Source of the DNA: Candidatus Jacksonbacteria bacterium RIFCSPLOWO2_02_FULL_44_20
GTDB taxonomy: Bacteria > Patescibacteriota > Patescibacteriia > UBA9629
NCBI GenBank assembly: GCA_001818155.1
Contig: MHJU01000036.1
Location: 3,615-67,614 of the forward strand
Direction of reading: 5' to 3'
DNA: 64,000 nucleotides
Shown here: piece after piece, positions 1-64,000 of the stretch
Numbering within the stretch: the first letter of the stretch is position 1
Layout: every line of letters starts with the position of its first letter
Made by a program: the position numbers and the translations under genes
The notes under the pieces: generated by a model
Databases searched by the model: none
The model's input: the letters and a program-made list of their open reading frames with translations, nothing else
Told to the model about the DNA's origin: nothing

Positions 1-903
1 GTAAGGTTAATCTCCGAAAGCTGTTTTTTGATCCGTTCAATATCCGCCTCCGGCTTGTCAATTTTATTGATTGCGACAATAAGCGCTAGCTTTTCGGTTT
101 GGATGACATTTATTGATTCAAGCGTTTGCGGCTGAATTTTATCGTCAGCGGAAACAACAAGGATTGCTATGTCGGCAACTCTGCCGCCTCGCCCGCGCAT
201 TTCGCGAAATGCCTCGTGCCCGGGCGTATCAATGAATGTGATCGGGCGCATGTCTCCGGTGTCCGGATCTTTCACGCGCGCTTGATACGCGCTCATGTGC
301 TGTGTGATCGCGCCTGATTCAGTGTCTGCAACGTGCGTTTTTCTGATTGTATCCAAAAGCGTCGTTTTTCCATGATCAACGTGTCCCATAACAACAACAA
401 CAGGCGGACGTAATGAAAGCGTCTCTTCTTTTTTGAGTATATCTTTGATGTCTGTTTCTTTTGAAATAGTTGCGGCCTCCGGAGCTCCGGGAGCAGTTTT
501 AACTCCAAAATCTTCAGCTACTATGTGCGCGGTTGCATAGTCTATCCTTTGATTGAAGGCTGCCATCACGCCCTCTTGCATGAGTTTAATGATGACTTTT
601 GAAACGTCAATCTTGATGCGTTTTGCAAAATCAGCAACTGTTATTGTAGGCGGAATTTGGATTGGCTGATTTTCCGCATTTTCTTGTTCTGTCGCTGTTT
701 CCGATTGCGCTTGCATGGACGCGATTTTTTGCTTTAGCCGTTCGCGTTTTTGATATTGATTCCATGCGGAAACGATTGCGTCCACCTGCGAGCCGTCAAT
801 TTGAATTGCGTGTTCACCAACGGCAAATCCCATGAGCGGAAGTTTTTCAAGCAAAATGTTCGGCTCGGTTTTTAATTGTCGCGCAAGGTCGGAGACGTTC
901 ATA
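1..903 (-). CDS. infB: Translation initiation factor IF-2, partial. N-terminal start at 903; the C-terminus runs past the window start.
   Basis: The minus-strand translation contains the GTPase motifs GHVDHGKTTLLD and DTPGHEAF and the NKID motif. An ATG (cat on the plus strand) sits at 901-903, and the frame has no stop down to position 1. Confidence 0.85.
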
Positions 904-987
904 TTTATTAACCTACCAGTTTTTTATGGCTTGGTCAATCAGTTGAACTTGCAAAAAATCGTGAATCTTTCTACAATGCGGGCAGTT

Positions 988-1061
988 GCGGGTATCGTAT
1001 AATGGTAATACCACAGCTTTCCAAGCTGTTGCCGGGGGTTCGATTCCCCCTACCCGCTCCA
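988..1061 (+). tRNA. tRNA-Gly(TCC)
   Basis: Cloverleaf with acceptor gcgggta/tacccgc, anticodon stem acagc/gctgt, loop tttccaa (anticodon TCC), T-loop ttcgatt, and an encoded CCA. Confidence 0.85.
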
Positions 1062-1086
1062 AAACCATTATTGAAAAACGAAAACA

Positions 1087-1115
1087 TTGACACTAATAGC
1101 TCATCAAACTATACT
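1087..1115 (+). promoter_or_regulatory. Sigma70-like promoter: TTGACA, 17-nt spacer, TATACT. It ends about 9 nt before the hicB ATG, so the transcript is probably leaderless.
   Basis: ttgaca at 1087-1092 and tatact at 1110-1115 with an exact 17-nt spacer; the ATG is at 1125. Confidence 0.4.
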
Positions 1116-1124
1116 TCATTTATT

Positions 1125-1391
1125 ATGAACACATATACTTTCCGAGTCATTATTGAACCAGACGAAAATAATACATTTCACGGTTATGTGCCTCTGCTTC
1201 CAGGTTGTCACACGTGGGGGGAGACGATTGAGGAAACAAAAATAAACGCTCGCGAAGCGATTCTCTGCCATATACAAGGGCTGATAATGGATAATGAACC
1301 AGTCCCGCAGGAAACAGAAATAATTGAGTTAATCCAGACAATCTCTGATGCTGAATGGGTAAAAGAGCAACCCGTTCTCATCCCTGCATAG
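1125..1391 (+). CDS. hicB: HicB-family antitoxin (UPF0150-like)
   Basis: MNTYTFRVIIEPDENNTFHGYVPLLPGCHTWGETIEETKINAREAIL matches the HicB/UPF0150 pattern. I trimmed the track ORF 1002..1391 because its N-terminus overlaps tRNA-Gly. Confidence 0.7.
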   Translation: MNTYTFRVIIEPDENNTFHGYVPLLPGCHTWGETIEETKINAREAILCHIQGLIMDNEPVPQETEIIELIQTISDAEWVKEQPVLIPA

Positions 1392-1449
1392 TGCATAGAG
1401 TGAAAAGATATAAAAAATGGAAAGTAGTAAATATCTTTTTTAGTTTTTC

Positions 1450-1478
1450 TTGACATCTATTTTATTTTACTTTAGGAT
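1450..1478 (+). promoter_or_regulatory. Sigma70-like promoter: TTGACA, 17-nt spacer, TAGGAT, immediately upstream of ORF 1485, probably leaderless.
   Basis: ttgaca at 1450-1455 and taggat at 1473-1478; the ATG is at 1485. Confidence 0.3.
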
Positions 1479-1484
1479 AGATGC

Positions 1485-1883
1485 ATGATAAACTTTGATC
1501 CACAAAAACTTAATCAAAGACTCCAAGAGATAAAAGATTTGGAAAAGAAAAAAGCTGAAATAGAAGCAAGATTAGCTTTAATTACTGGGTTAATTCAAGA
1601 GACCGACCCTTTACCTAAAGGCTTTGACTATAGGGAAACTATTCTAAAAATTTTTGAAGACGCTTCTGATATGGACTTAAATATTGATGATGTTACAAAA
1701 CAAATCACAATAAAATATAACTTTCGTGTAGATAGAAAAGCTGTAGCAAATCGAATTAATTATCTTACGGATCGCGATAAAAAACTTCAACGTATTAAAG
1801 GTAAAAGAGGATTTTACAGACTTTTTGAGAAAGAAAGGGAGCAAGAAGAGATAAATGAATATCAAATCAAACAGGCTATGTAA
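1485..1883 (+). CDS. Hypothetical protein of 132 aa, AT-rich, probably coiled-coil.
   Basis: Complete ORF with GC near 32 percent, against roughly 45-50 percent in its neighbours. It has its own promoter and a downstream hairpin terminator. I recognise no family. Confidence 0.5.
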   Translation: MINFDPQKLNQRLQEIKDLEKKKAEIEARLALITGLIQETDPLPKGFDYRETILKIFEDASDMDLNIDDVTKQITIKYNFRVDRKAVANRINYLTDRDKKLQRIKGKRGFYRLFEKEREQEEINEYQIKQAM

Positions 1884-1910
1884 AACCGCTACTTAAGCGG
1901 TCTTTTTGTT
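1884..1910 (+). terminator. Rho-independent terminator
   Basis: aaaaccgctacttaagcggtcttttt: stem accgct/agcggt followed by a T-run. Confidence 0.55.
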
Positions 1911-1940
1911 GCTTGTTATAATCCGATATTAACTATCGTA

Positions 1941-2165
1941 ATGACAAAATTTCCAGCCGTGAAATCGCAAAAATTAGTCAAAGCCCTGCAAAAAATGGGC
2001 TTTTTTGGATACCATCGGGTTGGAAGTCATGTTCAATTCAAGCATCTTGACGGAAGAAGGACAACTGTCCCAGTACATTCGGGTAAAGATATCCCACGCG
2101 GCACTTTGCGCGCTGTTCTCAAACAAATTAACATCTCACCTGAAGAATTTCGCGATGTCTTATGA
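1941..2165 (+). CDS. hicA: HicA-family mRNA interferase toxin
   Basis: GSHVQFKHLDGRRTTVPVHSGKDIPRGTLRAVLKQ matches the HicA/YcfA signature (GSH..F.H..G...T.P.H...dl..gtl..IlkQ). An extended -10 (tgtTATAAT, 1914-1922) lies upstream. Confidence 0.75.
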   Translation: MTKFPAVKSQKLVKALQKMGFFGYHRVGSHVQFKHLDGRRTTVPVHSGKDIPRGTLRAVLKQINISPEEFRDVL

Positions 2166-3901
2166 CACGCGCCAGAGTGATCGTAAATGGAGGGACTATG
2201 AAAAAAAAATCTACATCAGGAACAGTGCCAAACGCGCGCAACATGCGCGTCGCGTATTTTTGCATGGAGATCGGCTTACGCGCCGAGATTCCGACGTATG
2301 CCGGGGGGTTGGGAATTCTTTCCGGGGACGTACTACGAAGTTCCGCGGACTTGGAACTTGGCGTTATCGGCATTACGCTTCTTTATAAAAAGGGGTATTT
2401 CCGACAACGAATTAACGAAGAAGGCAATCAAACAGAGGAGGAGGTTTCATGGAATCCGGAGGACTATCTTGAGTTATTGCCGCAAAAAATTACTGTAACT
2501 ATTGAAGGACGCGAAGTTTTGGTGCAGGCTTGGCTTTATCGCCTTCAAGGCGTAACCGGACACATTAACCCGGTTATTTTTCTTGATACGGATCTTTCTG
2601 AAAACAGATCGGATGATCGCGCGATCACGCATTGTCTCTACGGCGGCGACTATACTTACAGACTTGCCCAAGAAATTGTACTTGGGATAGGAGGAGTTAG
2701 GATGTTGGAGGCGCTTTCTTGCACGCATATTCATAAGTATCACATGAACGAGGGGCACTCCGCGCTCCTAACGCTTGAATTGTACAGGCGCTTTGAACTG
2801 TACACTAATCCGCTCGCGCGCGTGCGGCGCCGTTGCGTGTTTACAACTCATACACCAGTTGCATCGGGTCACGATCAGTTCTCCCGCGATTTTGTTCTAC
2901 GTATAGCAGGAAGCGCGATTCCAGAGGCAATTAAAAATGAAGTGTTTACAGATAATGCGCTCAATATGACGCGATTAGGCTTGCAGATGAGCGAATACTT
3001 TAACGGCGTTGCAAAAAAACACGGCGAAATTTCGCGGCAGATGTTTCCGGGCTATCAGATAGAGTCCATCACAAACGGCATGCACGCCGGATTTTGGGCA
3101 TCAGCGGCATTTTGCAAACTCTTTGACAAATATCTTCCGGGCTGGGCCGCTGATCCTTATAGTTTGCGCTATGTGTTAAGCATTCCTGGGCAGGAGTTAT
3201 GGAGAGCGCACATGGACTCAAAGACGAATTTGATCGGGCATGTTAATAAAGCTCATAATGCGCAAATGGACGCAGAGGTGTTTACAATCGGTTTTGCGCG
3301 CCGGGCAACCGCGTATAAAAGGGGCGTGATGCTTTTTTCCGATACCGAATGGTTGAAGCAGATCGCACGAAAATTCCGCGGCATACAAATTATTTACGCA
3401 GGAAGCGCTCATCCAAAAGATTACGAGGGTAAGGCCTTAATCAAACAGGTAATTCAAAAAATGCGCGAAGTTAAAGATGCGATTCGCGTCTGTTATATTG
3501 AAAATTACGACATTAATGTCGCAAAATTATTGGTCGGGGGCGTTGACCTGTGGTTAAACACCCCGATACGTCCGCAGGAGGCGTCGGGAACTTCCGGCAT
3601 GAAAGCCGCGCTAAACGGCATTCCGCATTTTTCTGTGCTTGACGGCTGGTGGCTTGAGGGGCACATTGAAAACGTTACCGGCTGGAGTATAGGCCCGCAC
3701 CCGGATCAACTACAGGGAGATGTTGATAAAGAAGATTTTGAGGACATGTATAATAAACTGGAGTACATTATTCTTCCGATTTTTTACAATCAGCGCGACG
3801 AATGGATTCGCATCATGCGCCACTCAATTGCAATTAATGGCTCGTTTTTCAACACGCATCGCATGGTTCAGCAATATGTATTGAATGCGTATTTTCAATA
3901 A
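2162..3901 (+). CDS. glgP: Alpha-glucan (glycogen/maltodextrin) phosphorylase, GT35-like.
   Basis: The N-terminus VAYFCMEIGLRAEIPTYAGGLGILSGDVLRSSADLELGVIGITLLYKKGYFRQ is typical of the archaeal/bacterial alpha-glucan phosphorylase family. The start could instead be at 2198 or 2243; the 2162 start overlaps the hicA stop. Confidence 0.8.
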   Translation: MTRARVIVNGGTMKKKSTSGTVPNARNMRVAYFCMEIGLRAEIPTYAGGLGILSGDVLRSSADLELGVIGITLLYKKGYFRQRINEEGNQTEEEVSWNPEDYLELLPQKITVTIEGREVLVQAWLYRLQGVTGHINPVIFLDTDLSENRSDDRAITHCLYGGDYTYRLAQEIVLGIGGVRMLEALSCTHIHKYHMNEGHSALLTLELYRRFELYTNPLARVRRRCVFTTHTPVASGHDQFSRDFVLRIAGSAIPEAIKNEVFTDNALNMTRLGLQMSEYFNGVAKKHGEISRQMFPGYQIESITNGMHAGFWASAAFCKLFDKYLPGWAADPYSLRYVLSIPGQELWRAHMDSKTNLIGHVNKAHNAQMDAEVFTIGFARRATAYKRGVMLFSDTEWLKQIARKFRGIQIIYAGSAHPKDYEGKALIKQVIQKMREVKDAIRVCYIENYDINVAKLLVGGVDLWLNTPIRPQEASGTSGMKAALNGIPHFSVLDGWWLEGHIENVTGWSIGPHPDQLQGDVDKEDFEDMYNKLEYIILPIFYNQRDEWIRIMRHSIAINGSFFNTHRMVQQYVLNAYFQ

Positions 3902-4824
3902 TTTTCCAAAAGTCCGCGCATAAATTGGTAGCTCCCGGCGCATGCTCGTTTTAAGCGTTTTTTGTTGATTGTTGAGATAGTAAGAGTCTGAAAGTGAGGG
4001 GCGACGACTGCGGTCCGTATGTTTTCAGTTTCTTCAATGCAATTCAGAGCCTTTTCGTATGCCTGATCGCGGTTGAAAAATGTCGCGGCAAATCGCTCTC
4101 CGTATTTTCTAAGTTCTACCGCCTCAATAAACGACGATACTCTTGATGCGCGACGCGGCCGTTCTCTTGGCCGAGTAAATAAAATCAGAATGTCTGTGCA
4201 CCCGTCATCAATAGCTTTACGGACGAGAAGATCGTTGATAGTGCCGCCGTCCAGATAGCGGTTGCCTTTTATTTCAATCGGTTTATCATAAAAAATCGGG
4301 AGCGCGCAACTTGCTTTAATTGCGGTTAAAATGGAGACATTATCGCGACTGCTTATATAATGCTGTTCGCCGGTTGTTATATCAGTTGAGGCGATTATAA
4401 GTTCAGTGGCGTTGCATTTCAACGCAGAGATGTCCAATTTTCGTTTATATTCTATAATATTTATAAGATAATCAATGTCAAATTTGGGCGGAATCCGAGC
4501 GAGATTTATGAACTTTTCTGTCGCGAGGTCTTCATAATAAATTGCTATTCCGTACGGGATTTGGCCTGACAAAAAAAAGGCGCCGCTAAGAGCGCCAGCA
4601 GAGGTTCCGTAAACAATGTCAAAAATTTCAGCGCCAAGGCTTTCGTGTAGCGCAACGAGCATGCCTCCCGCAATGATCCCGCGCATACCGCCTCCTTCAA
4701 TAATAAGCCCGAATTTTCGTCCGTCGTCCTTTGTTTCACGGCGCTTCCGCTCTTTTAATAACTCCAGCACGCCGTCCGGATTTCTGCCAAAAATCGTAAA
4801 ATTTGGGTCAGAAAATGAGCTCAT
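3895..4824 (-). CDS. Patatin-like phospholipase
   Basis: GGGMRGIIAGG (GGGxRG oxyanion motif) and GTSAGAL (GxSxG nucleophile) are present, with a DGG motif downstream. Confidence 0.75.
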   Translation of the reverse strand: MSSFSDPNFTIFGRNPDGVLELLKERKRRETKDDGRKFGLIIEGGGMRGIIAGGMLVALHESLGAEIFDIVYGTSAGALSGAFFLSGQIPYGIAIYYEDLATEKFINLARIPPKFDIDYLINIIEYKRKLDISALKCNATELIIASTDITTGEQHYISSRDNVSILTAIKASCALPIFYDKPIEIKGNRYLDGGTINDLLVRKAIDDGCTDILILFTRPRERPRRASRVSSFIEAVELRKYGERFAATFFNRDQAYEKALNCIEETENIRTAVVAPHFQTLTISTINKKRLKRACAGSYQFMRGLLENY

Positions 4825-4899
4825 ATGTGGGACAATAGCAAAACACTTGGGTTTTGTCTATCATTTACTTTTTACTATGCTTTGGTATGATATTCCGAT

Positions 4900-5478
4900 A
4901 TGAAAAATATCTGGCGCGCGATTACAATTCAGAATAAACGATTTGAAGAGGAAAGGATGAAAGCGCAGACATTGGCAGAAACGCTTCAGCGCGAAGCAAA
5001 GAAAAGCGTTCACCTTCTAGTGCATCGGCGTCTTCTAAACGTATCGGAGAAACTGCGTTTATTGAGAGAAGAGGTTGCGTGTTTGCTTGGAATGGTAAAA
5101 AAAAATCCGCTTCTCCATCATGCGCGCGCGATTGACGATGGGTTGGAAGAGTATGCGGAGTTTGTTGCGCTTGCGGTATTTTTAGAGAAAAATTCCAGTA
5201 TGGCGGCTTTCGTAAAGGGTATTTCATCCGAAGCTCTTATCGGCGGCATTGCGGACGCCACAGGAGAACTTGTGCGTATCGCGCGCGCAAAAATGGACGA
5301 GAAAGAAGGTGAAAATATCCGCGAGCATATCATTTCCGTGTACCATCATCTGCTTGATCTGCCGATTACAAGAAACGGAAAATTACGCAGTAAAACCGAG
5401 GATGTGCGTAGAAATTTATTGAGAACCGAGGAAATTTTGTTTGATATACGCATACGGGCACATAGCTCAGCTGGTTAG
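4900..5478 (+). CDS. Translin-family-like protein, tentative.
   Basis: IGGIADATGELVRIA and KLRSKTEDVRRNLLRTEEILFDI resemble translin signatures (GL.D..GEL.R and LR.K.d....l.k.E). The last 22 nt of the ORF overlap tRNA-Val, so the C-terminus is uncertain. Confidence 0.4.
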   Translation: MKNIWRAITIQNKRFEEERMKAQTLAETLQREAKKSVHLLVHRRLLNVSEKLRLLREEVACLLGMVKKNPLLHHARAIDDGLEEYAEFVALAVFLEKNSSMAAFVKGISSEALIGGIADATGELVRIARAKMDEKEGENIREHIISVYHHLLDLPITRNGKLRSKTEDVRRNLLRTEEILFDIRIRAHSSAG

Positions 5479-5532
5479 AGCGCTACGTTGACATCGTAGA
5501 GGTCCGTGGTTCGAGCCCACGTGTGCCCACCA
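5456..5532 (+). tRNA. tRNA-Val(GAC)
   Basis: Acceptor gggcaca/tgtgccc, anticodon stem ctacg/cgtag, loop ttgacat, T-loop ttcgagc, encoded CCA. Confidence 0.85.
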
Positions 5533-5547
5533 AAATTTTCCGCTTAC

Positions 5548-5623
5548 GGGCATATAGCTCAGCGGTTAGAGCACCACTCTTATAAAGTGGGGGTCGATGG
5601 TTCAAATCCATCTATGCCCACCA
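5548..5623 (+). tRNA. tRNA-Ile with a UAU anticodon (tRNA-Ile2-like body)
   Basis: Acceptor gggcata/tatgccc, anticodon stem ccact/agtgg, loop cttataa giving anticodon TAT. GTTAGAGCA in the D-arm and GGTTCAAATCC in the T-arm resemble ileX-type tRNAs. Confidence 0.7.
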
Positions 5624-5712
5624 GTGAAATAAAAATAGAAATAAAAAGAACCCGCAGAAAAACATCGGCTCGAACCATATTTTAATTTTGGGAGAAGAAA
5701 ATTTTTAATCCT

Positions 5713-6297
5713 ATGAAGAAAAGAATTTACATAGCACATGGCTGGGATGGCTATCCTGAAGAAGGTTGGTTTCCGTGGCTGAAAAAAGAGCTTGAAACAA
5801 AGGGGTTTGATATTTATGTACCACAACTTCCCGAAGCTGGAAGCCCGCGTATATACAATTGGGTTCCAAAACTTGCCGAAGTAGTCGGCACAGCTGATGA
5901 AAATACTTATTTTGTCGGACATAGTATGGGGTGCCAAACAATTGCTCGGTATCTTGAATCTTTGGCGGAGGGAGTAAAAATTGGCGGAGCAATTTTTGTC
6001 GCGGGCTTTTTCAAGCGACTTACTGGGCTTGAGGATGATCCAAACGTGCAGGAGACTGACAAACACTGGCTCGGCACTCCACTTGACCTTGCCAAGGTAA
6101 AATCTCATCTCCTAAAAAGTGTTGCCATATTTTCTGATAATGACCATTATGTACCGCTTGATAACCAAGATGATTTTCGAGATAAACTTGGCTCGAAAAT
6201 TATTATTGAGCATAAAAAAGGACATTTCAGTGGCGGAAGCGATGGCGTAACTGAATTGTCAATTGTTCTCAAATCTATACTTAAAATTGCTCAATGA
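5713..6297 (+). CDS. Alpha/beta hydrolase, RBBP9/YdeN-like serine hydrolase.
   Basis: Nucleophile elbow GHSMG, N-terminal IYIAHGWDG, and a conserved H near the C-terminus (KKGHF). Confidence 0.55.
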   Translation: MKKRIYIAHGWDGYPEEGWFPWLKKELETKGFDIYVPQLPEAGSPRIYNWVPKLAEVVGTADENTYFVGHSMGCQTIARYLESLAEGVKIGGAIFVAGFFKRLTGLEDDPNVQETDKHWLGTPLDLAKVKSHLLKSVAIFSDNDHYVPLDNQDDFRDKLGSKIIIEHKKGHFSGGSDGVTELSIVLKSILKIAQ

Positions 6298-6301
6298 AAA
6301 T

Positions 6302-6634
6302 ATGGCAACTTTTGATGATTTCCAAAAACTAGATATCCGCGTTGGCAAAATTGTTGATATTGAAGAATTGCCAAATGCGAAATATACCACGCACAAATTG
6401 ACTATTGATTTTGGTAATGAAATTGGTAAAAAAATTTCTGGCGCTCGCGTCATCCGATATACTAAAGACCAGTTGATCGGAAAACTTGTGCTTGGCGTTG
6501 TGAATTTGCCTCCGAGACAAATTGGGGAATTAAATTCTGAAAGTTTAACGCTCGGTGTACCCGACGCAAAAAAAGAATGTATCTTGATTTCGCCTGATAG
6601 TGTTGACGCTGTGATAGGTGGTAATCTTTATTAA
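6302..6634 (+). CDS. csaA: tRNA-binding protein (CsaA/Trbp111, EMAP/Myf-like domain).
   Basis: MATFDDFQKLDIRVGKIVDIEELPNAKY...KLTIDFG is the canonical tRNA-binding OB-fold N-terminus. I set the start at the ATG at 6302. Confidence 0.7.
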   Translation: MATFDDFQKLDIRVGKIVDIEELPNAKYTTHKLTIDFGNEIGKKISGARVIRYTKDQLIGKLVLGVVNLPPRQIGELNSESLTLGVPDAKKECILISPDSVDAVIGGNLY

Positions 6635-6795
6635 AGCCGCCAAAGAAAAACTTGTCCCCGTTTTGTCTGAGCGAAGCGAAGTTACAAAACGCAATCCCGC
6701 CTTCAAACAAAAACATAAAATAATGGCGGGGAAATTGTCAACTGCACCAATATCAAACTTTCCGATTTTTGCCCGACCGATTCGACAACTTGAAT

Positions 6796-7104
6796 ATGAA
6801 TAACTATAACGGCGTTATCATTGAGGAATCTCTGGAAAATACCGACGTTCTAAAAAAAGTAAAAATTCTCTCAACAAAAGTTGAAGAAATTACAGACGCA
6901 CATAAAACACCGTGGATTGCAATATGGACTTTACACACTGTAGAAATTCCGGAAAACGAAGCGCAAAATTTAGCTGAAGAAATAAGCAGATCAGAAGAAT
7001 ATAACAAGGCAAAACACTACGGAATTTCACTTGGAATACCAAAATTCCAGTTGGATTTCGCGCCGGGGGATAAAATTTGGGATTTGAAGAGCGAAAAAAA
7101 TTGA
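6796..7104 (+). CDS. Hypothetical protein
   Basis: ORF of about 100 aa in the same orientation as its neighbours; no recognisable motifs. Confidence 0.35.
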   Translation: MNNYNGVIIEESLENTDVLKKVKILSTKVEEITDAHKTPWIAIWTLHTVEIPENEAQNLAEEISRSEEYNKAKHYGISLGIPKFQLDFAPGDKIWDLKSEKN

Positions 7105-7113
7105 GAATAAACT

Positions 7114-7878
7114 TTGCTTAAACCTGTACTCCTACAATTAGGGCCGGTTGCGATCCGCTGGTACGGACTATTCCTTGCAGCGGGCGCAATCGCAGGATTT
7201 TTTTACGCGCAATGGATTGAGAAACGGCTTGGCGGAAAAATCGTAAAAGAATTGTTTCTCCCGCTCGTCCTTTTCGGACTCCTCGGCGCGCGGCTATATC
7301 ACGTAGTAAACGAACTTCCTTTTTATCTTGCGCATCCTGCGATGATTCCGGCGATCTGGCACGGAGGACTTGCGATTCACGGCAGTATAATCGCGGACGC
7401 GCTGTATCTTTGGCATTACTCCTCCCGAAAGCGCGTTTCGTTTTTACGTCTTGCAGATATTCTTATGCCGTCGCTTCTCCTAGGACAGGCAATCGGCAGA
7501 TGGGGTAATTTTTTTAACCAGGAATTGTTCGGCCGCCCCACATCGCTCCCGTGGGGAATTTTTATTGAGCCCGCAAATCGCCCGGAAACGTTTGGCGCGT
7601 TTACGCATTTTCATCCGACGTTTCTCTATGAATCGCTGTGGAATTTATTTATCGCGGCACTAATCGCTCTATGGATAAAAAAACGACCCACTAAAAAAAG
7701 TGGAATCGTTTTTACGTTCTCGCTAATCGGATCTGGAATCGGAAGAATATTCACTGAACTTCTGCGAATTGACGCGGTTCCGATTGTCTCTGGCATACGA
7801 CTGCCGTTAATTGTTTCTGCTGTAATTTTCTGCGGCGGAGTGATGATGCTTGGTATTATTATGCGCGCCAAGCAGTGA
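7114..7878 (+). CDS. lgt: Prolipoprotein diacylglyceryl transferase
   Basis: Lgt signature GRWGNFFNQELFGRPTSLPWG, multiple TM segments, TTG start. Confidence 0.8.
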   Translation: MLKPVLLQLGPVAIRWYGLFLAAGAIAGFFYAQWIEKRLGGKIVKELFLPLVLFGLLGARLYHVVNELPFYLAHPAMIPAIWHGGLAIHGSIIADALYLWHYSSRKRVSFLRLADILMPSLLLGQAIGRWGNFFNQELFGRPTSLPWGIFIEPANRPETFGAFTHFHPTFLYESLWNLFIAALIALWIKKRPTKKSGIVFTFSLIGSGIGRIFTELLRIDAVPIVSGIRLPLIVSAVIFCGGVMMLGIIMRAKQ

Positions 7879-8108
7879 ACTCTTATACCGCCCCTCTGAC
7901 TTGTTAAGGGTCGTTCTCGTCGCCAAGCGTGGCTTCGTCCACAAACGGAAGCGCGGCGATTCGCGCTAATCTCGTTCACAATAGTTGCATCGCGCAATGA
8001 CTCGCTCGCCTCCTCTAACCTATGAGTAGATTTTCTTTTTCTCGTCTTCGTGGTAATGCTCCAGCAACTGCCAGCCGCAATCTCCGGCTACGATGTGGCG
8101 CCTTCCAA

Positions 8109-8747
8109 TCAACTCACCTTTACATCAAGCCCATTCCGCCAGCCGATGTATTTTACCGCAACATGCAGTAGTCCGCCCATAACTAAAGACAATAAGATAA
8201 CGCTTTTATTTAGATGAATGAATGGAAGGAGAACAAAGTAAAGTCCTAAAATCCAGTCAATTTGATCGGCAACAAGAAATGGGCGGCCGGGCGCAATCGC
8301 AAGACGGCGTTTTATAAAACTTTTCGCAAGATCTCCAAAAAGCGCGCCAAACCCCATAACAAACCCCAAAAACCATGGGGCTTTTTTATAATCAAAAAGT
8401 TCAAGAGCGGAAAAAAACGGCGAGGACGAAAGAGACCGTTGCAGAAAAAAAACCGCTCCGCCGGCAATTATTCCTGTAATAAGCCCGCGCCAAGTTTTAT
8501 GATCGCCAAAGATGCGGACGTTGCGCCATGAGTTTCCGAAATCAACCGGTAGCCGCCACTTGGGGAAGAGACGCGCTGAAAGAGCCGCAGTTATATTTGC
8601 CGATCCTGACGGAAGAATAAACCACGCAATTTGCGCTAAAAACAACATAGAATTATTGGGAATGCGCGCGAACAGCGCCGATAAGATCATTAATATCGTT
8701 GACGCTATTTTCGCGCATATATTGTTCAATTCCTTCCAAAACGTCAA
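8109..8747 (-). CDS. CDP-archaeol synthase-like (CarS/DUF46) CTP-transferase membrane protein.
   Basis: GDHKTWRG and GDLAKSFIKRRLAIAPGRPFLVADQIDW resemble the CarS/CdsA catalytic region. The 5' 95 nt overlap the pyrD stop, so the true start is probably an internal Met near 8651 or 8690. Confidence 0.5.
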   Translation of the reverse strand: MTFWKELNNICAKIASTILMILSALFARIPNNSMLFLAQIAWFILPSGSANITAALSARLFPKWRLPVDFGNSWRNVRIFGDHKTWRGLITGIIAGGAVFFLQRSLSSSPFFSALELFDYKKAPWFLGFVMGFGALFGDLAKSFIKRRLAIAPGRPFLVADQIDWILGLYFVLLPFIHLNKSVILLSLVMGGLLHVAVKYIGWRNGLDVKVS

Positions 8748-9591
8748 GAGTCGCGCGCGGGTTTACGAAATTAGCGGTTCCGATTGCAACCGCCGAGGCG
8801 CCGGCAAGCAGAAATTCTATTGCGTCTTCTGCGGTTTGAATTCCGCCCATGCCGATAATAGGAATTTCAAGGCGCGCTTCTGAAACTAAAAATACTTTTG
8901 CCAGAGCCACAGGGCGAATCGCCGGACCAGAGAGCCCGCCGGTATTTTTTGCAAGATACGGTTCGCGCGTTTTTATATTTATTCGCATTCCGACAAGTGT
9001 GTTTATAAGCGACAGCGCGTCTGCTCCAGCGTCCCGCGCGGATTTTGCAATTGCGACGATGTCGGTAACGTTTGGAGAAAGTTTAGCGATAATCGGAAGA
9101 TCGGTTGCTTTTCGGATTGCGCCCACAACTTCTTTCACGAGCTCCGGATAATCGCAAAATGTTTTTCCGCCCTTCTCAAGATTAGGGCAGGAAAGGTTTA
9201 TCTCAAAGCCGCTGATTCCTTTTTCGCGATTCAATCGTTTCACAATACGCGCGTAGTTTTCAGGAGTTTTGTCAAAGACGCCGACAATAATTGGTACGCG
9301 GTGTTTGAGCAAGCGCGGAAGTTTTTCTCTGATAAATCCTTCCACGCCGTCGTTTTGAAGCCCGATGCTGTTTAACATGCCAGAAGGAGTTTCAACAAGG
9401 CGATGCGGCGGGTTGCCTTTCCATGGCTCCAAGCTCGCGCCTTTTGCGATTATGGCGCCAATGCGCGAAACGTCAATAAAATCGCCAAATTGAGAGCCGT
9501 CTCCAAATGTGCCTGCGGCGGTAGTTACAGGATTTTTCATTTTTATGTCTGCGATTGATACAGAAAGGTTCATAGATTTGATTCTTTCCAC
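8653..9591 (-). CDS. pyrD: Dihydroorotate dehydrogenase, catalytic subunit (class 1B).
   Basis: NPVTTAAGTFG, LSCPN and the GGI...AGAS motifs of class 1 DHODH. Confidence 0.85.
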   Translation of the reverse strand: MERIKSMNLSVSIADIKMKNPVTTAAGTFGDGSQFGDFIDVSRIGAIIAKGASLEPWKGNPPHRLVETPSGMLNSIGLQNDGVEGFIREKLPRLLKHRVPIIVGVFDKTPENYARIVKRLNREKGISGFEINLSCPNLEKGGKTFCDYPELVKEVVGAIRKATDLPIIAKLSPNVTDIVAIAKSARDAGADALSLINTLVGMRINIKTREPYLAKNTGGLSGPAIRPVALAKVFLVSEARLEIPIIGMGGIQTAEDAIEFLLAGASAVAIGTANFVNPRATLDVLEGIEQYMRENSVNDINDLIGAVRAHSQ

Positions 9592-10361
9592 ACGACCTCG
9601 CTCGCATCAAACACCGGGCCTTTTGCGCAGATCATGGAGTATCCCTGACCTTTGATTTCCGCAATGCATCCAATACACGCCCCAAAGCCGCATGCCATGT
9701 GCTCTTCAAGCGAAACTTGGCATTGTAGATTGCGCTCGCTTGCGATTTCTGCGGTTTTTTTCATCATCTGTGTCGGTCCGCAGGCTATGATTGATTCAAG
9801 CGAATTTTTTGATAAGAATTCAGTTAGCAAGTCAGTAACGAATCCTTTGTATCCAAAAGATCCGTCATTGGTTGCGCAATACACTTCTTTTGCAAAGCGC
9901 TTCATCTCTTTTTCGCCGCAGATCATTTTCGCGTTTTTAGCTCCTATAAATCCGATGATTTCGGTTTCAGGAGAATTTTTGAGAGCCCAATTTCCGAACA
10001 TAAGGAGCGGCCCTATTCCAGTTCCGCCTGCGACAAGCCCGATTGTCCGCGCGTTTTTTTCTTTCCAAAACGAATTTCCAAGCGGGCCGATAACTTCAAT
10101 AGTTTCTCCAATCAGTTGTGAGTGCAATGATCTCGTGCCTTTTCCTGTAACGTGATAAATAAAACTTATAACGCCTTTTTCAGGATCCGCGGACGAAAGC
10201 CCCATCGGGCGCTTTAGAAATGTTTCTCCCTTGCATTCAAGCATAATGAATTGCCCGGGAAGGGCTTCGCGCGCGATTTCTTGGCACTCAAGCTCCAATA
10301 AAAAATAACTCTCCGATAGCTCTGTACGGCGGGTGATTATTCCTTGCGCGAGGTGTTTCAT
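9570..10361 (-). CDS. pyrK: Dihydroorotate dehydrogenase electron-transfer subunit
   Basis: FAD/NAD-binding fold with a C-terminal CGFGACIGC 2Fe-2S motif; adjacent to and overlapping pyrD. Confidence 0.8.
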   Translation of the reverse strand: MKHLAQGIITRRTELSESYFLLELECQEIAREALPGQFIMLECKGETFLKRPMGLSSADPEKGVISFIYHVTGKGTRSLHSQLIGETIEVIGPLGNSFWKEKNARTIGLVAGGTGIGPLLMFGNWALKNSPETEIIGFIGAKNAKMICGEKEMKRFAKEVYCATNDGSFGYKGFVTDLLTEFLSKNSLESIIACGPTQMMKKTAEIASERNLQCQVSLEEHMACGFGACIGCIAEIKGQGYSMICAKGPVFDASEVVWKESNL

Positions 10362-10406
10362 TTAAGCGTCTTTACTAATAAAACCAAGTATAATACACTT
10401 GCCTTT

Positions 10407-11369
10407 ATGGAACAAGCAATCCACGATTTTGCAAAACAATTTGAGTTCAGCCCGGAAATTATAAACCGCGAAAACTTGAAAACAGCCGATATATTTGTAC
10501 TTGTCGGTATGGGCGGGTCCCATCTTGCGGGCGATATTCTTTTGGCGCGAAAGCCGGAGTTCCCCATTACTATCTGGAGTAATTACGGACTACCGAAGAT
10601 CGTATCCCCGGAGCGGACTCTTATTATAATAAGTTCATATTCCGGCGATACTGAAGAGACGCTTGACGCTTTTGAGACTGCGCGAAAAGCAGGACATAAT
10701 ACAATCGCAATTTCAAAAGGCGGAGAACTTCTGCGCGTTGCGCGGGAAAATAAAACGCCATTTATTGAACTTCCGAAGTCTGATATTCCACCACGCTCGG
10801 CTCTTGGTTTCTCGCTTCTCGCACTTATTCACGCGTTGGGAGAGAAAAAATTTGAAAAAGAACTCTCTTTGCTCCAAAGTTCTCTTTTTCCGGATGAGTT
10901 TGAAAAAGATGGGAAAAAAATTGCAGATCAGCTTTACGGCTTTGTTCCGGTTATATATTCCTATGCGAGAAACTCCGGAATTGCGTATAATTGGAAAATT
11001 AAATTTAACGAAACTGGCAAAATTCCGGCGTTCTCTAATATCGTTCCGGAGTTAAATCATAACGAAATGAACGGGTTTGACGCGACTTCCACGACGAGAT
11101 CTCTGTGCGACGCATTTTCATTTATTTTTATTGAGTCTGCGGATGACGATCAGAGAACGCAAAAACGTCTGCGCATTCTGAAAGAAATGTATACCGCGCG
11201 CGGGTTATCGGTTATCTCATCGCCTCTTGGCGGAAAGTCGTTTCATCATCTGTTTTCATCTCTTCTTACCGCAGACTGGGCCGCGTTTCATACAGCGCTT
11301 CTCTATAAGCGCGATCCTCTTACAGTGCCAATGATTCGCGAGTTTAAGGTGAGGATGAAAAGTTTATAA
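10407..11369 (+). CDS. Bifunctional phosphoglucose/phosphomannose isomerase (SIS domain, archaeal-type PGI/PMI).
   Basis: SIS motifs VGMGGSHLAGDIL and IIISSYSGDTEETL and the overall length fit. I set the start at MEQAIHDF (10407) to avoid overlap with pyrK. Confidence 0.6.
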   Translation: MEQAIHDFAKQFEFSPEIINRENLKTADIFVLVGMGGSHLAGDILLARKPEFPITIWSNYGLPKIVSPERTLIIISSYSGDTEETLDAFETARKAGHNTIAISKGGELLRVARENKTPFIELPKSDIPPRSALGFSLLALIHALGEKKFEKELSLLQSSLFPDEFEKDGKKIADQLYGFVPVIYSYARNSGIAYNWKIKFNETGKIPAFSNIVPELNHNEMNGFDATSTTRSLCDAFSFIFIESADDDQRTQKRLRILKEMYTARGLSVISSPLGGKSFHHLFSSLLTADWAAFHTALLYKRDPLTVPMIREFKVRMKSL

Positions 11370-11375
11370 TAAAAA

Positions 11376-12599
11376 TCACAGTACTCCATAAAGAAGCGTA
11401 AATACTCCGGCAAGAACAAAGATCGCCTGCCATTGAAATTCTTGAGGAACAATAAATAAAATAACGAGTGTTCCGGCCATTGCAAAGAGTTTCCCGACGA
11501 CCAGCGCCATTTCAAAAAAAATCACATTTTTCATCACGCCGCGTTCTCTTGCGTTATTATATGTAATCGCGCCAAGAGGGATAGAGAGCGAACTTTTCCC
11601 CAAACGCGAAAGAGTGTCTGTAACAAGCGTTCCTATCGGCGCGCGGACAAACAGCCGCACAAACCAAGAAAACGCATATATAATTGTCATAAATCGTAAG
11701 AGCGGACGGTTGCCGGATTTATCAGCGATTTTTCCCATATAGAGCACGATAATGGCTGTGATGAGAGTTGAGACCGCAACCATTGCGCCGGCATTAAGAG
11801 TATTGCCGAAAATCATAAAAATAAAGACAGGCCAAAGCGCCAGCGCGATAAACTCCTCGCCGAATCCTATATAGGCTATCAAACGCCTGCGATTTTCTTT
11901 CCGAAATAAACGGATATACGCCCTTTTATACGAAAATCCAGACGGCTTAAAGCGTTCCGGCGTGAGAAGAAGCGGGGCGTTTGAAAGCGCGATAAGAATG
12001 CTTACTATAATAAAAAGCGCTGTGAAATTAAAAAAATACATCACAGCGCCTCCTAATAAGGGCCCGATAATAAATACAAACGAATTCGCGGCGACAGCAT
12101 TGCCGATTTCCCTTCCTTGTTCAAAATCCTGTCCGTATTTTGCAAAATCAGCATGATATCCCGGCCAGTAAAATGTTTTCTGCGCGGCGTAGAACAGCAC
12201 TGCCGGAATAAGCGCGTAATGCGACTGCGAAACGAGCGCGAGAGACAAATAGTAAAATATGAGAAGCGGACTGCCAAGAAACATGCTGTGTTCAAAACCA
12301 AAACACTTTGCGAATTTTCCTCCAAGAGGCATAAGCGCGAAATACGCAAGATACACTCCAAGATAAAAAAATACGATTCCTTTAAGAGACAGCCCCTGGC
12401 TGTAAAGATAGATCGGTTCAAAAAAGAGAATCATTGAAACCGCCAGATCCAGAGTCGCGGCGCTTAAAAACAGTTCTTTAAGCTCTCCTCGGGCTTTGAC
12501 GGCGAAATACCCTGGTATTGTGCCGAGAAATGTATGACCTTGTATTGGCGCATTTTGCGAAGGCATGTGGATTAGTGTAGCATATTTTAGAGCGTTCAA
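11376..12599 (-). CDS. MFS-type membrane transporter
   Basis: About 12 predicted hydrophobic helices with a central cytoplasmic loop rich in R/K. Confidence 0.55.
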   Translation of the reverse strand: MNALKYATLIHMPSQNAPIQGHTFLGTIPGYFAVKARGELKELFLSAATLDLAVSMILFFEPIYLYSQGLSLKGIVFFYLGVYLAYFALMPLGGKFAKCFGFEHSMFLGSPLLIFYYLSLALVSQSHYALIPAVLFYAAQKTFYWPGYHADFAKYGQDFEQGREIGNAVAANSFVFIIGPLLGGAVMYFFNFTALFIIVSILIALSNAPLLLTPERFKPSGFSYKRAYIRLFRKENRRRLIAYIGFGEEFIALALWPVFIFMIFGNTLNAGAMVAVSTLITAIIVLYMGKIADKSGNRPLLRFMTIIYAFSWFVRLFVRAPIGTLVTDTLSRLGKSSLSIPLGAITYNNARERGVMKNVIFFEMALVVGKLFAMAGTLVILFIVPQEFQWQAIFVLAGVFTLLYGVL

Positions 12600-12722
12600 C
12601 TACTTGTTTTTTTATAAGAACATGTTATACTCGTCTAAAGTTTTATCTGTAAATAACATATCGCTATTTTGGCGACGCGAACCCGGATCCGCTCGCTCAA
12701 ATAGACGATTGCGCATATTTCA

Positions 12723-13091
12723 ATGCTACCTAAAAAAATCAAAGATAATGTTATCTCGCAGTTTAAGATGCACCAAAACGATACAGGATCCGCGTCTGTG
12801 CAAATTGCGCTTCTAACGAAAGAAATAGAACTTTTAACAGAACATCTTCGTTCACATAAAAAGGATTTTTCCTCGCGTAGAGGACTTATCAAAAAAGTAT
12901 CTCAACGACGTCGGTTGCTCAAATTTCTTGAAAAAGATGATTTTAAGCAGTTTGAAGAAATCATCAAAACATTAAAATTGCGGCGTCCGGCAAAGATAAC
13001 CGCAATTGATGAGGATATCGCTCGCGAAGAAAAACTACTAGCAGAGGAGCAGGCAAAAGAGGTTTTAGTAGAAGTTAAAAAAGATGAATAA
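12723..13091 (+). CDS. rpsO: 30S ribosomal protein S15
   Basis: QFKMHQNDTGSASVQIALLTKEIELLTEHLRSHKKDFSSRRGLIKKVSQRRRLLKFL, with a C-terminal K/E-rich extension. Confidence 0.85.
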   Translation: MLPKKIKDNVISQFKMHQNDTGSASVQIALLTKEIELLTEHLRSHKKDFSSRRGLIKKVSQRRRLLKFLEKDDFKQFEEIIKTLKLRRPAKITAIDEDIAREEKLLAEEQAKEVLVEVKKDE

Positions 13092-13103
13092 TTTTATTTT
13101 TTT

Positions 13104-15302
13104 ATGAATGATCCTAAAAAGTGGAGTATTGAATGGGGCGGCCGAACGCTCACAATAGAAGTCGGTAAATATGCCCCGCAAACAGACGCATCGTGCATTT
13201 GCAGATACGGCGACACCGAAGTTTTGGCAACAGTTGTTGAGGCGGCCCATCCTCGCGAAGGCATTGATTTTTTTCCGCTCATGGTTGATTACGAAGAGAA
13301 ATTTTACGCCGCCGGAAAAATAAAGGGCTCTAGGTTTATCAAACGCGAGGGTCGTCCGACAGACGAGGCGATTCTTATGGCACGCATGATTGACCGCGCG
13401 ATTCGTCCGCTCTTTGACAACAAAACCCGCAAAGACGTACAAGTAGTTTTGACAGTATTTTCTATTGATGAGGACAATGACCCGGACATTCCGGCGCTCA
13501 TTGCCGCATCTTTTGCGCTTTCTATTTCGCAGTTGAACTGGCATGGTCCGATTTCCGGCATGCGCATCGGGCTTATAAATGGAGAGTTTACGCTGAATCC
13601 ATCGTATTCCGCGCGCGAACTTGCAAGCGCGGATTGCGTGATCGCAACAACAGAGAATCAAAAACTAATCATGATGGAAGCAGAAGGATCAGAAATTCCT
13701 GAATCGGTTGTGCTTGAAATGATTGCGCTTGCTACAAAACATAATGATCACATGGTCAGATTTTTGAGCGGTATTCAGAAAGAAATCGGAAAGCCAAAAC
13801 TAATCGCGGCCTCCGAGGATCATGGATTGACCGGCGAAGAACTGGAGATCGTTCACAAGTATCTTGCTCGTGAAATTCCGCGCGCGCTTTTCAATCAGCC
13901 AAAAGCTACAAAGCGTGAACGCGGACAAACGGTTTCCGAGTTAAAACAATCACTTGACGAGCATTTGTGCGAAAAACAGATCGGCAAAGATAAACGAGAA
14001 AAGGCGCTTGCGTTAGTAAAAGAAGACGTAGAGCAAGCAGTGTCGCGCGGAATTTTAGATGACGGAAAGCGCGTAGACGGGCGCGGTCTTGAAGACGTTC
14101 GTCCGCTTTTAATGGACGTCTCAATATTTCCGCGCACGCATGGTTCTGCGCATTTCTCGCGCGGGGAAACGCAGGTTGTGTCAATTGTAACTTTAGGCGC
14201 GCCTGGAGACGTGCAGTTTTTGGACACAATGGAAACCGAGGACAAAAAGCACTTTATGCACCACTATAATTTCCCGCCGTTTTCAGTCGGAGAGGTCGCG
14301 CCTCTTCGCGGGCCAGGCAGGCGCGAGATCGGTCATGGAGCTCTTGCTGAAAAAGCTATCCGCGCTGTTCTTCCTCCAAAAACAGCATTTCCCTACACGA
14401 TTCGCGTAGTTTCTGAAGTATTAAGTTCCAACGGATCCTCTTCTATGGCCTCCGCGTGCGGTTCGTCGCTTGCGCTTATGGATACCGGAGTGCCGATTAC
14501 GCGCCATGTTGCCGGAATCGCGATGGGGCTTGCAACCGATGGGAAGCAGTATCGCGTGTTTACCGATCTTCAGGATTTAGAAGACGGGCCTGGCGGAATG
14601 GATTTTAAAATTTGCGGCACGTCAAAAGGCATAACTGCGATTCAGATGGATACGAAAAGCGATGGGCTTCCGTATGAGGTTGTGAAAGAGACGTTTGCAA
14701 AAGCGCGTAAGGCGATTGATGAGATTCTTTTGAAGATGTCAACCCTTATCGCTTCCCCGCGAGCTGAACTTTCTCCTTATTCTCCGCGCATATACACACT
14801 TCACATTGATCCGGAAAAAATCGGGCTTGTGATAGGCCCGCAAGGAAAGATGATAAACAAAATTATTGATGAAACTGGAGTTGAAATTGATATTGAAAAG
14901 GACGGCACTGTGCTCATTACATCGGTTTCTAAAGAGGGCGCCGAAAAAGCCGTCGCGGCTGTTAATGAACTTACGCGCGAGGTGAAAGTGGGCGACATAT
15001 TTGAAGGAAAAGTTACGCGCATTATGAATTTCGGGGCAATGGTTGGAATCACGCCGGCGCAAGACGGCATGGTGCATGTTTCCAATCTTGCGAACGGGTT
15101 TGTCCGTAATGTTGAGGACGTTGTAAAAATGGGCGATATTTTGAAAGTGCGAGTGATTGAAATCGATGAACAAGGACGAGTGAACCTGACGGTTGAAGGC
15201 GTGGAGCCCAAACCAACCCGTCCTATGGGAGCGCGAAACGGCCCACCGCGAGGAAACGGTTTTCGTGGAGGCCCGCCTCGGTCTGGAGGATCACGTTACT
15301 AA
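13104..15302 (+). CDS. pnp: Polynucleotide phosphorylase
   Basis: Two RNase PH domains, KH and S1 domains; canonical rpsO-pnp order; RGG-rich C-terminal tail. Confidence 0.9.
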   Translation: MNDPKKWSIEWGGRTLTIEVGKYAPQTDASCICRYGDTEVLATVVEAAHPREGIDFFPLMVDYEEKFYAAGKIKGSRFIKREGRPTDEAILMARMIDRAIRPLFDNKTRKDVQVVLTVFSIDEDNDPDIPALIAASFALSISQLNWHGPISGMRIGLINGEFTLNPSYSARELASADCVIATTENQKLIMMEAEGSEIPESVVLEMIALATKHNDHMVRFLSGIQKEIGKPKLIAASEDHGLTGEELEIVHKYLAREIPRALFNQPKATKRERGQTVSELKQSLDEHLCEKQIGKDKREKALALVKEDVEQAVSRGILDDGKRVDGRGLEDVRPLLMDVSIFPRTHGSAHFSRGETQVVSIVTLGAPGDVQFLDTMETEDKKHFMHHYNFPPFSVGEVAPLRGPGRREIGHGALAEKAIRAVLPPKTAFPYTIRVVSEVLSSNGSSSMASACGSSLALMDTGVPITRHVAGIAMGLATDGKQYRVFTDLQDLEDGPGGMDFKICGTSKGITAIQMDTKSDGLPYEVVKETFAKARKAIDEILLKMSTLIASPRAELSPYSPRIYTLHIDPEKIGLVIGPQGKMINKIIDETGVEIDIEKDGTVLITSVSKEGAEKAVAAVNELTREVKVGDIFEGKVTRIMNFGAMVGITPAQDGMVHVSNLANGFVRNVEDVVKMGDILKVRVIEIDEQGRVNLTVEGVEPKPTRPMGARNGPPRGNGFRGGPPRSGGSRY

Positions 15303-16606
15303 TTAAGATATTTCAAAACTGCAAGCTCCTCGCCCGCAAGCAATGACAAAGACGCTCCTCCGCCGGTTGAGACGTGTCCAAAACGACCGGCTAAATTGAA
15401 TTTAGCAATTACCCCCTCTGTATCCCCGCCGCCGATAACAGAAAAGCCGTTTGAATCGGCAACCGCGTTTGCGATAGAACGCGTACCATCTCTAAAATTA
15501 AAGTCTTCAAAGTAACCCATTGGACCATTCCAAAAAATAGTCCGGCCTCGTTTAATCACTTCATTATAAACAAACGAGGTCGTGTGTCCGATATCCAGTA
15601 TTGCTTCATCATTATTGCACAACTTTTGCTGGCCGTTTAACTTTTTAATAACGACTGTCTTATCAAAAAACCCTCCATCGGGTTTTTTCTTTGCAATAAT
15701 AACATCAAGAGGAAGTTGAATTTTTGAAAGCGCAACCCGCTCGCCGTTTGGCCACGTGAAAGGGATAAGTTCGTGAGGTACACTCTTGCGAGCAGTATTT
15801 GAAAGCAATGTTTTCGCAATTTCAACCGCATTATAAGTAACCCCTTTTGCCTCATCAACAAACACACTTTCTGTAAGAGATCCGCCAACGTCCATTCCCT
15901 TTGCCTGAAAAAACGGATTTGCAAGTGCGCCGCCTACAAGAACAATGCCGACTTTGTCTAAAAAATTTTGAACCATAGCAATTTTATCAGAAACTTTTGC
16001 GCCGCCCAAAACTACAACAAACGGCTCCATAGGGGATTTTAATATTTGCCCGAGCACAGTGAGCTCGCGCTCCATGAGCAAACCAACGCAAGAGGTGGAG
16101 CGATGATTTTCTAAAATACCTGTAGTTGAGGCGTGCACTCGCATGGCTTGGGCAAAAGCGTCAAACACGACAAAGTCTCCGAGCTTTGCCATTTCGCGCG
16201 CAAGAGACGGATCAGCTTCTGTCTCTCCTTTATTAAAGCGCGTATTTTCAAGCATGATGATCTCTCCGTGCTTAATCGTAAAAATCGCCTCTTCAACTGC
16301 TTTACCAACAGTTTCGTCAAATTTTTTAACCGGCTTACCCAAGAGTTCTGCAAGTCGACGCGCAACAGGATCCATTTTATACTTTTCCTCAACAACACCC
16401 GGTTTTGGCCGTCCAATCCAACCGCCCATAACTATAATAGCGCACCCTTGTTCTAATAGATATTGAATAGTTGGAAGCGTTGCCCTGATGCGCTCGTCAT
16501 CAGGCACGACCCATGTGTCGCCTTCTTTTTTTAATGTAATGTCGTACCCGACGCGCAATAAAATTTTTTTGCCTTTTATATCTGCTCTATCAAGAGTTTT
16601 TAACAT
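15299..16606 (-). CDS. pgk: Phosphoglycerate kinase
   Basis: The N-terminus LDRADIKGKKILLRVGYDITL and the C-terminal GGGASL motif. Confidence 0.9.
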   Translation of the reverse strand: MLKTLDRADIKGKKILLRVGYDITLKKEGDTWVVPDDERIRATLPTIQYLLEQGCAIIVMGGWIGRPKPGVVEEKYKMDPVARRLAELLGKPVKKFDETVGKAVEEAIFTIKHGEIIMLENTRFNKGETEADPSLAREMAKLGDFVVFDAFAQAMRVHASTTGILENHRSTSCVGLLMERELTVLGQILKSPMEPFVVVLGGAKVSDKIAMVQNFLDKVGIVLVGGALANPFFQAKGMDVGGSLTESVFVDEAKGVTYNAVEIAKTLLSNTARKSVPHELIPFTWPNGERVALSKIQLPLDVIIAKKKPDGGFFDKTVVIKKLNGQQKLCNNDEAILDIGHTTSFVYNEVIKRGRTIFWNGPMGYFEDFNFRDGTRSIANAVADSNGFSVIGGGDTEGVIAKFNLAGRFGHVSTGGGASLSLLAGEELAVLKYLN

Positions 16607-16615
16607 AATTTTGAA

Positions 16616-17173
16616 TTAAAATTCATAACACGGATATCCCAATCGCGCGGCGAGGCGAGGGTGATACACTTTGCCAAGCATGAGAACAAGCGTCTCGCGG
16701 AGCGCCTCGTCATCCACAAGCGCTTTTGTTCCTTTTGCGGCGAGTTTTAAGAGGAAAGGAAGAGTATAGTTTGAAAATTCAACAGGCGAGCCATCGCTTA
16801 CAGTTTTGTTAACAAACCCGGGCAAATCCTCATAACTCATGAACGAAATTTTTTGGGAAAGCATTTTTTCAATAATCTTCCGTTCAATACCGCTTACTTT
16901 TGCAAAAAATAGTTTAGTTTCTCCATAGGCGTATTCTATGTCGTCCAGTTCCGGTACTCCAAGTTTCACGATTAAATCCCCGCGATCAAGAAGTTCCTCG
17001 CGAGTGTTAATAATGTAGCCGCCGACATTCAAATACACGCGCGCCAATTCATCCTCGGCGCGCCCTTCAATAAGCACTGTATGATGATTTTGCGACAGCA
17101 CAGACACAAACTCCGGCGTTACGCCCAGCGGCGCAGATTTTTTTGTTTTGAAAATACTGATAATCATTTCCAC
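16616..17173 (-). CDS. Hypothetical protein, weakly AlaDH/PNT N-terminal-domain-like.
   Basis: GVTPEFVSVLSQNHHTVLIEGRA...GDLIVKLGVPELDDI loosely resembles AlaDH_PNT_N. There is no NAD-binding domain. Confidence 0.3.
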   Translation of the reverse strand: MEMIISIFKTKKSAPLGVTPEFVSVLSQNHHTVLIEGRAEDELARVYLNVGGYIINTREELLDRGDLIVKLGVPELDDIEYAYGETKLFFAKVSGIERKIIEKMLSQKISFMSYEDLPGFVNKTVSDGSPVEFSNYTLPFLLKLAAKGTKALVDDEALRETLVLMLGKVYHPRLAARLGYPCYEF

Positions 17174-18006
17174 TCTTTTAGAACTTTTTCATACACAGCT
17201 GGCGTTGAAATGTCGTACCACTGATTTTGAAGAACATAACCTGGCAGTGAATGTTTTTTTACAAGATCAGGAAGAACGTCCTTTTCCAAACTTACTTTTT
17301 TGTTTTTAGGAATGTAGGAGAATATTCGCGGAGTAAAAAGGAAAATACCGGCTGATATAAGATGCGAGCGCGCGCTGTTCTGGGCTGGTTTTTCAACAAA
17401 TTCTATAATTTTATCGCCTTGAAGTTTTACAACTCCCCAAAGTTCCGGAGTTGCGGTTGTTGTAAGCGCGAGCGCTCCGATATCGCTTTTGTGTTCGGAG
17501 GAGAAACGGGCAAAATCAGTGTAGTTTATGTCTGTAAGGACATCAGCGTAAATTAAAAAAAACGGCTCATCTTTGATGAGACGAAGCTGAAATTGTTTTA
17601 GCGCTCCTCCTGTGCCGACGTTTTTCTTTTCCTGCGCGACATAGTCAATGTGAACACCAAATTTGCTTCCATTTCCAAAATAAGATTCTATTTTTTCTTT
17701 GAGATAGCCGACGGAAATAGAAATATCTCGAATATCGTATTTGCGCAAACGCGCGATGATATGTTCCAAAAGAGGCCGCCCCTTTACAGGAAGCATGGCT
17801 TTCGGCATTTCATATGTGAACGGGCGAAATGTAATTCCTTGATCTGCCGCAAGAATGACGGCTTTATTGACTTTGCGAGAAAGCGTATCTGAAAGCAGAG
17901 CCTCAATCGCGTGAGAACGATTGCGGATATTAACGCCGTCGGCATGCCGATCTAAAGAGTCAACCAAATCTTTGCGCAGAGTTATAGTAAGACGAACACG
18001 TTTCAT
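17164..18006 (-). CDS. Sugar-phosphate nucleotidyltransferase with an N-terminal ribbon-helix-helix (CopG-like) domain.
   Basis: RHH-like VRLTITLRKDLVDSLDRHADG...RNRSHAIEALL is followed by KAVILAADQGITFRPFTYEMPKAMLPVKGRPLLE (G-x-G-T-R-L NTP-transferase loop) and a GTGGAL motif. Confidence 0.65.
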   Translation of the reverse strand: MKRVRLTITLRKDLVDSLDRHADGVNIRNRSHAIEALLSDTLSRKVNKAVILAADQGITFRPFTYEMPKAMLPVKGRPLLEHIIARLRKYDIRDISISVGYLKEKIESYFGNGSKFGVHIDYVAQEKKNVGTGGALKQFQLRLIKDEPFFLIYADVLTDINYTDFARFSSEHKSDIGALALTTTATPELWGVVKLQGDKIIEFVEKPAQNSARSHLISAGIFLFTPRIFSYIPKNKKVSLEKDVLPDLVKKHSLPGYVLQNQWYDISTPAVYEKVLKEWK

Positions 18007-18083
18007 AAAAGTATGATGGTATCATACCTCTGCGTAAAAACTCTGTCAAGAAATGGGTTCTGAACTGGATATGGCTTTGGTCA

Positions 18084-18644
18084 TTACACCCTCTCCACAT
18101 ATTCTCCGGTTTCCGTATTCACGCGGACAACGTCTCCGGTTTTTACAAAAAGCGGCACGTTTAGAGCAAAGCCGCTTTCAAGATTAGCTGGTTTGTAGGC
18201 AGTGCCGGAGGCGGTGTCGCCTTTTACACCGGGCTCTGTCTCTACTATTTTGAGATCCACTTTCGGCGGAAGTTCAATGTCAATTGCCGCCCCCTCAAAC
18301 ATTAAAACAGTAATCGGCTGGCCTTCTTTCAAAAATTTCAATTTTGATTCAATGCGCGCGCTGTCAATCGTAAGTTCTTCAAATGTATTGAGATCCATAA
18401 AATGCGCGGAGTTCGTATCTATGTAAAGAAAATCAGCTGATGCGCGGGCAGTATCTGCATCGTTTAACTTGTCCCCGGCTTTAAGCGTGAGGGTTTGCAC
18501 GGACTGGGTAATCATGTCGCGAATTTTCACTGTAACAACCGCAGAACCGCGCCCTTTGTGAGAATGCGAAAATTCCAAAACAACTGCCGGATTGTCGCGA
18601 TATTTGAAAATGACGCCTTTTTTAAGATCATTCGGCTCTAACAT
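18084..18644 (-). CDS. efp: Elongation factor P
   Basis: KOW-like N-terminus and an EF-P C-terminus (GDTASGTAYKPANLESGFALNVPLFVKTGDVVRVNTETGEYVERV). I set the start at MLEPNDLKKG instead of the longer track ORF. Confidence 0.8.
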   Translation of the reverse strand: MLEPNDLKKGVIFKYRDNPAVVLEFSHSHKGRGSAVVTVKIRDMITQSVQTLTLKAGDKLNDADTARASADFLYIDTNSAHFMDLNTFEELTIDSARIESKLKFLKEGQPITVLMFEGAAIDIELPPKVDLKIVETEPGVKGDTASGTAYKPANLESGFALNVPLFVKTGDVVRVNTETGEYVERV

Positions 18645-18837
18645 ATGGAAGCAACGCCATTTCCCGCGCTCGTTTAATCGCTGAAGTAATTTTGCGCTGA
18701 TGTTTTGAACACAGATGCGTGTACCGCCGCGGAAGAATTTTTTTATAGCCGGATGTGTAATAACGAAGCGCTTCCGACACCTTATAATCAATCGGGGTCT
18801 GCTTTTCTACACAATAATAACAATGATTTGGTTGCAT
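18628..18837 (-). CDS. rpsR: 30S ribosomal protein S18
   Basis: CYYCVEKQTPIDYKVSEALRYYTSGYKKILPRRYTHLCSKHQRKITSAIKRAREMALLPY. Confidence 0.8.
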   Translation of the reverse strand: MQPNHCYYCVEKQTPIDYKVSEALRYYTSGYKKILPRRYTHLCSKHQRKITSAIKRAREMALLPYVRAE

Positions 18838-18846
18838 AGTTTTTGA

Positions 18847-19371
18847 TTAAAAAGGTATTTCTTCAACCGACACCTCTTCCCCTGTTTCTTCAGTGATATC
18901 AATCGTCGGTAACTCTTCGTCAACTGGCCTAGAGGTCGGAGTAACTGGCGTTTGCGTTGCAGGTGGGATGGAAGATGTTAGAGCTGGAGAACCAAATTGA
19001 GAAGGAGTTTGCATTAAAGAAGGTGTTGGTCTCGCTCCTTGCGGCGCGCGGTCAAGCATGATGAGATTTTCCGCTACTATCTCGGTTCTATATCGCTTTG
19101 CGCCGCTTTGATCCTCCCAAGAACTCGTTTGCAATCGTCCCTCAATAAATACTTTCCCGCCTTTTTTAAGATACTGGTTCGCGATCTCCGCAAGCCTACT
19201 CCATGTGACAATTTTATGGAATTCAACTTTTTCCTGCTTTACGCCAGAGGCATCTGTATACACAAAATTTGTTGCAACGGCAAAATTTGCGACTGCAACT
19301 CCAGAAGGAATTGCGCGAAGTTCCGGATCTTGGGCAAGCCGCCCGATTAACATTACTTTGTTTAGGTCCAT
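18847..19371 (-). CDS. ssb: Single-stranded DNA-binding protein
   Basis: OB-fold [19 protein letters not shown] and an acidic C-terminal tail ending EEIPF. Confidence 0.85.
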
Positions 19372-19376
19372 ATGTT

Positions 19377-20030
19377 TTACAATTCTATATCTCCTTCAAG
19401 GAGTTTATCTAATTTTTGATCAAGTTCCGCAAGCGATCGTTTTTTCTTAGCTATTTCTACGACAGGTTGTTCTTTATGAGCCACTGCTTCAGCCTCCGGT
19501 TCCCGCTCTTTTTTCGGAGCCTCTACCTCTAGAGGTTCTAAAACTATTTCTGGTTTAATTTCAATCGGTTTTTCAATAGCGCTTTGCGTTTCTAAAAACG
19601 GCTGTTGAGTTATTTGCGTAGCCTGTTCCGGAAAACGAGTTTGTTCATATCTGCGCTCTTTTGGCCGTGAAACCGCGGAGCGTCGTTTCTCTTTAAGCGC
19701 CTCTTGATACGCGAAGAAGTTATCCATTGTTTCTTCAATTTTTTCATGCCGGATAATACAATGCCGCGCGATAGAGGTGAATAAACGCAATGATTGCCGG
19801 ATGCGAAAAATTGCATCCGAGGATACCTTAAAATAACAGAGAACGTATTTCCCAGTATCAGATTGTTTGATTGAATAAGCTAAACGGCGTTCGCTCCAAA
19901 GTTCGTGACGCAGAATATTCGCGTCTTCTTTTTTTAGTAGCTCTGCAACGTTTGCGATGACGAGTGCGACTTCGTCTCTAGAGGCAATGGCCGGGATTAT
20001 ATATAGGAGTTCATAACCAAATGATTGCAT
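19377..20030 (-). CDS. rpsF: 30S ribosomal protein S6 with a long charged C-terminal extension.
   Basis: S6-like N-terminus [51 protein letters not shown]...KYVLCYFKV; conserved rpsF-ssb-rpsR order. Confidence 0.75.
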
Positions 20031-20190
20031 TGATTTTAAACTGTCTGTAAACCATGCACTAACTTTACTTAAAAAGTAAGTGCGGGGTTACAGCTCATTT
20101 TTAGAAATGAGCGTCCCGACGTTGTCGGAACACGGATGTAAGGTTTGAATTGGGAGGACTTTACCATAGCGAAAATTTTTTTGCAAGAAT

Positions 20191-20265
20191 TGGTACCGCC
20201 ACGGGGAATTGAACCCCGGTTACTAGGATGAAAACCTAGTGTCCTGACCACTAGACGATGGCGGC
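20191..20265 (-). tRNA. tRNA-Glu(TTC)
   Basis: Reverse complement gccgccatcgtctagtggtcaggacactaggttttcatcctagtaaccggggttcaattccccgtggcggtacca: anticodon loop ttttcat, D-arm GTCTAG..GGAC, a G1-U72 wobble. Confidence 0.8.
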
Positions 20266-20306
20266 AAAGCGCGCGTATCATAACAGAAAATACGCCGTAA
20301 ATCAAA

Positions 20307-20720
20307 TTGACTCTGGAAGGCATGTATGCTAGGATTTCTCTCATGAAATGGCAGACAAAAGATAATCTAGAAAACGCGCTTTTAGAACTTACCGGGCGAA
20401 AAGAATTGCCGAGAAAATTAGTACTGCATTTAACAAAACATCCAACAGTTAAACTCGCTTGGTCAAATAATAGACCAATTACTGAAGATGTTCTAAATTG
20501 TGTCGCTGAACAATTGGCGGGCAATGTCTACTGCCGATTCCCGCATAAAACCTCTGAAGACATCGCGCGTCATCTCAAGATGCGCATGCAATGGAAAGGG
20601 ATTGAAAAAAATCTAAACAAACCGCAAACACCGCGCATAGAAAAACCAAGTCGCGCTCTAAACGCTAAATCAAGATCTTCTCCAATAGGGCGCCGACCAA
20701 TCATTCCGTTAGCGATATAA
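20307..20720 (+). CDS. Hypothetical protein
   Basis: 137-aa ORF in intergenic space; no recognisable motifs. Confidence 0.3.
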   Translation: MTLEGMYARISLMKWQTKDNLENALLELTGRKELPRKLVLHLTKHPTVKLAWSNNRPITEDVLNCVAEQLAGNVYCRFPHKTSEDIARHLKMRMQWKGIEKNLNKPQTPRIEKPSRALNAKSRSSPIGRRPIIPLAI

Positions 20721-20732
20721 TTTTGTATTTTT

Positions 20733-21011
20733 ATGGATATAATAACTCAAGAACGAGAGAAACTATTACTCAATCTTAAACCTGTTAAATTGTCGATAGA
20801 TGATCAGCTCAAAGTATCGGAAGAAAATTTTGCGTGGGAAATGTTTGGCAAGGCGCAAAACGATCTCAAAAAATTTGCAACCAAGTTAGGACTTAAATAT
20901 CGTCTATTGATAGGCGATGAAGTCAAACAAGTGGTTGAACCGAAAGAATGGGAAAGAATAATGTTTATTATAATTATTGCTTTTCTGTTTTTTCTTGCAA
21001 TTCTTCGATAA
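20733..21011 (+). CDS. Hypothetical small protein with a C-terminal hydrophobic anchor.
   Basis: 92-aa ORF ending in IMFIIIIAFLFFLAIL. Confidence 0.3.
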   Translation: MDIITQEREKLLLNLKPVKLSIDDQLKVSEENFAWEMFGKAQNDLKKFATKLGLKYRLLIGDEVKQVVEPKEWERIMFIIIIAFLFFLAILR

Positions 21012-21034
21012 AGTTCTTTAATAGTCATATTTTT

Positions 21035-21661
21035 ATGTACCTCTACTTCCTCGGCGAGAGCGGATTTAAGATAAAAACCGAACGAGCGACAATTGTTATT
21101 GACCCACCGCATAAAAACACCGGGCTCTCGCAATCTGCACTTTCTGCTGATATTATTGTTGTTTCTCACGCGTCACAGACAGACGTCGGACGCGTTACTG
21201 AAAGCGAAAAAGACGCGCGGCCGTTTATAATTAATGCCCCGGGCGAATACGAAACGCGCGGGGTATTTTTGTACGCGTTCCAGGGGAAAAACGACACTGT
21301 GCTTTCGCTTATCAAAGCCGACAACCTCTCAATTGCCCACTTGGCTGGCATCTCTGAAATTCTTGACGATAAAACGCTGGAACTCTTTGAAGGCGCGGAA
21401 ATTGCGCTCGTGCCGGTCGGAGGAAACGGCGTTCTCTCTCCAAAGCTCGCTGATCAGGTGATAAGCCAAATTGAACCTCATATCGTCATACCAATGAACT
21501 TTGCTATTCCAAAACTCACGATCGCTCGTGAATCGGTTGATACGTTCCTTTCTGAAATGGGCGCAAAAGGGCTTCAAGCGGAATCGTCGCTATATATAAC
21601 TAAAGAAAAACTGCCGCATGAAGAGACGAAAGTAGTGTTATTGCAGGTGAAAGTTTTATGA
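21035..21661 (+). CDS. MBL-fold metallo-hydrolase
   Basis: MYLYFLGESGFKIKTE...IVIDPP.....DIIVVSHASQTD pattern of metallo-beta-lactamase-like proteins. I trimmed the start to 21035. Confidence 0.55.
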   Translation: MYLYFLGESGFKIKTERATIVIDPPHKNTGLSQSALSADIIVVSHASQTDVGRVTESEKDARPFIINAPGEYETRGVFLYAFQGKNDTVLSLIKADNLSIAHLAGISEILDDKTLELFEGAEIALVPVGGNGVLSPKLADQVISQIEPHIVIPMNFAIPKLTIARESVDTFLSEMGAKGLQAESSLYITKEKLPHEETKVVLLQVKVL

Positions 21662-21978
21662 TCAACAAACTTCAAAACCAGCCACTGTCTTTGAAACGCA
21701 AACTGATTATAGGCGCGGTGATTGTTGTTTCTATTGTGATTGTCATTCCGCTCTGGGTGCTTGGGCTTGAAAAAACGCTCGTCAAACCGCGCGCGCTGTC
21801 AAATAATTCAAAAACTAATGAAGAAGCGCTTGAAATGCTCCGTCAAAATGTTTCAGAGACGATTCAACAGTTCAATGAACTGAAGTCGCAAATTGATTCT
21901 TTGAAAAAAAGCGACGCGAACGGAAACGCGCCGTCAGAACAGCTTCCGTCCGGTCCGACGTTACCGGTTTCAAACTAA
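21658..21978 (+). CDS. Hypothetical single-pass membrane protein
   Basis: N-terminal TM segment [22 protein letters not shown]; start overlaps the previous stop. Confidence 0.35.
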
Positions 21979-21982
21979 ACTC

Positions 21983-24445
21983 ATGGCTGATTCAGAAAAC
22001 AAACCAGCAGAAAAAATTCAACTCCAGCAAATTGTTGAAGAAATGAAGATATCGTACCTTGACTACGCAATGAGCGTCATTGTTTCGCGTGCTCTGCCTG
22101 ACGTGCGCGACGGATTAAAACCAGTGCACAGGCGCATTTTATATGCGATGTGGGACATTGGTTTGAAACCGGGCGCGAAATTCAGAAAATCAGCGACTGT
22201 TGTCGGAGAAGTTCTCGGTAAGTATCATCCGCACGGAGACTCGGCAGTATATGATTCTTTGGTGCGTCTTGCCCAAAACTTTTCAATGCGCTATCCGCTC
22301 GCGCACGGACAGGGAAATTTCGGATCTGTTGACGGAGATGCCGCGGCCGCCATGCGCTACACTGAAGTGAAGCTCGCGAAAATCACAGAAGAAATGCTAA
22401 CTGATATTGAAAAAAACACTGTTGACTTTCGCAACAACTACGACGGTGCGCACAAAGAACCGACTGTTCTCCCAAGCAAACTTCCAAATCTGCTTTTGAA
22501 CGGAACCTTAGGCATTGCCGTTGGCATGGCAACGAACATTCCGCCTCACAATGTTTGCGAGATATGCGACGCAATTCTCAATCTCATTAAAAATCCAGAA
22601 AGCACGGTTGAAGATCTGATGGAGTTTGTAAAGGGTCCTGATTTCCCTACCGGCGGCATCATTTTTGACGAACAGGCGATCAAACAGGCATACGCAACCG
22701 GACGCGGAAGTATCGTAATGCGCGCGAAATGCTCAATTGTTGAAGGGGACGGAGGATACAAAATCCTTGTTGACGAACTTCCATATCAGGTTAACAAAGC
22801 CGAACTTATAGAAAAAATCGCTGAACTCGTGAAAGAAGAGAAAATTAAAGGAATTAAGGGGTTGCGCGACGAGTCCGACAGAAACGGAATGCGCATCACA
22901 ATTGAACTAAAAAAAGACAGTTTCCCAAAAAAAGTTCTGAATCAGCTCTACAGTTTCACTCGGCTACAGGATTCGTTTCATGTAAATATGCTCGCGCTCA
23001 TTGATGGAATACAGCCGCGCGTGCTTTCTTTGAAAATGGTTCTGGAGGAATATATTAAACACAGGCAGATAGTGATCCGCCGCAGAACAGAATTTGATCT
23101 GCAAAACGCGCGTGATCGCGAACATATCCTTATAGGTCTTGTTCTCGCGCTTGAAGACATTGACGCGATAATTGAAACGATTAAAAAATCGCGCGACAAA
23201 AACGACGCGCGCGAAAATCTCATCAAGCGCTTCCGGCTTTCAGAGCGGCAAGCGGAAGCAATTCTTGAAATGCGCCTGCGCGCGCTTGCCGGGCTTGAAC
23301 GATTGCTTCTTGAAAAAGAACTTGAAGAAAAACGAAAACTTATTAAAGAACTTGAGGCAATCCTGAAAGATCAAAAAAGAATTCTCGGCATCATAAACGA
23401 CGAACTCGCGGAAATCAAAAAAACTTACGGAGACGAACGAAAAACGCAGGTGATGTCCGGACCTGTGAAATCTTTTTCGCAAGAGGATTTAATTCCAAAA
23501 GAAGCCGCAATAATCATGATTACGAAAGACGGCTATATTAAGCGGCTCGCGCCGCAGTCCTTCCGCGCGCAGGGAAGAGGCGGATCCGGAGTAACCGGCC
23601 TCACGAGAAAAGAGGAAGATATTGTTCTTCATCTTCTCTCCGCAGACACGCACGATGACATTCTTTTTTTCACAAATTCCGGCAAGGTGTTCCGGTTAAA
23701 GGCGTTTGAGGTGCCTGAAGCGTCGCGAACATCAAAAGGAAACGCTGTTGTAAACTTTCTGGAACTTGATCAAAGCGAATCTGTAACAGCGCTCCTTGCG
23801 CTTGATAAAAAATCACAGGAAAAATTTTTCATCATGGCAACTCAAAACGGAGTAATTAAAAAAGTGGAAGCGTCCGAATTCAAAAACGTCCGCCGCTCCG
23901 GGCTGATCGCGATAAATTTGCGCGAAGGGGATGTCTTGAAATGGGTGAAGCTCGCAAACGAAAAACAAGACATAATGCTTGGAACCTCGCGCGGGCTCGC
24001 CATACGATTTTCAGAAAAAGAACTTCGCCCGATCGGTAGGAACGCGCAAGGAGTAACTGGCATTCGGCTTTCAAAGGGAAACGCGGTTGTCGGCATGGAC
24101 ATTGTTGATAAAACGGAAAAAGACGCGTATCTCCTCTCAATTTCCGAAAACGGTTGCGGCAAAATGACGCGAGTGGACGAATATCGGTCGCAATCGCGCG
24201 GAGGCAAAGGCGTAAAGACAATGCAGATAACAAAAAAAACAGGAGAACTCACAACGTCATGGGTCGTGTATCCAAAAAATCTTCCTGAAGGCGCAAACGG
24301 CGATCTTATTTTAATTTCAAAATTAGGACAGGTGATACGAATCTCTCTGTCTTCTGTCCCGCATTTAGGCCGCGCGACACAGGGCGTGCGATTGATGCGA
24401 TTAAAACAGAAAGGCGATACTGTGGCGCAAGTGGCGCTAGTGTAA
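21983..24445 (+). CDS. gyrA: DNA gyrase subunit A
   Basis: [29 protein letters not shown], the active-site tyrosine region, and C-terminal beta-pinwheel repeats. Confidence 0.9.
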
Positions 24446-24459
24446 ATTCAAAGTTCAAA

Positions 24460-25164
24460 ATGAAAAATTTAAAATTTCGGAAAAAATCTCTTGTCACCCA
24501 AGAAACTCTTGGCGAACTGCTCGTCAAAGTTCGCTCTGGTAAAAATTGGAGCATCAAAAAAGCGGCGACAGAAACGCGCATAGCTCTGCATTACCTTAAA
24601 GCTCTTGAAGAAGCCCGATACGATGACATCCCCGGAGAGGTTTACATCAAAAATTTTATCATTGCCTACAGCAAACGGCTCGGGCTTAATCAAGAGGAAT
24701 CGCTAAAGATGTACCTTAGAGAACGGCATATTATGCGCGGCAAAAATTTCCACCGCTCGCTAAATGAAATCGGCTCGCAGTCGTTTCTCCAATTGCTCTT
24801 AAATCCGGCGTTGCTTAAAACAGCGGCTATTTGCTTTGTAATTTCTGTTATGCTAAGTTACATAGCCGTCAATGTGTACAGCACAGTTGCTCCGCCGTCG
24901 CTTATAATTCTCCATCCGAAAGAAAATATGGAGACAAAAATGCTTTCGCTTACAGTCGCAGGAAAGAGCGATCCGGAGGCCGAGGTTATCATTAACAGCG
25001 AGCTCACAATCATGGATAAAGACGGAATGTTTGAAGAAACTGTGCGCCTTCGCGACGGATTAAACCTTATTGTCATCTTAGCAAAGCGTAAGCACGGAAT
25101 GGAGAAAAAAATTATACGTCATATCCTTGTTGAACAAAATAATTTAAGTTTAATGTATGACTAA
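24460..25164 (+). CDS. RodZ-like HTH-domain membrane protein
   Basis: N-terminal HTH ([35 protein letters not shown]), a TM segment, and a C-terminal beta-rich domain. Confidence 0.5.
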
Positions 25165-26206
25165 AAAAGACGCGACAGCTACAAGCGAGAAAATGCGGGC
25201 TGTGGAGGAGGCAATCTCGCATATCAAAGAACAATTTGGCGAAGGATCTATTATGCGCCTGACAGAGGCAAAGATGATGCAAGTTGAGGCTGTTTCAACC
25301 GGATGTTTATCTCTTGACCTTGCGCTTGGAGTAGGTGGGCTTCCGCGCGGACGCATTATTGAGGTTTATGGGCCAGAATCGTCCGGCAAAACAACAGTCG
25401 CGCAACATGTAATTGCCGAATCCCAAAGATTAGGCGGCATAACAGCGTTTATTGACGCAGAGCACGCGCTGGATCCGGAATACGCGGAAAAAATCGGCAT
25501 CAACATCAACGATCTTATTATTTCACAACCTGACACAGGCGAGCAGGCGCTTGAAATCGTTGAAAATCTTGTGCGTTCAAACGCGATTGACGTGATTGTT
25601 ATTGACTCTGTTGCCGCGCTCACTCCTAAAGCCGAGATTGAAGGCGCGATGGGAGATACGCACATGGGGCTTCAGGCGCGGCTAATGAGCCAGGCGCTAC
25701 GAAAACTCGCCGGGATTGTGGGAAAATCTCGCACGATCGTTGTGTTTATAAACCAGACAAGACAAAAAATCGGCGTATACTTTGGAGATCCGACAACTAC
25801 GCCGGGAGGAACCGCGCTCAAATTTTATTCCTCTGTGCGAATTGAAATTCATCGCGCCGCGAAAATCAAGCAAGGGGAGGCGATTGTCGGAAATCGCGTG
25901 AAAGTTAAAATCGTGAAAAATAAAGTGGCGCCGCCGTTTAAGACATGCGAGTTTGACATTATGTATAATGAAGGCATTTCGCTTGCTGGCGACGTAATTG
26001 ACATTGGAGTTGAATGCGGCGTTATTTCCAAAAGCGGAACGTCGTACTCATATAAAGACTTAAAATTAGGTATTGGCCGGGAAAAAGCAAAACAAGCGCT
26101 CCGCGACGACAAAAAACTAATAAGCGAAATTAAAAAGAAAATTTGGGAGGAGATAAAAGGGCGACAACAAGAAGTTGCGCCAGAAGCGCCTGAAAGTACG
26201 GAATGA
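25157..26206 (+). CDS. recA: Recombinase A
   Basis: Walker [10 protein letters not shown]; [21 protein letters not shown]; L2 loop region. Confidence 0.9.
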
Positions 26207-26235
26207 CATTTATTATTTGACATAAACATTGCTTC

Positions 26236-27180
26236 ATGTTCAGAGCAACGCTTCAAAAAATTACGCAATCAAAAAATATCTTCCTCACCTCCCACAAAAA
26301 TTGCCCGGACGCGACTGGGAGCGTGTGCGCGCTTATAGATTTCTTAAATGCGCAAAGGAAAAACGTGTACCCATATCTTGCCTCGCCTATCCTAAAAAAC
26401 TTGCGGTACATTCCTGGAAGCGGCGCAATAAAAACAGAAATACCAGCGCTTTCAAATTTTGATCTCTTTCTTATCGTTGACGCTGGAGACTTAAAACAAA
26501 CAGGTATAAAAGAACAATTAGAAGAAGTGCGGCAACTCGGTTTTGATCAGTGCTTTATTAACATTGATCACCATAAGACTAACGACCATTTTGGAGACAT
26601 CAATATAGTTGATACGGAGGCTTCGTCCACTTGCGAAATGTTGTATGGCTTTTTTGAAGAAACTAGCGCGTTTATCGGCCCTTCGGCGGCGGAGTGCCTT
26701 TTAACCGGCATTATAGGAGACACAGGAAATTTCACAAATGCCGCGACAACAAAAAAATCTCTCAAAATCGCCGCAAGCTTGATTTCACAAGGAGCAAACA
26801 TCTTTCAGATTATTCAAAATATCGTAAGCGCAGAGGCGTCAATCAATACTTTACGGCTTTGGGGCGCAATTTTTGAACGTTTGACATACAATAAAAAATA
26901 TGATATTGCTGTTTCGTATGTTTTACAAAAAGATCTTATTGAATGCAAAGCGAGCGAAGAAGCGGTGGAAATCGTATCTAATCTTTTGAATTACATTAAT
27001 GGAATTAAGGCTGGAATTCTTATAAAAGAAACACGCGACGGCGCATACAAAGTGAGTATGCGTTCAACAAACGATTCGGTTGATCTGGCTATTCTCGCGC
27101 GCGCGGCAGGCGGAGGAGGACATAAAAAAGCCGCGGGGTTTACAGTGAATAATTTTAACCAAAAATCGTTTCAACTATAA
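26236..27180 (+). CDS. DHH-family phosphoesterase (NrnA-like bifunctional oligoribonuclease/pAp phosphatase).
   Basis: DHH motif (NIDHHKTN) and DHHA1 motif ([11 protein letters not shown]). Confidence 0.7.
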
Positions 27181-27184
27181 AAAT

Positions 27185-27760
27185 ATGAACCTCATTCCAA
27201 CTGTCATAGAAAAAAGCGCTTATGGCGAACGTGCATATGATATTTACTCCCGATTGCTTGAAGAACGCATTGTTTTTCTTGGAACACCGATTACGGACAT
27301 GGTTGCAAATTCAGTAATCGCGCAACTGTTATTTTTGGATTCAAAAAGCAACGAAAAAGATATTAAACTCTACATCAACTCGCCCGGGGGATCGGTTTCT
27401 GCCGGGCTTGCCGTTTACGACACAATGCAGTATGTGAAGAGCGATATCATGACAATATGCGTGGGAATTGCGGCGTCCATGGGAGCAACTCTTCTTGCCT
27501 CTGGCGCAAAAGGTAAACGGCTCGCGCTTCCAAACGCAGAAATTTTAATCCACCAGGTAATGGGCGGCGCAGAGGGACAAGCCGAGGACATTAAAATCTC
27601 CGCCGAGCACATTCTGTCCATTCGCGACCGATTAAATAAAATTCTTGCTCATCACACCGGCCAGCCGATGAAAAAAATTTCCAAAGACACTGACCGCGAC
27701 TATTATATGAACGTGGAAGAAGCAAAAACGTACGGAATTATTGATAAAATAGTGAAATAA
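27185..27760 (+). CDS. clpP: ATP-dependent Clp protease proteolytic subunit
   Basis: [21 protein letters not shown], and active-site GIAASMGA. Confidence 0.9.
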
Positions 27761-27761
27761 T

Positions 27762-27899
27762 ATGCCCAAACGCACATTCCAACCGTCAAACATACGACGC
27801 AAACGCACGCACGGTTTTCGCAAGCGCTCCAGTTCAAAAACTGGGAGACAGGTATTGAAACGAAGAAAATTAAAGGGGAGAAAAAGGTTGACTGTTTAA
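27762..27899 (+). CDS. rpmH: 50S ribosomal protein L34. It falls below the ORF-track length cutoff.
   Basis: Translation is [45 protein letters not shown], and rnpA follows immediately. Confidence 0.85.
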
Positions 27900-27916
27900 C
27901 GAACGAGCGTCCTCCA

Positions 27917-28267
27917 ATGCTCCCAAAACCTAATCGTCTGTCTGAAGAATATGATTTCCGCCGCGTCATTGCAAAAGGACGCGCTTTTTTTATTCGCGAA
28001 TGCGGAATTAAGATATTGCGAAACTATAAGAACCAACCAACACGCATCGGCATTGTTGTGCCAAAAAAAATTACAAAAACTATTGTTAAACGCAACAAAA
28101 TCAAACGCCAAGCCAGGCACATTTTCCTGAAATTTCTTCCCTTTCTTGCTCAAGGGTACGACATTGTGCTTTTAGTAAGGGAAAGTTTTATTGATTTAGA
28201 ATTTGAGGAAAAAGAGAAAAAAATTGGATACCTGCTTACAAAAACAAAAATTCTCGCGCGCCAATGA
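27917..28267 (+). CDS. rnpA: RNase P protein component
   Basis: LPKPNRLSEEYDFRRV, RIGIVVPKK, and NKIKRQARHIF (RNR motif region). Confidence 0.8.
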   Translation: MLPKPNRLSEEYDFRRVIAKGRAFFIRECGIKILRNYKNQPTRIGIVVPKKITKTIVKRNKIKRQARHIFLKFLPFLAQGYDIVLLVRESFIDLEFEEKEKKIGYLLTKTKILARQ

Positions 28268-28644
28268 TAAACTATAATAAAAAATTCGGCGCATACGGAG
28301 AAGAGCTCGCGAGTAAATTCCTCTTAAAGCGCGGCTACACTATTATTCAAAAAAATTTCTCTTCAAAATACGGAGAAGTTGATCTCATCGCTATCCACCC
28401 GGGCGAACCGGATACCATCTGTTGTATTGAAGTGAAAACGCGGACAACAGACGAGTTTGGCGCTCCGGAGGAAGCGATCACGCGGGATAAAATCAAAAAA
28501 CTGCATGACACCGCGTGCAGTTATTTTTTTCAAAATAGAATTGAAAAGAAAATTTTTCGGCTTGATGTTATCGCAATTACAATTAATACATACGCAAAAC
28601 GCGCGCGCATCAAACACTTAAAAGCCATCGGGGAGGAGTGGTAG
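28264..28644 (+). CDS. yraN: YraN-family (UPF0102) endonuclease-like protein
   Basis: AYGEELASKFLLKRGYTIIQKNF...GEVDLIA...IEVKTR. Confidence 0.7.
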   Translation: MINYNKKFGAYGEELASKFLLKRGYTIIQKNFSSKYGEVDLIAIHPGEPDTICCIEVKTRTTDEFGAPEEAITRDKIKKLHDTACSYFFQNRIEKKIFRLDVIAITINTYAKRARIKHLKAIGEEW

Positions 28645-28670
28645 AAAATCCGCGCTGTTCAAAAAATTTT

Positions 28671-28695
28671 GGGATGTTCCACTAAATTCTGTTGA
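28671..28695. repeat. Left terminal inverted repeat of the IS
   Basis: Exact 25-bp inverted match to 29732-29756. Confidence 0.8.
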
Positions 28696-29665
28696 TATTT
28701 CCGTTGCAAATCACGTATCTCTTTAAGCGAAGAAAAGCAGTGGCTCGAAGCAATACCGATTGTGGTGTGCGTGCCGTTCTTGTCGCCCGACGCACCATTC
28801 GACCGGTCGATTCAATGGCGCTCGTGGTCGTCGGCAAATGCAGGCTTGGATAACGCAGATATGTTTGAAAGTCCTGCTCGCGTTCCAGAAATTCCAGAAC
28901 TTGTTTGCGGATATATGGCGGACAGACAAGGCGGTTAATGAGCACTCGAAGAATTTTTCTAGCCTGCTTGAGAACGCGCTCATTTCGAGAACCCAGGATC
29001 ACTCTCGTTGCTTCCAGTATCTTGTCGCGAAGATTACTGCTTCGTATCCGGTATCGCCGCTTGCCTTTGCCGCGCACAAGAGTTGCGAGAAGGTGAAAAT
29101 GACATCGCTGGTGTTGCCAACGGTTCTGTTCCGAAAGAAGCTGTGAACCCCTGAATCCATCGGAAACAAAGGCAGAAACACGATTTTTCACGTTCAGTGG
29201 AATAGTGGCAACCGCCCTCACCCACCGCTCATAGCATTCCCGCCCCTCGAACAACACTGGATCGAAAAAATATGCTTTGTGGCCGCAAGCGGGCTTTACG
29301 GCCATGAGATACATAACCCATTCTCTGCGCTTGAATTTGAAGTACAGACCGTCGCCCAAGAGCGCATATGGCCCGCGGGGAAGGCGTTTGAGCGGATGTC
29401 CGGCGGCAATTGCCCGCATGGCTTTGACATAGCGTGAGGCAATGCCGCTTTTGGAAAGACGAATATACCTTTGTTCTTGGACAATCGTGTATTGTTCAAC
29501 AAGTATCCGCTGAAGCAGCGAGATGGCATGACGTTTGCGCTTTCGCCCCCGCCGTTTCTTCCGAACGCTCCATGTATGTTTGCAGACGTTGCACTGCCTG
29601 CGACGTTTGCCGAAACGATTTATGCTCCCTCGGCAACAAGGAGATTTCGCGTGTTGTGTGGCCAT
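28682..29665 (-). CDS. Transposase, probably a single-ORF IS1-family enzyme (fused InsA-like zinc finger and InsB-like catalytic domain).
   Basis: N-terminal zinc finger CCRGS...RRQCNVCKHTWSV (compare IS1 InsA C.HCRKTW). Later VSDGFRGSQ resembles TDGW..Y, and TSAIESTGRMVRRATRTARTPQSVLL..ATAFLRLKRYV resembles T..IER.N..LRQH.AR..RK..FSK. Its stop codon lies inside the left IR. Confidence 0.6.
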   Translation of the reverse strand: MATQHAKSPCCRGSINRFGKRRRQCNVCKHTWSVRKKRRGRKRKRHAISLLQRILVEQYTIVQEQRYIRLSKSGIASRYVKAMRAIAAGHPLKRLPRGPYALLGDGLYFKFKRREWVMYLMAVKPACGHKAYFFDPVLFEGRECYERWVRAVATIPLNVKNRVSAFVSDGFRGSQLLSEQNRWQHQRCHFHLLATLVRGKGKRRYRIRSSNLRDKILEATRVILGSRNERVLKQARKILRVLINRLVCPPYIRKQVLEFLEREQDFQTYLRYPSLHLPTTTSAIESTGRMVRRATRTARTPQSVLLRATAFLRLKRYVICNGNINRI

Positions 29666-29731
29666 ACACGCGAACTATGGCACGAAAATACCGATTTGAT
29701 TTGAAAAAGAGCCGCTTTTCTTTACTTGGCG

Positions 29732-29756
29732 TCAACAGAATTTAGTGGAACATCCC
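29732..29756. repeat. Right terminal inverted repeat of the IS
   Basis: Exact 25-bp inverted match to 28671-28695. Confidence 0.8.
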
Positions 29757-29896
29757 AAAAGTTTTCTTTCATACTTGGTGGCCGATAATTGATAATGCGC
29801 GAACCAATTTTGAGCGAAACGCCGCAGGTGTTTCGCAAAGTCCCAAACTGCTCGGGCGGGGCGGGAATTCCCTTCCCCTTCAACCCATTTCCTGTT

Positions 29897-29972
29897 TGGT
29901 GGACCCGAGCGGGATCGAACCGCTGACCTCCGCATTGCAAATGCGATGTTCTACCAACTGAACTACGGGCCC
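29897..29972 (-). tRNA. tRNA-Ala(TGC)
   Basis: Reverse complement gggcccgtagttcagttggtagaacatcgcatttgcaatgcggaggtcagcggttcgatcccgctcgggtccacca: the G3:U70 alanine identity pair and anticodon loop tttgcaa. Confidence 0.85.
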
Positions 29973-30070
29973 ATTTTGCTCTTTCTACAACCCGATTATA
30001 TATATCATAGGTATTTATATTTTGGTAGATGAACTTGTTATTCAATGGATTTCAACGCGATTTTTTGTGA

Positions 30071-30107
30071 AAATAAAAATCCCCCGTAAACCGGGGGATT
30101 TTTTTGG
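30071..30107. terminator. Bidirectional rho-independent terminator
   Basis: aaaaaaaat-ATCCCCCG-taaac-CGGGGGAT-ttttttt: an 8-bp GC-rich stem flanked by an A-run and a T-run. Confidence 0.6.
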
Positions 30108-30112
30108 CCTAA

Positions 30113-30328
30113 CTAGAATCGTCTTCGTGGGCCACTCGGGCGGTTGCCTCTGCGGTCACGATGACAATTGCGGCAATAGACCGGGCGGGTTCCATCTGGT
30201 TCAAACGGGAGTTCGGTGATTGCCTCACCGCACTGTGCGCATGTCCAATTTCCTTGGAACATCTGACGTGGAGCAAAACCCTGTTGGCCATAACTTTGTT
30301 GCTGGCCGAAATCTTTTTGATCGTCCAT
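30113..30328 (-). CDS. Small zinc-ribbon protein (CxxC...CxxC) with a Q-rich N-terminus and an R-rich C-terminus.
   Basis: WTCAQCGEAITELPFEPDGTRPVYCRNCH. The terminator immediately downstream supports a real gene. GC-rich. Confidence 0.45.
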   Translation of the reverse strand: MDDQKDFGQQQSYGQQGFAPRQMFQGNWTCAQCGEAITELPFEPDGTRPVYCRNCHRDRRGNRPSGPRRRF

Positions 30329-30488
30329 TGTGATGACCTTTTGATGTACTTTGCTTGAGATAAGATGTAAAAGGTCTCCATGTTTTGCTTATAAAGCAAA
30401 CGTACGGCAGATGATTTACGAAACTACAACTCAAAACAAAATACTTACATTATGTCGTATAGAATAGCATAACAGCAAGACTGTGTCA

Positions 30489-30514
30489 ATTATGTTCATG
30501 GACTTGAACATAAT
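30489..30514. promoter_or_regulatory. Perfect 10-bp inverted repeat (ATTATGTTCA-tggact-TGAACATAAT), a candidate operator upstream of the ECF sigma promoter.
   Basis: Exact palindrome 17 bp upstream of the -35 element. Confidence 0.35.
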
Positions 30515-30530
30515 GTGTATATTATAACTA

Positions 30531-30558
30531 TTGACTTATTTTTATTTTATGGTATAGT
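30531..30558 (+). promoter_or_regulatory. Sigma70-like promoter (TTGACT, 16-nt spacer, TATAGT) upstream of the ECF sigma gene.
   Basis: ttgact at 30531-30536 and tatagt at 30553-30558; the CDS starts at 30605. Confidence 0.4.
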
Positions 30559-30604
30559 GTAAGCCACTTTAAGTAAGGAATGCCCATAAAAAACGTCATC
30601 TTTT

Positions 30605-31111
30605 ATGAAATTATCTTCAGTACGGGAGAAAAAATTCACTGATGCGTATAATTCGTATAGTGACGCTCTATTTCGGTTTTGTTTTTTCCGCATATTTGAC
30701 CGCGAACGAGCCAAAGAACTGATGCAGGAGGCTTTCACCAGAAGCTGGGATTATGTAAGGCGCGGAAATGACATCAAAAATATCCGCGCGTTTCTTTATA
30801 AAACAGCCAGACATCTTATTATTGATGAGGCGCGAAAGAAGAGCAATGCTTATAAAGAAGATATTGATACATGCGAAGAACGCCTTGCTGTACCGGCTAA
30901 ACAAGAATTAGATATAGATATCGGACTCGCTTATGACGCGCTTAAAAAACTAGATGAACCCTGCCGCGAAGCCGTTACGTTGCGCTTTGTAGAAGGTTTT
31001 TCACCTAAAGAAATCGCGGCGATGGTTGGGGAATCGGAAAACGTAGTTTCGGTTCGCATCCATCGCGGAATTCTAAAACTTCGCGCGCTTTTGCTTCACA
31101 ATGACCCATAA
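30605..31111 (+). CDS. RNA polymerase sigma-70 factor, ECF subfamily
   Basis: Region 2 (AFTRSWDYVRRGNDIKNIRAFLYKTARHLIIDEARKK) and region 4 HTH (FSPKEIAAMVGESENVVSVRIHRGILKLR). Confidence 0.8.
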   Translation: MKLSSVREKKFTDAYNSYSDALFRFCFFRIFDRERAKELMQEAFTRSWDYVRRGNDIKNIRAFLYKTARHLIIDEARKKSNAYKEDIDTCEERLAVPAKQELDIDIGLAYDALKKLDEPCREAVTLRFVEGFSPKEIAAMVGESENVVSVRIHRGILKLRALLLHNDP

Positions 31112-32597
31112 ATTTGCACAATTTTTTTTCAAATTACTTCAGGGAACTTGCCTTACCGACGCCGAACGCGCCGCTATTCGCGCTGATTTTATCGCGCACA
31201 TGCGCGCGCGCCCATATACGCAAACGCGCGCGGAAAATCCTTTACAAACAATCGCATTCTTTCTTTTCAAAAAACCCGCGGCGATTACGCTATGTCTTTC
31301 GCTTGTCGTATTTGGCGCAGGAAGCGTTGCCTACGCGTCAAACAACTCGCTTCCTGGTGAGGCGCTTTACACGATTAAAGTAAACGTTGTAGAAGAGGTC
31401 AAAAGCGCGTTTCTTTCAAAAGAAAAAAAAGCGAGGTTTGAAGTTGAACGCACAGCGCGGCGCATCCAAGAAGCAACCAAACTTGCTTCAGAGAATCGTT
31501 TAACTCCGGAAACTCTCAAATTGATGGAAACTCATTTAGAAGAACACGCGCAAACAATTTCTAAACTTACTGAAACGATCAATGCGGAGGGAAACGCAGA
31601 AATCAGCGCCGATATTCATACAGAACTCCAAGCGACGCTTGCGGCAAACAAGGAGATATTTACGGCTGTCATTCCTGAAGAAAGCATAGAGGAAACGCAA
31701 ACTCTTATTGCGGCAATTGAGACGATAGAAGATGCGGCAAAACTGGAAACAACCGAGGCGGTTATCGCGCTTGTGCAAAACGAAGATATACCAAAATACG
31801 ATCTTCAAAAAATTTCAGAAGAGACGCGAGTTTTGATAGAAGAAGAGACCGCGGCAGTGCGGCAAATGGTTGAAACCGCGCCGGAAACAAGTTCAATCGC
31901 GCGGAAATTCGCCGCGGTGCAAAAAATCACGGAAGAAGGTGAACGACGCTTGAAAGAAGGAGCTGTTCGGGAATCAGTGGCGCTTTTCCAAGAAGCGAAA
32001 ATACGCGCTAAAGAGGTAAGCGTGCTTGTTGAAACCTCCAAAGAACCGCAAATCAAAATCCAGGCAGACGAAAACGAGCCCCAAACTGCACCACCCCAAA
32101 TTACAAATGCGCCGCGTGAAACGATTGCCAAAATCCCCATTGGACAACCGGCAAGCGCTGAAATGCCGTCGCCAACCCAGGCCAAGATAGAACAGCCGCT
32201 CCCAAATACTCCGCCAAAAATAATCAGTTATCCGTCCGTACCGGTTGGCGCGCCTCAAAGCGAAATACCCTTTACATGGGAAGCTTTTGATCCGGAAAAT
32301 GACACGTTGCGATGGGAAATATGGTGGGGAGACGGGGAAAGACGAGAAAACCAAGAGGTATGCGAATCCTCGTCTTGTCCTCGTGTCAGCGCTTCGCACA
32401 CCTTTACAGATCCCGGATTATACACGGCGCGCGTGCGCGTTTATGACGGCAAAGGCGAATCTGACGGATATAGTTTTATTATAGATATCCGCGCAACCGC
32501 AGAAGAACAAACAAGCGCCCAGGAACCAGTCGCGCCCTCTGAACGCAGAGAAGGAGAGAGTATAACCCCGATACGAGAGCGAGAGCGCAGACGGTAA
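31101..32597 (+). CDS. Putative membrane-anchored anti-sigma-like protein with a long helical region and a C-terminal PKD-like domain.
   Basis: Start overlaps the sigma stop by 11 nt. One TM segment (AAITLCLSLVVFGAGSVAYA), then a long E/A/K-rich helical segment, then IPFTWEAFDPENDTLRWEIWWGDGE...SHTFTDPGLYTARVRVYDGKGESD (PKD fold signature). Confidence 0.5.
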   Translation: MTHKFAQFFFKLLQGTCLTDAERAAIRADFIAHMRARPYTQTRAENPLQTIAFFLFKKPAAITLCLSLVVFGAGSVAYASNNSLPGEALYTIKVNVVEEVKSAFLSKEKKARFEVERTARRIQEATKLASENRLTPETLKLMETHLEEHAQTISKLTETINAEGNAEISADIHTELQATLAANKEIFTAVIPEESIEETQTLIAAIETIEDAAKLETTEAVIALVQNEDIPKYDLQKISEETRVLIEEETAAVRQMVETAPETSSIARKFAAVQKITEEGERRLKEGAVRESVALFQEAKIRAKEVSVLVETSKEPQIKIQADENEPQTAPPQITNAPRETIAKIPIGQPASAEMPSPTQAKIEQPLPNTPPKIISYPSVPVGAPQSEIPFTWEAFDPENDTLRWEIWWGDGERRENQEVCESSSCPRVSASHTFTDPGLYTARVRVYDGKGESDGYSFIIDIRATAEEQTSAQEPVAPSERREGESITPIRERERRR

Positions 32598-32684
32598 GAA
32601 AACGCCGTCCGCTCCGTCATCTTTATCATCAACTAATCGTCCCTTCTTAAAGAGTTCGCTTTTTGAGCGGGGAAACAACAGTAT

Positions 32685-34295
32685 ATGCGCGCAATTAAAA
32701 AACAGGCAATCGCTTTTTTTATTGCCCTCACAGTTCTCACCATGAGCGGATACCCGCAAATCGGAAGCGCAATCATAAAGCCATCGCACGATAGTATATG
32801 GCGCTATCCAAACATCGCATCGGTATACAACAAGACATTGCAGAAAAATAATGTGCTTCGTCCGGGCGACGAGATAGAGATAACAGGAACGCGATTATAC
32901 GGCATCAACGGAAAAACGCTCGTGCATTTCGCTCGCAAAATTGACGACGCAAAACCGTGGAAGCCGGGCAATGTCCGCACACTTTCCGCAACCGCAAAAA
33001 TCGTAAACACGCAAATAATTACTCTTATCGTTCCAAAAGTTGAAGGCGCATCCCAGGGATCGCTTCGTATCACAAATTATCGCGTTATCGGACGGCTTGA
33101 ATCAAGCCCTGTTTATCCTGTACAGTGGGAGCCAATATCCCCGCCAACTCCGATTTCGCCGACATTGTCAATCACTCTTGCGGAAGATAATGCCGTAAAA
33201 GCGCCTTCCGTTCAAATTACCGGCGGAACACAAGGAGTGCAAACAATGTACCTCACGTTTAATCCAAAAGGAGAAGACGTACAGCTTCGTTTCTTAAAAT
33301 TAAATCTTGCGAACCTTTCTGCGGCTGACTCTGTGTCTTCAGTGCAACTCTATAACGCTTCCTCAACAAAAATTGCAGACGGCACTTATATTGAAAGTAC
33401 CGGCGAGGCGACATTTGGGAATGGTCAAACAACATTCTACACTTTTCCAAAAGATATATTTACTACACTCACTGTAGTAACTGATGCGCGCGGAGTTGGA
33501 AATGGCACCGCCACCGCGGACTCCGGAGACGAAATCAAGTGGACTGTTGACGCAGAAATCGCAAACGATTTTACAAACTCAATTATCGTGTTTGGCGCGG
33601 CAAGCAACATGCAGTTGCGCTATGATTCAAACAAAACAGAAAGCCAGATTCTTTTTGGAGAAGGATCATCGCAACAGGATATTATCGGCAACATCTTCCA
33701 CATCCGCCGCGCAAGAATGAAAGACCTGATCGCTCTGAAACTCGGCACAACAACGCCGGCTGACGGATCAACAACGACTTTAACAAACGGAAACGGCATA
33801 GAAATTTTCCGCTTTCAAATTTTTGCGGCGCCAAATTCAGACAACGCAAATAGCAATGGGGCGATTGATCTTACAGCGCTTGATCTCTCTTTGTACGCCT
33901 CTGGAGTTACAATCACAAACGCGAAATTTTATAGGACAGATGATGCTTCTGTTGTTATTAACGCAAACGCATCAACTACCACTGCATCGCGCATCGTATT
34001 TGATTCCACCGGAGCGTCTAAACTTACATCCCTTTCACTTATCGCTCCCGGACAAAACGCAATTTTTGCCATAACCGCAGACGTGAGCGACGCCGGTCAG
34101 GGAGATATGTTGCAGGTTTCAATTGGGAACCTCGGCGCGCAAACGACAGAAGGAATAACTGACTTATCAACTGGAGACATTGCGTGGTCTGACAATGATG
34201 ATATAATCACAGACGATCTTACTTCTTGGGTCTCATGGCAAGGCATTGCGATTACGAATGTGGCGGGGCAGACGAGGGTGTTTCCATCAACATAA
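32685..34295 (+). CDS. Secreted protein with a signal peptide and IPT/Ig-like domains.
   Basis: Signal peptide MRAIKKQAIAFFIALTVLTMSGYPQIGSA; EIEITGTRLYGINGKTLVHFA is IPT-like; T/S/N-rich beta-strand repeats. Confidence 0.5.
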   Translation: MRAIKKQAIAFFIALTVLTMSGYPQIGSAIIKPSHDSIWRYPNIASVYNKTLQKNNVLRPGDEIEITGTRLYGINGKTLVHFARKIDDAKPWKPGNVRTLSATAKIVNTQIITLIVPKVEGASQGSLRITNYRVIGRLESSPVYPVQWEPISPPTPISPTLSITLAEDNAVKAPSVQITGGTQGVQTMYLTFNPKGEDVQLRFLKLNLANLSAADSVSSVQLYNASSTKIADGTYIESTGEATFGNGQTTFYTFPKDIFTTLTVVTDARGVGNGTATADSGDEIKWTVDAEIANDFTNSIIVFGAASNMQLRYDSNKTESQILFGEGSSQQDIIGNIFHIRRARMKDLIALKLGTTTPADGSTTTLTNGNGIEIFRFQIFAAPNSDNANSNGAIDLTALDLSLYASGVTITNAKFYRTDDASVVINANASTTTASRIVFDSTGASKLTSLSLIAPGQNAIFAITADVSDAGQGDMLQVSIGNLGAQTTEGITDLSTGDIAWSDNDDIITDDLTSWVSWQGIAITNVAGQTRVFPST

Positions 34296-34325
34296 TTTTA
34301 ACAAACTAACTTTAACAGAAGCGCC

Positions 34326-37300
34326 GTGACAGCGCTCTCAAAAAAACCTATGTTATCTCACATCAAAAAATATTCCGCGGCGGCGCTTATGGCGGTTGCC
34401 GCGGTAGCGCTGTTTGCCTATACTTCTGTATACGCGCAAACAATCACCGATACTCCTACGCTTAATGTTTCCATTTCTCCCGATACGCCTCCTTCCCAAA
34501 CCTTTCTTCCATCAACAAAAAATGTTACCTTTGCTACATTCTCTTTTGCGGCTTTGAATGCTGATATACGCATAGCGAAAATCACCTTTACCTTTACCGG
34601 GACAGCTCTCACAAACACGAGCGTGAGTAATATACGCCTATGGGACGAGACCGGTTCCACACTAACTACTCCAGTTTCGTCACCTATAGATAGTAACAAC
34701 CAAGTCATCTTTTATGACTTACGCGGAGTGATTTCTAAAGACACTGTCAAAAAAATACGTCTTGTAGGAGACATCACAGAAAATCCAGGTGAGGGCACCG
34801 TTATGTTTAGTATCAACCAGCAATCTCATATTATTGCGTATAAAGGTGATACAGTAGAAAATCCCATTACACCATCTGGCACATTCCCGATTAAAGGGAA
34901 CGTGATGACGATTGTGAGCGATCCAACAACAAACAAACCCCCGGTCATCACCGGCGTCTCGGGACCGACTTCGCTTAAAGTAAACGAAACCGGCACGTGG
35001 ACGATAACAGCGAATGACCCTGAAGGCGGCGCTTTAACCTATACGATTGATTGGGGAGATTCAACTTCATTCCCAACACCCATCTCTCCACCCGCAATAC
35101 TTAATAGCGGACAAAAAGCAACCTTTACCCATTCATACGCGCAAGCTGGAACCTATACTGTTAGCTTTACCGTCACCGACGACAAAGGCGCGAGCGCGAA
35201 GTCAACCATAACAACAGCCGTTACAGACGAATTGCTACCTGACTTAAAACCAGTAAAATTAGAGATTACTAACCCTTCAAGAACTGGCAATGAAATCTGG
35301 AAAGCTGGGGATCGTTTATCAGTTGCTATTGGAATAAAAAATATCGGCTCTGCACAAACACCAACAAAAGTAAGTTATACCGTTAATTTAGGCTTTGTCC
35401 AATTAGAAAGTGAAACGCCTACTACTTTAAAACCACAAGAGGTATATGAATCTCTTCATACAGTAACCTTGCAATCTGATATCACAAAAACATTCAATGC
35501 TACTCTTACCGCAGATCAGAGCTATGCATCAACAGGATGGACACCTATTAAAGAAACAGACGAAACAAATAACGCGTTAGCCATAGTACTTATTATCGGC
35601 AAAGAAAATACCCCTCCCGTCATCACCGGCGTCTCGGGACCAACTTCGCTAAAAGTAAACGAAGAAGGAAAGTGGATTATAAATGCCAATGATCCTGAAG
35701 GAGGATTATTTACTGTCACTGCTGACTGGCAAGACGGTTCTACTCCTGAATTTCCAACAGGAACAAGCACGATTGCATTCCATCATCGTTATACCTCAAC
35801 AGGCAATTACAGCATCACCTTTACCGTAACCGACGACAAGGGCGCGAGCGCGAAGTCAACGGTAAGTGTGAATGTAATAAATATTGATGCTTCAAACGTT
35901 ATTGTCATTTCTCCCACATGGACAGATGCATGGCAAATAGGATATGAATATAATATTTTGTGGACATATCCAAAAGAACTTGCAAATAAAAAAGTTAATG
36001 TGTTTGTACTTGCCTTGCCATACCCATCTTATGAGTCTCAAGGAACAATTATTTTTCAAAAAGATGGGGTGACAGCACCCTCTCCAGATTTAGCGGGAGA
36101 AGTGATTGGAAATACGATGTGGAAGATCCCAGCAAGTATCAAAACAGGACAATATAACGTTCAAGTCCAGGTAACAGCAGTTGATACCGGCAAATTCTAT
36201 GATGATTTAAGTGATCTTTTTTCTATAGTTCAGTCACCTACTATAAACCAACCCGCCATCACCCGCATCACGCCTACCTCCGGCGCGCCCGGCACCGTGC
36301 TCACCATCTACGGCAAGAATCTCCAAGACGACTGCGGCAAGCGCGAGGAGCGCGTATGCCAGTTGACGATCTCTCTCGGCGGCTACGAAATCAAGCGCGA
36401 TCGGTTTGTGGAATTTAAGGTAACGTGGGCTCAGGATCGTATTACACTCGTGGTTCCGCCAAAGGCGCAAACAGGGGCAGTGAGGATTATGCGTGTTGAT
36501 AGCGAATACAAGGATAAGTCGTATGATATTATGGGACCGGTGTTTACGGTAGCAAATAAAATTTTTCCCGGAATAGTATGTGAAGTAAAAATTCCGGAAA
36601 ACGTAATTATCATTGACTCTTATGTAGACGTTGGACAGGGAAACAGCGCTTATTGGATTAAAAATGGCGGAACATTAAAAACAGGCGCTGGAAGTAATAA
36701 ATTTTTCATTGAAAACGGAGGTAAAAAATTTGGTGGCGGGGGCAGCCATACTGCATATGTTAAAAAAGGCGGTTCCTTTGATGGAGAAGGTGGGAGCAGT
36801 AATCTAATTTATTATGAAGAAGGGGCAAATATTACTAACCCTGGCGGCAGTTCTGAGATGAAAAAATGTGGTCAGATTACTTTTACCTCATCTTCAACAA
36901 TAACAACTCCACCCACAACCACCCAAATCCGCGACACAGCCCGAACGCTCCACGCCGATAACATAGACGCTCTCCTTGCAGAAATCAAACTACTGCGTTC
37001 TCAAGTGCGCGAACAGGAGACAAAGATTAAATACCTTGAAAAATTAACGAGCGGCGCACAGGAAATCTCTCAAAAAACAGAAGAGCAATTAAACACCTTC
37101 ATCGCCTACGGCGTTGACGAGAATACCAAACGATTAGGCACTGGAGAACGAGCGGCGGTCTTGCATTCGTTCAAGTCAGCGTTCAACAAACTTCCGGAAT
37201 CAGAAGATGAATTAAACGACGCGATCTTAATCGCAAACGGCAAATGGCCAAAAGCGCGGAGCGAAGAGGCGGAAGCGCGCGCGGAAAAAGAGTTTAAGAG

Positions 37301-37520
37301 AATCTACAAACGAGAGGCAGTTATGGACAATCAAAACGACAACGCCGCAATAACCGTGATGGCGTACGGACTGCGCCAACGAGCGGAAAACAGAAATCTG
37401 ATAAGCGAGGCGCAAGGCATCAAAACCTTCAAACACATCTACGGACACGTGCCACAAACAACTGAAGAGTGGAACCTAATGCAAGGGATTACTTATTCAG
37501 GAGCAACGGCAAAGCAGTAA
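34326..37520 (+). CDS. Large secreted surface protein of 1064 aa with two PKD domains, an IPT domain and a C-terminal coiled-coil region.
   Basis: Signal peptide, then two copies of PPVITGVSGPTSLKVNE.G.W.I.ANDPEGG...HSY...G.Y...FTVTDDKGASAKST, then IPT-like PAITRITPTSGAPGTVLTIYGKNL. A terminator follows. Confidence 0.6.
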   Translation: MTALSKKPMLSHIKKYSAAALMAVAAVALFAYTSVYAQTITDTPTLNVSISPDTPPSQTFLPSTKNVTFATFSFAALNADIRIAKITFTFTGTALTNTSVSNIRLWDETGSTLTTPVSSPIDSNNQVIFYDLRGVISKDTVKKIRLVGDITENPGEGTVMFSINQQSHIIAYKGDTVENPITPSGTFPIKGNVMTIVSDPTTNKPPVITGVSGPTSLKVNETGTWTITANDPEGGALTYTIDWGDSTSFPTPISPPAILNSGQKATFTHSYAQAGTYTVSFTVTDDKGASAKSTITTAVTDELLPDLKPVKLEITNPSRTGNEIWKAGDRLSVAIGIKNIGSAQTPTKVSYTVNLGFVQLESETPTTLKPQEVYESLHTVTLQSDITKTFNATLTADQSYASTGWTPIKETDETNNALAIVLIIGKENTPPVITGVSGPTSLKVNEEGKWIINANDPEGGLFTVTADWQDGSTPEFPTGTSTIAFHHRYTSTGNYSITFTVTDDKGASAKSTVSVNVINIDASNVIVISPTWTDAWQIGYEYNILWTYPKELANKKVNVFVLALPYPSYESQGTIIFQKDGVTAPSPDLAGEVIGNTMWKIPASIKTGQYNVQVQVTAVDTGKFYDDLSDLFSIVQSPTINQPAITRITPTSGAPGTVLTIYGKNLQDDCGKREERVCQLTISLGGYEIKRDRFVEFKVTWAQDRITLVVPPKAQTGAVRIMRVDSEYKDKSYDIMGPVFTVANKIFPGIVCEVKIPENVIIIDSYVDVGQGNSAYWIKNGGTLKTGAGSNKFFIENGGKKFGGGGSHTAYVKKGGSFDGEGGSSNLIYYEEGANITNPGGSSEMKKCGQITFTSSSTITTPPTTTQIRDTARTLHADNIDALLAEIKLLRSQVREQETKIKYLEKLTSGAQEISQKTEEQLNTFIAYGVDENTKRLGTGERAAVLHSFKSAFNKLPESEDELNDAILIANGKWPKARSEEAEARAEKEFKRIYKREAVMDNQNDNAAITVMAYGLRQRAENRNLISEAQGIKTFKHIYGHVPQTTEEWNLMQGITYSGATAKQ
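34930..35890 (+). repeat. Intragenic tandem duplication of a PKD-domain unit: two copies about 670 bp apart.
   Basis: Near-identical stretches at about 34948 and 35615 (cccggtcatcaccggcgtctcgggacc.acttcgct.aaagtaaacgaa) and at about 35165 and 35820 (tttaccgt.accgacgacaa.ggcgcgagcgcgaagtcaac). Confidence 0.6.
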
Positions 37521-37549
37521 AAATATACGTTAGTTTCTAGAGATAAATA

Positions 37550-37577
37550 AAGCCCCGACGTTTTAGCCGGGGTTTTT
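37550..37577. terminator. Rho-independent terminator between the convergent large surface gene and relE
   Basis: aaagCCCCGacgttttagcCGGGGttttt. Confidence 0.5.
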
Positions 37578-37821
37578 ATGTACTGATTTTATATGTTGCT
37601 TCACTGCGTTTTTCTAGCACTAAAATTTTAGTTAAGGTATCAGTTTTGCTAAAAATTATGCGCATATCGCCTTTTCTGATGCGAAAAATATCATCTCTGC
37701 CTTTAAGTTTTTTAATGTCATACTTTTGTGTGCGTTCTGCGCGAATATCAGCAAGAATTTGTTTAAACGTTTCCTTTTCTTTGGGACGAAGTTTTTGAAG
37801 CGCTTTTTCTATTTTATCCAT
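37576..37821 (-). CDS. RelE/ParE-family toxin
   Basis: DIKKLKGRDDIFRIRKGDMRIIFSKTDTLTKILVLEKRSEATY matches the RelE/ParE core (lkg.....yrlRvGdyRiiy......i.il.i.hR...Y). Confidence 0.65.
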   Translation of the reverse strand: MDKIEKALQKLRPKEKETFKQILADIRAERTQKYDIKKLKGRDDIFRIRKGDMRIIFSKTDTLTKILVLEKRSEATYKIST

Positions 37822-37825
37822 AACT

Positions 37826-38041
37826 CTATAAACGCGCTAACAATTCATCAATGTCCACGCCGCCTTTTTTAATTTTAGTAAAGTCAATCACCTCTTCCCA
37901 CCGATCTTCTTCAACAGGAGCTATCTTAAAAATCGGTTGAGAACGTTTAAAGACAATAAATACCTTGCCTTCCTTCACATGATTAGCGTAATAATCAATG
38001 TTCAGACGAAAATCTTTTAATTTTACAATGTCTTTGTACAT
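37826..38041 (-). CDS. Phd/YefM-like antitoxin
   Basis: 71-aa ORF 4 nt upstream of the toxin; KEGKVFIVFKRSQPIFKIAPVEE resembles the Phd/YefM core (ge.v.It.rgkpvavl.sveey). Confidence 0.45.
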   Translation of the reverse strand: MYKDIVKLKDFRLNIDYYANHVKEGKVFIVFKRSQPIFKIAPVEEDRWEEVIDFTKIKKGGVDIDELLARL

Positions 38042-38099
38042 ATAGTTAAACTTTAGTTAACTTTAAGTTAACATTGATTGTAAACACGTGTCAAGCTCC

Positions 38100-39623
38100 T
38101 CACTCCCCAACACGAAACCTATACTGCAGAGCTTCCGAGATGTGTTCGGTTTGAATATCCTGAACGCCTGCGAGATCAGCAATCGTGCGGGCGACTTTGA
38201 GAATCTTAAAATATGACCGCGGCGAAAGCGAAAAACGCGACATCGCCGCCTCAAGCAATCGTTCGCCATCCGCCGGAACGCGGCAAAACTCTCCGACCTC
38301 GCGGCTTCCCATACTGGAGTTCACAGCCGAGATTCGCGAAGGAAATCGTTCGCGCTGAATATCGCGCGCGCTTTCAATCCGCTCCAGTATAATTGCCGAC
38401 CTCTCGCCGTCATCAGTGGACGATATGTGCTTAAAAGCTACGCGAGGAACGTCAACTTGAAGATCAATGCGGTCAAGAAGCGGCCCGGAAACGCGAGATT
38501 GATATGAGCGAATAGCATTTTGCGAGCATGTACAATCTTTTTCCGGATCTCTGTAAAATCCGCAAGGGCATGGATTTTGCGCGGCAAGCAGTGTAAACCG
38601 AGCCGGGAACACGGCACGCGCCTCTGCCCGCGAAATCGTTATGAATCCATCCTCAAGCGGCTGGCGCAGATTTTCCAAAACCGCGCGCGGGAACTCTGGA
38701 AACTCATCCAAAAACAACACGCCATGATGGGCAAGTGAAATTTCTCCCGGACGCGGTATTGCTCCGCCCCCGACAAGAGAGACTCCCGAGGACGTGTGGT
38801 GCGGCGCGCGAAATGGGCGCGTGGAAATAATCGCGCGATCTTTTGGAATCATACCCGCAATTGAATAAATTTTGGTAACCTCCACAATCTCCTCATGGGT
38901 CATGCGCGGAAGAATAGTTGTGAATGTCCGCGCAAGAAGAGTTTTTCCGGCGCCCGGGGGGCCTGACATCAACACATTATGCCCTCCGGCGGACGCAATC
39001 TCAAGCGCGCGCTTTGCATGGTTTTGCCCTTTGATGAAAGCAAAATCACACTCCTGATCTCCATGTTCTCCCTTGTATTCAATCGGCACGCATGGAATAG
39101 CAACTATCTTTTCTCCGCCTGAAAGATGAAAAAACAGCTGTTTCAAATTTTTTACAGGATAAATTTCAAGCCCGGAAACCAACGCGGCTTCCTTTTTGTC
39201 TGTGTCCGGAACATAAATTCGTTTGATGCCGTGTTCGCGGGCAAAGAGCGCGGAAGGAAGCACGCCGGACGTGTGGCGGACAGTTCCGTCAAGCGCAAGT
39301 TCGCCGATAAACAGAGATTCAGAAACTTCAAGCGGATGATCCAAAGCCTGTAAAAGCCCGACCGCCATTGGAAGATCAAATGATGCGCCTTCTTTCTTAA
39401 TATCTGCCGGCGCCAAATTTACAACAATCACTCTTTGCCAAGGAAAATCAATGTCGGAATTTTTAATCGCCGAACGAATCCGCTCCTTTGATTCTCGCAC
39501 AGAGGCGTCCGGAAGCCCCACAATACTAAAACGAGGTAGATTCCCTCGCGAGATATCTACCTCAACATCAACAAGATGCGCATCCATCCCCAGAGTAAGC
39601 GCGGAGTGAATTTTTGAGAGCAT
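38100..39623 (-). CDS. comM: YifB/ComM-family Mg-chelatase-like AAA+ ATPase
   Basis: N-terminal Lon-like domain (ALTLGMDAHLVDVEVDISRGNLPRFSIVGLPDASVRESKERIRSAIKNS), Walker A GPPGAGKT, and a C-terminal Mg_chelatase domain. Confidence 0.85.
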   Translation of the reverse strand: MLSKIHSALTLGMDAHLVDVEVDISRGNLPRFSIVGLPDASVRESKERIRSAIKNSDIDFPWQRVIVVNLAPADIKKEGASFDLPMAVGLLQALDHPLEVSESLFIGELALDGTVRHTSGVLPSALFAREHGIKRIYVPDTDKKEAALVSGLEIYPVKNLKQLFFHLSGGEKIVAIPCVPIEYKGEHGDQECDFAFIKGQNHAKRALEIASAGGHNVLMSGPPGAGKTLLARTFTTILPRMTHEEIVEVTKIYSIAGMIPKDRAIISTRPFRAPHHTSSGVSLVGGGAIPRPGEISLAHHGVLFLDEFPEFPRAVLENLRQPLEDGFITISRAEARAVFPARFTLLAAQNPCPCGFYRDPEKDCTCSQNAIRSYQSRVSGPLLDRIDLQVDVPRVAFKHISSTDDGERSAIILERIESARDIQRERFPSRISAVNSSMGSREVGEFCRVPADGERLLEAAMSRFSLSPRSYFKILKVARTIADLAGVQDIQTEHISEALQYRFRVGE

Positions 39624-39668
39624 ATTGGAAAAAATTTCTAATTCTTAATCGCTGATACCTTCCAGGTT

Positions 39669-39974
39669 TTAAGTATCTGCAACCACTCCTCCGGCAAACG
39701 CCATGCTCTCCTTTTTATATTTCACGACGTTATCCAGCACAATCATTTTTTCCTCGCTTATAGATACCACCTGTTTGTGGTGAATAATAAACCCATCGGA
39801 AAATATGCCGCCTTCCTGCCTACCGAGCAGGCTGGCAAGAAGAGTTGGTTTGATGTTATATGATCGAACTTCCTGTATATCTATATCTATATTAAACGAC
39901 TGCACGCGTCCAAGATAGGTTCCGTTTTGGGTTTCAACTTTAAGACCAATCAATTTTTCAGAGTTGATAAGCAT
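39669..39974 (-). CDS. PRC-barrel domain protein
   Basis: KLIGLKVETQNGTYLGRVQSFNID..., a PRC-barrel-like beta-rich small protein. Confidence 0.4.
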   Translation of the reverse strand: MLINSEKLIGLKVETQNGTYLGRVQSFNIDIDIQEVRSYNIKPTLLASLLGRQEGGIFSDGFIIHHKQVVSISEEKMIVLDNVVKYKKESMAFAGGVVADT

Positions 39975-41083
39975 TATTGTCTGATTGGCATTACTATGTA
40001 GATAAACTCCTCTCCCTCGTTTTCTTCCAAAGGTTTCAAAAGAACCGGCGCAGATGGGGATGACGCGAGTAGCGCTATTTCCGGCGCGTCAATTGCTGTC
40101 AACCCATCAAGGAGATACCGATAGTCAAAAGCGATTGTGAGCTCTCCCTCTCCTTCAATATGCGGATAAAGTTCCGTTTGTTCTTCGCCAATTATTGTTC
40201 TTGAAGCAATTTTCATACCCTTTCCTGATACGATTGTCAGCGTGACGTTATTTGATCCGACTGACGCAAAAAGTCCGGAGATCCGCACTGCATTGATGAA
40301 TTCTTCACGGTTTATAATGCATTTTATTGTGTGAGACGTGGGGATAATCTGTTGATAATTCGGATAATTTCCGTCAACAAGCCTGGAGACAATCTCATTT
40401 GATCCATAAACAATGAGCGCTTGGTTTTCAGAATGGTAAAGAATAACTTTTTCTTCCGTAGCTTCAAGAGATCGTAGAAATTCTTTTGCGGTTTTCAAAG
40501 GAAGAATGAACTGGGCTGTGAACAAAGCCGGGTCTACGAGAGGAGCTTTTTTTTCAGCAAGCCTGTAACTGTCAGTTCCTACAAGCGTGATTGTTTTATC
40601 ATTGATTGAAACATATACGCCGTGAAGTTCAGGCCTTGTGTCATCAAAAGAAACTGCCGGCAGAATTTGTGAAAGAGCTTTTTTGAAAATCGGAAGAGAA
40701 ATTACGCATTCTTTATCTTTTTGGATCCCTGGAATTACCGGAAAATCATCGCTTGATAAACCGTTTATCTTGGTTTTATGAGCTCCGCCTAAAACAGTGA
40801 CGTTCTTTCCGTCGCTTTGGACTTCAACTTTATCGCGAGGGAGAAGGCTCACAAAACTTGAAAGAAGTTTTGCCTCAACTGTAATAGATCCTTCTTTATC
40901 AACCTTTCCTCTGACAATTGATGTAATTCCAACCTCAAGATCAGTCGCTTTTAGATTGATCGCCCCGTCTTTTGCTTCAATAAGAATATTTTTAAGAATC
41001 GGAAGCGCTGTTGTGTTGCCGCTTATTCCCTGAACGGCCGCTAAACCCTTATGAAGATTTTCTTGTGTGCATGTGAATTTCAT
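39974..41083 (-). CDS. dnaN: DNA polymerase III subunit beta (sliding clamp)
   Basis: MKFTCTQENLHKGLAAVQGISGNTTALPILKNILIEAKDGAINLKATDLEVGI, three-domain length. Confidence 0.85.
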   Translation of the reverse strand: MKFTCTQENLHKGLAAVQGISGNTTALPILKNILIEAKDGAINLKATDLEVGITSIVRGKVDKEGSITVEAKLLSSFVSLLPRDKVEVQSDGKNVTVLGGAHKTKINGLSSDDFPVIPGIQKDKECVISLPIFKKALSQILPAVSFDDTRPELHGVYVSINDKTITLVGTDSYRLAEKKAPLVDPALFTAQFILPLKTAKEFLRSLEATEEKVILYHSENQALIVYGSNEIVSRLVDGNYPNYQQIIPTSHTIKCIINREEFINAVRISGLFASVGSNNVTLTIVSGKGMKIASRTIIGEEQTELYPHIEGEGELTIAFDYRYLLDGLTAIDAPEIALLASSPSAPVLLKPLEENEGEEFIYIVMPIRQ

Positions 41084-41251
41084 ATTACGTATATATTTAA
41101 TTAAATATATTATATTCTTCCTCTTATGGCTCGCGTTTTTGTTGAAAAGTCGTTATTTCCTTAAAATAACACTGTTATTTCTTTGAAAACATGTTGATAT
41201 TTGTGTTAGGTTTAAGTGAATATCTCGTGGAAAATTTATTCTCACAACATA

Positions 41252-41638
41252 TCAACATTTAATTCTATGTTTTTCTGTTAATAACTCCACGTCATTTTGT
41301 ATTATTTTTGAAAGTTCGTTTAACGTGCTTATTTTTTTTGGTTTTCGTATAAATTTGTCTATTGTAACGTTTATTTCCTCCTCGTCGTGTATTGTCGGTA
41401 GAACGTTGCGCATTCCGAAAAGTAAAAGATGAACCTCAAGCGTTAGTCCCATCTTTTCCACAATTGTTTTTGGCCCATAATACAGAGCTCCTTGAAATTT
41501 CTGTTTTTGTATCACTACCGTACACTTATGCACTCCTTGACGCAAATTAAAGGTTTTAGGAATTAAAAGATTGATTGTCGGAAATCCAATTATACTCCCT
41601 AATCCAGATCCTTTTATAGATGTAGAGGAAAAACGCAT
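41252..41638 (-). CDS. Riboflavin kinase domain protein (RibF C-terminal-domain-like, stand-alone).
   Basis: GFPTINLL, GVH...YYG, and LEVHLLLFGMR, compared with the RibF flavokinase motifs GFPTANL, GVY..NIG and LEVHLLDF. Confidence 0.55.
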   Translation of the reverse strand: MRFSSTSIKGSGLGSIIGFPTINLLIPKTFNLRQGVHKCTVVIQKQKFQGALYYGPKTIVEKMGLTLEVHLLLFGMRNVLPTIHDEEEINVTIDKFIRKPKKISTLNELSKIIQNDVELLTEKHRIKC

Positions 41639-41639
41639 A

Positions 41640-42023
41640 TCAGCTCGCGTACCGTTTGAGTTTCAACTCCTTTTGCCACTTTTCTTTTCTGTCCGGGATT
41701 TTCCTGAACTCTTTATAGAGAACAATAAAAAAGATCGTCCAAAAATTAAAAAACCATATCCATAGCCATAGACGCATAGAAAGATATGGCACCTTCTCTT
41801 TGCGGAAAAAGTAAAGCAGGAGTGAAATGCCGCCGTATAAAAAAAACATTTTTCTGGCTTTGCGAGCCAATTTCCTGAAAAACATCGGAATTTTTGAGCT
41901 GTGCATGAGTAGCGCCGCGCCGATTATGAGAGAGAGCATCGCGGTTACTAAAAAGAAAGCCCCCAATCCTGTAAAGGATTCTGGCTGTATATTGAGAAAA
42001 TAATCTTTCGTCGGCTTAAACAT
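41640..42023 (-). CDS. Hypothetical membrane protein
   Basis: Three hydrophobic segments; no motifs. Confidence 0.35.
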   Translation of the reverse strand: MFKPTKDYFLNIQPESFTGLGAFFLVTAMLSLIIGAALLMHSSKIPMFFRKLARKARKMFFLYGGISLLLYFFRKEKVPYLSMRLWLWIWFFNFWTIFFIVLYKEFRKIPDRKEKWQKELKLKRYAS

Positions 42024-42025
42024 AG

Positions 42026-42583
42026 CTATTTTTTGAATACCATTCCAAAGTGATACTTTCCGGCTGAAAATTCCTTGATTTTATTGAGTTCCATATCGTA
42101 ACTGATCTGCTTTATTTTTTCAATACTTACGCGCTCGTCAACAGGAGGACCAAAAGGAGCGCTTTCTTTCTTCCAATCAACAATCGCAATGAGTCCGCCC
42201 GGTTTTGCAACTCGCTTTGCCTCCATTAACATTTGTTTATGTTTGCGTGATTGAAAGAGCGTGTTGACTATAAGAACAACATCAACGGAATTGTCCTGAA
42301 TCGGATTTGCGCCAAAAATTTCAAGATTCGTCCATATCAGCTTGATATTTGAGATTGATCGCGCTTTGATTTCAGCTCTGATATGAGAAATCACGGATTT
42401 TTTCACGTCCAAAGCGTATACCGTGCCCTTGCTTCCGACAAGCAGAACCGCGCTAAATGTCATGTAACCGTTCCCGGCGCCAAAGTCAGCAATGATCATT
42501 CCTTCTTCAATGCCGATATCTTTTAAGATTTGATCCGGATTAAAAAATTTTGAAACTTCTATTGTTTGTTCTTGAGAAGTCAT
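42026..42583 (-). CDS. Class I SAM-dependent methyltransferase
   Basis: Motif I IADFGAGNGYMT, a post-I acidic residue (YALDV), and motif IV-like VVLIVNTL. Confidence 0.65.
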   Translation of the reverse strand: MTSQEQTIEVSKFFNPDQILKDIGIEEGMIIADFGAGNGYMTFSAVLLVGSKGTVYALDVKKSVISHIRAEIKARSISNIKLIWTNLEIFGANPIQDNSVDVVLIVNTLFQSRKHKQMLMEAKRVAKPGGLIAIVDWKKESAPFGPPVDERVSIEKIKQISYDMELNKIKEFSAGKYHFGMVFKK

Positions 42584-42668
42584 ATACGAGTATTATAACA
42601 GAGTTTTTTCATATGGGGCAAGTATTTGATAAAGTACGCGACTTTAGGGTATACTATAAACGTTTTGT

Positions 42669-44864
42669 ATGTCCAAACGAAAAAAACATCTGAAAGAGGA
42701 AGGAAACGAAAACAGCCGATTTATTCATAAAGACGTGGAGCGCGCTATTTGGATTGTTGTGTTTACAGCGCTCTCTTTTATTATGCTTTTCTCAATCATT
42801 GAAAAAGGCGGAAGAGTCGGCGAATATATTAACAAAGCCTCATTTCTTGTTTTAGGAGTTGGCGCGTGGGTATTTCCGATTGTTCTCTTATTTATTGCCC
42901 TGTTTATTGTTGGAAGCTTTGATCCTAAAGTTCGCGCCGCAAAAATCGTTGCGACAGTTGTGTTTGTTTTGGTTTATTCGGCAATGTTGAATTTGAAACT
43001 TCCCGCTGAAGACATATTTAGTTATCTAAACGACGGACACGGCGGAGGATACATCGGGCTCATTTTTGTCTATCCGCTCCTTAAACTCACAGGATACTGG
43101 GTAACAGTGATTACTCTTGTCGCCTTGGGCACTATTTCTATCCTCCTTATGTTTGGAACAAAGGTGTTCACAATCGGGCGCGCGATTATATGGCTGATTG
43201 TTAAACTTCCTTTTGGCGGCATATTTTCCGGGGTTAAAACAACACTTAAAGACAAACTAAAACGAGAGCCTGAATTTGTTCCGGAGATTGAAACTTCTGC
43301 GCCAGTTATAAAAGTTTCATTGGCAAAGAAAGAAGAGGAAATCACTCCAAAAATAGAGAAACAGCCTTTTTCACGATTTTCTATACAGGAAGAGCCAAAA
43401 GACGCTGGGTTTGAAGAGACGCTTAAGGCTCGTTTCAGGCGAAAGATTGATATTCCGCTTACTTTGCTTGAAAAGCGTGATGGCGTTCCGTCTTCCGGAG
43501 ACATTGCCGCAAACAAAGAGAAAATCAGAAAAGCCCTGGAGAACTTTGGTATTGATGTTGAGATGGGAGGAACCTCAACCGGCCCGACTGTTACGCAGTA
43601 CACTCTGAAACCTAGCGACGGGGTAAAACTTGCGCAAATCACAGCGTTGCATAATGATCTTGCGCTTGCGCTTGCCGCTCATCCGATTCGCATTGAAGCG
43701 CCTATTCCTGGAAAATCAGTTGTTGGAATTGAAGTGCCAAACAGCGTGATTGCAACTGTCGGACTCCGTGAAATTTTGCAAAGCGAGCTCTTTCGTTCCA
43801 GAGCGTCAAATTTAACGCTCTCGCTTGGGAAAGATGTTTCCGGCGCTCCGTATATCGCAGATCTGGAGAGGATGCCGCATCTTTTAATCGCCGGAGCAAC
43901 CGGTTCAGGAAAGTCTGTTGCAATTAACTCGCTTGTTATAAGTTTGCTTTATCAAAATTCGCCGGACGATCTGAAGTTTATTCTTGTTGATCCGAAACGC
44001 GTGGAACTTACTGTGTACAACAACATACCGCATCTTCTTACACCGGTTATTACTGACGCGAAAAAGACTATCAATTCGCTCCGATGGGCTGTATCGGAAA
44101 TGGATCGGCGATTTGATATTCTTGCCGCGGCAACTGCGCGAAACATAGAGGCGTACAATCGCGCTTCCGAGGACAGAATTCCATATATTGTTATTGTTAT
44201 TGATGAACTTGCGGACTTAATGAGCGTTGCGGCAAAAGAGGTTGAGGCTTTAATTGTGCGGCTCGCGCAAATGTCGCGGGCTGTGGGGATTCATCTTGTG
44301 CTTGCGACACAAAGGCCGTCTGTGAATGTCATTACCGGGCTCATTAAGGCAAACATCACAGCTCGTATTGCCTTTACTGTTGCAAGCCAAACCGACTCGC
44401 GCACTATTTTGGACTGCTCGGGCGCGGAGAAACTGCTCGGGCGCGGCGACATGCTTTTTATCACCACTGATCTTTCAAAACCAAAACGTCTGCAGGGCGC
44501 TTTTATTGATGATAAAGAAATTAAATCAGTGGCTAATTTTTTGAAGGATCAGGCAGAGCCGGATTATCTTGCCGAAGTTACGGAAAAAAAGGATGGAGTT
44601 TCTTTTGGTGGCGGAGGTGGATTACTTGGCGATGCAGAGGGCGATGAATTTTTAGATGAGGCGCGCGAACTCGTGATACGCGCCGGCAAGGCGTCTGCTT
44701 CATATCTTCAGCGTCATCTGCGGATCGGCTACGCCCGCGCCGCGCGCATTCTTGATTTATTGGAAGCCGAAGGCGTGATCGGGCCCGGAGACGGCGCAAA
44801 GCCGCGCGAGGTGATGGGGAGAGGCGAAGGAGATGAAGAGGGTGGCGGAGAGGCGGAAATATAG
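42669..44864 (+). CDS. ftsK: DNA translocase FtsK/SpoIIIE
   Basis: N-terminal TM helices, Walker A LIAGATGSGKSV, Walker B VIVIDELADL, and a C-terminal gamma-domain wHTH (ASYLQRHLRIGYARAARILDLLEAEGV). Confidence 0.85.
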   Translation: MSKRKKHLKEEGNENSRFIHKDVERAIWIVVFTALSFIMLFSIIEKGGRVGEYINKASFLVLGVGAWVFPIVLLFIALFIVGSFDPKVRAAKIVATVVFVLVYSAMLNLKLPAEDIFSYLNDGHGGGYIGLIFVYPLLKLTGYWVTVITLVALGTISILLMFGTKVFTIGRAIIWLIVKLPFGGIFSGVKTTLKDKLKREPEFVPEIETSAPVIKVSLAKKEEEITPKIEKQPFSRFSIQEEPKDAGFEETLKARFRRKIDIPLTLLEKRDGVPSSGDIAANKEKIRKALENFGIDVEMGGTSTGPTVTQYTLKPSDGVKLAQITALHNDLALALAAHPIRIEAPIPGKSVVGIEVPNSVIATVGLREILQSELFRSRASNLTLSLGKDVSGAPYIADLERMPHLLIAGATGSGKSVAINSLVISLLYQNSPDDLKFILVDPKRVELTVYNNIPHLLTPVITDAKKTINSLRWAVSEMDRRFDILAAATARNIEAYNRASEDRIPYIVIVIDELADLMSVAAKEVEALIVRLAQMSRAVGIHLVLATQRPSVNVITGLIKANITARIAFTVASQTDSRTILDCSGAEKLLGRGDMLFITTDLSKPKRLQGAFIDDKEIKSVANFLKDQAEPDYLAEVTEKKDGVSFGGGGGLLGDAEGDEFLDEARELVIRAGKASASYLQRHLRIGYARAARILDLLEAEGVIGPGDGAKPREVMGRGEGDEEGGGEAEI

Positions 44865-44879
44865 AATTTCATTTTTGGT

Positions 44880-45575
44880 TTACTTACTATTTTCCATTCC
44901 CCATGTTTTTATTCCTTCCAAGCGACATTTTTTCTCTATGCGCACATTGTCTTGTTGTTTCTCGTTTAGAATATGTGTAAAGCGATCTGCGTCCGCTTGG
45001 TTTTGAAATGTAAGAGTTATGCCGTAGATGATGCCGTTTTCATGCCGCCTTCTCTTAAGTGTTATGGTTGCTTCTATTCCGCATAAGATCGCATGGACTG
45101 TTGTGTTTTTTTCTCCATATGGTTTGTCGTAGTGGACAGAGGAAACTTTTGGTTTCCCCAGTAGTGTATAATGAAGTAGCCATGAGGGAAACGCGCGATG
45201 TGTGGAGTCGTACGCCCATCGGCCGATTTCCGATGTGCGCCACGTTGTTTCGTTCAATCGTTCAAAATCAATCTGTCCGATAACGCCTTCTTTTTCGTAT
45301 AAAAGCGAAAATTGATTTTTCTGCGCGGCTTTCATTTCAGTTTCTCTTTGGAAAGGGCCATAATAAATTTCATTGACTAATTTTTCCAGTTGATGTAAGC
45401 GGTTGTAATTGAACTTACCGTCTGCATCAAACGAGTCCGACATATATTGTTTCAAAGGTATCGTAAAAAAGCCGCAGGAGTTTGCATCCATTTCAAAGAT
45501 GCGTTTGGAAATTTCGCACAGGGTGTCTTCGGTTTTTTTTGCGTATAGGTGTTCAAAAGCGTATATTTCTTGCAT
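44880..45575 (-). CDS. Hypothetical protein
   Basis: 231-aa ORF with no recognisable motifs. It is only 9 bp from the divergent ATG at 45585, so the true start may be an internal Met (for example 45491). Confidence 0.35.
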   Translation of the reverse strand: MQEIYAFEHLYAKKTEDTLCEISKRIFEMDANSCGFFTIPLKQYMSDSFDADGKFNYNRLHQLEKLVNEIYYGPFQRETEMKAAQKNQFSLLYEKEGVIGQIDFERLNETTWRTSEIGRWAYDSTHRAFPSWLLHYTLLGKPKVSSVHYDKPYGEKNTTVHAILCGIEATITLKRRRHENGIIYGITLTFQNQADADRFTHILNEKQQDNVRIEKKCRLEGIKTWGMENSK

Positions 45576-45584
45576 AGATCAACA

Positions 45585-46646
45585 ATGAACAATACCATAA
45601 TTTTTTCTCGTGTCAAATTTTTTATCACCACCAAACGCCTCATCGCAATCACACTTTTTTTGCTATGCGCAGTAATTATTTTATTTGCCGCACTGCTCCT
45701 CACTCGCAAAAAATCTTTGCTCATTGATTATCTTCCAAAAGACGCCTCCTTTTGGTTTTGGCAGAAAGGCGGCGGGTATGACGCGCGGGCCACGGAATTT
45801 TTAGAACTTCTAGGATTTGATTCAAAGGCAAGTTCAATTTTGGAAGGTCGGAAACATGATATTGTTATTTATCTTAAAGACGACGAGTGGTATCGGCTGA
45901 CAGCAGATGGTTTGGAAGGTGAGTCAAGCGGAGAGAGCGCTGAATTGTTTCGCGTTCTCACATCTTCTCGCTCCGCAACTATAGTTGGTTCTGTTTCTGC
46001 CGATTATATTGAAAAACATTTCCCGCCAATTTTCTCTCAATCTTTAAATAATTCTCCTTATTATTTTACTCTCTCGCCTGCCTCAAAAACTTTTTCATTT
46101 CAGATAACATCACGCGATAAAATTTTGCAAAATAAAATTGAAACATCCATCAATCTTCCAGATTTTCCATCATCAGTGATTCTCGCATTCCAAACAACGG
46201 AAACAGAATTTCAAAAACAAGGAGCAGAGTACATAAAAAAGCGTCTCACGGAGACTGTGGCGTTTCAGCATCCGGTTATTATTGTCAAAACTTTGCCAGA
46301 CGGTACGGTCAGCAAAGAGCGCGTTGTTGATCCGACACTTTTTTCATGGGTTTCTCGCGAGCCGAATTTTTTTGATCTTGTCGTTGATGACAAGGTTGTT
46401 TTTGCGATGTATGAGGACGAGAAGAGAGTCGTTGTTGCATCTTCAAAACAGGATATTATAGAAGATAATTTGAAAGATACCCGAATCACCAGTTTTTTCT
46501 ATTTGAATTTAGAATCCGTCCCCGGTATAGAATTTGTGGATATTCTGGGGAAAAGTTCTGCATTATCGTGGTTGCAGAAGAATGCTGTAAAGCGTATTAT
46601 TGTGGGAGAACTTGAAACTCATATTAAGGGGGAGTTCGTATTTTAA
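45585..46646 (+). CDS. Hypothetical membrane-anchored protein
   Basis: N-terminal TM segment (LIAITLFLLCAVIILFAALLL); no recognisable domain. The track ORF starts at a GTG at 45549. Confidence 0.4.
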   Translation: MNNTIIFSRVKFFITTKRLIAITLFLLCAVIILFAALLLTRKKSLLIDYLPKDASFWFWQKGGGYDARATEFLELLGFDSKASSILEGRKHDIVIYLKDDEWYRLTADGLEGESSGESAELFRVLTSSRSATIVGSVSADYIEKHFPPIFSQSLNNSPYYFTLSPASKTFSFQITSRDKILQNKIETSINLPDFPSSVILAFQTTETEFQKQGAEYIKKRLTETVAFQHPVIIVKTLPDGTVSKERVVDPTLFSWVSREPNFFDLVVDDKVVFAMYEDEKRVVVASSKQDIIEDNLKDTRITSFFYLNLESVPGIEFVDILGKSSALSWLQKNAVKRIIVGELETHIKGEFVF

Positions 46647-46697
46647 TAAGCAGTGAGCAGGAGCATGTACGCTTCTGCATAATCTGCAGTAGAATTT

Positions 46698-47675
46698 ATG
46701 CCGCAGAAAAATCAAACGCGAATCAACGAAATTTTAAGCTGGTATCCGGCGCTTACCGGAGAGCAGAGCGAAAATCTTCTGAAATTTTTGACTTACGGCA
46801 GAATCGGCGGGAGCGGAAAGTTTGTTATTTTGCCTGTTGACCAAGGGTTTGAGCATGGGCCCGGAAGATCATTTGAGTCTAACCCCGCGATGTATGATCC
46901 TGTAAACCAAGCAGAACTTGCGATCGCGGCCGGATGCAACGCTTATGCGGCTCCTCTTGGCGCTCTTGAGGCCGCGTTTGACGCGACTAAACGCGCCGGC
47001 ATCCCGACTATTCTTAAAATCAACAGCCATGATCTTATGATGCCAGATGATTATGATCCGTATCCGGCGATCACATCATGGGCAGAGGATGCTGTGCGTC
47101 TTGGCTCATCGGCAGTAGGATTTACGATTTATCCAGGGTCAGTTTATGCGCGTCGGATGTATAATGAGCTTCGCGAACTTGTGCGAGACGCGCGAGCGGC
47201 AGGACTAGTTGTTGTTGTTTGGGCTTACGCGCGCGGGAGCGGGCTTATCCCCGCAAGTTCTGAAACAGCATCCAAAGATATAGAAACAGCGGTGGATGTT
47301 ATCGCTTATGGGGTGCAGATTGCGTGTCTTTTGGGCGCGCATATCGTCAAATGTAAAACACCAAAGCCGATTGTAGGAATGAAAGACAGTATTAAGCGTG
47401 GGGTGTATAAAAATGTTTCAACAGGAACAGTTGAGGACTGCATCCGGATTATTATGAAAGCCGGGTTTAATGGACACAGGATCGTTATCAATTCCGGCGG
47501 CGAAGCGCGCGAAACCGGGGCAATTTTGGAAGAGGTGCGCCAGTTGAGTTCCGGCGGGAGCTTTGGGTCAATCGTTGGCAGAAATGCCTTCCAGCGTTCG
47601 CATAATGAAGCGGTTGAATTGTTGCATAAAATTCAGGATGTGTATGCCGGGACTGTGTATAATATACATCCTTGA
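46698..47675 (+). CDS. fbaB: Class I fructose-bisphosphate aldolase (DhnA/FbaB-type)
   Basis: Collinear with E. coli FbaB motifs: LPVDQGFEHGP, ELAIAAGCNA, VGFTIY.GS, VVWAY.RG, IVKCK, INSGG, GRNAFQ, IQDVY. Confidence 0.75.
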   Translation: MPQKNQTRINEILSWYPALTGEQSENLLKFLTYGRIGGSGKFVILPVDQGFEHGPGRSFESNPAMYDPVNQAELAIAAGCNAYAAPLGALEAAFDATKRAGIPTILKINSHDLMMPDDYDPYPAITSWAEDAVRLGSSAVGFTIYPGSVYARRMYNELRELVRDARAAGLVVVVWAYARGSGLIPASSETASKDIETAVDVIAYGVQIACLLGAHIVKCKTPKPIVGMKDSIKRGVYKNVSTGTVEDCIRIIMKAGFNGHRIVINSGGEARETGAILEEVRQLSSGGSFGSIVGRNAFQRSHNEAVELLHKIQDVYAGTVYNIHP

Positions 47676-47823
47676 CAATGTCGCTTAATACAGTATACTG
47701 GATTCCAGTCGTCTACAAAGACGGCTATCTTATTTACTAGTAGAAATAGGTTCTTTGAAAATTGCATATAATCAATACAGCTATCTAAAAGTGATAGTCC
47801 TCAATTTGAAAGTTTTAGTATTT

Positions 47824-49365
<1,542 letters not shown>

Positions 49366-49529
49366 TAAGGAGAAATTCTGTCGACTGTGTTGCTTTGCGA
49401 CACAGGAGGACTATCACTATTAGATGGCTATATTATCAAAATAAAATTCCGTTATGGCGGGATTTTTTGTTTTCACGCAGGGGTTGCGGGGTTCAAGTTT
49501 TTTTGATATTGTCTGTATGCTATTTCGTT

Positions 49530-49605
49530 GCCGACTTAGCTCAGCGGCTAGAGCAACTGTTTTGTAAACAGTAGGTCCGGGGTTCAAATCCCCGAGTCGG
49601 CTCCA
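49530..49605 (+). tRNA. tRNA-Thr(TGT)
   Basis: gccgacttagctcag..., anticodon stem actgt/acagt, loop tttgtaa, encoded CCA. Very similar to E. coli thrU. Confidence 0.8.
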
Positions 49606-49617
49606 GAGGCATAAGAG

Positions 49618-49694
49618 GGGCGCGTAGCTCAGCTGGTTAGAGCACGTCACTGATAATGACGGGGTCGGAAGTTCAAATCTTCCCGCGCCCACCA
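49618..49694 (+). tRNA. tRNA-Ile(GAT)
   Basis: gggcgcgtagctcagctggttagagca, anticodon stem cgtca/tgacg, loop ctgataa, encoded CCA. Confidence 0.85.
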
Positions 49695-49705
49695 TAAAAC
49701 CGTTT

Positions 49706-50449
49706 ATGTTCAAAAATAAAGTAGCCCTCATCACCGGCGCATCGCGCGGCATCGGGCGAGCGTGCGCGCTGAAGTTTGGAAGCGAGGGAGCAAAGGTTGT
49801 GGTGAATTATCATGACTCGCTGACGCAAGCACAGGAGGTGGTGCGGGAGATAGAACATGGTGGAGGAGAGGCAGTTGCTGTCCAAGGAGATGTTTCAAAG
49901 CGACAGGACTGTGAACAACTTGTGGAAAAAACAGTAAAAAAGTTTGGCAGAATTGATATTCTTGTTAATAATGCAGGTATTCACCGCGAATCGCCGATTG
50001 ATATGATCAACGAAGAAGCATGGGATGACGTGATGGCGTGCAATGTGAAGGGAATCTATATGCTGTCGGTATTAGCTGGAAATCAGATGAAAAAACAGGG
50101 CAAAGGGGTAATTGTAAACATTGGCTCGGTTGCGGGAATTTTTCCACGCGATGTTAATACAGCTTATGCGGTATCAAAAGGCGCTGTATGGTCGCTGACC
50201 CGCGCGTTAGCTATATCGCTTGCGCCGGAAATCCGTGTAAACGCGGTTGCGCCTGGTGTTATAGAAACAGATATGTCGCCACTCTGCGATCCTGCAAAAC
50301 GCGAGAAAGTAGCACGATCAAATTTGCGTCGCCGTATTGGACAGCCGGAAGACATTGCGCGCATCGTCGCCTTTCTCGCCTCCGACGAAGCTGATTGGAT
50401 TACCGGGCAGACTGTTGTGGCAGATGGCGGTTCGTCGCTTGTTGTATAA
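49706..50449 (+). CDS. SDR-family oxidoreductase, FabG-like 3-oxoacyl-ACP reductase.
   Basis: TGASRGIGRA, NNAG, and an S...Y...K catalytic triad (YAVSKGA); ends PGVIETDM. Confidence 0.75.
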   Translation: MFKNKVALITGASRGIGRACALKFGSEGAKVVVNYHDSLTQAQEVVREIEHGGGEAVAVQGDVSKRQDCEQLVEKTVKKFGRIDILVNNAGIHRESPIDMINEEAWDDVMACNVKGIYMLSVLAGNQMKKQGKGVIVNIGSVAGIFPRDVNTAYAVSKGAVWSLTRALAISLAPEIRVNAVAPGVIETDMSPLCDPAKREKVARSNLRRRIGQPEDIARIVAFLASDEADWITGQTVVADGGSSLVV

Positions 50450-50480
50450 ATGATCAAGAATAGAGACAAAATAAAACCAC

Positions 50481-50555
50481 GCCGAGGTAGCTCAGTGGTA
50501 GAGCACATGACTGAAAATCATGGTGTCGGCAGTTCGATCCTGCCCCTCGGCACCA
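50481..50555 (+). tRNA. tRNA-Phe(GAA)
   Basis: gccgaggtagctcagtggtagagca, anticodon stem catga/tcatg, loop ctgaaaa, encoded CCA. Confidence 0.85.
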
Positions 50556-50633
50556 TTATGTTGTCAGTGCGAATTATTGATGGTAGAATCAGGAGAGAAA
50601 ATAGAAGTAAAAGTTAAGAAGTAATTTGTTTTT

Positions 50634-52817
50634 ATGTCAATGCCAAAAACATTATCATCGCAATCTGTCAAACGTTATATTGTGCACGCCGTGTTTATTA
50701 TCGGCGTTTTATTTTTTCTTGGCGCCGGATGCGGCGAAATAATTTCTGAATTGCCGCCGAAGCCAGTTTCTCCAAGATCTGTTGAACCAGTGAATGCGCG
50801 AGAGACGATTCTAAAAGAACTCCGCGCGCAATCGGAAATCAAGAGATTCGCAAACACTAAAGAACTCCGCGCGTTTCTGGAAGAGCGCGTAGAAGAGCGC
50901 GGCTATGGATATAGACAAATGATGACAGGAGACATTTCTGTCATGAAATCGGATTTTACAGAATCAGCGCCGAGCGCAACGCCATCGCAGGCGGCTACCG
51001 ATTACTCCCGCACGAACATTCAGGTTGAAGGCGTTGACGAGGGCGACATCGTAAAAACAGACGGCGAATATATTTATACAATTAGCGAGAACTCGGTTGT
51101 GATTATGAAAGCATATCCAGCAGATAGCGCCGAAGTTTCATCGCGAATTACATTTGACTCACCTCCGCAAGGGTTTTATATCACCGGCGATCGGCTTATC
51201 GTATACGGCTACGACAATCGCGTGTACGCGGCAGAACAAAAAGTAGGAGCAGGAATTGCGGTTATGCCTGGCCCGATTATTCGCCCCGGTTCAGCATTCG
51301 CCTTTGTCCGTATTTTTGACATCAGCGATCGGCGGAATCCGAAAGAGGCGCGCAATTTCTCATTTGAAGGCAATTATACCAATTCTCGCATGATCGGCGA
51401 TTATCTGTATTTTGTTACAACATCGTATAATAATATATATGGCATTTCTGACGACGAGTCGCCTTTGCCGCTTCTCTTGGAAAGAGGAACTCCGATTTCT
51501 ATGGAAGATGAAAACGCGCCAAACGCGTATTATTTTGATTTTCCATATCAATCGTATCAGTTTACAGCTGTTTCTGCTATTAATGTTATGGATAACTCTG
51601 TATCTATAACGCGCGAGGTATATCTGCTTGACTCCGCGCAGACAATGTATGTGTCGCCGCAAAATTTGTATCTTACTTACACTAAATACTTGAATGAATA
51701 CGATGTGCGCATGGATATCGCGCGGGAATTAGTCGCTCCTCGTTTGAACGACAGAGACAAAGAGAGAATTCAAAAAATTGAAGCCGCGGATTCCGCGGTG
51801 CTCTCCAAAGAGGAAAAACTGCAAAAGATTGACGCGATTATTCAACGATACATCGCGCGGCTTCCTGAGACAGAGCAAAATGCGTTGAACCATGAGATTA
51901 CGAGAGTCGTAAAAGAGACGTATCAAAACATAGCCCGTGAGCTTGAAAAAACAGTTATTCATAAAATCGGGCTCAACGGAAGCGAATTGAAATATCAGAC
52001 ATTCGGCGAAGTTCCGGGCGCGGTGCTCAATCAATTTTCAATGGACGAGAACGGCGGATATTTTAGAATCGCCACAACGAAAAATCGTTCATGGTCTATA
52101 TTTTTGGATGAAAATTCTTTGGAGCGGGACTCTTACAGCAATCTTTATATTCTGGATTCCGGTCTCAAAACAGTCGGCTCAATTGAGGGTTTAGCGAGAG
52201 GAGAGCGAATTTACTCGGCTCGCTTTATGCAGGGGCGCGCGTATCTCGTTACGTTTAAGCAAACCGACCCGCTTTTTGTGATTGACGTCAGTGAACCAAC
52301 AGCCCCGCGCGTATTGGGAGAGTTGAAAATTCCAGGTTTTTCGCAGTACCTTCATCCGTATGACGATACTACGCTCATCGGTTTTGGGCGCGATACAGAA
52401 GCGCGTCCGGATGGCGGTGTTGTTCAGAAAGGATTGAAATTGTCGCTTTTTGATGTGTCCGACGTTTCAGCGCCGAGGGAGATTGATTCGTATCTGTGGC
52501 AGAGTTCGAGAACGTACTCCATTGCGCTTAATGATCATCACGCCTTTCTTTTTTCTCGCGACAAAAATTTGCTAGTTATTCCTTTTGAGGATTATGAAAC
52601 GATTGCCAGACCTGAATTTTCGCGCGGCGCCTTGGTTTTTTCTCTGACAAAAGACGGTTTTTCTTTCAAAGCAAACATTTCTCACGGCAGTGATTACAAT
52701 TCGGCAATCGTTCGCGCGCTTTATATCGGAGACAACCTGTATGCTCTTTCTGGCGCGTATGCTACAATACACGCGCTTGTGGATATACGCGAATTGGAAC
52801 GTATCGGGCTTCAATAA
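50634..52817 (+). CDS. Lipoprotein of 727 aa, probably a secreted beta-propeller-domain protein.
   Basis: Signal peptide with lipobox LFFLGAGC. The C-terminal half (YSARFMQGRAYLVTFKQTDPLFVIDVSEPTAPRVLGELKIPGFSQYLHPYDDTTLIGFGRD) resembles the archaeal/Firmicutes beta-propeller domain family (PF09826-like). Confidence 0.45.
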   Translation: MSMPKTLSSQSVKRYIVHAVFIIGVLFFLGAGCGEIISELPPKPVSPRSVEPVNARETILKELRAQSEIKRFANTKELRAFLEERVEERGYGYRQMMTGDISVMKSDFTESAPSATPSQAATDYSRTNIQVEGVDEGDIVKTDGEYIYTISENSVVIMKAYPADSAEVSSRITFDSPPQGFYITGDRLIVYGYDNRVYAAEQKVGAGIAVMPGPIIRPGSAFAFVRIFDISDRRNPKEARNFSFEGNYTNSRMIGDYLYFVTTSYNNIYGISDDESPLPLLLERGTPISMEDENAPNAYYFDFPYQSYQFTAVSAINVMDNSVSITREVYLLDSAQTMYVSPQNLYLTYTKYLNEYDVRMDIARELVAPRLNDRDKERIQKIEAADSAVLSKEEKLQKIDAIIQRYIARLPETEQNALNHEITRVVKETYQNIARELEKTVIHKIGLNGSELKYQTFGEVPGAVLNQFSMDENGGYFRIATTKNRSWSIFLDENSLERDSYSNLYILDSGLKTVGSIEGLARGERIYSARFMQGRAYLVTFKQTDPLFVIDVSEPTAPRVLGELKIPGFSQYLHPYDDTTLIGFGRDTEARPDGGVVQKGLKLSLFDVSDVSAPREIDSYLWQSSRTYSIALNDHHAFLFSRDKNLLVIPFEDYETIARPEFSRGALVFSLTKDGFSFKANISHGSDYNSAIVRALYIGDNLYALSGAYATIHALVDIRELERIGLQ

Positions 52818-52820
52818 ATT

Positions 52821-53210
52821 TTGAAAATTTTTATGGGAGGGAACACGATAAAAATTCTTCTTGTTGATGATGAAAAGTTTATTTTAAAGATGTATCAGAT
52901 GAAATTGGAGCGAGACGGATATATTGTTTTTACCGCTCAAAACGGGAAAGACGCTGTTTCGCGGGCAAAAGAGGAGCGCCCGGACATTATTTTTCTTGAT
53001 ATCGTGATGGGAAACATGGATGGGTTCGGGGCGTTGAAAGAACTCAAAAAAGATGCGGCCACAAAGGAAGTGCCGGTTTTTATGCTCACAAATATAGTTT
53101 CAGACAGAGATAAAAAAGAGGCGTTGAGCCTTGGCGCGGCTGGATATTATATTAAAACAGACACCGAGCCTTCTGATCTTGCGCGTATAGTGGAAAAATT
53201 CTTAAAATAA
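52821..53210 (+). CDS. Single-domain response regulator (CheY-like receiver)
   Basis: KILLVDDEKFILKMY, a phospho-acceptor D in IIFLDIVMGNMDG, T in FMLT, and K in YYIKT. Confidence 0.75.
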   Translation: MKIFMGGNTIKILLVDDEKFILKMYQMKLERDGYIVFTAQNGKDAVSRAKEERPDIIFLDIVMGNMDGFGALKELKKDAATKEVPVFMLTNIVSDRDKKEALSLGAAGYYIKTDTEPSDLARIVEKFLK

Positions 53211-53231
53211 TTTCTTCGTACTGCCCACAGT

Positions 53232-56200
53232 ATGAAACAGTTTCGCAAAGCCATAGTACTTACTCTTTTGATTGGATTAATTTTCCAACAGTTTTTTTTA
53301 TTGCCTCAAGCGCTTTTAGCGCAAGAATCCCCGGCGCCGGAAATTTCATCTGAACCGGATCAGACGCAACTCACTCCAGCTGAAGCGCAGGAATCGGAGC
53401 AACCAGAGGCTCCTCCTGTAGAAACCGAGCCACAGGTGGAACCAGCGCCGGAATCCGAGCCGACTGTGGAAGTAGCGGAGCCATCGGAACAAAGAGAATC
53501 AACGGAGCAGACAGAGCCGCAAACTGTTCCGGAAGAACAAACAGTTGAGGAGCCTGTTCTACCAGTCGCAGAGGAAGATCAAGTATCTACTGAACCAATC
53601 CCGACAGAACCGGAGCCTCAAATTATTGAGGATCTCTCATCAATCGGAGCAAAAGAAGGACTTGCGGGAGAAAGCGAGCCACAGACAATCACTGTTTTGC
53701 AGGAGGACGAAAATATAACAGTTGTAGGAAAAATAGCCGGGGAAACGGTTGCGCAATCAAACCGCGAAGGTCTTGGTATTTTGAAAGGCGATATTGCCGG
53801 CCGCCCTGAAGAGGTGTTTTTCTTTGAGGAACAGGGTGTAAAAAAACAGGTGGTTGATCTTTCAGAACTTATTAAAAAAGAACAAGCGCCTGCTCCTGAA
53901 ACGCCAAGCGCGGGAGAGATAAGCGACAGCGCCGTTACAAAGGGCGGCGAGGGAATTGTTTTGGAAGAGGTTGTAAAACGCGAAGAGAGCGGGAACGCGG
54001 TTTCCGTGAACGTTGAAGATATTACAGTCGTAAAAAAAGAGGAAGGATTTTTTCAAAAATTGTCTGATACTATTTTTGGCGGTAAAAAAGATAACCCAAA
54101 AGAAGAGCGCGTACAGCTTGAGGTTACAAGCAATGGAGAAGTTAAGCTCATTTCAGCTGAAAATGTTGAGGGCGATGAAAAACTGGAAATTGAGTATTCG
54201 TACGGATCGTACACAAAATCATTTGAAGTTTCGTTTGTTCCGATGACTCTTGACGCGCCCTTTACAGTGTCCGAGTTCAGCGAAGGCGAGCTTGAGAAAG
54301 CCGTCAATCGCGTTTTAGATGTGGAGGCGGAAGCTCCCGAGCCGTTGCAATCGGAAGCGATAGAGCCGCAAACATCCGAACCGCCGGTTGAAACGATTCC
54401 AGTCATAGAACCGATAGAACCGACAGTGTCTGAAATTATTCCAGAGCAATCTCCTGAAACTGTTCCTCTTATTACAGAACCTGTAGAGCCGCCTGTTTCA
54501 GAGCCAACTCCGCCTATAGAAGATGTGATTGAATCACAACCAGCGGTTGCTCCGTCCGAGGAGCCGCATGTAACTTCTGAAACTGTACAGTCCGCGCCTC
54601 CGGAAGATGAGGTGATTGTGCCGGTAGAGCTTCCGGAAGAAGGCGCAGTTCAAGGAGCGCGAGTTCAAAATTTTGATACCGGTGAAGGCACGGGAATCGT
54701 CAACCGCATTAAGCGATTTTTCCAGAGTTTTCTCTTTGGAGCCGCACCGGCACGCGCTCAAAACGGCATGCAAACAGTGCAGACATTTCAGGTAAAACTG
54801 AAAACCGCGACTGTTAAAGGCGAACAAACGTTTCAAATTTTACCAAACGGACTCGTGTATCTCTATCACGGTTCATCTATTGAAGCGATCTCGCGTCCCC
54901 GATTTCAGTATCAGGGAACTAGCGGCTGGAATGATTTTGCAATCACCAACGCCTCGCAAGGAACGCAGACAACTGGCGCTACCGCAACGCATCTTATCCA
55001 ATATACAACGTCCGAAGGAGATATTATCACCTTGAAGTATGATTTCGGACTTCAAAATAATCAGATTTTCAAAAAACAAACATGGACGATTTCCGGCGAC
55101 AAAACCGTGCGCGTTTTATGGGAGACGTTGTTTCGCGCCGGTTCTTTTGCCCAGAAAGAGCTCGCGGTTTCTACCCTAAATGAGAGCGGATCCCGCACAC
55201 GGCTCTACGGCGACATTGTGATTGACACGTCTGACTATAAAGGAAACGTCGCGATTGAAGAGGACAAACCGGCAAATATTGTCCGCGTGTATTTTGAAAA
55301 AGACGGGGCGCAAGCGCCGCTTACGATTGATCCCAGTTTTTCGGTTGTAACAGGAGATCAGTTTATTGAAGTTGTGACGCCGGATTTCCAGTCGCCGGGT
55401 TCAGCGACGGGTTGGAAAATTCGCTTTAATCGCTTAAAAGGCGGCGGCATAGATCAGTATTTTAGCAATTCCCTGAACAATGGGGGAACAAATATCTCTT
55501 CATCAACAAAGCCTATTTTCAACATCGTATATACGAGCAACATTTTCAAAGATCTTTCACAAACGCAAGCGTACAGTATGCAGGTGATTGAGCGTGGCGC
55601 AACTCGTTTGCGGGTGCGGGCGCTCGCAAATCTCGGAAACGATGCGCTCACTATAACATATACAGTTTATTTAGCCGGGCAGATTTTTATAGACATTCAG
55701 AACGTTCTTGAAGACGGCTCTATTGCCGGGCAAAACGGCGTGTTTCAACTCAATCAATCTTATGCGGGGTACCAGCAAGGATACGACATAACCGACGCCG
55801 CGCATAATGCGGTTGCGATAGACTCCATAGAAGCCGACACCGCGCTTGTTCCGTTTGTCGCAAGCGATGTCGCCGGAGTTGCGACCAATGTAAGTGAAGA
55901 AGAAGAGGATTATATTCAGGTTGCGCTCGGCACCGCGATAAACGCGATGTACGCAAACGGAAACACCGCGACGAACCAGTTTCTCTTGTCGCTCACCCCT
56001 CCTTACGAAGGAGGGGCTGGGGGAGGTTTAGCTTTAGCCGCCCTCGCCGCCGACTACCAATCCCCGGACTCCCTTACACCATTCACCATCGGCGCGTATC
56101 AAGGGTATAACAATAAAGAAGGCGCGTATGAGATGACGGCAATAGAAGATAAAATTAAGTTTCAGATGAATGGGGCTGATACGCCGCGTTTTTACCCGAT

Positions 56201-59200
56201 TTTTAAGATTGCCAATTGGCAGAACGCGAACCTCGCCGCTGTGTACGCGGAACTTGACAACGGAGAAATTAAGCAGGATTTGGATTATATTCTCACTTTT
56301 GTAAACGGAGACCCAAACACGCACACGTTAATTTTCCAATATCTTGAGCCCTTAACCGACGCGCGGACGTTTTACATAGACCCGACATGCACGTCAAACG
56401 CGACCGGAAACTGGTCAGCGGCCGGCACATGGCAGAGCTGTGATCCGAATACCACTGACAGTGTAACGATAGCAAGCGGGCATGTTGTAACGATGAATCA
56501 GGACGTAACCGTTGACACTATTTATATCCAGCAGGGAACATTGAAGTTTGATACTACTGCGCGGACGCTTACAGTTAATGAGGACGGGGTAAGCAATACC
56601 GGGTTAATTCAGGTGGGCAATGCGGCCGGAAGTAACGATGCTACTTTTGAGTGCACTGGGCCAACAAGCGGCGTGCATACCATTAAGCTCGTTACTAACG
56701 CCGGCACCAACCCAAGCGTCGGCATAGAAGTTGAAACCGACGGACTTTTGAATATCCAAGGCACATCGTCTGCAAACCAAAACTGCGTTGTTAAAAACGA
56801 CGGCGTAACCACCGACGGCACCAAAAACGGCTACATCTACCTCAAAGACGGCTCCGAGACGCTTATTAAAAACGCGGAGATTTCTTATTTAGGGACAAAC
56901 GCAACTACAAAATACGGAATATCCGCGGTGGACGTTGACGGCAACACGAGCGGAGAAGGTTTGATTATTGAGGGTTCGAACGTTCACAATAACTACATCG
57001 GGCTTGCATTTGAAAGCGGGAGCACATATCTTGCCGCCAACCGCAATGTGTTTCGTTTAAGTTCCGACGACGCTATTAAAAGCCTTGCCACAACAGATGA
57101 TTTTAATATAATCACAAATAACGATATTTACTCAAACACAGGAGATGGAATAGACGTAGCCGGGGATGCTTGGACAATGTATGGAAATGCCGTTAATGGA
57201 AACGTGATCGGGATTGCTGTGTCAGGCGGCCCGAACTATATTTATAATAATACACTTAATGGCAACTCAAACGACGGCATAGCAGTAACTGGCGGAACCG
57301 GCACAGTGATTAAGAATAATCTTATTACGATTAACAGCGCTGAAGGAATTGATAACGACGGCACTTCAACAACAATCTCCACAAATTACTATTACAATAA
57401 TACAACCGCTACCTGCACAACCGCAGGCGCCGCGTGCGGAGACACAACCGCAACAGGCTCCGGCACAATTCCAAACTACGTCTCCACAACTGGCGGGAAT
57501 GCAGATTTTCTCTACGTCTCCTCGGACTCCGCCGCGCTTGGGCCCGGGCTAAACATTTTTGCAGACACAGCGCCAGGCACAGTAAACGTGGGCGGACGGC
57601 TTGATTACGTTAAAAACACAACCGACAACGAAGAGTTTAACTGGCTCCAGCAGGCGCACGACGATTCCTCGCTTGGCGCAGGGGATACGGTTACCGCGTA
57701 TGCGGTGAATGTCGCCTCGGACACCGTCGCGGGAAATATAACAGAAGTCAGCTCCATCGCCTCCACATATTACACAGTAAGATTTGACGTCGCCGAGGCC
57801 ACGGTTGTCGCAGACAACGACCACGAAGGATTTTACGCCTACTTCACTTCCGGCGCAAATCGCGGCAGGTATTACCTCATAACCGACTCCGATGAAAACA
57901 CCACCGACACCCTCACTGTTTTAAGCGAACAAGCCGCAACCACCTTCACCGCCGGCGACGGGTTTACGGTGGTGGATCGGGTGTATGCGAGGGCGGGAGG
58001 GGGCGCAAACTGTACCGGGAATACCGCAAATCTGTGTCTTCTCGCAGACGGCGGAGCGTCTACGCTAATTACCTGGAATACAAATGGCACAGTTATTGTT
58101 GACGCTCAAAATACACGCACATACGGGATATACTTAAACCGTTCTAACCATGTGCGGCTTGATGGATTTATTGTTCAAAATGCTGTTACTCATGGTATTA
58201 GCGGAAATACAGCCACAACCCCTGTACACCTTGCGAATATTGTGGCCGCTTATAACACGAGGGACGGTGTTAGTGTTAGTTGGAATGGGTGGGTGATGAG
58301 CGATACGATAACTTTCAGCAATGGATGGGCGGGCATAGGAAGCGCGGCGGGCGACTTTGACAGTTCGTATGTTATCAACCCAGTGAGTTTTCGTAATTCA
58401 CAAAATGGAATTTCCAACGGACAGGGACCGAATAACACAGTGGTCGGAGCAAAGTTGTTCGGCAATACTTCAAATGGGTGGATTGTTGATAAAAATTCAG
58501 GCGGAACCAGTATAAAGAACTCATTCGTATTCTCAAACCCCAATAACATTAAATTTTCTGATTGGGCGAGCAACACAAACAATAAAGTTGTCAATAATAC
58601 GGTTGTTGGCGGGGCGACTGACGGTATTTTCATTGTCGCCTCAATGCCCGCGGCAGTAATACGGAATAATGTCATTGCGTATAATGCCCAAGATGGGTTG
58701 GATGATGATAGCGGAGCTACTTCGGAGACATACAATTATTTCTATGGCAATGGGGAGAACATAGATGGAGGCGGCGCCATAGGCACTGGGTCTCTTTCCG
58801 TCACCGACCCCGGGTTTTACAGCGAGGTGTCTGCTGTTGTGCTTGCCGCCGGGGCAACCACGACTACGGTTGATGTAACCGGCACGCAGGCGTGGACGGA
58901 AAACCAGTGGGTTGGAGCGGGGCTGACATTCACCGGCGGGAGTTGCAACATCGCGGCAAACACCTGGTTTGGGATTACATCAAATTCCAAAGAGATGCTG
59001 TTTTTCGCTCCAGCCGCATCAGCCGTGCCAAACACAAGTTGTACAGGAGTAATTACAAACTTCTACATCGCAAACACCACCTCCGCGACCACGCCCTTAG
59101 GCCAAGGCGCACGCCACGACGGCGCAACCGAGCCCGGCACCGTAAACATGGGCGCGCGGCTGGGGTATGTATTAAATGACGACCAAGCAAGCGCCGACAT

Positions 59201-62200
59201 CAAGCACAATTGGTTACAAGACGCCCACGACCACGCGAATGTAAACGCCGGAGATACGATCACAACTTACACGGTAAACGAGGTTTCAGACACGCTCGGC
59301 TCAACCCTTACCGACAACGGGCCCTATCTTACTCTTGACGCCGCAACCTCAACAACCATTGCCGCGGCAGACGATTACATCGGCTTTTATATGTACATGA
59401 CCTCTGGAACAAACAGAGGAAAGTATTATCTGATAATTGATTCCACGACAGGTACCCCCGACACAATCTCCATCGCCGCGACCGACGGCACCTCGCTTAA
59501 CACGACCGGCTTCAACCCCGGCGATGGGTTTACGATTGTGGATCGGGTGTATGCGAGGGATTCTGGCGAGTCAACAAACTGTACCGGAACCGAGAATTTA
59601 TGTCTTTCAAAAGCAGGCAACTCAAACGGCACTGCGCCTATTACATGGACTACTTCTGGCGCTGTGGTTATTGATTCTGCCGGAGTGCGAAGTTACAGCA
59701 TAGATATTGCCGGCGCGGACTACAATATAGTAAACGGTTTTACGGTTATCGGCGGACTTTTAGACGGCATTCGGCTTACGAATGTAAACAACAGCAGGTA
59801 TGCTAATTTAACCGTTGCGAGAAATACTGGAATGGGCATTAACGACGGCGCGGGCAATCAAGATAATTTATTTGAAACAAACACGGTATTTTCAAACACA
59901 AGCCATGGAATAGGCGGTATCAATCAATCTTTTGTAAACGGCAATACGGTGTACGGAAACTCTGGACGGGGGATTGATGTAAGTGGGACGAGCGCGGTGT
60001 ATAATAATAATCTTTACGCAAACGCGGATAGCGTATTTATGGCCGGCGCGGACAACACGATTCGCGGAAATAAGATTTTGCGAGACACGCAAAGCGGAAT
60101 AGTTTTTTCAGGGAGCGCAACATCAAGCGCTATTACGAATAACCTTTTGCTTGCTAATACCACAAACGGAATTGCCGCAAGTTCGTATTCCGGAAGCAAT
60201 AATGCTATTCGCAATAATATCATCACCAATACCGGTACGGGCATCAATCTATCCCTTCACGCGACCGATGTTTCTAATTTTAATTATTTTTACAGTAATA
60301 CAACGAATGTTGTCGGCGGTGAAGGGGCGCAATCACTTCCCGCAAGCGGCGGGGCTGGAGGAACTGATCCGAATTATAGTTTTGATGTTTCCGCGACAAA
60401 TGTTACCGCGGGGTCAACCGGTGAGATAGATTTAACAGGCACTCAAAACTGGACTGCCAATCAATGGGCAGGGTATGGTTTAACTTTTATTGACGGCACG
60501 AGCGTGTGCGATTCAGATGTCAAAAATAAATGGTTTGGCATTACCGCAAACGGAGCCGAATGGATTGCGTACTCGCCAACGCCTGCTGATGCTTCCACCA
60601 TTACTAATTGCGCGGCAAAGATTACTAATTTTGCGCTTCCTTCCGTCTCTACCACCACGCCTTTGGGGGGCGGGGCAAACCATGCGGGCACAGCGGCGAA
60701 AGTGAATATGGGGACGCGGCTTGAGTATGTTGAGAACAGCGACGGCACGCGAAATAACGGAATTCAAAACGCCAATGACGCGGGCGCGACAGGCGCGGGA
60801 GACACCTTAACCGTGTACGCGGTTGACGAAGTAACAAGCGGCACGGTTTTTTCCGCCGCGGACAGCGGGCCTTATGTTACCCTTACGCTCTCAACAGACA
60901 GCATCGCCGCAAACGATGACTATATCGGCATGTATATGTATATGACGAGCGGCACAAATGCGAGCAAGTACTATCTGATCATTGATTCGGCAACAGTTGC
61001 AGGACCAGCCGACACAATCGCAATTAACACTTCTGCAACTACCGGCTTTGCCGCAAGCGATACGTTTAATATAATAGACCGCGTGTACAGCACAACCGGC
61101 TATACGTCTGGCGCCACAACAGCAAACGCGCGTTTCACCAAAGACGGCTCATCTGGAAGCCCAATCACATGGAATGCGGTTGCAAGTAACACAGTTTTGA
61201 TAGACGCATCAGGGAAGACATACGGTTTTTACGGCGATACAGACGGTACAAACGGGCTAAAATATAACAATTTTCAGACCGCCGGCACATTCACTTTCTT
61301 AAACGTCTCAAACGGCGCGAACCTGTATCAAGGCGGATTTGGGTTTAATACCACGAGCGTTGTTCACGATCACATTAACTGGGGAGGCGCAACTGACGCA
61401 AGCACTATTTTTACAGGCCAGTATATTTCAAAAATAATTGATATGACGCAGGCGGATCCGGTGTATGGAAATTTGGTGTGGACGCAGAACGCAACAGCCG
61501 GCACGAGCGACGTTGTTATGCATACAAGAAGTACGGACACCGCAAACGGAAGCGACATCGGCACAAAAACGTTTGTAGGTCCTGACGGAACCGCAAACAC
61601 TTCGTATTCCACCGAAACCGGCGAGGCCATCGCGGATGCGCATAACACGCATCAATATTTCCAGTATCGCGCCACACTCACCACAACCTCAAGCAATACG
61701 CTTCCGGAACTCACCTCGACAAGCGTGAGCCAGGAAGCAGAATTAACATCCTCTCCTTTTAACACGCAGGCCGCGGAAACATTGTTTAACGATGTTGTCT
61801 GGACAGAATCCGACGGCGCAAGCGGCACCATTCCATCCGGCACAGACGTTCGCATTCAGGTTCGTAGCGCGCCGGATTCAAGCGGGGCCCCTGGCACATG
61901 GACATCGTGGTGCGGGCCAAACGACGGAGTCTCGGGAAGCTGTACTTCAACAACTTACTTTACGGACTCAACCGGCGCGACCGAGGCACTTGACGATATT
62001 TTGATTGACGCGACAAGCGATCAGTGGATTCAGTATAAAATTTTATTTATCCAGCCCTCAACAAATAAGCCATATTTGAATGATATTACCTTGCAATACG
62101 TTGTAAACACCGCTCCAACGGTCAGTGTTACGTCCGCCTCGCAAGGATCGGACGGCGTCGTAACGGTTGCGTATTCGCTTTCTGACTCGGAAGAGCAGGG

Positions 62201-64000
62201 AGAGGACGGAGCCGTTGTTGCGGGGCTGTACTATGAACGCGCTGTTACAATCGCAGAGGATTTGGATATTTCGGAAACCGATATTGATGTATCAAGCGCA
62301 TCAACGCTTCCCGCAAGCGGGACGATTTTGGTTGACAATGAAATTATTTCTTACACCGGAAAGAGCGGAAATACGCTCACAGGCGGCACACGCGCCGCAG
62401 AGTCGTCAAAGGCGGCTGTCCACTCAAACGGAGCGAACGTGTGGGTGAAGGCGGTAACGGTTTCTGGAAACGTTGGCACAATTACCGGCGTTAACGGAAC
62501 TCCTTCAGCGAAAAGTGTGACATGGACCGCGAATACCGATATAGACGGCGTGTACGATGCGACGTTTTCAATCCGCGTTGCCGGAAACGACGGAAACGCG
62601 GCAAATCAAGTTGGATACGCAACGTCCTCTGATTTCGTGCTGGATACAAAGGATCCGATTGTTGATACGTTCACGGTTGACGCAAGCGCAAATTCCGGCT
62701 CAACTGATGTTACCGCAACGCTTACCATTACAAAAACCGATGATTCAACCGCGACTATGAGCATTGCAAATGATTCAGGGTCAGTCGGGACAACGTACAG
62801 CGCCTTTGCGTCTCCGACCACCTGGTCGCTTGACACAATAACAAGTACGCAAAAAACAGTGTATCTTAAACTCAAAGACGCGAAAGGCAATACATCTACG
62901 ACCGCAAGCGCGAAAACTCCGGTAACGCCCACTAGTTTGAGTGTTGTTGATACCTCAAACGTCGGCACCGGCGACTATCGTCTGTTCCTCTCGTGGAAAA
63001 AAGCCGAAGCGACTGACGTTCCGGCGTTTTCTTCATACAAAGTGTACCGCAAAACCGGAAGCGGCGGCGCTTATTCCGGCTCCGGCGTTTTTACGCTTGT
63101 GTCAACAATCAGCGCTATTAACACAAACTACTTTATCAATACAAACATTGACGGGACCAATCCGATTACGCAAGATACGCAATACGATTATTTTGTGATA
63201 ACGCAATCCACTGACGGAAACATTTCATACAGGTCAGGCGGCATCTGCGGTATACCAAACGGAGCGGCCGATTGCGCTGAAGGAGGCGGAGGCGACGACA
63301 CAACAGCTCCGACTATCATATTTACAGAAACGAGCGGAGAAGGAACGCCATCTAATTCGCGCGTTACAATTACCTTCCAGACTTATGATTTGCCCGCGGC
63401 GCCAGGCACAATTCGCGACGCGAAAATTGATTACGGCACATCAAGCGGCGTGTTTACGCTTTCGCAGGGCATCCCGACAGCAACCAGCGGCACAAGCGCG
63501 TCCGCCCCGGCAACGCGCGCCGTTACTCTTGAAGGGCTCTCCGGAAGCACGACGTATTATTACCGTATCAACGCGCGAGACGCCGCGGGAAATATCGGAA
63601 CAGACGACAACAGCGGAGCCGGCTATACGTTTACAACAACAAACGAGCCCGGATCAATCATTTCAAATGTGCAGTCAATTCTTATTAATTCCACAACGAT
63701 TAAAATTACATGGACAACAGACAAAGTCGCAAGTTCGCAGGTTGTATACGCGACAAACTCCGGGCTTACCGGATCAACTAGTTTTCCGGTTTCCCCGAGC
63801 GATTCAGACACCAATCATGAAGTGCAGATTACTGGCTTGACGGCCGGGACAACGTATTATTATAAAGCGAGGTCGGTTGACGCAAACAACAACACCAGCG
63901 ACAGCGCGGTGTACAGTTTCACAACAGCGGACACGGCGGCGCCTGCAATATCTCAAGTTGCCGCAACAAACGTTACCCACAGTTCCGCGACCATTACCTT
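53232..64000 (+). CDS. Giant secreted/surface protein, partial: at least 3,589 aa with no stop before the window end. Signal peptide, then an E/P-rich disordered spacer, then a parallel beta-helix (PbH1/NosD-like) repeat region, then Ig/FN3-like C-terminal domains.
   Basis: I read frame 0 (codon starts divisible by 3) continuously from the ATG at 53232 to 64000 with no stop, which agrees with the ORF track showing no frame-0 breaks. N-terminus MKQFRKAIVLTLLIGLIFQQFFLLPQALLAQ. EPxPE-rich low-complexity to about 54700. Repeated NxxIxxNxxxGI beta-helix turns, for example NNDIYSNTGDGIDVAGDAWTMYGNAVNGNVIGIAVSGG. FN3-like C-terminal units (GLSGSTTYYYRINARDAAGN; ITGLTAGTTYYYKARSVDANNN). Confidence 0.7.
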   Translation, partial: MKQFRKAIVLTLLIGLIFQQFFLLPQALLAQESPAPEISSEPDQTQLTPAEAQESEQPEAPPVETEPQVEPAPESEPTVEVAEPSEQRESTEQTEPQTVPEEQTVEEPVLPVAEEDQVSTEPIPTEPEPQIIEDLSSIGAKEGLAGESEPQTITVLQEDENITVVGKIAGETVAQSNREGLGILKGDIAGRPEEVFFFEEQGVKKQVVDLSELIKKEQAPAPETPSAGEISDSAVTKGGEGIVLEEVVKREESGNAVSVNVEDITVVKKEEGFFQKLSDTIFGGKKDNPKEERVQLEVTSNGEVKLISAENVEGDEKLEIEYSYGSYTKSFEVSFVPMTLDAPFTVSEFSEGELEKAVNRVLDVEAEAPEPLQSEAIEPQTSEPPVETIPVIEPIEPTVSEIIPEQSPETVPLITEPVEPPVSEPTPPIEDVIESQPAVAPSEEPHVTSETVQSAPPEDEVIVPVELPEEGAVQGARVQNFDTGEGTGIVNRIKRFFQSFLFGAAPARAQNGMQTVQTFQVKLKTATVKGEQTFQILPNGLVYLYHGSSIEAISRPRFQYQGTSGWNDFAITNASQGTQTTGATATHLIQYTTSEGDIITLKYDFGLQNNQIFKKQTWTISGDKTVRVLWETLFRAGSFAQKELAVSTLNESGSRTRLYGDIVIDTSDYKGNVAIEEDKPANIVRVYFEKDGAQAPLTIDPSFSVVTGDQFIEVVTPDFQSPGSATGWKIRFNRLKGGGIDQYFSNSLNNGGTNISSSTKPIFNIVYTSNIFKDLSQTQAYSMQVIERGATRLRVRALANLGNDALTITYTVYLAGQIFIDIQNVLEDGSIAGQNGVFQLNQSYAGYQQGYDITDAAHNAVAIDSIEADTALVPFVASDVAGVATNVSEEEEDYIQVALGTAINAMYANGNTATNQFLLSLTPPYEGGAGGGLALAALAADYQSPDSLTPFTIGAYQGYNNKEGAYEMTAIEDKIKFQMNGADTPRFYPIFKIANWQNANLAAVYAELDNGEIKQDLDYILTFVNGDPNTHTLIFQYLEPLTDARTFYIDPTCTSNATGNWSAAGTWQSCDPNTTDSVTIASGHVVTMNQDVTVDTIYIQQGTLKFDTTARTLTVNEDGVSNTGLIQVGNAAGSNDATFECTGPTSGVHTIKLVTNAGTNPSVGIEVETDGLLNIQGTSSANQNCVVKNDGVTTDGTKNGYIYLKDGSETLIKNAEISYLGTNATTKYGISAVDVDGNTSGEGLIIEGSNVHNNYIGLAFESGSTYLAANRNVFRLSSDDAIKSLATTDDFNIITNNDIYSNTGDGIDVAGDAWTMYGNAVNGNVIGIAVSGGPNYIYNNTLNGNSNDGIAVTGGTGTVIKNNLITINSAEGIDNDGTSTTISTNYYYNNTTATCTTAGAACGDTTATGSGTIPNYVSTTGGNADFLYVSSDSAALGPGLNIFADTAPGTVNVGGRLDYVKNTTDNEEFNWLQQAHDDSSLGAGDTVTAYAVNVASDTVAGNITEVSSIASTYYTVRFDVAEATVVADNDHEGFYAYFTSGANRGRYYLITDSDENTTDTLTVLSEQAATTFTAGDGFTVVDRVYARAGGGANCTGNTANLCLLADGGASTLITWNTNGTVIVDAQNTRTYGIYLNRSNHVRLDGFIVQNAVTHGISGNTATTPVHLANIVAAYNTRDGVSVSWNGWVMSDTITFSNGWAGIGSAAGDFDSSYVINPVSFRNSQNGISNGQGPNNTVVGAKLFGNTSNGWIVDKNSGGTSIKNSFVFSNPNNIKFSDWASNTNNKVVNNTVVGGATDGIFIVASMPAAVIRNNVIAYNAQDGLDDDSGATSETYNYFYGNGENIDGGGAIGTGSLSVTDPGFYSEVSAVVLAAGATTTTVDVTGTQAWTENQWVGAGLTFTGGSCNIAANTWFGITSNSKEMLFFAPAASAVPNTSCTGVITNFYIANTTSATTPLGQGARHDGATEPGTVNMGARLGYVLNDDQASADIKHNWLQDAHDHANVNAGDTITTYTVNEVSDTLGSTLTDNGPYLTLDAATSTTIAAADDYIGFYMYMTSGTNRGKYYLIIDSTTGTPDTISIAATDGTSLNTTGFNPGDGFTIVDRVYARDSGESTNCTGTENLCLSKAGNSNGTAPITWTTSGAVVIDSAGVRSYSIDIAGADYNIVNGFTVIGGLLDGIRLTNVNNSRYANLTVARNTGMGINDGAGNQDNLFETNTVFSNTSHGIGGINQSFVNGNTVYGNSGRGIDVSGTSAVYNNNLYANADSVFMAGADNTIRGNKILRDTQSGIVFSGSATSSAITNNLLLANTTNGIAASSYSGSNNAIRNNIITNTGTGINLSLHATDVSNFNYFYSNTTNVVGGEGAQSLPASGGAGGTDPNYSFDVSATNVTAGSTGEIDLTGTQNWTANQWAGYGLTFIDGTSVCDSDVKNKWFGITANGAEWIAYSPTPADASTITNCAAKITNFALPSVSTTTPLGGGANHAGTAAKVNMGTRLEYVENSDGTRNNGIQNANDAGATGAGDTLTVYAVDEVTSGTVFSAADSGPYVTLTLSTDSIAANDDYIGMYMYMTSGTNASKYYLIIDSATVAGPADTIAINTSATTGFAASDTFNIIDRVYSTTGYTSGATTANARFTKDGSSGSPITWNAVASNTVLIDASGKTYGFYGDTDGTNGLKYNNFQTAGTFTFLNVSNGANLYQGGFGFNTTSVVHDHINWGGATDASTIFTGQYISKIIDMTQADPVYGNLVWTQNATAGTSDVVMHTRSTDTANGSDIGTKTFVGPDGTANTSYSTETGEAIADAHNTHQYFQYRATLTTTSSNTLPELTSTSVSQEAELTSSPFNTQAAETLFNDVVWTESDGASGTIPSGTDVRIQVRSAPDSSGAPGTWTSWCGPNDGVSGSCTSTTYFTDSTGATEALDDILIDATSDQWIQYKILFIQPSTNKPYLNDITLQYVVNTAPTVSVTSASQGSDGVVTVAYSLSDSEEQGEDGAVVAGLYYERAVTIAEDLDISETDIDVSSASTLPASGTILVDNEIISYTGKSGNTLTGGTRAAESSKAAVHSNGANVWVKAVTVSGNVGTITGVNGTPSAKSVTWTANTDIDGVYDATFSIRVAGNDGNAANQVGYATSSDFVLDTKDPIVDTFTVDASANSGSTDVTATLTITKTDDSTATMSIANDSGSVGTTYSAFASPTTWSLDTITSTQKTVYLKLKDAKGNTSTTASAKTPVTPTSLSVVDTSNVGTGDYRLFLSWKKAEATDVPAFSSYKVYRKTGSGGAYSGSGVFTLVSTISAINTNYFINTNIDGTNPITQDTQYDYFVITQSTDGNISYRSGGICGIPNGAADCAEGGGGDDTTAPTIIFTETSGEGTPSNSRVTITFQTYDLPAAPGTIRDAKIDYGTSSGVFTLSQGIPTATSGTSASAPATRAVTLEGLSGSTTYYYRINARDAAGNIGTDDNSGAGYTFTTTNEPGSIISNVQSILINSTTIKITWTTDKVASSQVVYATNSGLTGSTSFPVSPSDSDTNHEVQITGLTAGTTYYYKARSVDANNNTSDSAVYSFTTADTAAPAISQVAATNVTHSSATIT
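57560..61250 (+). repeat. Three in-frame tandem copies of a module of about 1.55 kb (about 520 aa) inside the giant ORF.
   Basis: Recurring blocks at about 57570, 59130 and 60700 (TAPGTVNVGGRLDYV, TEPGTVNMGARLGYV, AAKVNMGTRLEYV) and at about 57820, 59380 and 60930 (GFYAYFTSGANRGRYYLITDS, GFYMYMTSGTNRGKYYLIIDS, GMYMYMTSGTNASKYYLIIDS, each followed by DGFT.VDRVYAR). Confidence 0.55.

Follow-up and report, generated by a model that had tools for sequence, protein, structure and literature searches.

Three-component toxin-antitoxin systems are represented by the toxin-antitoxin-chaperone system HigBA-SecB, by omega-epsilon-zeta and by paaR-paaA-parE, and a distinct protein serves as the DNA-binding regulator in omega-epsilon-zeta and paaR2 systems. 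For the HicA toxin, a catalytic role is assigned to its Gly-Ser-His motif. The closest described relatives of the locus analyzed here are the Class 2 hicBA modules, in which hicB precedes hicA and HicB has 63-103 codons and no DNA-binding domain (Gerdes 2024, mBio, PMC10865869). The genes of Class 1 and Class 2 modules are normally closely linked or overlapping, and the regulation of both classes is described as an open question in the same study (PMC10865869). Toxin-antitoxin-chaperone (TAC) systems are cited in PMC5105189.

Here we describe a hicBA locus from a groundwater Candidatus Jacksonbacteria genome, in which 549 bp of foreign DNA (1392-1940) separate hicB from hicA. All positions refer to the window, which is the whole stretch of 64,000 nucleotides that was analyzed. 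We consider it quite likely that a self-contained foreign transcription unit was inserted into an ancestral hicBA bicistron and that the gene in the middle is independent of HicBA.

hicB and hicA are separated by 549 bp

The locus starts with a tRNA-Gly gene (anticodon TCC, 988..1061; ARAGORN and Rfam), followed by hicB (1125..1391), the inserted segment from the hicB stop to the hicA start (1392..1940), hicA (1941..2165) and glgP, a glycogen/glucan phosphorylase gene (2198..3901; Pfam Phosphorylase). The segment contains a gene for a 132-aa protein of an uncharacterized family (1485..1883; identified by homologues and a model), which we call the middle gene. All genes and signals described are on the plus strand, apart from one dyad without strand assignment, and nearly all features and coordinates of the original prediction for this locus are present. 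The region is 100% identical in contigs of at least seven assemblies, and the strain-level contigs are 100% identical over 901-2300 except for a single 25-nt deletion and a stretch of N. Three intact open reading frames in a fixed arrangement are also expected of a functional three-gene unit.

The identities of both outer genes were confirmed by profile searches. The 88-aa product of 1125-1391 matches Pfam HicB_lk_antitox (PF15919, E 1.7e-14) and PHROG 497 HicB-like (E 2.6e-14), and it keeps 27 of 27 invariant columns in an alignment with nine relatives. As the Pfam match covers profile positions 1-74 of 123, the protein consists of a partial RNase-H-like HicB domain without a DNA-binding domain, and no match to HTH, RHH or Phd domains was obtained in the Pfam search. 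The product of 1941-2165 matches Pfam HicA_toxin (PF07927, E 1.8e-20, profile positions 2-58 of 58), a dsRBD-type domain, and PHROG 353 'toxin' (E 1.1e-16); all 23 invariant columns, including G28, S29 and H30, are kept in a nine-sequence alignment with the window protein.

Judged by gene order, HicB size and the absence of a DNA-binding domain, the pair can be assigned to the Class 2 hicBA type II toxin-antitoxin modules. It shares with them the order hicB before hicA, an 88-aa HicB and a 74-aa single-domain HicA with the G-S-H motif, and the pairs closest to it come from Patescibacteria and are of the same type. However, Class 2 pairs are closely linked or overlapping, i.e. translationally coupled, whereas an independent gene, a predicted terminator and a separate predicted promoter lie between the genes of the window pair. 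HicAB genes are adjacent in one operon, and the 549 nt found here depart from this arrangement. The layout matches none of the 14 HicA contexts described by Gerdes (2024, PMC10865869).

Related pairs are contiguous

The original prediction regarded hicB and hicA as normally forming one bicistronic pair, and this is borne out by the related loci. In five independent relatives, whose HicB proteins are 61-70% identical to the window HicB and whose HicA proteins, where sequenced, are 61-70% identical as well, the spacing between both genes ranges from -8 to +7 nt. In detail, the gap is 4 nt in L101/L102 (HicB 70%, HicA 61% identical), 1 nt in L103-105 (62% and 65%) and 7 nt in L106/107 (61% and 68%), and the genes overlap by 1 nt in the P0068 contig (HicB 67% identical, HicA 74 aa) and by 8 nt in L109 (66% and 70%). 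The compact arrangement is found in five of five related pairs, and the split in the window is the derived state.

The similarities of HicB and HicA are congruent, and therefore both genes come from one module. This bears on the idea that hicB and hicA are leftovers of two toxin-antitoxin modules, which were joined around the middle gene by deletion or rearrangement. The separate predicted promoters and the distance of 549 nt would be compatible with such an origin, but the same relatives are closest for both proteins, as in L109, and these relatives share the long C-terminal tail of HicB as well as the 74-aa subtype of HicA. In line with this, the HicB homologue P0066 shares its type of long C-terminal tail with the window HicB, and its HicA partner is 70% identical to the window HicA. 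In L108, both gene ends are moreover inherited together with glgP, and we regard a chimeric origin as highly improbable.

L108 (about 90% identical) is the only close relative of the locus. It carries a deletion that spans window positions 1309-2129 and leaves an in-frame hicB'-'hicA remnant upstream of the same glgP. An uninterrupted hicBA at the exact locus was not found in a close relative, the sole one being deleted there, and the pre-insertion state was therefore deduced from the more distant relatives with 61-70% protein identity.

The inserted segment and its transcription signals

The original prediction described the middle open reading frame as AT-rich, and this is clearly the case. 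Its GC content is 0.303 compared to 0.43 in both hicB and hicA, and its GC3 of 0.211 has to be seen against 0.430±0.043 (minimum 0.339) in the 27 long open reading frames of the window, which makes the middle gene a compositional outlier by 5 SD. A GC content of 0.31 or less is reached by only 0.4% of all 399-nt windows, and the flanking intergenic parts of the insert have values of 0.24 and 0.35. Both the spacing in the relatives and the composition delimit the inserted segment to the 549 bp between hicB and hicA.

The hallmarks of a mobile element, namely terminal inverted repeats, a target-site duplication and multiple copies, are not seen at 1392-1940. A search for flanking repeats of the att, target-site-duplication and terminal-inverted type returned nothing but short chance matches, a second copy of the insert is not present within the window, and other loci match the coding part only. 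We found no recombinase that would explain the entry of the segment, and comparison of the insert with IMG/VR, a phage collection and a plasmid collection yielded no match.

Promoters, leaderless starts and the terminator in the window were assigned by their match to consensus sequences. For comparison, the two-hexamer scan found 34 promoter-like sites with at least 10 of 12 matches in the whole window versus 17±5 in shuffled sequences. The TTGACA-17-TATACT promoter that had been proposed for hicB lies at 1087-1115 with 11 of 12 matches. Its -10 element ends 9 nt upstream of the ATG and, as inferred from this consensus match, the hicB mRNA is predicted to be near-leaderless. A weak AT hairpin 3' of hicB was considered as a terminator and rejected, as it does not stand out from shuffled sequence. 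Transcription could therefore plausibly continue from hicB into the middle gene.

A near-consensus promoter and a hairpin terminator had also been suggested for the middle gene, and candidates for both were recovered. The predicted promoter TTGACA-17-TAGGAT (1450-1478, 10 of 12 matches) has its -10 element 6 nt upstream of the ATG, and from this placement a leaderless mRNA is predicted. The homologues L096 and L001 possess the same TTGACA-type promoter with the same 6-nt gap between the -10 element and the ATG. The promoter is overlapped by the dyad CATCTAT-N16-ATAGATG (1454-1483), which is unique in the 64-kb window and visible as a hairpin in folding; speculatively, it could serve as an auto-operator. 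No copy of it is present at the hicB or hicA promoters. The predicted intrinsic terminator at 1885-1910 (-8.4 kcal/mol, z -2.3) consists of a hairpin at 1885-1901 with a 6-bp stem including four G-C pairs and a 5-nt loop, followed by the T-run CTTTTTGTTG, and it is predicted to insulate hicA against upstream transcription. Between this terminator and the hicA ATG, the expected extended -10 element TGTTATAAT (1914-1922) was read directly from the sequence, as it is absent from the two-hexamer scan due to the lack of a -35 element. It is the sole promoter-like element before hicA, lies 18 nt upstream of the ATG and is not followed by a Shine-Dalgarno sequence.

These features suggest the following scenario. 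The ancestor would have been a compact, translationally coupled hicB-hicA bicistron, and an AT-rich foreign piece of 549 bp would have landed exactly at the junction of both genes. This piece may represent a complete transcription unit, with a sigma-70-type promoter, the 132-aa gene and an intrinsic terminator, followed by the extended -10 element. hicB would be transcribed from its near-consensus promoter with transcription continuing into the middle gene, the mRNA of the latter would begin at or beside its own ATG, and most transcripts would end at the terminator. hicA, and probably glgP too, would then depend on an extended -10 promoter, which is weak, and on a leader that lacks a Shine-Dalgarno sequence and, as a consequence, co-transcription and translational coupling to the antitoxin would be lost. 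With the antitoxin gene in first position, such a polar insertion would cut the output of the toxin and not that of the antitoxin. We assume that the insertion was tolerated and could become fixed because toxin rather than antitoxin output was lowered.

The locus may be a clear case from nature in which a type II toxin-antitoxin operon outlives the loss of co-transcription and translational coupling. That the antitoxin-first order would render a polar insertion harmless also bears on toxin-antitoxin stoichiometry as a constraint on operon evolution. The understanding of HicAB itself remains unchanged. The split is an evolutionary curiosity and not a new kind of system; most likely, it arose by accident and was then fixed in a single groundwater population.

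Neighboring genes

The cassette starts 26 nt after the tRNA-Gly gene, which had been put forward as a classic integration site. Accordingly, hicB, the middle gene and hicA, possibly together with glgP, could have been integrated as one island at the 3' end of the tRNA. Toxin-antitoxin genes are often located within islands (PMC10865869), and the closest glgP homologues among 185,579 species genomes belong to DPANN archaea with at most 65% identity, suggesting a horizontal acquisition of the neighborhood. However, the last 25 nt of the tRNA-Gly gene have no second copy with up to three mismatches in the 64-kb window, and no integrase was found among the flanking genes. Furthermore, hicB and hicA have a genome-typical GC content, unlike the middle gene, and L108 has kept hicB'-'hicA-glgP with an IS-like open reading frame instead of tRNA-Gly on the left side. 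An island would also leave the split between hicB and hicA unexplained, and we therefore consider integration at tRNA-Gly very unlikely. A syntenic tRNA-Gly/glgP junction was not recovered by the glgP search of the 185,579 species genomes.

The claimed overlap of the hicA stop with the glgP start (ATGA, 2162) exists for the longest open reading frame only. A 1-nt indel in L108 and a deletion of 25 nt in another strain interrupt the frame between 2162 and 2198, which places the start of glgP at 2198 or later. Candidates are 2198, which is preceded by GGAGGG, and 2243. As no promoter-like site between hicA and glgP was detected in the two-hexamer scan, glgP is probably co-transcribed with hicA.

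An uncharacterized winged-helix family

The profile search proposed for the 132-aa protein did not assign it to a known family. There is no match in Pfam, PHROGs or NCBIfam, and PADLOC returned a weak GajB match only (13.6 bits, E 0.0048). In the predicted model, a long N-terminal helix (6-37) is followed by a winged helix (49-113) with a three-helix bundle and a C-terminal beta-hairpin wing, and by a C-terminal helix. A conserved P-x-P-x-GFDY linker connects the N-terminal helix to the winged helix. Conserved residues are found in helix 3 (Arg/Asn/Tyr) and in the wing (Lys-Arg-Gly); the basic ones among them suggest that the protein binds DNA, and the combination of coiled coil and winged helix would probably make it a dimeric DNA binder. 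HicB has no DNA-binding domain while the inserted protein appears to carry one, which leaves room for co-option.

In total, 61 representative proteins match the middle protein at E<=1e-3, and the five closest sequences of the family share 38 invariant columns. The broad family alignment A2 has no stretch of conserved peptide. A locus scan with the narrower alignment A3 yielded no more than three metagenome loci that could be used, and no locus in IMG/VR, and an exact look-up of the cluster representative P0001 was without match. The missing matches in Pfam, NCBIfam and PHROGs together with the very low GC content could indicate that the 132-aa frame is not a gene but an AT-rich spacer that is open by chance. 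This reading is effectively refuted by homologues with 37-61% identity that share conserved motifs as well as length and architecture, by the conserved placement of the promoter and by a fold prediction that reaches confidence with no more than five sequences.

Five homologues of the middle gene were located in other genomic contexts, and hicA or hicB adjoins none of them. One homologue (L098) is located next to the Mod and Res genes of a type III restriction-modification system, one (L003) after a DNA methyltransferase gene, one (L001) in the vicinity of a large serine recombinase and a DUF3631-like gene, and L096/L097 between a MazG-like gene and tRNA-Ser, tRNA-Glu and an IS1595 transposase. 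This rare family travels as a single gene beside restriction-modification and mobile-element genes on Patescibacteria-like contigs. Most likely, the middle gene has a function apart from HicBA, for example that of a small autoregulated DNA-binding protein.

It was also proposed that the middle gene could be the third component of an atypical three-gene module. In this case, the winged-helix protein would be a functional part of HicBA, e.g. a regulator for a Class 2 HicB without DNA-binding domain, which represses hicA and/or its own promoter. The HicB match to profile positions 1-74 of 123, the still open regulation of Class 1 and 2 modules (Gerdes 2024, PMC10865869), the conserved residues in helix 3 and the wing, and three intact open reading frames in identical arrangement across all strain-level contigs would be in line with such a role. 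But the middle gene is absent from five of five related hicBA pairs and hicAB from five of five homologue contexts, so that the same three-gene order was found nowhere among them. In addition, the middle gene is a 5-SD outlier in composition with its own predicted promoter and terminator, the sole dyad is not repeated near the promoters of hicB or hicA, and the similarity between HicB and the middle protein (9 of 19 residues) vanishes in profile-profile comparison. The comparison with known three-component systems points in the same direction. The locus resembles them in having three adjacent small genes, one of which is possibly a dedicated regulator or helper, but their third gene is conserved and co-transcribed with the pair, whereas the middle gene is lacking in related pairs, is found elsewhere without the pair, is compositionally foreign and appears to have its own terminator. 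Hence a third component has found no support and is unlikely, whereas the insertion into a HicAB module, the other proposed alternative, is supported by the contiguous relatives, the composition and the homologue contexts. Similarly doubtful is a domestication of the winged-helix (wH) protein as the DNA-binding regulator that HicB lacks, resulting in a tripartite HicB-wH-HicA module in which toxin and antitoxin expression are uncoupled, or a new mobile-element-borne and restriction-modification-associated class of Patescibacteria DNA-binding proteins with a silencer-like or modification-sensing role.

The similarity of 9 of 19 residues concerns HicB 44-62 and positions 27-45 of the middle protein. 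A HicB-mimicking helix was considered for this stretch and rejected at a profile-profile probability of 0.5%.

Comparison with other winged-helix proteins

Beyond the insertion itself, the locus draws attention to a rare and so far unnamed family of small proteins that combine a coiled coil with a winged helix and have conserved predicted leaderless promoters. The family rides beside genes for restriction-modification and recombinases in genomes of the candidate phyla radiation, for which very few regulators are characterized. The middle protein resembles the winged-helix DNA-binding domains of Fur/PerR, PadR, ArsR and MarR and the globular domain of linker histones, without a match at the sequence level. 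In the PDB, its profile returned nothing but noise from coiled coils and a weak match to the winged helix of MCM4. As a test for HARE-HTH, hhalign against an N-terminal sequence of B. subtilis RpoE delta, whose exact letters are uncertain, gave nothing.

In UniRef the protein is named 'HTH HARE-type domain-containing protein'. HARE-HTH domains beside DNA methyltransferase and restriction genes were described by Aravind and Iyer (2012), as cited in PMC11037411, and two homologues of the middle protein adjoin DNA methyltransferase or restriction genes, the context reported there. However, Pfam HARE-HTH (PF05066) did not match the window protein at E<=1 and matched one of 32 family members with E 0.02, and the model, a canonical winged helix, lacks the additional helix by which HARE-HTH is said to be marked (PMC11037411). 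An N-terminal coiled coil and a P-x-P-x-GFDY linker of its own set the family of the middle protein apart.

With regard to overall architecture, the middle protein is also similar to xenogeneic silencers. It has about 130 aa, an N-terminal helical element for putative oligomerization and, after a short linker, a putative DNA-binding domain at the C-terminus. H-NS, Lsr2, MvaT and Rok show this silencer or nucleoid-associated architecture, and the DNA-binding domain of Rok is a winged helix. The likeness to these proteins is one of architecture alone without a sequence relationship, and the Foldseek matches of the middle protein are weak (E-values of 1.6e-3 or higher), with the Rok DNA-binding domain at rank 42. 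Also in line with a silencer-like protein, the middle gene rides on horizontally acquired DNA.

Structure and Conservation of the hicBA Locus

The locus was borne out almost point for point as it had been read from the sequence, including the genes, the middle ORF, the promoters, the terminator and the extended -10 element. Next to tRNA-Gly(TCC) (988-1061) lie hicB (1125-1391, 88 aa; Pfam HicB_lk_antitox, E 1.7e-14) and hicA (1941-2165, 74 aa; Pfam HicA_toxin, E 1.8e-20), both with concordant PHROGs assignments, and a 132-aa ORF (1485-1883) is situated between them. The HicB match spans only positions 1-74 of the 123 profile positions, which indicates that a DNA-binding domain is missing. In alignments with relatives all 23 of 23 invariant HicA positions, including G-S-H, and all those of HicB are intact, and judged from these sequences neither gene looks degraded. 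In exact-protein look-ups the locus appeared on contigs of seven or more assemblies, including one with the label groundwater metagenome, always in the order IF2, tRNA-Gly, hicB, 132-aa ORF, hicA, glgP, patatin and translin. These contigs are 100% identical over 901-2300, save for one N run (GCA_001818205.1) and a 25-nt deletion (2169-2193) between hicA and the phosphorylase gene glgP in GCA_001000815.1 (contigs L006/L011), which is the sole strain difference over this interval, N run aside, and takes out the GGAGG preceding ATG 2198. In this population the arrangement is fixed; the absent polymorphism is silent on selection.

Probable Insertion Into an Ancestral hicBA Pair

The original prediction had considered either insertion of a small gene into a HicAB module or a three-gene module, and had proposed comparing the arrangement elsewhere. 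We examined the surroundings of those HicB and HicA homologues that are closest without being identical, and hicA directly follows hicB in every one recovered. The genes are separated by 4 nt in L101/L102 (HicB 70%, HicA 61% identity), by 1 nt in L103-L105 (62 and 65%) and by 7 nt in L106/L107 (61 and 68%), and overlap by 1 nt on the contig of the HicB homologue P0068 (HicB 67%; HicA known by its length of 74 aa only) and by 8 nt in L109 (66 and 70%). Hence, hicB and hicA adjoin or overlap in all five related pairs (-8 to +7 nt), which supports an insertion, versus a gap of 549 nt in the window. P0066/L109 and P0068 share the long C-terminal HicB tail and the 74-aa HicA of the window and are near for both proteins, which indicates a single module, and not two, as the origin of hicB and hicA. 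With a small antitoxin that is encoded first and lacks a DNA-binding domain, the pair can be assigned to the Class 2 hicBA type, whose genes are described as closely linked or overlapping (Gerdes, 2024; PMC10865869). Together with the compact order in the relatives this indicates that the separation is a derived state.

The 549-bp segment (1392-1940) is single-copy in the window, its matches at other loci are confined to the coding part, and no inverted or direct repeats bracketing it were found. A 7-nt tandem duplication (TGCATAG TGCATAG, 1385-1398) straddles the hicB stop at the left edge of the insert and has no counterpart at the right edge. The hicA start lies in a TAATG context, which resembles the overlap of stop and start implied by the coordinates of the P0068 contig (1-nt overlap). 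Illegitimate recombination is the default explanation for the entry of the segment.

The Middle Gene Belongs to a Rare Winged-Helix Family

The middle ORF has a GC content of 0.303 and a GC3 of 0.211, compared with a GC3 of 0.430±0.043 in the window's 27 long ORFs. An AT content this high is reached by just 0.4% of 399-nt windows. Elsewhere in the window, a single further stretch is strongly AT-rich (41084-41251, GC ~0.30); it is intergenic, lies upstream of a dnaN-like gene (39974-41083, minus strand) and could be an origin or promoter region.

Profile searches, as originally proposed, gave no match of the 132-aa protein in Pfam, NCBIfam and PHROGs; PADLOC reported a weak GajB match (13.6 bits, E 0.0048). 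A search of 5.8 billion clusters yielded four relatives at 99, 61, 47 and 44% identity, and a separate exhaustive profile search found, among 1.84 billion, a family of 61 representative proteins (E<=1e-3) that measure 105-150 aa in nearly all cases, with the conserved motifs P-x-P-x-GFDY, LNIDDV, R-x-NYL-x-D and G-K-R-G-x-Y-x-L. On this sequence evidence, the middle ORF is a real gene of a rare family. The AlphaFold2 model (pLDDT 82.8) predicts a long N-terminal helix (6-37), which a linker joins to a canonical winged helix (helices 49-59, 67-78 and 84-96, strands 101-103 and 110-113), and a helix at the C-terminus; no solved structure was matched by the sequence. UniRef labels the protein as "HTH HARE-type domain-containing". 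However, the extra helix attributed to HARE-HTH is absent from the model, and Pfam HARE-HTH matched only one of 32 relatives (E 0.02) and not the protein itself. This unnamed winged-helix family of a passenger gene may deserve its own study.

Neither hicA nor hicB was found near homologues in the five recovered contexts, of which L002 is too short to be informative. On the 510-kb contig L098 the homologue adjoins, in divergent orientation, a type III restriction-modification pair (N6_N4_Mtase and ResIII), and in L003 it lies just 3' of a gene with a C-terminus that shares 62-66% identity with annotated site-specific DNA methyltransferases. In L001 a large serine recombinase and a DUF3631-like protein are nearby, and in L096/L097 the homologue is flanked by a MazG-like gene on one side and by tRNA-Ser, tRNA-Glu and an IS1595 transposase on the other. 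These gene neighbourhoods speak for a link with restriction-modification and mobile DNA, not with toxin-antitoxin systems; IMG/VR and the phage and plasmid collections contained no match. In three homologues the -10 element ends 6 nt before the ATG, and this shared geometry indicates that the middle gene moves about as one self-contained and probably leaderless unit.

Predicted Expression and a Possible Third Component

Predicted promoters precede hicB (TTGACA-17-TATACT, 1087-1115, 11/12 matches, -10 ending 9 nt before the ATG) and the middle gene (TTGACA-17-TAGGAT, 1450-1478, 10/12 matches, 6 nt before the ATG). A predicted terminator (1885-1910; 6-bp hairpin with four G-C pairs and a T-run, -8.4 kcal/mol, z -2.3) follows the middle ORF, and a predicted extended -10 (TGTTATAAT, 1914-1922) lies 18 nt upstream of the hicA ATG. 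Promoter-like sites with at least 10/12 matches are about twofold enriched in the window (34 versus 17±5 in shuffles), and as the ATG follows 4-9 nt past the -10 in several further genes, leaderless starts seem to be usual in this genome. Further such sites, in which 4-8 nt separate the end of the -10 from a long ORF's start codon, are located at 38976-39004 and 42592-42621 (both minus strand) and at 61048-61075 and 61410-61438 (both plus strand).

The near-consensus promoter would drive hicB, and since the AT hairpin behind hicB does not stand out against shuffled sequence, transcription probably runs on into the middle gene, which would also be served by its own promoter. The terminator would halt most transcripts and leave hicA with an extended -10 lacking a -35 and a short leader without Shine-Dalgarno sequence, so that translational coupling would be lost. 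An excess of antitoxin and a low toxin output would be expected, and with the antitoxin gene first, a polar insertion would be of just the kind that cells can tolerate.

Recent co-option of the middle protein as third component would fit a Class 2 HicB without DNA-binding domain, for which regulation is described as an open question (Gerdes, 2024; PMC10865869), but we consider it improbable, because the comparative evidence argues against it and the sole dyad (CATCTAT-N16-ATAGATG, 1454-1483) covers the promoter of the middle gene itself and recurs neither at the promoters of hicB and hicA nor elsewhere in the window. A local similarity between HicB and the middle protein (9/19 residues) was also lost in profile-profile comparison. 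The locus represents a known kind of system, a Class 2 hicBA pair, whose configuration is unusual and probably accidental.

Flanking Genes and Other Features of the Window

A relative of ~90% identity (L108, JGI Ga0209417_1069718) matches the window at 1107-1308 and resumes at 2130. The deletion, equal to 1309-2129, results in an in-frame hicB'-'hicA fusion of 73 aa (L108 1339-1560) directly upstream of the same glgP; it lacks the hicB 3' end, the middle gene and most of hicA and is consistent with an ancestor with or without the insert. L108 contains no tRNA; a 287-aa zinc-finger, IS-like ORF without Pfam match takes the place of tRNA-Gly. The fusion and this left flank show that the module is dispensable, that the hicA-glgP linkage predates the one with tRNA-Gly, and that the cassette can be explained without the tRNA. 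The suggested integration at tRNA-Gly also found no support, as the 3' 25-mer of the tRNA has no second copy in the 64-kb window at <=3 mismatches and no integrase is present among the neighbouring genes.

The proposed overlap of the hicA stop with the glgP start (ATGA) is an artefact that comes from choosing the longest ORF. The frame over 2162-2197 is shifted by a 1-nt indel in L108 and by the 25-nt deletion in GCA_001000815.1, and glgP homologues align from residue 22-30 onward only, which places the start at ATG 2198, preceded by GGAGGG, or at ATG 2243. As no promoter-like site was found between hicA and glgP, co-transcription is plausible. The glgP 5' end (2198-2296 versus L108 1580-1689) is 100% identical next to a hicB part of ~90% identity, and ATG 2243 is enclosed in a GC-rich hairpin (2232-2250) with a T-run behind it; a regulatory structure or a tract of recent recombination could account for this. 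The nearest relatives of glgP (2162-3901) in 185,579 species genomes are DPANN archaea (Nanoarchaeota and Woesearchaeota, L016-L019; 61-65% identity) and not bacteria, which suggests that the gene reached this Jacksonbacteria genome by inter-domain transfer.

The window contains a complete 16S rRNA gene with tRNA-Thr, tRNA-Ile and tRNA-Phe behind it (47823-50555). The 14 kb from there to the end of the window contain no 23S rRNA, and the rRNA genes appear unlinked. Besides tRNA-Ile(GAT) (49618-49694), the window encodes a tRNA-Ile with the anticodon TAT (UAU) (5548-5623) adjoining tRNA-Val(GAC). The Translin family is mainly eukaryotic and archaeal and unusual in a bacterium; a 192-aa gene at 4900-5478 carries a precomputed match to it (PF01997).

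Follow-up and report, generated by a model that had tools for sequence, protein, structure and literature searches.

An isoleucine tRNA gene with a genomically encoded UAU anticodon, tRNA-Ile(UAU), lies within the 64,000-nt stretch of Candidatus Jacksonbacteria DNA that was analyzed (the window) and is likely, with a probability that we place at about 0.7, to be the organism's lysidine-independent decoder of AUA and part of a lineage-wide trait of the CPR, of the type known from Mycoplasma mobile. Candidatus Jacksonbacteria belong to the Parcubacteria, within the CPR (Candidate Phyla Radiation; Patescibacteria), and the organism is an ultra-small bacterium. Proteins encoded in the window are identical to those of RIFOXYA2_FULL_44_7 (Candidatus Jacksonbacteria) and GW2011_GWC2_44_17 (Parcubacteria group), and the setting is groundwater. 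The tRNA gene is 100% identical in 4 of 4 independent assemblies of the species, and the observation is real, far beyond chance. Related copies compared across the CPR indicate that the family has been kept and that the gene is not a recent accident.

Both ARAGORN and Rfam called the gene (Table 1), the former with the anticodon (tat) at position 34 and the latter with 76.9 bits against RF00005 (gathering threshold 29, E = 4e-15), the top tRNA score of the window. Its minimum free energy fold is a canonical cloverleaf of -27.6 kcal/mol (z = -3.5 versus shuffles). The sequence reads GGGCAUA-UA-GCUC-AGCGGUUA-GAGC-A-CCACU-CUUAUAA-AGUGG, followed by GGGUC-GAUGG-UUCAAAU-CCAUC-UAUGCCC-A-CCA, and because a 5-bp stem (CCACU/AGUGG) encloses the 7-nt loop (C32 U33 U34 A35 U36 A37 A38), the anticodon register is unambiguous. 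The genomic UAU anticodon that the earlier note had read on this tRNA-Ile, at exactly these coordinates, is thus borne out by both programs and by the fold. The gene also has the Ile-type elements A73, C4-G69, U12-A23, A37, and A38, which are established identity elements for E. coli IleRS, and by these E. coli-type elements the tRNA can be assigned an isoleucine identity. Because position 34 is T, not C, the C34 needed by TilS is absent and the tRNA offers no substrate for lysidine formation.

Table 1. RNA genes of the window that bear on isoleucine decoding
Feature	Position	Strand	Source and remarks
tRNA-Val(GAC)	5456..5532	+	ARAGORN; 15 nt upstream of tRNA-Ile(UAU)
tRNA-Ile(UAU)	5548..5623	+	ARAGORN; Rfam; proposed AUA decoder, 76 nt with encoded CCA
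16S rRNA	47823..49364	+	Rfam SSU, 1415 bits
tRNA-Ile(GAU)	49618..49694	+	ARAGORN; Rfam, 72.7 bits; 3' of 16S rRNA gene

The body of the tRNA had been described as ileX-like, a description that is not specifically supported, because ileX is no closer than the other tRNAs compared: E. coli ileX shares 71% identity with it, and E. coli ileV, the organism's own tRNA-Ile(GAU), and tRNA-Val(GAC) share 74% each. Identity reaches 80% to a Chloroflexota CAU tRNA, which was itself selected by the pattern used to collect the CPR copies, and Chloroflexota relatives with C34 hint at a CAU ancestor for tRNA-Ile(UAU), the other candidate being a GAU ancestor.

AUA usage, which the earlier note had singled out for checking, proved to be high: in 47 non-overlapping ORFs of the window, 306 of the 1506 Ile codons (20%) are AUA, a codon as common there as AUG (16.5 vs 16.0 per 1000 codons). 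Its meaning was examined in alignments of RecA, GyrA, PNPase, and S15 to the orthologous E. coli proteins. Opposite 27 AUA codons, the E. coli residue is I in 12 cases, V in 8, L in 2, and M in 0, a profile that is the same as those of AUU and AUC; of 57 AUG codons in the same four proteins, 24 are aligned with M. By this comparison, AUA is an often-used isoleucine codon in housekeeping genes, and because it is frequent and aligned with I, V, or L, never M, it means Ile and needs a decoder.

ARAGORN found eight tRNA genes in the window, and no CAU-anticodon tRNA was among those detected in its 64,000 nt. The second isoleucine tRNA of the window, tRNA-Ile(GAU), is the major isoacceptor for AUU and AUC; together with tRNA-Ile(UAU) it therefore covers the three Ile codons without a CAU-type tRNA. 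In a Pfam search, neither TilS nor IleRS was found among approximately 20 window ORFs scanned, and neither was found in the 8.5 kb upstream of the window. Two comparisons were extended to 726 kb of CPR DNA surrounding the same tRNA, both being weak tests that cover genome parts only: a tblastn search with E. coli TilS gave no match, and no Ile2-like tRNA was present among 15 CAU tRNAs, which consist of repeated pairs of initiator-like and elongator-Met-like genes. A search with E. coli TilS of a 5.8-billion-protein collection was uninformative for the CPR, as the best 120 matches were all from Enterobacteria.

Published family counts are more telling. In Supplementary Data 1 of Meheust et al. 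2019 (PMC6744442), which gives genomes per protein family for 2321 CPR genomes and 1198 other bacteria, TilS (K04075, flagged 'depleted') occurs in 123 CPR vs 866 non-CPR genomes. In the same table, EF-Ts is found in 1983 vs 1046 genomes and ribosomal protein S10 in 2138 vs 1054, so that the ratio of TilS to EF-Ts genome counts is approximately 6% in the CPR vs approximately 83% in other bacteria. MnmG (5 vs 897) and TruA (5 vs 958) are scarcer still, and TsaD (1942 vs 995), Sua5 (1303 vs 933), and MnmA (1495 vs 948) are widespread (PMC6744442). By these counts, the CPR are depleted in TilS, MnmG, and TruA and have retained TsaD and MnmA. Among the genomes of the dataset is the complete-scoring Jacksonbacteria genome RIFCSPLOWO2_02_FULL_44_20 (PMC6744442), which has the exact RecA sequence of the window. 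The suggestion that a UAU tRNA is an alternative to the lysidine system agrees with this strong depletion of TilS in the superphylum.

The spread of the tRNA was assessed with a very strict pattern, AGAGCNNCACTCTYATAAAGTGNNGGTCNNNGGTTCRANTCC, which comprises the anticodon arm and the T arm and leaves position 34 free (C or T), in a collection with one genome per species. It matched 93 loci, a count of strict-pattern matches and not a prevalence within the CPR, of which 91 have T34 and two, both from Chloroflexota, have C34. Explicit CPR names are attached to 56 of the T34 loci, the named groups being Parcubacteria/Paceibacterota, Komeilibacteria, Falkowbacteria, Kuenenbacteria, Uhrbacteria, Kerfeldbacteria, Portnoybacteria, Nomurabacteria, Woykebacteria, Saccharibacteria, and 'Patescibacteria group'. 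A further 22 T34 loci are titled 'uncultured Gammaproteobacteria', labels that look wrong because the proteins encoded beside the tRNA share 54-94% identity with those at CPR-labelled loci; L153, which is among the 22, is approximately 90% identical to the window.

Across an alignment of 90 CPR copies, U8, the D stem, A73, and the T loop are invariant, as are U12-A23, A37, and A38, and C4 and G69 are at least 90% conserved. The cloverleaf is paired in 99.9% of cells, both-sided (compensatory) changes occur at 7 of 7 acceptor pairs and at three T-stem pairs, and the covariation score is 0.423, where shuffles score 0.105 and slid controls no more than 0.079. The anticodon arm of the family (C/U27-C-A-C-U31, loop CUUAUAA, A39-G-U-G-G43) is nearly frozen. 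Its invariance in this sample is partly by construction, because the search pattern fixed the arm; the positions that the pattern left free (26, 27, 43, and 44) show little variation, and because the same arm is found in lineages that differ at every acceptor pair, the conservation argument carries weight. The tRNA family is thus deeply conserved and has undergone compensatory evolution.

The chromosomal surroundings are those of core genes, with IF-2, RbfA, Lgt, S15, PNPase, and PGK encoded around tRNA-Ile(UAU), and the composition of the region is ordinary. Between tRNA-Val(GAC) and tRNA-Ile(UAU), no site resembling a promoter or a terminator was found, and the former is probably a co-transcribed partner of the latter. 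At 37 CPR loci, a single 8-kb block contains both tRNAs, which are in many cases no more than 100-300 nt apart. In one of the four assemblies of the species (GCA_001000815.1; L001:9700-10010), tRNA-Val(GAC) is without 25 nt comprising the T arm and 3' acceptor strand, the gene being intact in the other three; this gap may stem from faulty assembly, or the strain may have a broken gene. At five or more loci, a ValRS gene lies no more than a few kb from tRNA-Ile(UAU). In two CPR ValRS genes that adjoin the tRNA cluster (L141:2200-5442 and L194:1979-5197), an inserted domain of approximately 170 aa of the histidine-phosphatase/phosphoglycerate-mutase family is present mid-enzyme. An ORF of the Translin family, which is unusual in bacteria, occupies window positions 4900-5478, its 3' end overlapping the start of tRNA-Val, and a 110-aa tRNA_bind protein (PF01588, Trbp111/CsaA-like; window 6302-6634) is encoded two genes downstream of the tRNA pair.

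If tRNA-Ile(UAU) is the sole AUA decoder, as we infer, IleRS would charge it, accepting U34, and AUA would be read directly through an unedited U34-A pairing. The partner tRNA-Ile(GAU) would read AUU and AUC, so that all Ile codons would be covered without tRNA-Ile2(CAU) or TilS. Position A37 probably carries t6A, because t6A enzymes are retained in the CPR, and U34 would be without a cmnm5/mnm5-type modification (xm5U34 being unlikely), because MnmG is essentially absent from the CPR (5 genomes). By analogy with M. mobile, the context of the anticodon arm, the ribosome, and a competing tRNA-Met might together curb misreading of AUG; rejection of AUG by such means has been shown experimentally only for M. 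mobile (PMC3575796).

According to this proposal, AUG read by U34 would need to be rejected at the decoding site of 16S rRNA. The residues G530, A1492, A1493, C1054, and C1400 are the same as in E. coli. In the 530 pseudoknot, a compensated change to U505-A526 replaces the near-universal G505-C526, within the 515F primer site, and position 967 is A; no causal link of these 16S changes to AUA/AUG discrimination is shown. On the 3' side of the 16S gene are tRNA-Thr, tRNA-Ile(GAU), a short-chain dehydrogenase gene, and tRNA-Phe, with no 23S gene there. Elsewhere on the contig, a methyltransferase of the Trm5/TYW2 type (PF02475; L307:1802-2533), the archaeal/eukaryotic type of m1G37 enzyme, is encoded upstream, approximately 7 kb before the window begins.

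An adaptation of IleRS to U34 would presumably accompany such a tRNA, in the form of Arg or Lys at the position of E. coli W905 or of an IleRS2-type enzyme. By tblastn, no IleRS was found in the 726 kb of CPR loci, the matches to E. coli IleS being rejected as ValRS or LeuRS genes. A metagenome scan used an alignment of IleRS1 and IleRS2 (MupA), and its best 80 loci were those closest to E. coli IleS; W905 is kept in 76 of 81 aligned IleRS1 rows (the best 80 loci plus E. coli), and none of these best 80 loci gave a sign of CPR origin. One IleRS1 (L306:3968-6775), on a contig of 38% GC, has Arg at the wobble-contact position equivalent to E. coli W905 (CDRCRR). Another locus, L284, was considered as a CPR IleRS locus and found no support, its contig encoding ClpP, Lon, and ThiE.

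Two explanations retain the tRNA as an AUA decoder in a different capacity. Were tilS and tRNA-Ile2(CAU) also present in the genome, the UAU tRNA would merely supplement AUA decoding. Dual systems of this kind exist, having been proposed for Lactobacillus casei/plantarum, Cyanothece, and Ferrimonas (PMC3575796), and the TilS family member held by 123 CPR genomes counts against a sole decoder (PMC6744442). Such redundancy nevertheless appears improbable in light of the low TilS/EF-Ts ratio of the CPR and of the lack of TilS and of Ile2-like CAU tRNAs in the window and in the 726 kb of CPR DNA, and a tRNA retained for so long in the various CPR classes, with compensatory changes, is better explained as essential than as spare. 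A more plausible alternative, if still an unlikely one, is that a putative enzyme modifies U34 (or U36) to a nucleoside of restricted wobble, comparable to pseudouridine, and thereby excludes AUG, in place of discrimination with a bare U34. Without modification U34 normally reads both A and G, the eukaryotic tRNA-Ile(UAU) has a modified anticodon containing pseudouridine (PMC3575796), the frozen anticodon arm could be the recognition site of an enzyme, and many CPR proteins are without known function. Against this stand the near absence of MnmG and TruA from the CPR and the fact that an unmodified UAU anticodon works in M. mobile (PMC3575796); no candidate enzyme was identified.

The remaining two explanations would remove the tRNA from isoleucine decoding by the core translation machinery, and both were rejected. 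An accessory tRNA of phage or mobile-element origin, outside the core translation set, is conceivable in principle because viral tRNA-Ile(UAU) genes are very common, with at least 120 broad-pattern matches in viral contigs. Among the matches listed, however, the CACU/AGUG 4-bp core occurs in only 2 of 120 viral copies, whose anticodon stems are diverse, and the CPR 27-43 pair in 0 of 120, and the CPR pattern is matched by only six viral contigs. These differing viral stems, together with the core-gene neighbourhood of ordinary composition and the tRNA-Val(GAC) companion in 37 CPR loci, make a phage origin highly improbable. Least credible of all is a reassignment of AUA, as is the case for this codon in many mitochondria, or charging of the tRNA with a different amino acid, for example Met. 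Code changes are known in the CPR, where Gracilibacteria and Absconditabacteria have altered the meaning of UGA; this reading was discarded on the alignment profile, in which AUA stands opposite I, V, or L and never M in four conserved proteins, and on the presence of the Ile-type elements. The six viral contigs (IMG/VR; L070, L309-L312, and L121), five of them near-identical, encode a tRNA-Ile(UAU) with the CACU/AGUG core and G27-U43 or A27-U43 at the 27-43 pair, and might be phages of CPR-related hosts.

Lysidine-independent decoding by tRNA-Ile(UAU), the favored reading, has precedents. Closest is tRNA-Ile2(UAU) of M. mobile (PMC3575796), likewise a bacterial tRNA-Ile with a genomic UAU anticodon in an organism that keeps AUA as Ile, and likewise from a reduced-genome lineage that is poor in tRNA-modification enzymes and in which TilS is missing or depleted. 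The M. mobile system, which features a Trp-to-Arg change in IleRS, an unmodified U34, and a discriminating ribosome (PMC3575796), is a recent event in one species, in contrast to the spread of the trait across a superphylum in the CPR. Bifidobacterium and Neorickettsia, lineages without tilS, also have a UAU tRNA-Ile and rely on a horizontally acquired, eukaryote-type IleRS2. The canonical tRNA-Ile2(CAU) with TilS, exemplified by E. coli ileX, shares the assignment of AUA to Ile, a CU-NAU-AA loop, and A73, and differs from the window gene in having C at position 34, not T, and in a body to which the window tRNA is no closer than to tRNA-Ile(GAU). Nanoarchaeum equitans, Korarchaeum, and the eukaryotic cytoplasm likewise decode AUA directly with UAU and no modified C34, and Nanoarchaeum is, as are the CPR, an ultra-small symbiont; these belong to other domains, in which eukaryotes have anticodon pseudouridines and agmatidine is the alternative of archaea. 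The tRNA-Ile(UAU) genes of phages resemble the window gene in anticodon and general tRNA form, but they lie in a phage context and vary in their anticodon stems, whereas the window gene lies on a chromosome and has conserved synteny across the CPR.

Earlier counts recorded 9 species without tilS (2013) and 19 species with a tRNA-Ile(UAU) gene (2014), the tRNAscan-SE 2.0 survey found bacterial tRNA-Ile(UAU) in 17 genomes, and a 2026 preprint refers to 'rare cases'. Papers up to 2026 treat bacterial tRNA-Ile(UAU) as a rare exception and tilS as essential and conserved in approximately 98% of bacterial genomes. The rarity asserted in the earlier note thus holds for the classical literature (17-19 genomes) and fails for the CPR, where approximately 90 species-representative genomes from many classes carry the gene. 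In searchable papers, nothing was found that ties the CPR or Patescibacteria to lysidine, tilS, AUA decoding, or tRNA modification, and, although this kind of tRNA is already known, its CPR-wide spread appears to be unreported in that literature; the depletion of TilS in the CPR is already in a published supplementary table (PMC6744442).

A decoding route held to be rare may therefore be the norm in a very large bacterial branch, and if most CPR use the UAU route, statements that the tRNA is 'rare' and that tilS is 'conserved, essential' need large qualification. The odds seem to us about even that lysidine-free AUA decoding is the ancestral, near-universal state of the CPR, with a frozen anticodon arm, without TilS, MnmG, and TruA, and probably with a bare U34. 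If ancestral, it could be a relic of a primitive UAU system, such as that proposed for LUCA by Taniguchi et al. (PMC3575796), or the result of a single, very early replacement at the CPR root. The CPR would also constitute a natural system for how the ribosome and an apparently unmodified U34 separate AUA from AUG, a question that is testable in cultured Saccharibacteria, which have the same tRNA. Further bearings are on the proposal that TilS could serve as a pan-bacterial drug target, on tRNA-based checks of MAG completeness, in which a missing Ile2 tRNA would be expected and not a gap, and on models of AUN codon box evolution.

Some minor observations concern database labels and the far end of the window. 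The MAGs titled 'uncultured Gammaproteobacteria', which include a 915-kb 'chromosome' (OZ246414.1), are L128, L139, L143, L149, L152, L153, L157, L160, L164, L180-L182, L184, L191, L194, L196, L201, L202, L207, L209, L213, and L217. The same CPR tRNA is also found on two 'Nanoarchaeia' contigs and one 'Pirellulales' contig (L199, L214, and L215), all three of which were probably mis-binned. At window positions 53211-64000 on the forward strand (+), an ORF of at least 3596 codons, preceded by a gene for a 727-aa beta-propeller protein, continues past the window end.

Follow-up and report, generated by a model that had tools for sequence, protein, structure and literature searches.

Elements of the IS256 family are about 1.2–1.5 kb long and encode transposases of about 340–420 amino acids (ISfinder range), and the eukaryotic Mutator-like elements (MULEs) typically give target duplications of 9–11 bp. 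Among the described systems, the transposase analyzed here comes closest in structure to that of ISCth4 (PDB 6XG8, 6XGW, 6XGX), an element of 1,503 bp whose 47-kDa transposase has D175, D241, C262xxH265, and E348 named as its catalytic residues (PMC7780238). A subterminal TGTAAA motif has been noted for IS256 members (Dodd et al., as cited in PMC7780238). With ISCth4 and IS256, which are represented by the curated models PF00872 and NF033543, the element described below has in common a single ORF, terminal inverted repeats of about 25–31 bp, and an A/T-rich target duplication of 8 bp. Literature searches for IS256 in the Candidate Phyla Radiation (CPR), or for IS1249 together with zinc, found no papers.

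Here we describe an insertion sequence of 1,086 bp, with its transposase gene on the minus strand, at positions 28671–29756 of the window, a stretch of 64,000 nucleotides from a Candidatus Jacksonbacteria (CPR) genome. We consider it very probable that this is an intact and recently transposed element, and that its DDE transposase, compact with 327 aa, is of the IS256/Mutator type.

Results

Structure of the element and its insertion site

The element lies in the spacer between two convergent genes, 26 bp past the yraN stop codon and 140 bp away from the tRNA-Ala 3' end. An earlier note on this DNA had named both neighbors correctly, as it had located the 327-aa ORF and its motifs; its statement that the element interrupts the rpmH-rnpA neighborhood does not hold; the insertion is in the yraN/tRNA-Ala spacer. 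An Rfam scan of 27500–30700 returned nothing besides the tRNA, and a scan for promoters and terminators here did no better than on shuffled sequences. The features are as follows.

28264–28644: YraN/UPF0102 gene (match to Pfam PF02021)
28663–28670, no strand: target-site duplication copy 1, AAAATTTT, from the empty-site BLAST
28671–29756, minus strand: complete insertion sequence with perfect 25-nt inverted repeats, absent from ten near-identical contigs whose sequence resumes exactly at 29757
28671–28695, plus strand: right inverted repeat (IRR), on the ORF-downstream side, covering the final four codons of the transposase gene and its stop codon
28682–29665, minus strand: 327-aa transposase gene, a single uninterrupted ORF
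28811–28813, minus strand: catalytic E285 in LPTTTSAIES, invariant, aligned with ISCth4 E348 in TTNTIES
29093–29104, minus strand: C188-x-x-H191, start of the helical insertion domain, invariant, aligned with ISCth4 C262/H265
29159–29161, minus strand: catalytic D169 (second D), invariant, aligned with ISCth4 D241
29351–29353, minus strand: catalytic D105 (first D), invariant, aligned with ISCth4 D175
29567–29653, minus strand: N-terminal zinc ribbon, residues 5–33 (C10, C11, C25, C28), from family conservation, the structural model, and hhalign
29732–29756, minus strand: left inverted repeat (IRL), on the ORF-upstream side, with tip GGGAT(G/C) and subterminal ATTYKGTTGA, both conserved
29757–29764, no strand: target-site duplication copy 2, AAAAGTTT, with G at 29761 where the empty site has T
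29897–29972, minus strand: tRNA-Ala(tgc)

The terminal repeat GGGATGTTCCACTAAATTCTGTTGA at 28671–28695 is the exact inverse of 29732–29756, and with up to three mismatches it matches just these two places within the window (0 in 100 shuffles). The inverted match continues without error over 29 nt (28667–28695 and 29732–29760) and is 97% over 34 nt. The perfect terminal repeats of 25–29 bp reported earlier were thus exact on re-inspection, while the element proper takes 25 nt, because the empty-site comparison places the bases past them, which form the palindromic target duplication (AAAATTTT), outside the element. The conservation of the repeats is bipartite, with a tip and the subterminal block ATTYKGTTGA, and the same arrangement is seen in relatives; the end of the transposase ORF (28682) falls inside IRR. 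The element has a GC content of 50.5% compared with 45.3% for the rest of the window, so that the description of it as clearly higher in GC than its flanks is right in direction but overstated: 7.9% of equal-sized windows have at least that GC.

Near-identical genomes differ at this site, which is filled in some and empty in others. Ten contigs with flanks 99.2–99.98% identical to those of the window lack exactly 1,094 bp here, which corresponds to the element and an 8-bp target duplication; in the empty-site BLAST, query nucleotides 4400–4407 align to 28663–28670 and again to 29757–29764. The empty site reads gttcaaAAAATTTTtctttcat, and all ten carry one clean AAAATTTT without an excision footprint. 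The two copies in the window are identical at seven of eight bases (AAAATTTT and AAAAGTTT), and the deviating G at 29761 is also present in L014, L047, and L048, which were assembled independently with the site filled and together with the window bring the filled site to at least four assemblies. Copies with 0 mismatches over the 1,086 bp carry other flanks in the same metagenomes, from which we conclude that the element moved recently. The element is present in Rifle groundwater metagenomes, among them those behind ERZ4903185, ERZ27254759, and JGI 3300025308/3300025309. Judged by its alleles and copies, it is an intact insertion sequence that has recently been mobile. The proposal that it is recent and probably active accordingly finds backing in the uninterrupted yraN/tRNA-Ala junctions of the ten contigs, in the identical copies elsewhere, and in the 8-bp duplication that the empty sites define, with activity read from sequence.

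Short-read assemblers can mis-join flanks across a repeat of 1,086 bp, and three loci bear such marks: L045 has fold-back flanks, and L039 and L049 join the yraN junction to other flanks. Since contigs across the identical repeat can mispair flanks in this way, imperfect duplications at loci other than the window were given no weight. For the window itself, an assembly artifact or an immobile dead relic is scarcely conceivable: both junctions are colinear with the empty-site contigs and recur in L014, L047, and L048, the ORF is intact with its invariant residues, the repeats are perfect, and the copies are identical.

Other placements of the ends were considered. Parsings of the window junction without a duplication, for instance an element of 1,094 bp that includes CTTTT and AAA, give a mismatch-free fit to the low-complexity site and were set aside on homology grounds. 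A longer element that includes the conserved flank (AAAANTTT, sometimes ATGA... or ...CTTTTGCCC) was rejected because these bases are native to the empty site and filled and empty sites differ in length by exactly 1,086 + 8, and also because in distant relatives 8-bp duplications that are not A/T-rich directly abut GGGATG. An apparent extra segment of 134 bp in L009, examined as a MITE, is a run of N (scaffold gap).

The transposase combines an IS256-type core with an IS1-style zinc ribbon

The ORF has every invariant residue, with CNVCKHTW at residues 25–32, VSDGF at 167–171, and TSAIES... from 281. Its protein, modeled by AF2 with a pLDDT of 83, includes a zinc ribbon of the InsA kind, an HTH-like helical region, and an alpha-helical insertion domain with CxxH (C188/H191). 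In the zinc ribbon, 39 diverse relatives all share C25 and C28 and nearly all share C10, and the model places three short strands at residues 15–33. An identical protein in UniRef is labeled 'MULE transposase domain-containing protein'.

According to the earlier note, the element is an IS1 relative with a single ORF, in which an InsA-type zinc finger is fused to an InsB-type DDE domain. The N-terminal part of this proposal finds support: hhalign aligns the zinc finger to E. coli IS1 InsA with 73.6% probability (E 2.9e-5) over 32 columns containing both cysteine pairs and KTW, the motif C-x2-C ... C-x2-C-x-K-T-W being that of IS1A. Pfam Zn_Tnp_IS1 does not match the window protein, so the resemblance to InsA is moderate. 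The size of 1,086 bp and the 8-bp duplication also fit the ISfinder ranges of the IS1 family, whose elements are small with duplications of about 8–9 bp, and one of about 50 scanned relatives, the distant P0266, has a sub-threshold match to the IS1 model NF033558 (E 2e-4; cut-off 100 bits). The catalytic region, by contrast, is unlike InsB (hhalign probability 0.7%) and, at the level that can be tested, unrelated to it. VSDGF and TTSAIES belong to a DDE domain of the IS256/Mutator type, as its second-D motif and its E motif, and this domain contains a CxxH helical insertion domain in the manner of ISCth4; the top structural match is ISCth4 and no IS1-like protein. Pfam IS1 domains such as DDE_Tnp_IS1 (PF03400) were found neither in the window protein at E<=1 nor in 40 relatives at E<=0.01. 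There is no insA-insB organization with a -1 frameshift, nor a fusion of the same two parts, because the C-terminal two thirds are IS256-like and not InsB-like. Membership in IS1 is thus very improbable, and we replace the label 'IS1-like' by 'compact IS256/Mutator-type with an IS1-style zinc ribbon'.

Support for the IS256/Mutator assignment comes mainly from profiles and structure. When a profile of 39 diverse relatives (A2) was searched against the PDB, ISCth4 was the sole significant match (E 7e-6), and hhalign of the family profile with ISCth4 gave a probability of 94.9%. In both alignments, D105, D169, C188xxH191, and E285 pair one to one with the ISCth4 residues D175, D241, C262xxH265, and E348, and all five are invariant across the family. 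The top PDB structural matches of the modeled protein are likewise the ISCth4 transposase. In single-sequence PDB searches, the window protein gave nothing significant and the relative encoded at L034 no matches; a shallow first profile (A1) gave nothing meaningful.

The curated models recognize the family weakly. NCBIfam IS256 (NF033543; cut-off 150 bits) matches the window protein with E 4e-6 and 26 bits, and 38 of 40 relatives with a best E-value of 2.7e-10 and scores of at most about 45 bits. Pfam Mutator (PF00872) does not match the window protein and stays below its gathering score in the 17 of 40 relatives that it matches. The variant Zn-binding type of IS256 transposase (NF048019), which matches 15 of the 40, gives 17.5 bits for the window protein and 46 bits for the best relative, and IS1249 (NF033544) gives at most about 27 bits, far under the respective cut-offs of 150 and 300 bits. 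Judged by their models, the latter two groups are similar to the present protein in being compact (the NF048019 profile has 304 positions) and in having an N-terminal zinc-binding module before an IS256-type core; the weak matches begin at the zinc finger, aligning residues 17–198 to profile positions 14–175.

Compared with ISCth4, the protein is 12–16% identical and smaller (327 vs about 400 aa), the element is shorter (1,086 vs 1,503 bp), and a zinc ribbon and a short helical region take the place of the N-terminal dimerization and NDB domains. With 1,086 bp and 327 aa (1,084–1,099 bp and 320–335 aa in the clade), it lies below the IS256 size range, and its repeat GGGATGTTCCACTAAATTCTGTTGA differs from IS256 in lacking the subterminal TGTAAA. 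The DDE core with a helical insertion and a C/DxxH motif is also found in MULEs and in the hAT transposase Hermes; MULEs differ in being eukaryotic, much larger, and cut-and-paste elements.

Relatives and target preference

An exhaustive profile search recovered about 400 clusters at 50% identity, almost all of 320–335 aa, mostly in Patescibacteria, and discrete from the bulk of IS256 proteins. The family is uniform, with elements of about 1.09 kb (1,084–1,099 bp), proteins of about 327 aa, and a consistent repeat consensus. None of the curated models captures it, and the sources mostly label its members 'hypothetical protein'. Most relatives are on contigs of 1.0–1.5 kb, as expected for a multi-copy repeat that breaks assemblies; a tblastn search of 72,556 plasmids gave no match.

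The 8–9 bp target duplication of IS256 is found in this family, with seven of eight bases in the window by the empty-site comparison and with perfect 8-bp copies in relatives L015, L021, L022, L030, L031, L044, L046, L057, L058, and L061. Those abutting GGGATG...CATCCC are unambiguous in L031 (GAAATCTA), L030 (ATACATAT), L022 (TAATATTT), and L021 (AAAACTTT). Insertions strongly favor AAA(A/T)NTTT targets, a preference much stricter than that of ISCth4/IS256. They often lie just downstream of tRNA genes.

It is a tentative possibility that these elements stand apart within the Mutator/IS256 superfamily as a family or group of their own, outside IS256 proper and meriting a separate name, with the IS256 Zn-binding variant, IS1249, and ISH6 as sister lineages and with the same way of working. 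Every curated model is missed by a wide margin, weak matches are scattered over IS256, IS256_Zn_var, IS1249, and ISH6, the mere 400 clusters at 50% identity do not spill into bulk IS256 proteins, and both the length of the elements (about 1,086 bp) and their repeat consensus hardly vary. Against this, the lines that ISfinder draws between families are a matter of convention, and these elements share with IS256/ISCth4 the fold, the catalytic signature, and the A/T-rich duplication of 8 bp.

Discussion

By homology with IS256 and ISCth4, the element likely moves by a copy-out/paste-in mechanism. The zinc ribbon and the HTH would bind the subterminal ATTYKGTTGA of each repeat, and the GGGAT tip would be placed in the active site. 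The 3'-OH of one end would attack the flank of the other end to give a figure-eight, from which replication would generate a double-stranded circle with a spacer of 5–8 bp between the abutted repeats, and this circle would be integrated via 8-bp staggered cuts. At the present locus, insertion into the AAAATTTT site 26 bp downstream of yraN duplicated 8 bp. The circle junction expected from this model is GGAACATCCC-N(5-8)-GGGATGTTCC; among the 49 fetched loci, circle junctions (abutted repeats) and tandem copies were not found.

That result would fit cut-and-paste movement, as in eukaryotic Mutator-like elements, and the identity of 12–16% to IS256/ISCth4 is a distance like that of many MULEs. 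We nonetheless regard cut-and-paste as quite improbable: all ten empty sites have the single clean AAAATTTT and no excision footprint, the occurrence of identical copies at several places within the same samples is in keeping with replicative spread, and the characterized bacterial relatives IS256 and ISCth4 use copy-out/paste-in, which we favor here as well.

The G at 29761, reading ...AAAACTTTT|GGGATG toward the element, is absent from all ten empty sites, yet many relatives have the same C-containing flank next to their ends. It is tempting to speculate, although we think it unlikely, that this compact lineage is a sequence-directed 'safe-site' element of streamlined CPR genomes. It might pick a AAAATTTT-type palindrome, often just past a tRNA gene, and, as the window copy with its G would suggest, bring 4–5 donor nucleotides beside its end along to the new site. 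The 5–8 nt spacer of the circle junction, which integration would leave as a 5' flap, might then anneal to a look-alike target within its 8-nt gap and be joined there by ligation; alternatively, gene conversion between copies might run into a look-alike flank.

The underlying biology is conventional, that of a DDE insertion sequence that duplicates 8 bp: an ordinary element type from a poorly catalogued lineage. What changes is the label: the element is no relative of IS1 but is of the Mutator/IS256 type, with a zinc ribbon in the style of IS1. The analysis also delimits a coherent family, absent from the catalogues, that has about 400 clusters at 50% identity. With its 1.09 kb and 327 aa, the element is smaller than the characterized IS256-type elements with which it was compared, and its minimal architecture together with the strict AAA(A/T)NTTT preference may help in studying how IS256-type transposases recognize ends and targets. 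It appears to be an active insertion sequence in Candidatus Jacksonbacteria, a member of the CPR, in whose groundwater populations filled and empty alleles occur side by side, and it provides a marker of strain-level variation in these uncultured bacteria.

An insertion sequence at a polymorphic site

The window carries a 1,086-bp element (28671-29756) whose transposase record is OGY72399.1 (locus tag A3H61_03715; host Candidatus Jacksonbacteria, Parcubacteria), named 'hypothetical protein' at NCBI and 'MULE transposase domain-containing protein' in UniRef. Its parts and neighbors are as follows.

28671-28695, exact inverse at 29732-29756: terminal inverted repeat GGGATGTTCCACTAAATTCTGTTGA, at both ends of the element
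28682-29665, minus strand: transposase ORF, 327 aa, the sole long ORF between the repeats
28663-28670: target duplication, copy 1, AAAATTTT
29757-29764: target duplication, copy 2, AAAAGTTT
ending at 28644: yraN (UPF0102, PF02021; Pfam)
29897-29972, minus strand: tRNA-Ala(tgc)

The exact inverted repeats and the 327-aa ORF with its quoted motifs are thus present as described in the earlier note. With up to three mismatches allowed, the repeat matches only twice in the 64-kb window, it occurs 0 times in 100 shuffles, and the ORF stop codon lies inside its downstream copy; its apparent extension to 29-34 nt is simply the palindromic target duplication. The element lies in the convergent yraN/tRNA-Ala spacer, 26 bp past the stop codon of yraN and 140 bp away from the 3' end of the tRNA, which bears out the reported position beside a tRNA gene and not the reported interruption of rpmH-rnpA. 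The GC content, said to be clearly higher, does differ (50.5% against 45.3%), the excess being real though mild, as 7.9% of equal-sized windows are equally GC-rich. Elsewhere in the window, a gene at 30113-30328 (minus strand) between tRNA-Ala and an ECF sigma-factor gene encodes a 71-aa protein with two CxxC pairs (PF23477, zf_Tbcl_2, per the NCBI record) and is kept in all empty-site contigs. A tRNA-Ile with anticodon TAT (UAU) adjoins tRNA-Val at 5548-5623, and a tRNA-Ile(GAT) is found at 49618-49694; bacterial tRNA-Ile(UAU) is uncommon, AUA usually being decoded by a lysidine-modified CAU tRNA.

When the exact YraN protein was looked up in public assemblies, the distance from yraN to the downstream sigma-factor gene was ~867 bp in all ten places among the matches listed, compared with 1,961 bp in the window. 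These empty sites read ...gctgttcaaAAAATTTTtctttcatacttgg... and align to the window by BLAST in two blocks of 99.2-99.98% identity, one ending at 28670 and the other restarting at 29757. Both junctions are matched by the same eight query bases (4400-4407), and the insertion therefore added the 1,086-bp element plus an 8-bp target duplication. Such clean, footprint-free single-copy empty sites most simply represent the ancestral state. The filled allele recurs in three independent assemblies (L014, L047 and L048), and copies with 0 mismatches over 1,086 bp but other flanks are found in contigs L011-L013, partly from the same samples as the empty yraN site. Altogether, the element is a genuine insertion sequence at a polymorphic site, and the coexistence of empty and filled alleles with identical copies elsewhere makes the earlier reading of it as recently mobile and probably active well supported by sequence comparison.

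Predicted fold and catalytic signature of the transposase

Several lines of evidence indicate that the fold and catalytic signature of the transposase, as predicted from sequence, are of the IS256 kind. A Pfam scan of the window protein returned no domain, IS1 domains included, and its NCBIfam match to IS256 (NF033543; E 4e-6, 26 bits) falls below the 150-bit cut-off; its matches to 'IS256 variant Zn-binding type' (NF048019) and ISH6 are likewise weak and sub-threshold. Among 40 relatives, 38 matched IS256, 15 the Zn variant, 17 Pfam Transposase_mut (PF00872) and none the IS1 family models; one of ten more distant relatives gave a weak IS1 match. AlphaFold, run with the family alignment, gave a confident model (pLDDT 83) comprising, in order, a short zinc ribbon, three helices, an RNase H-like fold showing a beta1-3/alpha/beta4/alpha/beta5 pattern, an all-helical insertion and the E285 helix. 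All of the best five Foldseek hits in the PDB are chains from ISCth4, a structurally characterized IS256-family transposase (E 5e-9 to 6e-6, ~300 aligned columns), which is also the only significant PDB match of a profile of 39 diverse relatives (E 7e-6) and aligns to the family profile by hhalign with 94.9% probability. Both alignments place D105, D169, C188xxH191 and E285 opposite ISCth4 D175, D241, C262xxH265 and E348, that is, opposite its DDE triad (D175, D241, E348) and the CxxH motif of its insertion domain (PMC7780238). Down to 25% identity, these five residues of the family do not vary, and neither do C25 and C28.

The earlier note had called the element IS1-like, with an InsA-like zinc finger fused to an InsB-like catalytic region. 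Against InsA and InsB of IS1A from E. coli K-12, the family profile aligned by hhalign to InsA with 73.6% probability (E 2.9e-5) over 32 zinc-finger columns (CPSC...CSHCRKTW against SPCC...CNVCKHTW), confirming the zinc finger, and to InsB with 0.7%. Because of this InsB value, the absence of Pfam IS1 domains and catalytic residues that match those of ISCth4, we reject IS1 identity: the zinc-finger half of that label stands, and the VSDGF and TTSAIES motifs taken for InsB are the second-D and E motifs of an IS256-type catalytic domain.

A discrete family of relatives

Of 1,705 candidates in a word-indexed search, 614 proteins passed E<=1e-3; the best 120 of these are nearly all on contigs of ~1.0-1.5 kb and unnamed or 'hypothetical'. 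Searching 1.84 billion representatives exhaustively with a profile gave 400 clusters at E<=1e-3 (348 at 1e-10), almost all 320-335 aa, fragments aside. The family is therefore discrete, and at HMMER sensitivity it does not grade into the bulk of IS256 proteins. In species-representative genomes it is found mainly in Patescibacteria (Doudnabacteria, Uhrbacteria, Yanofskybacteria, Parcubacteria and bins labeled Saccharibacteria), and also in a few WOR-3 and one Steroidobacteraceae. Element length is 1,084-1,099 bp except for a 982-bp deleted copy (L046). The bipartite end consensus, GGGAT(G/C)-N8-A(A/T)TT(C/T)(G/T)GTTGA, comes from a regex-free search, a later tabulation having partly imposed the pattern via its search expression. 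In L038 (~1515-1598), a remnant of ~85 bp, with tRNA-Leu(cag) on one side and a gene for a small membrane protein on the other, retains only the IRL end (upstream of the ORF) and the 5' untranslated region, evidence for decay of an older copy. Separately, a 58%-identical relative lies ~100 bp from a Y1_Tnp gene (PF01797; IS200/IS605- or RAYT-like) in four contigs (L057 716-1402, L058 267-917, L059 716-1402, L060 175-861) with a constant left flank and differing right flanks, an arrangement that could represent a larger mobile unit or reflect IS-mediated rearrangement.

Target duplication and target choice

At non-A/T sites, unambiguous, perfect 8-bp duplications of relatives directly abut GGGATG...CATCCC (GAAATCTA in L031, ATACATAT in L030, TAATATTT in L022), which establishes for the family both where its elements end and a stagger of 8 bp; the stagger matches that of ISCth4, whose 8-bp duplications are A/T-rich. 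Flanks from the Patescibacteria clade are strikingly alike: across 39 distinct ones, A occupies positions -8 to -6 in 34-37 and T positions -3 to -1 in 33-38, giving a preferred target AAA(A/T)NTTT; with 73 such sites in the window, this is a preference and no single address. Farther out, sites that are otherwise unrelated repeatedly show ...TTCATAAG... on one side and ...CTTTTGCCC... on the opposite one.

In six of ~19 loci examined, family copies lie 30-224 bp downstream of a tRNA 3' end.

Window, 29897-29972: tRNA-Ala
L015, 4220-4306: tRNA-Ser(gga)
L017, 2340-2426: tRNA-Leu(taa)
L018, 1483-1570: tRNA-Ser(tga)
L021, 2799-2872: tRNA-Lys
L038, 1293-1380: tRNA-Leu(cag), beside the IS remnant

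If the high tRNA density of the window itself is taken as background, the chance of such proximity is ~3% per locus (binomial p ~2e-5). It could reflect targeting, or the survival of insertions that fell into a compact genome's few neutral spacers. Four different family members share one flank, AAAAATTTCTTTTGCCCTTCC..., which lies downstream of tRNA-Ser (the flank at the IRR end, downstream of the ORF, in L012; L018 1383-1480; L015 3996-4110; L061 1473-1492). Identity of their proteins to that of the window is 100%, 77%, 74% and 58%, and L012 and L018 have ~80 nt of identical flank in common, which suggests a repeatedly used hot spot.

The mismatched base in the window duplication

The two copies of the window duplication differ by a G at 29761 where all ten empty sites have T, and this G is part of the filled allele in the three independent assemblies. 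Central mismatches between the two flanks occur in about half of the complete loci. Much of this could be assembler mispairing across the identical 1,086-bp repeat, with clear cases in L039, L045 and L049, or could stem from recombination between copies. The IS in L049 (695-1780) is a mosaic whose 25 differences cluster at nt 26-74 and 634-721, and this contig links the yraN junction to the flank of L038; L039 links that junction to a third flank, and L045 has fold-back (mutually inverted) flanks. These patterns are signs either that copies recombined or that short-read assemblies are chimeric across the repeat. The flanks of the window copy were verified as colinear, and its mismatch is therefore real.

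The dull explanation is a point mutation after insertion. More speculatively, donor-flank bases may have been carried along with the element: read toward the element, the flank with the mismatch base is ...GAAAACTTTT|GGGATG, all ten empty sites lack that base, and the G recreates a C-containing flank (AAAACTTT / AAACTTTT) that recurs beside many relatives (L016, L017, L018, L021, L026, L038, L041 and L042). At positions -4 and -5 in this orientation, C outnumbers G by 11 to 3 (binomial p ~0.06). Such carry-over might arise if the spacer of a circle junction annealed within the gap that opens at a look-alike target, or if gene conversion extended into the flank.

A model for transposition and placement among known families

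By homology to IS256 and ISCth4, we propose a model whereby the N-terminal zinc ribbon and helical region would bind the subterminal block that is conserved in each repeat, placing the GGGAT tip in the DDE site. One cleaved 3'-OH end would then attack the flank of the other end to form a figure-eight, replication of which would yield a circle with the repeats separated by a spacer of 5-8 bp, and the circle would integrate with 8-bp staggered cuts. The loci collected for comparison contain no abutted-repeat junctions and the circle route therefore rests on homology, by which this copy-out/paste-in route is rather likely, as against cut-and-paste.

The element resembles the IS256 family in fold and catalytic signature, and probably in its mode of working, but misses its curated score cut-offs, its size range and its TGTAAA subterminal motif, and the N-terminal architecture of its transposase differs from that of ISCth4. 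The nearest curated descriptions, 'IS256 family transposase, variant Zn-binding type' and IS1249 (NCBIfam), are missed by wide margins. Because an IS256-type core is combined with these departures from the family, we file the element within the Mutator/IS256 superfamily, as a compact variant that bears a zinc ribbon, and not as IS1; the compact zinc-ribbon lineage may constitute a separate group or family. The finding is moderately interesting in that a compact IS256-type lineage, uncatalogued among the Pfam and NCBIfam models compared, has recently been mobile in a CPR bacterium, and that this lineage combines a strict A/T-palindromic target preference with a tendency to lie downstream of tRNA genes.

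Follow-up and report, generated by a model that had tools for sequence, protein, structure and literature searches.

A probable ECF sigma factor module with a putative DUF5667-type anti-sigma factor upstream of two genes for predicted secreted proteins in a CPR bacterium

The locus analysed here, part of a 64-kb stretch of DNA that we refer to as the window, probably encodes an ECF sigma/membrane anti-sigma signalling module of a CPR-wide type, in this case wired to two genes for secreted proteins. The sigma factor and its membrane partner appear to switch on both themselves and the two large secreted proteins via a common promoter motif. A regulatory link to the downstream genes is proposed because this ECF-type motif is located only upstream of the sigma gene and of the gene for a 536-aa protein. 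The system is of an ordinary kind, with a partner from an uncharacterised family. The genes and sequence features were found where an earlier note on this DNA had put them, small miscounts aside (Table 1). That note had proposed a sensing and regulatory circuit for surface-protein expression. The coupled pair of an ECF sigma factor and a single-pass protein is retained here, as is its link to both downstream genes, but not the arguments that were originally given for the circuit.

Table 1. Features of the locus, with positions in the window and the basis of each assignment
Feature	Position	Strand	Basis or remark
Perfect 10-bp inverted repeat, 6-nt spacer	30489..30514	.	Arms 30489-30498 ATTATGTTCA and 30505-30514 TGAACATAAT
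Sigma-70-like promoter (candidate), TTGACT-16-TATAGT, extended -10 TG	30531..30558	+	Best match, 10 of 12 positions plus TG
ECF-type promoter P1 (candidate), GTAAG (30573-30577)-N16-CGTC (30594-30597)	30573..30603	+	Motif search, PWM 26.8 bits
ECF (group 4) sigma factor, 168 aa	30605..31111	+	Pfam and NCBIfam profile matches
Putative anti-sigma factor, 498 aa	31101..32597	+	Context, topology and DUF5667 relatives
Cytoplasmic N-terminus (predicted), residues 1-57	31101-31271	+	498-aa protein
Transmembrane helix (predicted), ~residues 58-78	31272-31334	+	Single hydrophobic segment of 498-aa protein
DUF5667-type helical ectodomain, residues 83-313	31347-32039	+	498-aa protein; Pro-rich linker next
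PKD domain, residues 381-455	32241-32465	+	498-aa protein, PKD_4 match
ECF-type promoter P2 (candidate), GTAAG (32594-32598)-N16-CGTC (32615-32618) ATCTTT	32594..32624	+	Motif search, PWM 20.6 bits
Conserved hairpin, 16 predicted pairs, in predicted 5′ UTR of 536-aa gene	32639..32674	+	RNAalifold
Secreted (predicted) 536-aa protein, lineage-restricted, beta-rich	32685..34295	+	Signal-peptide-like N-terminus
Large secreted (predicted) multidomain protein, 1064 aa	34326..37520	+	Signal-peptide-like N-terminus, PKD matches
PKD domains of 1064-aa protein, residues 203-298 and ~430-517	34932-35219, 35613-35876	+	PKD_4 5.6e-20 over two stretches
GC-rich hairpin CCCCGAC-GTTTTA-GCCGGGG, then TTTTTAT	37553..37572	.	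Sequence

The sigma gene and its membrane partner

As the earlier note had recognised, the first gene encodes an ECF sigma factor. Its product carries Sigma70_r2 (PF04542, residues 15-80) and Sigma70_r4_2 (PF08281, residues 110-159), that is, sigma-2 and sigma-4 only, with sigma-1.1 and sigma-3 absent, and it matches TIGR02937 with 79.8 bits against a cut-off of 42.9. The start codon was assigned to the ATG at 30605 because of an in-frame TAA at 30587-30589. No named ECF subfamily was found among the NCBIfam subfamily and equivalog models, all of which scored far under their cut-offs (e.g. TIGR02985, 80 bits versus 126). CPR taxa go unmentioned in the main text of the paper that reclassified the ECF sigma factors (PMC7826278). 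The sigma TAA (31109-31111) overlaps the ORF of the 498-aa protein, which starts with the ATG at 31101, by 11 nt, in agreement with the overlap described before.

The 498-aa protein has one hydrophobic segment and is thus predicted, as previously, to span the membrane once; its N-terminal region contains 8 K+R versus 4 D+E, and its charged tail ends in RERERRR. An AF2 model includes the transmembrane helix, but at low confidence, as applies to residues 1-97 in general. The succession of a helical region and a C-terminal PKD domain was borne out as well, the PKD match being real but marginal. PKD_4 (PF18911) scored 28.4 bits with a cut-off of 27, and PF00801 scored 23.3 with a cut-off of 23.5. 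In the AF2 model, six strands are present between residues 388 and 463 (pLDDT 55-63), and the best Foldseek matches are PKD domains (4xed, 4u6t and 2y72; E about 1e-2).

The search for a DUF5667-type domain, which had been suggested as a check, gave a divided result. On its own the 498-aa protein stays under the 27-bit gathering cut-off of PF18915 (20.3 bits), whereas its relatives match this family: in an alignment of the protein with its relatives (75 sequences), 74 match at E <= 1 and 72 at E <= 0.001. A profile built from the first 315 residues finds 12,328 clusters at 50% identity. The protein aligns with the DUF5667 family from residue 1 onward and contains the invariant motifs LPG-x2-LY-x2-K and RR-x2-EA; judged by these comparisons, it is clearly homologous to the family. 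The family-wide N-terminal motif reads L-S/T-x2-EK-x3-R-x2-L-x2-FM-x3-PVR, and the conserved cytoplasmic part measures ~45 aa. A PKD domain is present in only three of the 75 aligned sequences, which constitute the protein's own clade and have an extra C-terminal part of ~180 aa; ten longer members of the family showed no PKD domain. No paper on DUF5667 was present in the literature searched.

For 71 of the 82 DUF5667-like proteins in 80 GTDB genome loci, nearly all of them from the CPR, an ECF sigma gene is located immediately upstream on the same strand, usually with an overlap of 4-11 nt. This context, the predicted topology and the conserved cytoplasmic N-terminal motif together point to a putative role of the 498-aa protein as an anti-sigma factor.

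A promoter motif ahead of the sigma gene and the 536-aa gene

ECF promoters combine an AAC-like -35 with a CGT -10 at a spacing of 16-17 nt, as in the sigma-X, sigma-W and sigma-M promoters of B. subtilis, and GTAAG-N16-CGTC fits this general pattern. The ECF-type motif GTAAGRAA-N13-CGTCATCTTT has exactly two matches in the 64-kb window, at 30573 and 32594, versus 0.16 expected (0.16-0.27 across the motif searches), and these two sites, P1 and P2, are also the only PWM matches above 12 bits. The CGTC of P1 is located 7 nt ahead of the sigma ATG; a leaderless, autoregulated transcript is therefore implied, and the position of P1 predicts that this sigma transcript would be leaderless or nearly so. 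The GTAAG of P2 contains the TAA stop codon of the anti-sigma gene, and P2 is located 66 nt upstream of the 536-aa gene. Conservation of P1 extends over three species, represented by the window, L007 and L008, and that of P2 over four, L164 being added; the non-coding DNA flanking the sites diverges while the sites stay. The order of the sigma, anti-sigma and 536-aa genes is kept in L007 and L008; the L164 contig starts inside the anti-sigma gene, and the 3′ end of this gene is again followed by the 536-aa gene.

The motif is not confined to this clade. In its strict form it adjoins the sigma genes in 29 of 71 CPR loci, it is ~27-fold enriched beside the starts of sigma genes from other CPR loci (1.63 versus 0.061 per kb), and the start codon lies 4-7 nt past the CGTC in 18 of 28 motif sites from CPR loci. 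Few loci outside the clade have a P2-like site past the anti-sigma gene (3/71 CPR loci), and the gene downstream of the sigma/DUF5667 pair is not conserved across the CPR loci.

Upstream of P1, TTGACT (30531) and TATAGT (30558), separated by 16 nt, form the best sigma-70-like match in the 29.5-38.5 kb region, as had been claimed, and may serve as a basal promoter. The window, L007 and L008 share an identical block, CTATTGACTTATTTTTATTTTATGGTAT, and differ in the final three positions of the -10 (AGT, AAG and GGT). Instead, the A/T-rich spacer of this promoter could act as a UP-like element for the downstream ECF promoter. As a separate observation, P1 is situated inside the 5′ UTR predicted from the sigma-70-like promoter, where the motif could have another role.

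The 536-aa and 1064-aa ORFs follow as described, both with signal-peptide-like N-termini (that of the 1064-aa protein being MLSHIKKYSAAALMAVAAVALFAYTSVYA), and on the strength of these N-termini the two proteins may be surface-localised. Both had been described as built from PKD/IPT units. The 536-aa protein, however, shows no Pfam or NCBIfam match at E <= 0.1, PKD and IPT included, and no significant similarity to the 1064-aa protein (best E 0.18). Only two homologous clusters were found for it, its homologues in L007, L008 and L164 all follow the anti-sigma gene, and its AF2 model (pLDDT 33) is unusable. For the 1064-aa protein the two PKD domains held, but IPT/TIG (PF01833) was not detected at E <= 0.1 in this protein, nor in the 536-aa protein. 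By eye only, residues 640-735 of the 1064-aa protein look IPT-like. The PKD domains are followed by a Gly-rich region, a Thr-rich linker, a coiled coil and a C-terminal domain. The PKD domain type that the earlier note had regarded as common to the anti-sigma-like protein and the surface proteins amounts to generic similarity (29% and 24% identity; E 2e-5 and 6e-3), and it is missing from the 536-aa protein; hence, it does not serve as an argument for the circuit.

In the predicted 5′ UTR of the 536-aa gene, RNAalifold predicts from the sequences of the window, L007 and L008 a hairpin (-16.4 kcal/mol; a single compensatory pair) that includes the GGGGA stretch preceding the start codon. In L164 this hairpin is not conserved. 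It may have a role in mRNA stability or translational control. The length of 1064 aa is counted from a GTG; from the ATG at 34350, which is likely the true start of the larger gene, the protein has 1056 aa. Because the gap between the 536-aa gene and the larger gene is only 30-54 nt and contains no promoter motif, we infer that the two are co-transcribed. The GC-rich hairpin past the larger gene closes the unit as a bidirectional intrinsic terminator, and the genes beyond it are located on the minus strand.

The palindrome and other alternative readings

The ECF-type motif is a better regulatory signal than the palindrome that had been taken for an operator. The perfect 10-bp inverted repeat is present as claimed, at a distance from the promoter of 16 nt instead of the 17 bp reported. 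We consider it very unlikely that this is a true operator, at which a dimeric protein, be it a repressor or an activator, would regulate the sigma operon and perhaps a divergent zinc-ribbon gene as well. Such a role would suit its position: promoter-like sites diverge on either side of it, the plus-strand -35 lying 16 nt away and the minus-strand -35 directly adjoining it. The minus-strand site (TTGACA at 30489, TATTCT with its end at 30461) is oriented towards the zinc-ribbon gene (30113-30328). In favour of an operator, too, the exact palindrome sequence does not recur in shuffles. Yet the two sister species, L007 and L008, lack the palindrome, whereas their promoter otherwise agrees base by base with that of the window, with 30 nt identical, and the search for further copies that had been proposed as a check returned it only once in the 64-kb window, even with three mismatches allowed. 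No regulator gene is evident beside it. Markov simulations give on average 1.3 loci (range 0-6) with perfect inverted repeats whose arms have at least 10 bp, and the window has three; a repeat of such size in 64 kb is not beyond chance. Moreover, together with the flanking TGTCAA the palindrome extends into a longer match, TGTCAATTATGTTCA-N6-TGAACATAA, to rve-type transposase genes: in unrelated metagenome contigs (L109, L132, L117 and L089) it lies at the 3′ end of the transposase ORFs and takes in their stop codon. The metagenome matches to the palindrome stem from unrelated organisms, one group of them being inside transposase genes, and in two assemblies of the same species (L003 and L005) scaffold gaps start or end exactly at the palindrome. 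Its sequence is possibly a relic of an IS end, and it is probably unrelated to the sigma circuit.

The role of the 498-aa protein has to be weighed in the same manner. No known anti-sigma domain was detected by Pfam in this protein (E <= 0.1) or in any of the 75 aligned sequences (E <= 1), and when PDB sequences were searched with profiles of the full family or of the N-terminus alone, no anti-sigma factor came up. A class I anti-sigma domain is a four-helix unit of ~80-90 aa, often with H-x3-C-x2-C; no such domain (zf-HC2, RskA or RsiW-like) was found in the 498-aa protein, whose cytoplasmic part comprises only ~57 aa. Conceivably, the protein might therefore be an envelope protein of the regulon, for example with a structural or scaffolding function, while the sigma factor is controlled by transcription alone or by an unlinked partner. 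The shortness of the conserved cytoplasmic part, the long Glu/Ala-rich helical ectodomain that resembles only designed helical repeats, and the second tandem DUF5667 gene without a sigma gene of its own in some loci (e.g. L012, L047 and L054) would fit this alternative. We nevertheless regard it as unlikely, since the two genes are strictly adjacent, with their start and stop codons overlapping, in 71 of 82 cases from CPR lineages that are very divergent, which is the classical sigma/anti-sigma signature, and since the cytoplasmic N-terminus belongs to the conserved part, the profile matches beginning at residue 1. In addition, P0009, a distant relative, contains a FecR domain besides DUF5667, and FecR is an established anti-sigma family. 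As for P2, the secreted-protein genes might be transcribed independently of the sigma factor, with the motif at 32594 kept by coding constraint on the anti-sigma C-terminus or as an RNA element. In the window, L007 and L008, the -35 of P2 indeed shares bases with the stop codon and with the conserved C-terminal tail, which reads PIRERERRR in the first two and PIREHRRGG in L008; the conserved 5′ UTR hairpin follows P2, and weak sigma-70-like matches are present inside the region. In L164, however, the motif is situated wholly past the stop codon, next to a different C-terminal tail, and still reads TGTAAGAAA-N13-CGTC; furthermore, P2 shares its spacing and the extended -10 context CGTCATCTTT with P1, and no further match occurs in 64 kb, which makes independent transcription highly improbable.

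Proposed mechanism and relation to known systems

In the mechanism that we propose for the sigma/anti-sigma module, the sigma and membrane protein genes would be translationally coupled, and the membrane protein would tether the sigma factor at the membrane via its conserved ~45-aa cytoplasmic N-terminus. An envelope or contact signal may be received by the extracytoplasmic DUF5667 helical domain and the lineage-specific PKD domain. The freed sigma factor would then initiate transcription at the two GTAAG-N16-CGTC promoters, leading from P1 to positive autoregulation by a leaderless mRNA, and from P2, which spans the anti-sigma stop codon, to expression of the 536-aa and 1064-aa secreted proteins, up to the predicted terminator.

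This arrangement is similar to classical ECF pairs (SigW-RsiW, SigX-RsiX and SigM-YhdL/K of B. subtilis; RpoE-RseA of E. coli) in a sigma factor with only sigma-2 and sigma-4, a translationally coupled and co-transcribed membrane protein with a cytoplasmic N-terminus (co-transcription and N-terminus predicted here), and an autoregulatory promoter (a candidate here) with an AAC-like -35 and a CGT -10 spaced by 16-17 nt. The sigma-X type promoter is TGTAAC-N17-CGAC, to which GTAAG-N16-CGTC is close. In contrast to these pairs, the module described here has no detectable zinc-binding or class I anti-sigma domain and only ~45 conserved cytoplasmic residues, its ectodomain is a DUF5667 domain without a solved relative, its -35 has a G where AAC has a C, and 4-7 nt separate the own-gene promoter from the start codon, which implies that the transcript is leaderless. 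Among the classical anti-sigma factors, RsiW and RseA are cleaved by proteases. A sigma-binding segment that is helical and very short would be reminiscent of CnrY and NepR, two short anti-sigma domains of class II; the PDB sequence searches returned no match to either structure. With FecI-FecR the link is the FecR domain of P0009. The 498-aa protein itself lacks a FecR domain, and no TonB-dependent transducer is present here, which would fit a cell without an outer membrane, as is assumed for the CPR. [quoted passage not shown] SigI does not belong to the ECF group, and the N-terminal domain of RsgI forms a family of its own, the sensor modules of RsgI being carbohydrate-binding; no homology to SigI-RsgI was detected for the present module. 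Among the DUF5667 (PF18915) proteins of Patescibacteria/CPR, the 498-aa protein is typical in its alignment from residue 1 and its invariant motifs, and it differs in scoring under the 27-bit cut-off and in the additional ~180 aa with the PKD domain, seen only in its own clade.

The family comprises at least 5,600 DUF5667 clusters (50% identity) at E <= 1e-10. In a bolder reading, to which we assign a rather low probability, DUF5667 would represent a structurally new class of CPR anti-sigma factors that hold the sigma factor with a two-helix N-terminal motif of only ~45 aa, while the sigma factors would autoregulate from promoters 4-7 nt ahead of the start codon by way of leaderless mRNAs, the extracellular PKD domain here monitoring the induced PKD surface protein. 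If true, this would amount to a feedback loop for building a host-attachment surface, in which the PKD domain of the anti-sigma factor senses the PKD-bearing surface protein that the sigma factor induces.

A sigma factor gene paired with a DUF5667-type membrane protein gene

The module in the window is a sigma factor/putative anti-sigma factor pair of the ordinary kind, of which the partner family is uncharacterised and very widespread in the candidate phyla radiation (CPR, Patescibacteria). The assignment of the first gene to the ECF sigma factors in the earlier note was borne out by matches to the Sigma70_r2 and r4_2 domains, and by a TIGR02937 score of 79.8 bits (cut-off 42.9). Likewise, the description of the second gene product as a single-pass membrane protein with a long helical ectodomain and a PKD domain, encoded from an ATG that overlaps the sigma stop codon, fits the sequence. 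Specifically, the overlap amounts to 11 nt, the 498-aa protein has a single hydrophobic segment (residues 58-78), residues 96-313 are predicted to be helical (pLDDT 70-86 in the structure model), and the PKD domain, though borderline in score (PKD_4 28.4 bits versus 27), agrees with the best Foldseek matches, which are PKD domains. The structure model, with an overall pLDDT of 55, was built on five sequences, because a word-indexed search with a 75-sequence profile gave only seven proteins. Contig MHJV01000027.1 (GCA_001818175.1) and a number of further metagenome scaffolds encode a 100% identical copy of the 498-aa protein.

Neither Pfam nor sequence profiles run against the PDB detected a known anti-sigma domain in the 498-aa protein. 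Foldseek against the PDB revealed no known anti-sigma fold; apart from the PKD part, its matches were confined to designed helical repeats. The sole, indirect link to anti-sigma factors is a distant relative in which a FecR domain is joined with DUF5667. The 498-aa protein would bind the sigma factor and respond to a signal, and its gene is here called the anti-sigma gene.

When species-representative genomes were scanned with the single protein as query, no match was obtained. The same genome collection was scanned with an alignment, which yielded 80 loci, and ORF-level jackhmmer was then run on those loci. The relatives from the alignment-based scan belong almost all to metagenome-assembled genomes of Patescibacteria/CPR. 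In the 80 loci, an ECF sigma gene is located directly upstream, on the same strand, for 71 of 82 DUF5667-like proteins, typically with an overlap of 4-11 nt; the exceptions are mostly contig edges or second tandem copies. Pfam DUF5667 matched 72 of the 75 aligned sequences (window protein and relatives) at E <= 0.001 and 74 at E <= 1. Matches to the family profile begin at residue 1, the median length is ~400 aa, and the conserved motif of the predicted cytoplasmic N-terminus reads L-S/T-x2-EK-x3-R-x2-L-x2-FM-x3-PVR. With residues 1-315 as the profile, the number of matched 50%-identity clusters was 12,328 at E <= 1e-3 and 5,601 at E <= 1e-10. Among the 75 aligned sequences PKD is confined to the window clade, ten longer members being devoid of it. 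At four loci (L012, L014, L047 and L054) a second DUF5667 gene, tandem or divergent, is present near the sigma-linked one without a sigma gene directly upstream, which suggests paralogous ectodomain proteins or heteromeric partners. In the literature we found no paper that mentions DUF5667, no relevant paper that ties ECF sigma factors to Parcubacteria, Patescibacteria or Saccharibacteria, and nothing on leaderless transcripts of CPR sigma genes.

Features of the window, with coordinates and strand
Feature	Position	Strand	Remarks
327-aa very basic protein	28682-29665	-	N-terminal CxxC...CxxC (MATQHAKSPCCRGS...CNVCKH...)
Perfect GC-rich hairpin AAAAATCCCCCG...CGGGGGATTTTT	30075-30103		A and T runs flanking; between tRNA-Ala and zinc-ribbon gene
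Zinc-ribbon gene	30113-30328	-	71-aa treble-clef protein, PF23477 1.7e-13; divergent from sigma gene
Inverted repeat ATTATGTTCA-N6-TGAACATAAT	30489-30514		Sequence feature confirmed
TTGACT-16-TATAGT with upstream TG	30531-30558		Best sigma-70-like match in 9 kb scanned
P1 motif GTAAGGAAT-N12-CGTCATCTTT	30573-30603	+	Ends 1 nt before sigma ATG; CGTC 30594-30597, 7 nt from ATG
ECF sigma gene	30605-31111	+	
Anti-sigma gene (putative; 498 aa)	31101-32597	+	DUF5667-type
P2 motif GTAAGAAAA-N12-CGTCATCTTT	32594-32624	+	Spans anti-sigma TAA stop; CGTC 32615-32618, 66 nt upstream of 536-aa gene
16-pair hairpin	32639-32674	+	Predicted 5' UTR of 536-aa gene; covers GGGGA stretch before start codon
536-aa protein gene	32685-34295	+	
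1064-aa protein gene	34326-37520	+	
GC-rich hairpin, then T run	37553-37572		Closes unit
16S rRNA gene	47823-49364	+	Followed by two tRNA genes (49530-49691), then protein-coding ORFs
Stop-free frame, at least 3,596 codons	53211-63998	+	Runs off window end; signal-peptide-like start (MKQFRKAIVLTLLIGLIFQQFFLLPQALLAQE)

An ECF-type motif before the sigma gene and the secreted-protein genes

Reading of conserved non-coding DNA revealed one motif at two sites, P1 and P2. Within the window, GTAAG-N16-CGTC is matched at P1 and P2 and nowhere else (0.27 matches expected), and a longer pattern with up to three mismatches again found only these two (0.16 expected). A position weight matrix derived from other genomes scored P1 at 26.8 bits and P2 at 20.6 bits, with nothing else in the window above 12. 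Both sites are kept in the sister species L007 and L008, the closest of the available species, with anti-sigma proteins of 61% and 51% identity. P2 is also kept in a fourth species, L164. The anti-sigma homologue there bears a PKD domain and ends in a different C-terminal tail, and P2 follows its stop codon without overlap. Across the CPR loci, TAA[GC]-N15-17-CGTC adjoins the sigma start in 29 of 71 cases (1.63 per kb, versus 0.061 per kb elsewhere), and the distance from CGTC to an in-frame start codon is 4-7 nt in 18 of 28 N16-spaced sites. The layout, with an AAC-like -35, a CGT -10 and a spacing of 16-17 nt, fits ECF promoters, and the consensus of B. subtilis sigma-X is close to the motif in the window. 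P1 and P2 would be used as promoters. Since an in-frame stop at 30587-30589 sets the sigma start at 30605, the P1 transcript would be leaderless or nearly so.

The 3' end of the anti-sigma gene (~40 nt, coding for ITPIRERERRR) does not differ in DNA between the window (32535-32597) and L007 (2880-2940), even at synonymous sites. This identical 3' end runs directly into the P2 -35 element and may reflect promoter-upstream constraints besides the protein tail.

With this promoter motif, the link to secreted proteins inferred in the earlier note becomes a concrete, testable prediction. Both downstream ORFs indeed have signal-peptide-like N-termini, but the common PKD/IPT building blocks attributed to them were not found: the 536-aa protein matched neither PKD, IPT nor another profile and is not significantly similar to the 1064-aa protein, which has two PKD domains, and IPT/TIG was detected in neither. 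A common PKD type was rejected as evidence for a circuit because the similarity is generic. Inspection by eye alone suggests, for the 1064-aa protein, stretches resembling CARDB and IPT, together with a Gly-rich region, a coiled coil and a C-terminal domain without assignment; its segments gave no tblastn match in ~0.8 Mb of other CPR loci. The 536-aa protein is clade-restricted, with only two homologous clusters, and was therefore folded without an alignment, giving an unusable model (pLDDT 33). Partial homologues of it come after the anti-sigma gene in L007 and L008. Both proteins are presumably localised at the surface.

The gap between the 536-aa and 1064-aa genes (30-54 nt) carries no motif. 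No terminator was found between the anti-sigma gene and the 536-aa gene, so read-through from upstream is also possible. The hairpin in the predicted 5' UTR of the 536-aa gene is kept in the window, L007 and L008, and is not conserved in L164. As the motif is rare after the anti-sigma gene (3 of 71 loci) and the gene following the sigma/DUF5667 pair is not conserved across the CPR loci, the predicted wiring to secreted proteins is clade-specific. Elsewhere in the window, the long stop-free frame looks like the gene of a giant secreted or surface protein; no ECF motif was matched upstream of it. A 23S rRNA gene was matched nowhere in the window, and the rRNA genes are therefore unlinked.

The palindrome upstream of the sigma gene

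The palindrome and the promoter-like site reported previously are both present, although 16 nt rather than 17 separate the palindrome from the -35 hexamer. Its proposed role as an operator was not sustained. In L007 and L008 every base of the block CTATTGACTTATTTTTATTTTATGGTAT is kept but the palindrome is missing, and a tRNA gene is located directly upstream of the conserved promoter block; in the window, ~520 bp with the small zinc-ribbon gene lie between the tRNA-Ala gene and the promoter. As a regulon marker, which the earlier note had suggested to look for, the palindrome has no second copy in the 64-kb window with up to three mismatches. Moreover, perfect inverted repeats with arms of at least 10 bp and loops of at most 12 nt occur at three window loci, versus a mean of 1.3 in Markov simulations, so that its mere existence is not significant. 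The 18-base core had 75 matches in unrelated organisms in a metagenome scan, and the only informative group lies at transposase 3' ends. In four contigs of this group (L089, L109, L117 and L132) the shared match is longer and takes in the left flank (TGTCAATTATGTTCA-N6-TGAACATAA). In three of them, L109, L117 and L132, an ORF ending ...NCQLCSVA-stop has this match as its 3' end; L089 was compared at the DNA level, where it matches L117. The full-length L132 ORF, the sole one of the group scanned with Pfam, is an rve-type (IS481-like) transposase, and in the same frame the window reads CQLCSWT-stop. The chance of the extra 7-nt flank match among ~45 independent hit families was estimated at roughly 0.01. 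Finally, two assemblies of the same species (L003 and L005) contain scaffold gaps with one boundary exactly at the palindrome, which fits a repeat or a population-variable insertion. On balance, a relic of a mobile-element end is a more likely explanation of the palindrome than an operator.

The palindrome directly adjoins the promoter-like site of the zinc-ribbon gene (TTGACA at 30489 and, with TG, TATTCT ending at 30461), and this gene is absent from the equivalent position in both sister species. In these species another small palindrome, AGTCAA-CTA-TTGACT, coincides in part with the -35 hexamer of the conserved promoter (L007 ~780-795, L008 ~112-127), where the window has ATAACTATTGACT instead. 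The hairpin beside tRNA-Ala looks like a bidirectional terminator. The stretch from the UPF0102 gene to tRNA-Ala, in which the gene of the 327-aa basic protein is located, is variable; the 327-aa protein had no Pfam match and, by eye, looks transposase-like.

Implications for signal transduction in CPR bacteria

For general sigma factor biology these findings are an incremental addition and bring no new principle. CPR bacteria have very small genomes with few recognisable regulators and, to our knowledge, there is hardly any information on how they perceive their surroundings or hosts. The regulon predicted for the source organism comprises two secreted proteins specific to its lineage, for which a surface or attachment function is plausible. 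If DUF5667 proteins are anti-sigma factors, the two-gene module would be among the commonest signal-transduction devices of the CPR, and the motif GTAAGAAA-N13-CGTC would let regulons be read directly from metagenome-assembled genomes.
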